The notes beneath the pieces were generated by a model. It worked only from the letters and a program-made list of their open reading frames with translations, was not told where the DNA came from and ran no database searches. Shown one piece after another: positions 1-20,000 of a DNA stretch of 20,000 nucleotides. Source of the DNA: an uncultured virus (IMG/VR IMGVR_UViG_3300028638_000009) (lineage: Duplodnaviria > Heunggongvirae > Uroviricota > Caudoviricetes); the IMG/VR virus record IMGVR_UViG_3300028638_000009; one strand, written 5' to 3'. Numbering within the stretch: the first letter of the stretch is position 1; every line of letters begins with the position of its first letter. A program made the translations under genes and the position numbers.

Positions 1-328
1 TTGGTATTCCGCCCATGGCGTCGAGCTCGTCAATGGTGGCTTCCAGGTCTTTAAGATCGCAATCTGCTATGGTGTCAATAAAGTACGACAGCAGCATGGA
101 TCTGAGTTGAGATGTGGACGCTACTCCTTCGTTTTTAAGCCATGAGAACCCACATTCCAGGCAACAATGAATTATGAATTCTCCGTCTTCATTTACATCT
201 ATAGCCGCGGATTTAGGCAAGCCATTTTTCTGACCGAAGTTCGGGTCGCTGATCATTATGGGATTGATATTGTCATCCCCGCAGCGGGGACATGCGGTTC
301 CTTCTTTATGCATTAAGTGTATTGACAT
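1..328 (-). CDS. Hypothetical Zn-ribbon protein (3' end runs off the window; absent from ORF track)
   Basis: ATG at 328 with GGAGG SD at 333-337. Open frame to the window edge: MSIHLMHKEGTACPRCGDDNINP...HCCLECGFSWLKNEG..., giving a CPRC...CLEC Cys4 pattern. Confidence 0.8.
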   Translation of the reverse strand, partial: MSIHLMHKEGTACPRCGDDNINPIMISDPNFGQKNGLPKSAAIDVNEDGEFIIHCCLECGFSWLKNEGVASTSQLRSMLLSYFIDTIADCDLKDLEATIDELDAMGGIP

Positions 329-356
329 AAAACCTCCAGTTAATTAAGTTATCTTT

Positions 357-364
357 CTTATACC
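357..364 (-). promoter_or_regulatory. Putative promoter motif GGTATAAG (copy 1)
   Basis: Identical 8-mer is also intergenic at 6204-6211 and 8143-8150. Lies just past a terminator and ~29 nt upstream of a start codon. Resembles a -10 box; no -35 seen. Confidence 0.55.
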
Positions 365-369
365 AATTT

Positions 370-401
370 AAAAAATATGGGTGGAGATTTCTCTCCACCC
401 A
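370..401 (-). terminator. Intrinsic terminator downstream of nrdJ
   Basis: Stem TGGGTGGAGA/TCTCCACCCA (378-401) with 4-nt loop, followed on the minus strand by TATTTTTT. Confidence 0.8.
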
Positions 402-429
402 CCTACGTTTGCACAATTACCTTATCTAT

Positions 430-2757
430 TTATCCACATTTAGAGAATCCGCATGCCATGCATATACGACATCCTTCCGACAGGGTTAGTGTCTCCGCAC
501 ATCTTGGACACCTATTTGGGTCTGACGCGTACACTACTGGCGGCTCTAGTTGTTTGAAGATCACTTCTTCTCCATTAAATACCGGAGTCCAGGCGGGGGC
601 ATCTTTTATCTTGTATGATTGTGGCGAGATCTTTTCAGCATGTTTTACCAGCGCCTCAAGACTCTTTCCTATTGCATCCGGACAGGACAATACCCTCGTC
701 CCGTCTGGTTGTTTTCCTTGTGATTTGCCAGCTATAGTGGATAAGCATCTTATCCCCTTTAACTGGTCTATTACTTCGTTTACATCTACCCCTGACCTTA
801 GAGCCAGGGATATTAATCGTGCGGTTGCTTCGCTCTGTGAGGGACATCCACCTGATCTCCCAAGGTTGGTGAATACTTCACACGGACCGGACTCATCTGT
901 ATTAACTGTAACATACAGATTTCCGCATCCTATTTTTACCTTGTTTGTTTCTCCTACAGTTTTAGTCGGACGCTCCCGTTTTTCCGTTGGCTTTGATCCA
1001 CATGTGCATGATGCGCATCCACTTGAACATTCAATAGATGGAGATGCGTTGTTCGAAGTAGGTGCTACCGGCATAGTATGCAGTTTAGCAGGCTCTGACT
1101 TTATCTCGTTCAGAACCTGTTCATCTCTGGACCCATCCCGATACACCGTAAATCCTTTTACCCCTTCTTTCCACGCTCGGATTATTGTATTGCGAATATC
1201 TTCCCTTGTAGCAGAATTTGGGAGATTTATGGTTTTAGACACGGAATTGTCTACCTTAGATTGAACAGTGATGAGCATGCTCATATGTTCATCAGGGGTA
1301 ACCTGATCAGATGTTGGCCACACTTCTTTGCCACTGTATTTCAGGAATTTTCCCTTATTCTCCACCAATTCTTCCAGTATTTCTCGCTGTTCTGCCTCTG
1401 ATCGTGTGCGGAGAAAGTCGAGAAGGGACACGGGCATAATCTTAAGATTACCCATCTTAACGCTTTTTCTATCATATAGCGCACGGAAGTGAGGCTCTAT
1501 TCCACCCGAAGCTCCAGCCACTACACCAGTAGTTCCAGTAGGAGCTACCAATGTTAGCGTAGCATTCTTATAATCCATAGCTGCGCTGGAAGCACGGGCA
1601 TATCTGTTAAGGCTATCGAATATGTCTTTAGTGACTGCTATGGCAGCACTAGACCCATATCGTATCCCCATGGCAGACAGAGTATCAGCCAACCCCATCA
1701 CCCCCAAACCTATTTTACGACTAAGTTTGGTAGCTTTGTTTATTGCAGGAATTGGAGCTTCACTCTTATCGATAATGGAGTTTAGGAAGTCAACAGCATA
1801 CTCAACGTCAGCTTCCAGCTCTTTCCATTTTATAGTGCTCCGTAATTCCCCTTTATCCCAGAAGGGCACCACATACTTGTAAAGGTTCATGGCACCGAGG
1901 TTACATGATTCGTTTGGCAGTAAGAAAGTTTCTCCACACGGATTAGAAACTTCCAAACCTATGTTAAACTGCTCAAACAGCTTATTGTGACCTACAGTAC
2001 CGCTTCTGTTTACGGTGTCAATGAACTGCACACCCGGCTCGCCATTTCTCCAGGAGCAATCAACTATCGCATCCATTATTTCTTTTGGATTGATAGATGT
2101 TTCCTTGTCCCATCTTGGATGTGACAATCTGAAAGATGTACTTCCAGATAGATACGCTTCCATGAAGGCGTCTGTAATTGCAACACTGATGTTGAAATTA
2201 GAGACATCTCCTTCTTTCGTTTTACACCGTATAAATGACATAATATCAGGATGATCCACCCTGAGATTAGCCATGGCTGCCCCTCTGCGGGTCCCTCCCT
2301 GACGGACAGCCGCTATAATAGCGTCAAACACCTTCAAGAACGACAGTGGTCCGCTGGACACGCCCTTTGTCGTATGTACAGAACTTCCATCAGGTCTAAG
2401 ACGAGATAGGCTGACCCCAACTCCGCCGCCTTCCTTGAAGACCATAGCCATATCTCTAGCGGTGTTGAATATGCTCTCCATACTGTCTTCCAGAGGGAGC
2501 ACGAAACACGCTGCCAGAGACTTCATATGGGTTCCGGCATTCATCCAGCACGGTGAGTTCGGTACGAATTTCTTCTGACGAAGAATTTCCCTCATCCGAT
2601 CCCTTCTCGGTACTGACCAGTCTGAACATACATAGTTAGCAACGCGATTAACTATGTCTTCGAAGGAATTATCCCCCTCTTTAGCCCAGTAAGTCATGGC
2701 TACTTCATTTCCTACTGCATCCATGTCCAACGACATGATTTCCTTGATATCCATCAT
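430..2757 (-). CDS. nrdJ: Class II adenosylcobalamin-dependent ribonucleotide reductase with fused C-terminal TSCPD domain and Zn ribbon
   Basis: Motifs PNSP, ACFV, GGGVG, RQGGTRRGAAM, GEPG, NPCGE (thiyl Cys), SCNLG, APTGT, SKTIN and YRDGSRDEQVL. C-terminal SCPDAIG and CPRC...CMACGFSKCG. AAGGAG SD; the true start may be the second ATG at 2754. Confidence 0.93.
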   Translation of the reverse strand: MMDIKEIMSLDMDAVGNEVAMTYWAKEGDNSFEDIVNRVANYVCSDWSVPRRDRMREILRQKKFVPNSPCWMNAGTHMKSLAACFVLPLEDSMESIFNTARDMAMVFKEGGGVGVSLSRLRPDGSSVHTTKGVSSGPLSFLKVFDAIIAAVRQGGTRRGAAMANLRVDHPDIMSFIRCKTKEGDVSNFNISVAITDAFMEAYLSGSTSFRLSHPRWDKETSINPKEIMDAIVDCSWRNGEPGVQFIDTVNRSGTVGHNKLFEQFNIGLEVSNPCGETFLLPNESCNLGAMNLYKYVVPFWDKGELRSTIKWKELEADVEYAVDFLNSIIDKSEAPIPAINKATKLSRKIGLGVMGLADTLSAMGIRYGSSAAIAVTKDIFDSLNRYARASSAAMDYKNATLTLVAPTGTTGVVAGASGGIEPHFRALYDRKSVKMGNLKIMPVSLLDFLRTRSEAEQREILEELVENKGKFLKYSGKEVWPTSDQVTPDEHMSMLITVQSKVDNSVSKTINLPNSATREDIRNTIIRAWKEGVKGFTVYRDGSRDEQVLNEIKSEPAKLHTMPVAPTSNNASPSIECSSGCASCTCGSKPTEKRERPTKTVGETNKVKIGCGNLYVTVNTDESGPCEVFTNLGRSGGCPSQSEATARLISLALRSGVDVNEVIDQLKGIRCLSTIAGKSQGKQPDGTRVLSCPDAIGKSLEALVKHAEKISPQSYKIKDAPAWTPVFNGEEVIFKQLEPPVVYASDPNRCPRCAETLTLSEGCRICMACGFSKCG

Positions 2758-2763
2758 GTCTCC

Positions 2764-3066
2764 TTAGTCTCTTTTGTCCGTTGAAAACGCGCCCATTATA
2801 GATGACATTGCATCCGCCATCTCTTTCGTTGTTCTATCGTCTCTGACTTTCTTTTCTGACATCATTGCATCTGCGAAGTTATACGCAGTTTCTGCCATCT
2901 TCTTGGCATACGATCCGTTTTCGATCCCATCCTTAGTTATGAACTGCATAAGCTCAGGGTTAGCGTGCATGCCCATTGCGATAGCCGCGGCGAATACATC
3001 CCTTGGCATGAGAGCAATCTGCATAAATGATCCGTTAGACAACATCTTTGAAAATTCTTCCATCAT
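2764..3066 (-). CDS. Conserved small phage protein (RDxFAAxxM...AYxxADAM type)
   Basis: AAGGAG SD. PRDVFAAAIAMG...AETAYNFADAMM resembles a widespread phage hypothetical family, recognised by eye. Confidence 0.75.
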   Translation of the reverse strand: MMEEFSKMLSNGSFMQIALMPRDVFAAAIAMGMHANPELMQFITKDGIENGSYAKKMAETAYNFADAMMSEKKVRDDRTTKEMADAMSSIMGAFSTDKRD

Positions 3067-3080
3067 ACTTATTTCTCCTT

Positions 3081-3116
3081 AAAATAAAATGGACAGGTAT
3101 GATAGCATACCTGTCC
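3081..3116 (-). terminator. Hairpin/terminator between RNA ligase and the 100-aa gene
   Basis: 11-bp perfect stem GGACAGGTATG/CATACCTGTCC (3091-3116) with 4-nt loop, then ATTTTATTTT on the minus strand. Confidence 0.7.
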
Positions 3117-3140
3117 GAGGTTAGTCACTGGGTACGTTAA

Positions 3141-4349
3141 TTATTCTTCTTCGTCTTCTCCCTCGTATTTGAGGCTGAACTCAGGGTTAATGTACTTGAA
3201 CGATTTGAACATGTTTACCCTCTGATTTCCGAGTCGGCACACAAATCCTTCTGCGATTTGAGTTGGCAGCAGTCTTGACATGTGCCCCCATGGTCGGGTC
3301 TTTACCAGGGATTCTAGATCTTCCATGGATTTGCATTTTACGCCCAGATCCAATACTGGGACCATGTCCATAGGTATGTTGTGTACGAATAGCATCTTCT
3401 TTATTTCAGAAGGTGAGTACTCTACAACGTCATTTGAAGCACCTTTGCAGGTGATCTCTTTCAGATTGAACAGGTAAAATTTGTAGTCTTTCACCTTATA
3501 CTTGTTCTTCTGAATGTCAGGGCCTATGGTTTCTCCCTGGAGTACCAGATAGGTATTCGCGGGCAACTTCATGCTCTCATGCAGTCTTCGCATTATTTTA
3601 TTGGCAGAGCAGTTTTCAGCAGATTTCCACCACCATGACCCGTCATTGTGAACTTTGGTGAAGTTTCTGCTGCAGACCATGAAGGTTTCCCCCATCAACA
3701 GTTTCATCAACCAGTTATTCGGCCTGTAGATAAATGTAGTAGACGTTCCGTCAATCTTTTCTGTGAAATCAATTTCCCTGTCCACGAAGTTTGACTTCAT
3801 GCCATGTGACATGTTCTGCCATCTCTCTTCGTCAGTCTTGGATACGATGTGGGTGGGGAAATTACCCGCGCCGCGTCTACGCTGGAAGTATTTTCCAACG
3901 ATGGGAATACGGCGCAGCAATCGGATATACCACGGTGCTGGCTTGCCTGGAGTTTTAAGTCTGTTCGCTTCCTCACGTGCGGCTTCAGGATCGTATTTAG
4001 TAACCCCGATTACATCGCTGAGGTCTGTGCCAATTGCTGCATCAGTCTGGTACTGTGTAGGATCAATACCAAGTTCTTTCAGCATAGACAACGGCTTAGC
4101 CAGCCCCTGAGATATCTGCTTCATGCACTTAATTGTGCGCACACGATACTTACGTGGTTGCATGAAGTCAAACACGGCATGCTTCGGAAGTATGCTGTCG
4201 ATTTCGAAATATACACAGAGGGACCCAGGTTTGAATTCTCCCTTCTGGGCAACGCACTGCCACCCATCGATCATTACAAGCTCGATCTTGTCGGCTCCGG
4301 GTATTTCCACCACATTGTCAATCTTTCTTATTGTTGCTAGTTTTCTCAT
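3141..4349 (-). CDS. ATP-dependent RNA ligase, DRB0094/Rnl5-like, with N-terminal OB-fold
   Basis: N-terminus MRKLATIRKI...IPGADKIE...GWQCV.QKGEF...VYFEIDS. KTDEER; motif I TEKIDGTS; VCSRN; III LQGETIGPDIQKN; IIIa FYLFN; IV EGFV; V FKYIN. AAAGGAG SD. Confidence 0.9.
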   Translation of the reverse strand: MRKLATIRKIDNVVEIPGADKIELVMIDGWQCVAQKGEFKPGSLCVYFEIDSILPKHAVFDFMQPRKYRVRTIKCMKQISQGLAKPLSMLKELGIDPTQYQTDAAIGTDLSDVIGVTKYDPEAAREEANRLKTPGKPAPWYIRLLRRIPIVGKYFQRRRGAGNFPTHIVSKTDEERWQNMSHGMKSNFVDREIDFTEKIDGTSTTFIYRPNNWLMKLLMGETFMVCSRNFTKVHNDGSWWWKSAENCSANKIMRRLHESMKLPANTYLVLQGETIGPDIQKNKYKVKDYKFYLFNLKEITCKGASNDVVEYSPSEIKKMLFVHNIPMDMVPVLDLGVKCKSMEDLESLVKTRPWGHMSRLLPTQIAEGFVCRLGNQRVNMFKSFKYINPEFSLKYEGEDEEE

Positions 4350-4476
4350 ACGTCTCCTTTGTATCAGTATTTTTGTTCTTTGGGTCGGATAGAGTTATAT
4401 ATTTTGTCGTGTCATATGGATAACAGGTTAAACAGATATCCCCATCATACTCGTTACAGCATGTATTACAAATCAT
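4318..4476 (-). CDS. 52-aa Cys-rich Zn-finger-like microprotein (absent from ORF track)
   Basis: ATG overlaps the upstream stop (ATGA at 4476-4473) and has a GGAGG SD just upstream. Sequence MICNTCCNEYDGDICLTCYPYDTTKYITLSDPKNKNTDTKETYEKTSNNKKD*. Overlaps the ligase start. Confidence 0.65.
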   Translation of the reverse strand: MICNTCCNEYDGDICLTCYPYDTTKYITLSDPKNKNTDTKETYEKTSNNKKD

Positions 4477-4808
4477 ACAGCCTCCGTTAAGTCACCGACT
4501 TTTGTATCGCACTTACTGCAGAAAAGTTCAGATCCATCTCCACTTTGAATGACTTCTTCTGGGTCGTCTTCATAGGTACCCGTATCGCTTACTGGTTCTT
4601 TGCACTTAGGGCACCAGTAATAATCTGCGAGATTAACTTCTCTTGGAGCAGCCAGGGATGGCGCTCCGTGACTGTCAACCTCCTGCACTGTAAATCCAAG
4701 AGGCGGACTGTCCTTTGAGCGTATTGCTCTAGCTGCGTCTATAGCAGCGTCTATCGGAGATTTTGCGTCAATCAAGATATCCCATGTTACCAAATATTTT
4801 TTAGCCAT
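4473..4808 (-). CDS. Hypothetical phage protein with C-terminal Zn ribbon
   Basis: AAGGAG SD. YLVTWDILIDAKSPIDAA N-terminal motif and CPKC...CSKC. Overlaps neighbouring genes in operon fashion. Confidence 0.75.
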   Translation of the reverse strand: MAKKYLVTWDILIDAKSPIDAAIDAARAIRSKDSPPLGFTVQEVDSHGAPSLAAPREVNLADYYWCPKCKEPVSDTGTYEDDPEEVIQSGDGSELFCSKCDTKVGDLTEAV

Positions 4809-5862
4809 TAGCCCACTCCTTCGCTATTGCGTAAATTTTATCCATGTCTGCCCGCATCTTAATTTCGTCAGTTTCTGTGACTATAGCATCTTTTAGATCC
4901 CCATAGTGCGAGTCAAGAACTTCTATGAGTAGCTTCTTTATTGCGGCTTCATCCGGAGCATACCTCAACGAGGATGACTCATACAGTTTTGTAAGCGACG
5001 ATTCTTTTTCCTTGAAGTACTCTTCTATTTCAGAGAACTTCCAGTCTCCCCTTCGTATAGCCTTCAGCATTTCACGCCTGTCTTTACGGTCGAGTGTTAA
5101 TGTTCCATCCCGCAGTATTTCTTCAGCCTGGTCCATAAGGCGAACAACATGGTATGCAAATTTGGTGTCGTATCCGTGTATCTTGGTAGTTATCGCCCGT
5201 CTCTTCTCTTTTAATACGTTATTGAACAAGTTCGAATACCTAACAATAGCTTCAGGGGATTGGTCGGTATTTACCAAATGTGCAGCACCCTCTTCCAGTG
5301 AGGAAGTATGATGTATTCCATACTTGTCTTCAAATACTAAAAGATCATAAAGCACCGGCTCCGAATCACGCTTCTTACACTTATGTAGCTGTTGGTAGGC
5401 GTACCCTTTTAGTTTGTGCCACACACCTTTATGTAAAAATAAGTGGCGATTTTCCCGTACACGCTGCGCCACAGGACTGCAATGAAGTATGCAGTTTTCG
5501 GGAACAAACATAGAATCCAACATGTTGGGGTTATTTTCCATAACCAGATTGAAATATTTGCATACTCCGTATATGGACATATCGTATTCGCGGTTCTTGG
5601 TTGGGTCTTTTATGTGGTGCTGCTGCCACACTTCAAAGTTAGGAGGCTCTTTTCCGAACCCTCGAATATTACCAGCTAAATGGGGGAATGTCATATCTTT
5701 TGGGGGTATAGCCCATCCGTAGACATCCATGTCCGAGTAGTCTTCCGCTACTCCGTAAGCAACAGATCCCATCATTACCAGGTAATGGGTATTGTCGCGT
5801 AAAAAACTTGGAATTTCGTGGCCTTTTATTATTCCACGTTTCATTAGATCTTTTAACAGCAT
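4801..5862 (-). CDS. Pol-beta-superfamily nucleotidyltransferase (Nuc-transf/RlaP/T4 NrdC.11-like)
   Basis: GSVAYG...SDMDVYG catalytic signature; NNPNMLD; GYAYQQL; YDTKFAYHVVRL...G.L; LKAIRRG; S.L...PD. Confidence 0.85.
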   Translation of the reverse strand: MLLKDLMKRGIIKGHEIPSFLRDNTHYLVMMGSVAYGVAEDYSDMDVYGWAIPPKDMTFPHLAGNIRGFGKEPPNFEVWQQHHIKDPTKNREYDMSIYGVCKYFNLVMENNPNMLDSMFVPENCILHCSPVAQRVRENRHLFLHKGVWHKLKGYAYQQLHKCKKRDSEPVLYDLLVFEDKYGIHHTSSLEEGAAHLVNTDQSPEAIVRYSNLFNNVLKEKRRAITTKIHGYDTKFAYHVVRLMDQAEEILRDGTLTLDRKDRREMLKAIRRGDWKFSEIEEYFKEKESSLTKLYESSSLRYAPDEAAIKKLLIEVLDSHYGDLKDAIVTETDEIKMRADMDKIYAIAKEWANG

Positions 5863-5928
5863 TTAAAAGTTCCTTTCTTTTGAGCGGAAACGGCCCAAAT
5901 TTAAATCGAAATGTGTTATGTCGAGTAT

Positions 5929-6177
5929 TTACTCAAAAACATTTTCTATCGTCGCCTCGGTCCCGTATTTTAAAACTGCGCGAACAATACCGTCGTCTAC
6001 CTCTTTTCTTATCTGCTCCGCCATTCCATCTACCCACTTATCATAACGTGAGGTACTCCCCCAATGTTTTTTGCGATTCTCCCTCCTGAACATGGAGAAT
6101 ATTGAGCATTTCATGCCCCCAGGTCTGGTAAATATGAATTTGTAACGATAGTCGTTTCGTTGTTTTCTGTTCAGGAT
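5929..6177 (-). CDS. Small basic hypothetical protein, probably starting upstream of the annotated ATG at 6114
   Basis: The frame stays open upstream of 6114 (ILNRKQRNDYRYKFIFTRPGG-MKCS...). A strong AGGAG SD at 6182-6186 precedes ATC (6177) and CTG (6174). Confidence 0.55.
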   Translation of the reverse strand: MLNRKQRNDYRYKFIFTRPGGMKCSIFSMFRRENRKKHWGSTSRYDKWVDGMAEQIRKEVDDGIVRAVLKYGTEATIENVFE

Positions 6178-6203
6178 AAATCTCCTGTAGTAAAGTTAAT
6201 CAA

Positions 6204-6211
6204 CTTATACC
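6204..6211 (-). promoter_or_regulatory. Putative promoter motif GGTATAAG (copy 2)
   Basis: Immediately after a terminator T-tract and ~18 nt upstream of the AGGAG SD. Confidence 0.55.
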
Positions 6212-6212
6212 T

Positions 6213-6234
6213 AAAAAAAGGGGCCGAAGCCCCT
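6213..6234 (-). terminator. Intrinsic terminator with C(UUCG)G tetraloop
   Basis: Minus strand reads AGGGGC-TTCG-GCCCCT-TTTTTT, just after the stop of the 478-aa gene. Confidence 0.9.
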
Positions 6235-6240
6235 AGGAGT

Positions 6241-7677
6241 TTAGTTTGACCCCAGGTCAAGGAGCAATGCGCGCATTCTGTTGACAGTGTCCAACTTTCT
6301 GCGGGCCCAGTCCTTGGCCTGAGGAGTAGAATTTGGATGGCTTATGACCTTGTGATAGTAGAATTCCAGAAGTCCTATTCCGGAGCTTGTTGTGGCGACG
6401 CAGTCTTTGAACTGGATGCCGCCTGTTGATATCCTCAACTGCTCTGCAGGTTTTTCCTGTTTAGCCTTTGAATGTACGTTTGTAAATATCATATTTACTG
6501 CTGATTCTGCTGCAGAGTTCTTACTTGTGACTACTTCTGGAGGAGTTTTAACGGATTCTTTATCCGACTTCTCTTCCGACTTTTCCCTAATCTTCCTCGT
6601 ATAGGTTGAGCTGTTCTTTTTAGGGTTATAGTACTTTGTCGGTACTCCAGCCGCCTGATCTATCTTATAATGTGCTGAAGCTATGGATATGAATGATATC
6701 TTCGCTATCCTTGATACTGGAATTCCCAGATTCTTGTGAAGGTGTACTACGTAATCTGACAGGAATTTAGTGGTTGCCAGATCCTTACGCAGCCATACCA
6801 ATTTATCGGGAGTAGTTTCCAGCTTCTTCAAGAATACCTGTATTTCATCCTCGGTATATCTCTTCCCGGATTTTCCAGTGAATTCTGCATAGGGATCCGG
6901 CTCTTCCGATTCGTTATCATCATCCTGGTGTTCTTCAGCCAATCTGTCTATCACAGAATCCAGGAAGTCTGACTGAGTAGCGGGCTTGGCAGAAGATTCT
7001 GTAGTATCAGGAGTGAACAGCATGTCAAAGACTGGTTCGAGTATTTCAATAGTGGCTGCGGATGTTTTATTGTCGTTCACAAGCTCTAAAGCTGTGGTAT
7101 ACAGTGCATCATTTTTTCTAATAATGCCTGCTATTGACTCCACAGTTCTAGCCTTAGAAGCATCCAATAAAGACTTCAATGAAATGTTGGAGTAGTCTTC
7201 CGTAATTATAACTCTTGATAATGCCCACTTGTACCACAACATTAATATAGGTCTTGGTATTACGGAATACCCTAAAGTGGCTGCCTCTAGATGCATTAAA
7301 GTTTCGGCCTGTGATGGCGTGATAACTTTAATCTCGGCGCGTCTAGTAAGCTCATCACGAAGCCTATCTGCTGCTCCAGGATCTTCATCCATCCTAATAA
7401 TTAGGTCCCTTATGTCATCTTTAGATATCTGGTATCCGCTTCTGTTATAAATCCCGGAATATGTATTTTCATTAAGCTTTTTAGTCAGTTTTGACATTAA
7501 GCTATATCTGCCAATACGTGATTGGTACGATGCTGAAGACTCGCTAGAATCTAATATATCAGGGCAATCTTCATAGTTTACTTTAGACGTTAATTCCCCA
7601 CCTATTATGTGGTTACATACTAACAAGGACTCAATCTGAATTGATTCTACCAGTTTCTTGTTATTCAAGTCAAACAT
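6241..7677 (-). CDS. Hypothetical 478-aa protein with acidic linker and HTH-like segment (possible DNA-binding protein)
   Basis: GGAG SD. VVHLHKNLGIPVSRIAKISFISIASAHYKIDQA resembles a helix-turn-helix and is followed by a basic patch. The CDS is well supported; the function is inferred. Confidence 0.7.
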   Translation of the reverse strand: MFDLNNKKLVESIQIESLLVCNHIIGGELTSKVNYEDCPDILDSSESSASYQSRIGRYSLMSKLTKKLNENTYSGIYNRSGYQISKDDIRDLIIRMDEDPGAADRLRDELTRRAEIKVITPSQAETLMHLEAATLGYSVIPRPILMLWYKWALSRVIITEDYSNISLKSLLDASKARTVESIAGIIRKNDALYTTALELVNDNKTSAATIEILEPVFDMLFTPDTTESSAKPATQSDFLDSVIDRLAEEHQDDDNESEEPDPYAEFTGKSGKRYTEDEIQVFLKKLETTPDKLVWLRKDLATTKFLSDYVVHLHKNLGIPVSRIAKISFISIASAHYKIDQAAGVPTKYYNPKKNSSTYTRKIREKSEEKSDKESVKTPPEVVTSKNSAAESAVNMIFTNVHSKAKQEKPAEQLRISTGGIQFKDCVATTSSGIGLLEFYYHKVISHPNSTPQAKDWARRKLDTVNRMRALLLDLGSN

Positions 7678-7710
7678 TTTCTTTCTCCAATGAAATAATT
7701 TTTGATTTTT

Positions 7711-8086
7711 GGTCGAAAATGGGGTTAATGTGCAATGGTCTCTGAAAAAAGGTTGTACCGTTCTTGCGCCATCAAATATAGCCCAAACTAGCTCCTAGAA
7801 ATTGAGAGCGATAGGCTGAAGATGGTACAAAAATCAAAGTGATGGTGCAATTGGCCTTACGGGGAATTCGATAAGCATATATAGAGAATTTTAATAATAA
7901 AACTAAAAAACCTCTAATAAGTGAATTGAAATCCCCGTAACAACAAATGCACCGACATTTTGTACGCTGCACCAGTTTTTATTGCACTGAAATTGGCAAC
8001 TGGATTAGCTAAGAGATGTTTTAAAATCATCTCGTGGTGTACAACCTTTTTTTACCCACCGTTACACAAACGGGTAACTTCCGACC
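7711..8086. repeat. Large degenerate palindrome (nested inverted repeats sharing centre 7898/7899)
   Basis: Paired islands all have coordinate sum 15797: 7711-7715/8082-8086, 7729-7739/8058-8068, 7745-7758/8039-8052 (14/14), 7823-7829/7968-7974, 7844-7853/7944-7953 and 7857-7872/7925-7940. Confidence 0.85.
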
Positions 8087-8142
8087 GGCTGGTCATGAAA
8101 ATGTGTGCTTTCCGCACATTCATATTCAGGATCACTTTATAT

Positions 8143-8150
8143 CTTATACC
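8143..8150 (-). promoter_or_regulatory. Putative promoter motif GGTATAAG (copy 3), pointing into the palindrome
   Basis: Same 8-mer as 357-364 and 6204-6211. No SD-led ORF seen nearby downstream. Confidence 0.5.
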
Positions 8151-8206
8151 CTAAAGATGTGTGAAAAAAGCACAAATTATAAGGTAATATATTAAGATAT
8201 ATCAAG

Positions 8207-8911
8207 TTAGGATATAAATACACTAAGTTTAGCTGACCAGATAGTTTTTACTATACTTTCTAATGAATTCACCGGTCTTACTATTTTTGATATTCTATTC
8301 GTATCAGATGATATATTATCTGCTAAACAATGCTCAACTGTATAAACATCACATATATCGTCAATTAATAGACCAGGATTGGTAGCTAGTAGCGACTGTA
8401 ACTTTTTAAATATTCTGTATTTTGCAGCAGCTATTACATTATACAGCGCGTTTATTCTGCTTATAGATACGTTAACATCCTCATCCATTATAAGCTTATA
8501 GCTATCTGGAGACACTGAGACAGATGTCAACATATCTATAGCCAGAGAGCCATCAATGTCCTCCACTATGTATGCTAGCTTCATGTATCTTGCTGGATTG
8601 TGGAATATTGATTTAAGCCATTTCAAATAGTGGCTGCCCAATAGTTTTATGTCCACTTTTCTATGTGAATCTATATTTGGATAAAATCCTAGCATTGCTA
8701 TACTAGCTCCAGCCAGTATACCCTCTATAAAATCGTCATCTGATAGCGATGATTTTATATTTTCGAATAAACTCTTTATTCCCATTTTACACGCCTTTAT
8801 TACATACTCCTCCTTGTGCTCTCCTATATAAAAATTAGTGTATAGCCTAGTTCTAGACTGTACGAGCACGCAGGCTTTATCTTTTTTTCGGATCTGTATT
8901 TGATCTGGCAT
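8207..8911 (-). CDS. Hypothetical protein (~234 aa, AT-rich gene)
   Basis: Long ORF. AGAGGT SD before the ATG at 8911 (MPDQIQIRKK...) fits better than the 8938 start. No recognisable motif. Confidence 0.7.
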   Translation of the reverse strand: MPDQIQIRKKDKACVLVQSRTRLYTNFYIGEHKEEYVIKACKMGIKSLFENIKSSLSDDDFIEGILAGASIAMLGFYPNIDSHRKVDIKLLGSHYLKWLKSIFHNPARYMKLAYIVEDIDGSLAIDMLTSVSVSPDSYKLIMDEDVNVSISRINALYNVIAAAKYRIFKKLQSLLATNPGLLIDDICDVYTVEHCLADNISSDTNRISKIVRPVNSLESIVKTIWSAKLSVFIS

Positions 8912-8961
8912 GTGTTTACCTCTATAAATAATTAACATTGATGTGACTAAATGTCAATTGT

Positions 8962-8990
8962 TTGACATAGGTAATGACGTAAGGTATTAT
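8962..8990 (+). promoter_or_regulatory. Sigma70-type promoter of the structural operon
   Basis: TTGACA (8962-8967), 17-bp spacer, TATTAT (8985-8990). Confidence 0.7.
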
Positions 8991-8996
8991 ACGTAT

Positions 8997-10859
8997 ATGG
9001 CAAAAGAATACAATGTTGACTACATATGGGATTCCCTGGCAGACTTCTGGAAGCTCTTTGAAGACGCACCAGTAGTGGATCAGCTGTGGAGAGGTTATGT
9101 ATTTACCGTTAATAACCTGTATTACCAGCTATACCAGTTAAATTTATCAAAGTGTATCCACACTATTCCTTATAAATGGATATCTGATTGGGAAGTGTTC
9201 GTACTAAACGACGATACTTCTATAGGGTATTACGATGATAATAGGGTATTTAACTTAAATACAAAAATAGTATTGACTGAAGCTGAGCGAGAGGTTGTTA
9301 CGGCATTGGGCGGCAACTACATGTACCCAGACTATCCGTACGTATTCAGATTGCCATATGGAGTAAAAAACGTAACTCAGCTAAATGAGTCTCCTAGAGA
9401 GACAGTAATGCTCCCAAACAACACCATGCTGTCTCCAGATAACGTATTAATTTTACCTGACAATACAGAAAGATATCTCGGAGATAATTTGTATTATCCA
9501 GAAGAGGTTGTGGAATGGGACGACTATCTCGTGTTCCCAAAAGGAATAACAGTTGACACTGTTAAGATGTTCCCTAATAGTGACTTCATAGTTAACGAAG
9601 TAGCTAGAACTATACATTTTAAGCGCAAGCCATATGAATTAATGTGGTCAAATCTAGCTATACGCGATTTGGAAATGATATATGACAACTTTGGAGTATT
9701 GCTTAAATACTATAAACCAGATTCATATAAATATTTAAGAGAAGTGCAGGGACTATGGTTCGCATACTGGAACGGAGCAGCCGTAGCCAATATAGAGATA
9801 GGATTGAATATACTTAGAGATCTACCATTTGTATCGGAAGATGGTGTAGTAGAAAAAGTATCTACTGTCGATAGTATAGCCACGATAGGGGATAACGACG
9901 TATTTGTAACTAAATCACAGTATGAGCTGCTAACAGTAGGTAAGGAAGTCTCGTATGTGAACGCAGAATCTGGCGTCATTAAAGTGGGCCAAAATTATAT
10001 AAGAATATCTCCAGATGACGCCGCTAACATATCTGTAGGGGACGCCATAGTAGACAAAAAGCTGCCCACAGTGTCTATACAAATAAGTGGGTCTAAGTAC
10101 GACTTTACGGGAGAATCCACCGTATCTGTGGCAGTTGGAGAATTTGTTCCCAAATTCATGCCACTCACCAATGCTATAGGCGTGTACGATTATATAAACT
10201 ATCCTGGATGGTGGAGAGAATATGTAGGCGGATACTACGATAATTTTGAAACCTGCTTAAATATTGGTGGGGCCTACTTTGACACCACTTTCTTCGACTC
10301 CGGAATATTTGACGCTATGGATTCAAATAGATGTCTGGAAGCACTATTCCTGCAATACTTTACCTTTCTGGTAAAGATAGACAGCTCTGCGTGGTTCTGC
10401 AGCAGGGCAGACCTTGAAGTAGTAATTGCCTTCTTGCACGCCATAAAACCTGCATATACTCATTTCCTGTTTCAATTTGATTTAATGTTGCAAGATGACA
10501 CAGTTACGCATGATTCTGAATTTAGGTTTAAAGACTGGAACTATTGTCCTAAGGACATTCCGTTAGATCATCATCATTTTGACATGGAAGTTATACACCC
10601 AAATTTTGATGATGGCAGCTACTTTGATTTTGACAAAGAGCGGGATTACTTATGTATATCCGTATTCGGTAGTCCACACATTTTCGAGGATGATATAGTT
10701 ACTGGATACACATTTGATGATATTGCTGTTGTAGACTTTGATTACCATAGAGTACCGTGGGATTCTGATCCGCTATCAGATGGATTTTACCTGGATATGA
10801 CCAGAAAGATACCTGAAGACTTGAACTTTGCGGATAAACATACTACACTTGACAAGTAA
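8997..10859 (+). CDS. Putative baseplate wedge/tail structural protein
   Basis: C-terminal LHAIKPAYTHF resembles the KPAHT motif of P2 gpI/baseplate wedge proteins. Acidic FD-rich tail; first gene of the tail cluster. ATG 8997 is preferred because the annotated start (8943) would overlap the promoter. Confidence 0.65.
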   Translation: MAKEYNVDYIWDSLADFWKLFEDAPVVDQLWRGYVFTVNNLYYQLYQLNLSKCIHTIPYKWISDWEVFVLNDDTSIGYYDDNRVFNLNTKIVLTEAEREVVTALGGNYMYPDYPYVFRLPYGVKNVTQLNESPRETVMLPNNTMLSPDNVLILPDNTERYLGDNLYYPEEVVEWDDYLVFPKGITVDTVKMFPNSDFIVNEVARTIHFKRKPYELMWSNLAIRDLEMIYDNFGVLLKYYKPDSYKYLREVQGLWFAYWNGAAVANIEIGLNILRDLPFVSEDGVVEKVSTVDSIATIGDNDVFVTKSQYELLTVGKEVSYVNAESGVIKVGQNYIRISPDDAANISVGDAIVDKKLPTVSIQISGSKYDFTGESTVSVAVGEFVPKFMPLTNAIGVYDYINYPGWWREYVGGYYDNFETCLNIGGAYFDTTFFDSGIFDAMDSNRCLEALFLQYFTFLVKIDSSAWFCSRADLEVVIAFLHAIKPAYTHFLFQFDLMLQDDTVTHDSEFRFKDWNYCPKDIPLDHHHFDMEVIHPNFDDGSYFDFDKERDYLCISVFGSPHIFEDDIVTGYTFDDIAVVDFDYHRVPWDSDPLSDGFYLDMTRKIPEDLNFADKHTTLDK

Positions 10860-10873
10860 TTATTATCGCAACT

Positions 10874-10902
10874 TTGACTCTAAGTTAAAAGGTGGGTATT
10901 CT
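10874..10902 (+). promoter_or_regulatory. Possible sigma70-type promoter
   Basis: TTGACT, 17 bp, TATTCT in the intergenic gap before 10932. Confidence 0.45.
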
Positions 10903-10931
10903 AAGATGAATATGAAACATGGGAGACTGAC

Positions 10932-11477
10932 ATGTCAATTGTAATTCCTGATGTACTAAATTTCAGTGAGCCGAAGAGTCCTATTACGGGAAAGATGCAG
11001 CTCATATTCATGACTGGGGACTACCCTGTTATAATTGGGTCGCAAGTTTTAATAAACAAATCTAAGACCAGGATTCTTCATAATGATAAAAATAAGAATC
11101 TTGTAGTAGATGAAGGCCGATTGATACTAAATCAAATAATGGCAGGAGAAATAGAAGCAGACCCAATAGAATACTTCTGTACCGGTACTGGCGGATACTT
11201 TGGAGAGCCAAATTGCAACACCGACCCTAACCCTCCTCTTGGCACGGATATGGATCTTTATGCCCCCTTATTTCAAAAACAGATAAGCTCAAAAGATCAT
11301 CCAAATTCCCTCGCTACCACCTTTGTCACCCTCGTTACAGAAGAAGAATCTAATGGAAATCTTACTGAATTTGCGCTGAAGACTAGATCAGGGCGTATCT
11401 TTGCCCGACGTACTACTCGTCCAATGTGGAAAGACGAGCAAGTGTTCTTTGTGTGCAGATGGACTATACAATTTTAA
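10932..11477 (+). CDS. Baseplate/tail-collar protein (similar to tail-fibre attachment domains)
   Basis: GGGAG SD. NLVVDEGR...GTG...NGNLTEFAL...IFARRT...W.IQF pattern, typical of myophage baseplate and tail-fibre N-terminal domains. Confidence 0.7.
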   Translation: MSIVIPDVLNFSEPKSPITGKMQLIFMTGDYPVIIGSQVLINKSKTRILHNDKNKNLVVDEGRLILNQIMAGEIEADPIEYFCTGTGGYFGEPNCNTDPNPPLGTDMDLYAPLFQKQISSKDHPNSLATTFVTLVTEEESNGNLTEFALKTRSGRIFARRTTRPMWKDEQVFFVCRWTIQF

Positions 11478-11492
11478 GGCGGTGTAATTATT

Positions 11493-13022
11493 ATGGCACA
11501 GAAAATCACTCACTTATATAAATCTCCTAATAGTACGGAGGCGCTTAATAATCACATTGCTAAGATAGTGGCTGAAGGCGCCTATAAAGGGTTGGAAGTA
11601 GTTCCTACTGATCCCGACTCGTTTAGCGTTAATTTAACTGAAGGGTACGCACTTACTGATCAGGGCGTAAAGATAGAAGAAGAACTACCCCTTCCAGAAG
11701 TTGCTACATTCTCCCCTCCAGATCCAAACTTCCCACGAATTGACCTGCTAGTTCTTAGACATAGATATGCTAAGCCAGTTAACTCTACGCTTACACCAAA
11801 TAATGCCACCTACCACATAATTCAAGGGATACCCACCCCTCCACCAGCTAACCCACTACCACCTGACCAACAGGTGTTTGCAGGAGGGATAACTCCACCT
11901 AATTGGCTTCAGGACGGAGATATAATTTTAGCCGACATCCATATGATGCCAGGAAGAACTTTCATATCTGAAGATATGATATTCAACAGGTCAAGAACCA
12001 TGACCACCACAGAACTTATGGATATGGTGGCAAGGGCGCTGTACCTGGCTCTCGGTAATTTTGTATACTGGGGATGGGAACTCACCTCCGACTGGCTTAA
12101 CGTAATAGTAGCTCCGGGGGAAGGACTTCTGTGTGGCCGCGTGAATAAAACCACCAGCCCATTCGCAATTACTACACTTAGGGCTAGGGAATATCTGTTT
12201 GATCCTATTGCAATAAATGGACAACAGCGTCTGATCATGGACTCTGTGGACGCTCCTGGAGTGGAAGACTCTCATAATCTCGGTAATGGATACAACCTTA
12301 CTTTAGACAGACAACCTGATTATCCGTCCATCCTTCGTATAACTGTCCGTCCAGTAGACTGCACAACCTCAGGGTATGTTCGTATATCAGGTAAGAACGA
12401 AAACGGAGAATACAGGCAAGAGTCGGTATTTATAAATTGTCCGGTTCAGGGCGAAGCTGTTACAGTCGAGACCGCAGTAAGATTCTCGGAAGTATATGTA
12501 GATCACGTTGACGCTCAGGGACTGCACAGACCGGGTAAACACATTGAATTCACTATTAAAGACAAACCGCTCGCTTACATTTATGCAGTAGGTACTTCAG
12601 CGGGTAGAGCAGTATTCAAGTCTGTATACAGTCCAACTTATAAACCGCTATGCAATGAGCTGCTTCTAGCCATAGCTGAAACAGACGAAGAAAAGGTTAT
12701 CAAGATTGAAGATATGTCTACCGATTCCTTCGGGGAGATAGAAGAAGATCTTAGCCCTCAGTGTGACGGACATCGAATGGTGTTCGTCCTTAAGAACATT
12801 CCTCTTGAGGGATCTGAGATGGTTGTAATAGACGGTTCAGTGCTGAAACGAAACAGTATTAATAACAAAGGATACACCATTGATGGCGCTGAAATAACTC
12901 TGCAGCCTGGAATCCCAACACCAGAGGGTGATCTAACCTCAGAAGCAGTTCCTCCAGCCACTACTGTGCATGGATTCAAAGGAACGGATCTTTGGGTAAG
13001 GTATAGACGGAGAACATTATGA
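11493..13022 (+). CDS. Virion structural protein (tail fibre/baseplate-associated)
   Basis: PRIDLLV module, Pro-rich segment and C-terminal DG.R.VF.L...GSE.V..DG module shared with neighbouring genes; operon context. Confidence 0.65.
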   Translation: MAQKITHLYKSPNSTEALNNHIAKIVAEGAYKGLEVVPTDPDSFSVNLTEGYALTDQGVKIEEELPLPEVATFSPPDPNFPRIDLLVLRHRYAKPVNSTLTPNNATYHIIQGIPTPPPANPLPPDQQVFAGGITPPNWLQDGDIILADIHMMPGRTFISEDMIFNRSRTMTTTELMDMVARALYLALGNFVYWGWELTSDWLNVIVAPGEGLLCGRVNKTTSPFAITTLRAREYLFDPIAINGQQRLIMDSVDAPGVEDSHNLGNGYNLTLDRQPDYPSILRITVRPVDCTTSGYVRISGKNENGEYRQESVFINCPVQGEAVTVETAVRFSEVYVDHVDAQGLHRPGKHIEFTIKDKPLAYIYAVGTSAGRAVFKSVYSPTYKPLCNELLLAIAETDEEKVIKIEDMSTDSFGEIEEDLSPQCDGHRMVFVLKNIPLEGSEMVVIDGSVLKRNSINNKGYTIDGAEITLQPGIPTPEGDLTSEAVPPATTVHGFKGTDLWVRYRRRTL

Positions 13023-14359
13023 CCTTGAAAGTCGGTAACAGGATACCTGATGCCGACGTATCCCCATGGTTCGAATCACAAGGGATAATGCAGGGATGCG
13101 AGGTAATTGCTGGACCTGGATTGACACTATCTGTCAATCCGGGTAAGCTTAATTTCCAAAATGGGTACTCAGCGGAAATAACACGCAAGATGGACGAGGT
13201 ACTTAGGATAGTCCCGCCTGAAGTTACTAAGTCATACGACTTTATAGTCACTGCAGTTGGAAACGATCTGAACTTTTCCTTAATAGAGAATCACGACATT
13301 CCTATAGAGAGACTATCTGGAAATAACGCTTCTGTATTTGGGGCCGCATTCTCTGAAGATGACAAAGGATCTCTTTACTTCGATGGTATTGATGACTATG
13401 CTCAATTCAATGTGCAGGGTCTAACTAACATAGCCACGATAGAAATGGTTATGAAGTTGGGAAGCCGGTATTCTGGTGGAATGCCTATAGGTTGGGGAGC
13501 GTACGACGTATGGTGCCCATCTGGTGCGCTTGGATATAATATGGGACAAGGCGATTGCTTTGGCATCCCCCAATCTAAAGTGCAATCTTTAGGGTTAGTA
13601 GGAAATTGGGCTCATTATATATTTGAAATGTGGGCCACAGATACCTACACCAGAAATAAAATTTACATAAACGGTGAAGAACAGAAGATGACTCAAGTGT
13701 TCACTCAAGAATACGCGGGTAATCTTAACTTCAATGGCGGTAACGGAAGATTTTCTGGATGGTTTGCGTCAGGAGATACCCACCACTACCGACTTCATTA
13801 TAATCTGCACAGAGCACGCATATACAACAGGCAGCTAACTTATGAAGAGAAGTATAGACGTTACCATGAATACCATAAAGATTCAACCGCGGATTCAAGT
13901 CTTGTTGCTGACTTTAATGCTGCAGCAGTGCCCGGGCAGTTATATGATATGAGAATACTTCCAGCTTCCAAGTATAGAATGACCTCTTTCACCAGACCTA
14001 CTGGTGGAATAATTCTAGCTAGGATACTGGTAGTTCCTCCATGTATAGGAAAAGAATCCATATTTGTGTACAACACATTGCCGCATAAAGGTGAACGAAT
14101 TCTTAAGAGCTATCGACCACTATCGTATCCGGACGGCATAGAAAAAGTGTTTAAGTTACCAGTTAAAATAGAGTCTGAGTTCGGATGCAAAGTAGTTTGT
14201 GCAGGTGTACCTCAGGATGAATTTACAGACTTTACTATAGGGGTGTGGATTGGCGAGGATGGGGAAGAATATTCCTCTATAGTATTTACAGATGCACCAG
14301 GAAATGGTATTGATATTATTGTGAAGACATATATTGGCAAAATAAGATTGGTGGAATAA
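13019..14359 (+). CDS. Virion protein with LamG/concanavalin-A-like lectin domain
   Basis: GSLYFDGIDDYAQF...TIEMVMK...W.H...KIYING...ARIYNRQLT.EE is a LamG-like signature. ATGA coupling to the previous gene. Confidence 0.75.
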   Translation: MTLKVGNRIPDADVSPWFESQGIMQGCEVIAGPGLTLSVNPGKLNFQNGYSAEITRKMDEVLRIVPPEVTKSYDFIVTAVGNDLNFSLIENHDIPIERLSGNNASVFGAAFSEDDKGSLYFDGIDDYAQFNVQGLTNIATIEMVMKLGSRYSGGMPIGWGAYDVWCPSGALGYNMGQGDCFGIPQSKVQSLGLVGNWAHYIFEMWATDTYTRNKIYINGEEQKMTQVFTQEYAGNLNFNGGNGRFSGWFASGDTHHYRLHYNLHRARIYNRQLTYEEKYRRYHEYHKDSTADSSLVADFNAAAVPGQLYDMRILPASKYRMTSFTRPTGGIILARILVVPPCIGKESIFVYNTLPHKGERILKSYRPLSYPDGIEKVFKLPVKIESEFGCKVVCAGVPQDEFTDFTIGVWIGEDGEEYSSIVFTDAPGNGIDIIVKTYIGKIRLVE

Positions 14360-14360
14360 G

Positions 14361-16109
14361 ATGAAATTTATACAAGGCGAAACAGTTGCCTATCCATTCT
14401 CAATTTCATATTATGGTAACAAGGCTGACATTGGATCGCCTCCAACTATCTATGCGCACGTCTTCAGTGTTGAACTGCAGGAGCTTATCGAGGTATCACT
14501 ACTCGTAGATATCGCGGATATAATTCAAGTATCTTCTCAAGTGTTCATGAATGGTACTATATTTATTCCAAAGAAAATGAACACGCTGGCAGTTGGCGAA
14601 TACAGGATTAAAATAGCTATAAAGCTGCCAGATATAATAATGGACCTGCTGTACGCGCCAATAGAAATAGAGCCTGCTACACGCAGTTTTTATGTGTCAT
14701 CTATAAATAAAGATAATGTGACGCCACAAGATGTACGATTTCATCTTAGAAACATTATAGACCCTGGAGTTAAAGCAGGATTCGATATTAGTCTCAGCCA
14801 GGATGCCTTCTATCTAAACATAGGACCTGGGACTATGTATACAACCAGCGGAATAAAAATAGAACATGCAGGCACTCCAAAGGCAGTCAAAGTGCGAAGA
14901 ACTTTATCAAATCCTAGGGTAGACGCTGTATGCATATACTACAATGAAGCACTAAGAGATATGGATGATGCAGTATCCCCTCCAGCATTTAGAGTTATAG
15001 AGGGGCCTGATACAGCTGATTATATTCCTCCGACAATACCGCCCAATTACACGGCGGTTGGCTACGTTATACTTCCAGCGAATATTAATACCTATGATCA
15101 GATAAAGATATCTAGATCGTATACCTTGCTTGGTAAGCGGCCATTCTTCAATGTGCCTTCAATAAATACCGGGGACGGAGTGAGGGATCTTTTTGAGTTT
15201 CCAACAGAGTTCATAAGTGGCACCACAGAAGTAGATGTGGACGGAGTTGGGCAAGTGTTGTCTGAAGACTACGAAGAAGTTGACTCGAAGATGGGGCGCA
15301 GTCTTATAAAGTTTACAGACGGGGTGCCCGCTCCTGGGCAGCGAGTGTCCCTATCAGGGCAACGTTTCAACGGCCCCTTTTATGATTACGACTATTCTAT
15401 ATACGAAACAGGGTCTGCTACGCTACCTCAAGCACGACCATACCCACTAACAGATATGCTGGCAGAATACGTGGCATCTTCGTTTGCTACAGATGAGTGG
15501 CTGGATACTATGGTCAGGATGCCGAAATGGTTTTCTGAACACCATGACAGGTTGCCAACAAAAGGATGGGCTGCTGCTCTAGGGTACTATCTTAACTTTG
15601 AACCCCATACTGGAATGAAATTGGATCTGTCTAACCTAAGAACTGCTCCAATAAATCCACTGTACAATGGCAGAGTTAAAATAAGCATGGAGTGGAATTT
15701 GAGGGATATGCCAGTGAGTATGAACTGGCACCGAGTATTCAGTATTGGGAGCGATATAAATTTGTATCTTCTCAAAGCTAACGAAATGGAGCTTCGTGCA
15801 GTATTTGACTACGGGGCAACAAGACTTATATTAGATATGGGAGCTGGAAGTGCGCAGGCATCCAGTACATCTTTTTCTATCTTCATATGGGAATTGCTGG
15901 ATGGAAGATCAACATTTTCATTAAAGACAGTATCAGATGGCACCTTAAGATATGCCAGCGGAAGTCATTCTTCTACTCACAGTATATACGATGTGTGGAC
16001 TCTGGGAAATGCCACATCCCTGGCTAATCCAAAGACCGGAAATGGCATTTATGGACAGTTATCTAAACTTATACTTTACTCCTCAGAGAATCCAACCGAG
16101 CTATTTTAA
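14361..16109 (+). CDS. Virion structural protein (tail fibre/baseplate-associated)
   Basis: NPRVDAV module paralogous to 11493-13022, GDGVRDLFEF module and beta-rich C-terminus. Confidence 0.6.
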   Translation: MKFIQGETVAYPFSISYYGNKADIGSPPTIYAHVFSVELQELIEVSLLVDIADIIQVSSQVFMNGTIFIPKKMNTLAVGEYRIKIAIKLPDIIMDLLYAPIEIEPATRSFYVSSINKDNVTPQDVRFHLRNIIDPGVKAGFDISLSQDAFYLNIGPGTMYTTSGIKIEHAGTPKAVKVRRTLSNPRVDAVCIYYNEALRDMDDAVSPPAFRVIEGPDTADYIPPTIPPNYTAVGYVILPANINTYDQIKISRSYTLLGKRPFFNVPSINTGDGVRDLFEFPTEFISGTTEVDVDGVGQVLSEDYEEVDSKMGRSLIKFTDGVPAPGQRVSLSGQRFNGPFYDYDYSIYETGSATLPQARPYPLTDMLAEYVASSFATDEWLDTMVRMPKWFSEHHDRLPTKGWAAALGYYLNFEPHTGMKLDLSNLRTAPINPLYNGRVKISMEWNLRDMPVSMNWHRVFSIGSDINLYLLKANEMELRAVFDYGATRLILDMGAGSAQASSTSFSIFIWELLDGRSTFSLKTVSDGTLRYASGSHSSTHSIYDVWTLGNATSLANPKTGNGIYGQLSKLILYSSENPTELF

Positions 16110-16130
16110 TAACGTGTAAGGAGACCTCCT

Positions 16131-17960
16131 ATGGCTGAGCAGATAGGAAGATTTTTAATAAATTCAGATATAGTAAGCACTGTATCTAGAACTATAGCGC
16201 TGCCTACGCCTATAAACAGCGCAGTTCAATTCCTGTCTACGACTACAGGAGAAGGTTCTCACGCACTATTCATAGTAGTAAAAGATGCTAATGCCGGCCT
16301 GTTTTATCAATTTTCTTTTTCAGTGGGATTTAACTTTACTGGAAACTCCTGGCTAGAGGTAATGCCCTTAGAATCTACTATAGGGTCGGATAACGGAATA
16401 GCCTTAGATTTCAAATCAGACGGACTTACCGGATATTTAAGACTTAGAAGAAAATATGGCAGCGCCCCAATTACAGCGAACATTTTGGTGTATAATCTTG
16501 GATATGACGCTGAAGTAACACCCATAAGCAACCCGGAGTCAGATGCTGATACTGCTGGATCTATAGTGTCTACACCTCAAGGTCCTGTGGTAGGTGGCTC
16601 TGGTGGTGGAGTAACAGATCATAACGCTCTAACTAATAAGGGCACTTTTCCGCATTCAGCAATAGATTCACATTTGCAAGCAGACTCGCCTCATAACGGC
16701 CATGAAAAGATTTCAAATAAAAATCGGCCGGGAGGATATGCTGGACTAGACAGTAATAACAAGGTTCCTACTGCGCTACTTAATATTGGCACAGAGGGAG
16801 ACGCTGTTCTGTCTGCCAGCGATACAGACATTGAACGCAAACAGAATAAAAATACTCCTGATGGGTATCTAGGGCTAGACGCAGATGCCAAGGCCTCCGC
16901 TTCCAACCTGCCTATAGGAACTACTGAAGACAGTGTGATGAGAGGCGATGGCCCCGGAGTAGAAAAAATATCCAACAAGGATTCCGCCAACGGATACGCA
17001 GGACTGGATAGCAACAGGAAGATCCTGCCAGAAGTAATACCAACCGGTACTTCAGAGGGTACTGTATTAGCAGGCAACGATCCCAGCGTAGAAAGAGTAG
17101 CCAATAAGAATTCTGCCAATGGGTATATGGGTTTAGGATCCAATTCTAAGGCTGATATAAACAACCTTCCAGTAGGAAATACCGATACCACTGTAATGCG
17201 TGGAGACGGCCCAGGGGTGGAGAAGATAGCTAATAAGAATGCCCCGGATGGATATATGGGGTTAGATTCTAATAGTAAAGCTATCCTGTCTATGCTACCT
17301 ATCGGCACTGACGAATTTTCAGTGCTCAGAGGGGACGCCCCTGGATGCGAAAAGTTTATAAATAAAAACAGAGCAGGCGGATATGTAGGGTTAGGCAGTG
17401 ATTCGCTCATAGAATCCAGATTCCTACGATTTGGAACCACATCCGATTCAGTTTGTCGTGGAGACGACCCAAGACTATCTATTAGTAGCGGAGCCTACAT
17501 AGAGGGCATAGATGTTACTGATCAAAAGAACAACGCGTCCATAAGTCTGTCGTCATATACGGAGTCATACATTGAAGGCTCTTTAAAAGTATACATCAAT
17601 GGCCAGCGCATGATCAAAGATGTGCACTACGTAGAAGATCCACAGATTGTATCTTTTGCGTTCATAGATATGGAATTTGAAGACGCAGACGTAGTGTTCG
17701 TGGATCTCAGGGCCATAGCTACCTCTGGCGTGTTTGAAGGCGTCGATATTTCTTCTCAGATAGGTGATGGAGACACATACACTGTGGTAGGAGCGCCCAA
17801 CTTTGCGCCTGGATCCTTGAAAGTGTATATTAATGGCATCAAACAGATAAAAGGCCGACAGTATTCTGAGTCTCCGGATACAGGAGAGTTTGAATTCTAT
17901 GAAGAGTCAGGTCCAGTGGCAGGCGACTATCTCATAATTGATTTTATAAAGCAGAGCTAA
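16131..17960 (+). CDS. Tail fibre-like protein with six 43-aa repeats and two C-terminal GSLKVYING modules
   Basis: AAGGAG SD. HNALTNKG...HSAIDSH segment, EK..NK...GY.GLD repeats and GDDPRLS. Confidence 0.75.
   Translation: MAEQIGRFLINSDIVSTVSRTIALPTPINSAVQFLSTTTGEGSHALFIVVKDANAGLFYQFSFSVGFNFTGNSWLEVMPLESTIGSDNGIALDFKSDGLTGYLRLRRKYGSAPITANILVYNLGYDAEVTPISNPESDADTAGSIVSTPQGPVVGGSGGGVTDHNALTNKGTFPHSAIDSHLQADSPHNGHEKISNKNRPGGYAGLDSNNKVPTALLNIGTEGDAVLSASDTDIERKQNKNTPDGYLGLDADAKASASNLPIGTTEDSVMRGDGPGVEKISNKDSANGYAGLDSNRKILPEVIPTGTSEGTVLAGNDPSVERVANKNSANGYMGLGSNSKADINNLPVGNTDTTVMRGDGPGVEKIANKNAPDGYMGLDSNSKAILSMLPIGTDEFSVLRGDAPGCEKFINKNRAGGYVGLGSDSLIESRFLRFGTTSDSVCRGDDPRLSISSGAYIEGIDVTDQKNNASISLSSYTESYIEGSLKVYINGQRMIKDVHYVEDPQIVSFAFIDMEFEDADVVFVDLRAIATSGVFEGVDISSQIGDGDTYTVVGAPNFAPGSLKVYINGIKQIKGRQYSESPDTGEFEFYEESGPVAGDYLIIDFIKQS
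16704..17477 (+). repeat. Six tandem 129-bp (43-aa) coding repeats
   Basis: Units start EKISNKNRPGGYAGLD, ERKQNKNTPDGYLGLD, EKISNKDSANGYAGLD, ERVANKNSANGYMGLG, EKIANKNAPDGYMGLD and EKFINKNRAGGYVGLG at exact 129-nt spacing. Confidence 0.9.
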
Positions 17961-17972
17961 AGTGAGGGCAGC

Positions 17973-18869
17973 ATGAAAAAGATACATGGAAAATATTCAA
18001 TACAGCCCCTGACTATTACTGATGAAGTAGTCGCAGATGATGCTGCTATAAAAGAGCACAAAATAGATTTCTTAATTAGACCTTCTGAGCTGGCAAGTAG
18101 GCTTACAGAGTTAGAAGCCAGAGTAACAGTTACAGAGACTGACATTGCTGCACTGAAAGGCAGAGTGTCATCTGTAGAAAGCTCAGTGACCACACTTAAT
18201 TCTTGGGTAAATACAAACTCAGATATTGTTCAGTGGATAACTGAGGAGAAGGATTCCTACATACAATTTAAATCGGATGTAACGACATCTATAAATAATC
18301 TCGAGAGCAGCATAAGCAGCCTAAATACATATATAGATGGCTTGAAGGGTGATATAGAAGCCCTTAGCGCCTACCTGAAAGACATGCCATCCTTTATAGT
18401 GTGCCCAGAGTATCCTAACGGAGTGCTGACCTCTCTTGGTAACAGCAATATTATGGGCCTTATGACTACCGACTACGATCCTATAGTCGATAAGACCTTC
18501 TTCGAATGGTCATCTACTGAGGATATGTTCCACTATTACGGTATTGTATTTAAGCACTGGATGCCGAAGACTCCAGTAGGTAAAAAATTAGTATTTAAAG
18601 ACGCTAAGTTCTATGCTAAGCTGATTGGTGAGAGCGAAATAAACTTTAAGGTTTATGACGCCACCAATACTTTGATTGTAGAAAAGATATTCGGAACATT
18701 TGACAGCGACTGGAGCACTATTACATTCAATTCCACTGATCTATCGAGCATGAATGCTGTGGGTCTCGATTGGGAGTATGTTAGATGTGAAGTGTGCCTA
18801 TCGGCAAGAAACTCTGGTAAAGCTCTAATATCAGACTTCGCTGTAAAAGCTGAATTCGAGCCAGAATAA
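17973..18869 (+). CDS. Coiled-coil fibre/structural protein
   Basis: Heptad-like N-terminal half (LTELEARVTVTETDIAALKGRVSSVESSVTTL...) and beta-rich C-terminal half. GAGGG SD. Confidence 0.65.
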   Translation: MKKIHGKYSIQPLTITDEVVADDAAIKEHKIDFLIRPSELASRLTELEARVTVTETDIAALKGRVSSVESSVTTLNSWVNTNSDIVQWITEEKDSYIQFKSDVTTSINNLESSISSLNTYIDGLKGDIEALSAYLKDMPSFIVCPEYPNGVLTSLGNSNIMGLMTTDYDPIVDKTFFEWSSTEDMFHYYGIVFKHWMPKTPVGKKLVFKDAKFYAKLIGESEINFKVYDATNTLIVEKIFGTFDSDWSTITFNSTDLSSMNAVGLDWEYVRCEVCLSARNSGKALISDFAVKAEFEPE

Positions 18870-18878
18870 GGAGATTAT

Positions 18879-20000
18879 ATGCCACTACATAACACGATGA
18901 GATTGTACGATAATCATCCTATACATACATGGGAATTTAGCAGTGAAGCTCAGATGTACGCTAAAGTGGTGCTTCCGGATGATTTAAACAAACTGGCACT
19001 GCTATCCAATGGCCAGTATTATAGGCTAGCATCAATAAATCCATTGTTATGGTACCCCGTCGGAGGAGAGCGCGGACAAAGAGGAGAAATGGGCCCTCCG
19101 GGTCCTGTTGGAGCTACCGGCCCAAAAGGAGATCGCGGAGATGCCGGTCCAAAAGGTGACCCAGGTGTAATCGGTCCGATGGGATTAAAGGGCGAGGGTA
19201 TACGTTCTGTCGTGGATAACATGGACGGAACTTTGACTATATTCTATGGAGACGGATCATCTATTAAGACCGCAAGTCTAACCGGTCCAAGGGGTCCACA
19301 GGGTGAGCGTGGGCCAAAAGGTGACCGCGGAGAAGCTTTCTCATATACCAGCTTTACTACAGAGCAGCTGGCTGGACTACGTGGTCCGCAGGGACCCGCT
19401 GGCCCAAAAGGAGACTCTTTTACTTTTACTGATTTTACACCGACTCAACTGCTGTCTCTTCAAGGCCCGAAAGGTGACAAGGGTGACCAAGGACTTAAAG
19501 GTGATAAGGGTGAGCCATTCAGATATACGGACTTTACTCCTGAACAACTGTTAGGACTTAAAGGTCCACAAGGAGACGTCGGTCCTAGAGGACCTGCGTT
19601 TACATTCGAAAATTTTACAGTTGAACAACTAAACTCCTTGCAGGGTCCGAAAGGGGATCAGGGAGACGACGGTCCTCCGGGACCTGCTGCGACTATAACT
19701 GTAGGATCTGTATCTACGGGAGCTCCTGGAACTTCAGCGCAGGTGACTAATATTGGGAATTCTTCTGCCGCGGTATTATCCTTTGTGATACCTAGAGGCG
19801 CTGACGGCACAAATGGGATTAATGGTGCACCAGGGGCCAACGCTACTATAAATATAGGAACAGTTACTACAGGAGCAGCTGGGAGTAGCGCTACTGTAAA
19901 TAATTCTGGAACGGCTACTAACGCTGTGTTGAACTTTTCTATTCCTAAGGGAGATAAAGGCGACAAGGGGGATACTGGTAATACCGGAAATACAGGTCCC
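18879..20000 (+). CDS. Collagen-like tail fibre protein (runs off the window; absent from ORF track)
   Basis: AAGGAG SD, ATG at 18879, open for 374 codons. Gly-X-Y runs are interrupted by four F.(Y/F)..FT..QL..L units and two ATI..G.V.TG...F.IP.G units. Confidence 0.9.
   Translation, partial: MPLHNTMRLYDNHPIHTWEFSSEAQMYAKVVLPDDLNKLALLSNGQYYRLASINPLLWYPVGGERGQRGEMGPPGPVGATGPKGDRGDAGPKGDPGVIGPMGLKGEGIRSVVDNMDGTLTIFYGDGSSIKTASLTGPRGPQGERGPKGDRGEAFSYTSFTTEQLAGLRGPQGPAGPKGDSFTFTDFTPTQLLSLQGPKGDKGDQGLKGDKGEPFRYTDFTPEQLLGLKGPQGDVGPRGPAFTFENFTVEQLNSLQGPKGDQGDDGPPGPAATITVGSVSTGAPGTSAQVTNIGNSSAAVLSFVIPRGADGTNGINGAPGANATINIGTVTTGAAGSSATVNNSGTATNAVLNFSIPKGDKGDKGDTGNTGNTGP

Follow-up and report, generated by a model that had tools for sequence, protein, structure and literature searches.

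A pseudo-symmetric intergenic element of a sludge phage consists of two nested stems with local side hairpins and is most likely maintained as a folded single strand

The long degenerate palindrome at positions 7711-8086 of the stretch studied here, 20,000 nucleotides from an uncultured virus assigned to the Caudoviricetes (the window; IMG/VR record IMGVR_UViG_3300028638_000009), consists of two nested stems with local side hairpins, and natural selection most likely maintains base pairing within one strand of it. The fold is kept in natural variants and one of its pairs has changed in a compensatory manner, which argues for selection on a folded single strand and not only on symmetric duplex sites. 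We tentatively interpret the element as a structured domain of RNA that is either leader to the adjacent gene for a 478-aa protein or antisense to it, a reading in which we place slightly less than even confidence. As a structured non-coding element it is new and of a single locus, though its general kind is known; its pseudo-two-fold layout is unusual, and Rfam contains no relative.

The symmetry of the element clearly exceeds chance. At 7711-8086 it is gapless around a single centre (coordinate sum 15797), and 95 of the 188 columns are Watson-Crick matches, with 19 further columns being G/T. Among all approximately 39,000 symmetry centres in the window the mean score was 47.8 (sd 6.2) and the second-ranked centre reached 72. 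When the region 7400-8400 was shuffled 300 times with its dinucleotides preserved, the top-scoring centre reached 72.3 on average (sd 2.2) and 82 at most; 95 was never attained. The original prediction of a gapless symmetry over 188-bp arms thus withstood the shuffle test that it had proposed; its six island pairs were all located at the one centre, and the centre at 7887-7910, which it had described as almost pure A/T, contains 23 A/T among 24 bases. The signal, however, is not spread over six islands. It is carried by an outer helix (7711-7759/8038-8086; 32/49 columns Watson-Crick), which includes the perfect 14-mer 7745-7758/8039-8052, and by an inner helix (7835-7872/7925-7962; 29/38 columns), in which 7857-7872/7925-7940 likewise lies on the common centre. 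The spacers between the two helices (7760-7834 and 7963-8037), each 75 nt in length, match each other at 22/75 positions, which is chance level, so that the proposed pair TGGTACA/TGCACCA is probably incidental. Mismatches of the wobble type on both strands were found as predicted, with seven G/T and four A/C columns in the two helices.

Both strands of the element are predicted to fold far better than shuffled sequence. Using RNA parameters, the MFE was -128.4 kcal/mol for the plus strand (z -6.25) and -128.1 kcal/mol for the minus strand (z -7.95), and in neither case was any of 100 shuffles as good; DNA parameters gave -60.7 for the plus strand (z -4.54). In the MFE structures of both strands an outer stem closes a junction from which a left, a long central and two right hairpins emanate:

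7711-8086, either strand: whole pseudo-symmetric element, a five-helix branched fold in the MFE prediction
7709-7759: left half of the outer helix P1, containing the perfect 14-mer; pairs with 8037-8088
8037-8088: right half of the outer helix P1
7764-7830: left side branch P2, a local hairpin in which the pairs 7782/7815 (compensatory) and 7779/7818 are located
7835-7962: central hairpin P3, formed by the inner inverted repeat and ending in the A/T-rich tip
7966-8009: right side branch P4, a local hairpin with the pair 7968/8007
8012-8034: variable hairpin P5; in the related contig L001 the stem persists, with a different pair at its top and a lengthened loop

The sequence between the islands had been regarded as diverged. 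This holds for the match of one arm to the other, but the spacers fold on themselves as local hairpins, and the chance-level match together with this self-folding identifies them as local structure. At the gathering score no family of Rfam 15 was found in the whole window. The E-value mode returned 12 matches, all far below their cut-offs, ten of them to generic long-hairpin, miRNA-precursor or sRNA models, one to a snoRNA and one to a retroviral 3'UTR element; the best was a generic long-hairpin model with 29.7 bits, where 228.9 are needed. A scan of the window for tRNA and tmRNA genes found none.

The sole relative obtained was L001, a 7.5-kb contig from a sludge metagenome, which shares 96.9% identity with the window along a 3.6-kb block that contains the intergenic gap, and about 90% further left. 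A variant from a DNA run, X10, differs by seven substitutions and by an additional A at the tip of the central hairpin; apart from this single A after 7904, the A/T-rich tip is identical in the window, L001 and X10. L001 differs from the window at 18 positions of the element (18/376; counted in 7700-8100), and in comparison with 3.1% across the 3.6-kb block the element is no better conserved than its flanks. Both variants keep or improve the folding energy of the window, in contrast to most random mutants (n = 330), in which changes equal in number and type were placed at random. The plus strand of L001 reached an MFE of -134.7 kcal/mol vs. -115.6 (sd 7.0) for the random mutants, 0.6% of which were as good, and its minus strand -128.5 vs. 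-111.4 kcal/mol (sd 7.2; 0.9% as good). The corresponding values for X10 were -132.2 vs. -118.6 (sd 5.0; 0.9%) on the plus strand and -127.9 vs. -117.2 (sd 5.3; 2.1%) on the minus strand. This energy result could partly reflect a simple conservation of the arms.

The changes at individual pairs go beyond the arms. In P2, the pair 7782/7815, which lies outside the global symmetry, is C-G in the window, U.G in L001 and U-A in X10. On the plus strand, the pairs 7779/7818 and 7843/7954 change from U.G to C-G, and the pairs 7857/7940 and 7968/8007 from A-U to G.U. In P5, GAGATG-9-CATCTC of the window corresponds to GAGATA-11-TATCTC in L001, by which the stem is maintained and the loop lengthened. 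Given that the structures were predicted from the same three close sequences (about 95-98% identity) that provide the covariation data, the pair counts lean towards structure: in the plus strand consensus of 130 pairs, five one-sided changes and one two-sided change stay paired and three break, two of the latter in P5, which re-forms in a new register. When the window is compared with L001 alone, six of 125 pairs change and all six remain paired. A second X10 record diverges after 7940, with 9/30 positions changed in the 3' arm of P3; the 5' arm was not recovered. The original prediction had preferred symmetry at the level of the DNA duplex over a folded strand; the compensatory change in a side hairpin and the preserved folding energy point to the latter.

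The two strands are favoured by different observations, and their folding energies are nearly equal in the window. The substitution pattern favours the plus strand, on which six of the variable consensus pairs are kept and three broken, as opposed to two kept and six broken on the minus strand; P5 accounts for two broken pairs on each, and without it the counts are six to one and two to four. Several wobbles of the plus strand would be C.A mismatches on the minus strand. The minus strand is favoured by its thermodynamic z-score and by its outermost 10 bp (8086-8077 with 7711-7720), an uninterrupted helix that contains two G.U pairs; in L001 one of these is replaced by A-U.

The element is located within a 529-bp gap (7678-8206) between two orphan genes of the minus strand encoding 478 and 243 aa. 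The left part of the window carries genes for a ribonucleotide reductase, an RNA ligase and a RlaP-type nucleotidyltransferase on the minus strand, and from 8943 onwards structural and tail-fibre genes follow on the plus strand. The switch in gene orientation, which had been placed about 1 kb away, indeed lies at 8938/8943, at a distance of about 0.85-1.2 kb from the element. Along the minus strand, the divergent promoters are followed by the 243-aa gene, a promoter-like site, a weak hairpin, the element, the Shine-Dalgarno sequence with the 478-aa gene, and a terminator; a candidate signal of the plus strand is given last:

8928-8990, both strands: divergent sigma-70-like promoters at the early/late switch, TTGACA-18-AATTAT on the minus and TTGACA-17-TATTAT on the plus strand
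8207-8938, minus strand: 243-aa orphan gene upstream of the element, the real start of which is probably 8911
8176-8205, minus strand: promoter-like site TTGATA-18-TATAAT (11/12 match), directly after the stop codon of the 243-aa gene
8104-8118, minus strand: weak terminator-like hairpin between the 243-aa gene and the element, with five pairs and the tail CATTTTCATG
6241-7677, minus strand: 478-aa orphan gene directly downstream of the element, with the Shine-Dalgarno sequence GGAG at 7685-7688
6219-6234, minus strand: strong intrinsic terminator that ends the transcription unit of the 478-aa gene, with six pairs, five of them G-C, followed by T7
7691-7699, plus strand: candidate extended -10 TGnAATAAT, recognized by eye, with a weak -35 and absent from the scanner list

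The promoter-like site at 8176-8205 is a consensus match only, and the scan returned 11 sites where 8.3 are expected. It listed no site inside 7711-8086 and none in the interval that separates the element from the 478-aa start. A Shine-Dalgarno sequence (GGAG or GAGG) precedes 10 of the 16 ORFs of the window, and this usage together with the canonical terminators makes signals of the sigma-70 type relevant to the host. Because the 478-aa gene has its own Shine-Dalgarno sequence and terminator and no promoter-like site intervenes, leftward transcription must cross at least part of the element. The mRNA of the 478-aa gene must accordingly begin within the element or upstream of it, and a minus strand RNA very likely exists. 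On the opposite strand, the candidate extended -10 would direct transcription from near 7706, at the element's left margin. Five contigs from three RNA libraries have a depth of 2-3.4, carry no strand information and may derive from DNA; X16 covers 7078-7332 and 7712-7873, X17 covers 7408-7558 and 7830-7980, and X19 covers 8629-8787, so that coding sequence and element are spanned alike. The contig beginning at 7712, near the candidate plus strand start, is a single low-depth record. Four runs, represented by contigs, which could not reveal such features, showed no joints, termini or ends of molecules. Judged from the substitutions, the gap 7678-8206 is non-coding: three small ORFs within it were rejected as genes, since substitutions fall mostly at first and second codon positions (6 of 8 in the 66-aa ORF).

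Several features of the surroundings were observed in passing. The divergent promoters (8928-8999) share a small palindrome, ATGTCAA..TTGACAT, and the one on the plus strand would start transcription at about 8997, which is the position of an in-frame ATG of the 638-aa ORF; by this coincidence the gene may be leaderless and shorter than with the listed GTG start at 8943. The probable start of the 243-aa ORF at 8911 stands beside an Atlas record that begins at residue 10. The hairpin at 8100-8125, GTGTGC-TTTCC-GCACA(T), may act as a weak terminator in both directions; L001 is 100% identical to the window throughout 8079-8260, a stretch that includes it. Towards the start of the 478-aa gene (7045-7643 in the window, 3592-4223 in L001), about 630 bp are without nucleotide similarity between the two. 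This stretch begins about 12 codons into the gene, 67 nt from the element, and is flanked by sequence of 90-97% identity. The three known versions of the protein share 56-58% identity overall, and on the nucleotide comparison the dissimilar start gives the impression of a hypervariable N-terminal module that has been swapped, or of a junction left by recombination. An RNA-repair and nucleotide-metabolism cluster occupies 430-5862 on the minus strand, encoding a class II-like ribonucleotide reductase with a TSCPD domain, a PHA02142-type RNA ligase, the RlaP-type nucleotidyltransferase and a small zinc-ribbon protein. The 100-aa ORF at 2764-3066 gave a very weak match to an RNase III domain (E 0.22), below the threshold.

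Neither the 478-aa nor the 243-aa protein matched a Pfam (also at relaxed E-values), PHROG or PDB profile. Among 1.84 billion representatives, the 478-aa protein found only its own cluster (P0003) and one weak relative. In the ESM Atlas the flanking proteins returned weak sigma- or HTH-like structural rows with TM values of 0.23 or less, and an AlphaFold model of a flanking protein was unusable (pLDDT 39.3). Likewise, no relative was retrieved from INPHARED (searched by blastn with the element and by tblastn with both flanking proteins), from IMG/VR (protein scans with three proteins, alignment A1, and three exact DNA patterns), from the GTDB representative genomes (protein alignment and exact DNA pattern) or from PLSDB (blastn with the element). 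The 20-kb window, part of a genome of approximately 85 kb, contains the element only once. The RNA ligase of the window has relatives only at 33% identity or less, in unrelated phages. A generic, non-exhaustive literature search found no description of a comparable phage element. The region 7000-9000 or close variants of it are present in 20 of the 24 runs listed, which stem from activated sludge, wastewater, biosolids and bioreactors in 15 studies between 2019 and 2025; this occurrence indicates that the phage lineage is widespread in such plants, although the scans of IMG/VR and INPHARED did not find it.

A conserved, single-copy fold of about 380 nt would most likely act as RNA. If the minus strand is the functional one, the element would form the 5' leader in the mRNA of the 478-aa gene; if it is the plus strand, it would be an antisense transcript starting near 7706. 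In either case we infer a cis control of the 478-aa gene, which may be exerted by processing or stabilization of the message at the long duplex or by sense/antisense control. The near-continuous helix of about 30 bp would be a plausible substrate for an RNase III-type enzyme. The equal spacers and the strict absence of gaps find no explanation in the RNA model, and a fold that tolerates G.T could equally be one of single-stranded DNA, as the z-score with DNA parameters illustrates. It is also conceivable, albeit unlikely, that both strands are functional, either as a leader RNA, about 400 nt long, that is paired with an antisense RNA, or as the two DNA strands of an origin opened by transcription. 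They would form mirror-image five-helix folds, with a ColE1-like sense/antisense control of replication or of early-gene timing in a lytic tailed phage, based on a large RNA fold that is new and lacks a counterpart in Rfam. Such a mechanism would cover together the equal energies of the strands, the wobbles on both of them, the gapless symmetry and the A/U-rich tip.

A replication origin or an origin-associated element, in which the A/T centre unwinds and a folded strand serves initiation as an RNA primer precursor, a displaced DNA strand or extruded hairpins, is possible but doubtful. It would be in line with the A/T-rich core, the proximity to the divergent promoters of the early/late switch and the conservation of the fold on both strands, which a sense/antisense mechanism or one using both DNA strands would lead one to expect. 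The 11/12 promoter-like site upstream of a non-coding stretch resembles the layout of PE1 and a non-coding transcript in c2-type origins (PMC7150918). The minimum of the cumulative GC skew at 8501-9000, for which the original prediction had suggested a search, was indeed found, but it coincides with the switch in gene orientation, with 20 kb visible, and is thus not independent evidence. Moreover, the element lies one gene away from the divergence point, no initiator, helicase or primase family was recognized in the flanking genes, and instead of an iteron array there are only two-copy direct repeats, the best candidate being one of 10 nt (GATGGTACAA/GATGGTGCAA, 20 nt apart). Phage records (INPHARED) and plasmid records (PLSDB) showed no similarity to the element in sequence. 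Of the suggested protein-binding sites around an unwinding core, the A/T core is real and an origin possible, above all one primed by a transcript or making use of hairpins, but a folded single strand fits the variants better.

A symmetric duplex-DNA platform, with phased half-sites for dimeric or multimeric proteins of resolution, inversion, partition or packaging, would account for the gapless symmetry, for spacers of exactly equal length and for wobble-type mismatches on both strands. Only one of the eight substitutions in the arms of L001 falls into a Watson-Crick column, although 61/87 arm columns are of this type, and conserved half-sites would predict this rarity as well. They would not predict the compensatory and wobble-preserving changes in the side hairpins (7782/7815, 7779/7818, 7968/8007) or the re-registered P5, in which a half-site spacing of 9 becomes 11. 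None of the 16 ORFs in the window matched a recombinase, ParB, terminase or protelomerase family, the orientation is one and the same in all three assemblies, and the contigs showed no joints; we consider such a platform very unlikely. The proposals of a telomere, resolution or packaging site found no support. A hairpin telomere of the telRL/protelomerase kind was rejected at 50.5% Watson-Crick columns and with no protelomerase family found among the ORFs, and an inverton because of the constant orientation, contigs without strand-changing joints and the lack of a match to a recombinase family. We see only a slim chance that the element is a selfish or relic palindromic insertion similar to MITE or ERIC sequences, with no function for the phage and a fold kept from past mobility or for stability. 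Its size, its imperfect palindrome over the whole length and its intergenic site just after a terminator-like hairpin are in agreement with this origin; however, no other copy was detected in the window, IMG/VR, GTDB representatives, phages or plasmids, no target-site duplication is visible at 7710/8087, and the element occupies the same site in all three strains seen, with no empty site found.

If the element acts as RNA, as we tentatively prefer, an unusually symmetric element of about 380 nt from no described family would join the short list of big phage non-coding RNAs, and its fold would be tied to an orphan gene in which strains have swapped the N-terminal third. Should the element be an origin, it would show where replication starts in a sludge phage lineage without cultured relatives, and initiation that depends on a transcript or a hairpin would no longer be limited to the lactococcal c2 group. 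In both cases the element demonstrates that a long gapless degenerate palindrome can consist of two nested helices with local hairpins, and that duplex sites can be told from a folded strand by testing the non-symmetric parts for covariation.

Among known systems, the RNase III processing hairpins of phages T7 (R1-R5) and lambda (N leader) are single hairpins of about 50-60 nt. The element shares with them the position of an imperfect intercistronic duplex between two genes of an early operon; in contrast to these sites, it is branched in its predicted fold and measures about 380 nt. RNA II and RNA I of ColE1 constitute a primer and antisense pair from a non-coding region with multiple stem-loops in which both strands fold. 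This folding of two strands is matched by the nearly equal energies of the element, whereas ColE1 is a plasmid system and the element shows no Rfam homology to it. With the Frpo/ssi sequences of conjugative plasmids, the element has in common a long imperfect hairpin of about 300 nt upstream of a gene, and the plus strand favoured by the substitutions would be the template strand of the 478-aa gene. Entry into the cell in single-stranded form is not known for tailed dsDNA phages. The defining feature of Frpo, according to PMC11541004, is that -35 and -10 hexamers are rebuilt inside the stem. By eye, the right arms of the element offer a -35-like match of 4-5/6 but only 2-3/6 at the position of the -10; no such hexamers are rebuilt in its stem, and a promoter of this kind was rejected.

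The origin of the lactococcal Ceduovirus (c2) group is similar in that a non-coding region of several hundred bp lies near the divergence of early and late genes and is preceded by an early-type promoter. The available sections of PMC7150918 describe an origin layout with the early promoter PE1 and a non-coding transcript, PE1-T, and report that the length and structure of the transcript matter for this transcript-dependent origin; they contain no description of a pseudo-two-fold symmetry as found here. Unlike the c2 origin, with which it shares no sequence similarity, the element is separated from the divergence point by one gene and is accompanied not by two flanking early promoters but by a single promoter-like site (8205-8176, 11/12), no second one having been found. 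From ROOL and GOLLD the element differs in that it reaches no Rfam gathering score and has no tRNAs nearby, but like them it is a large structured non-coding candidate in environmental phage DNA.
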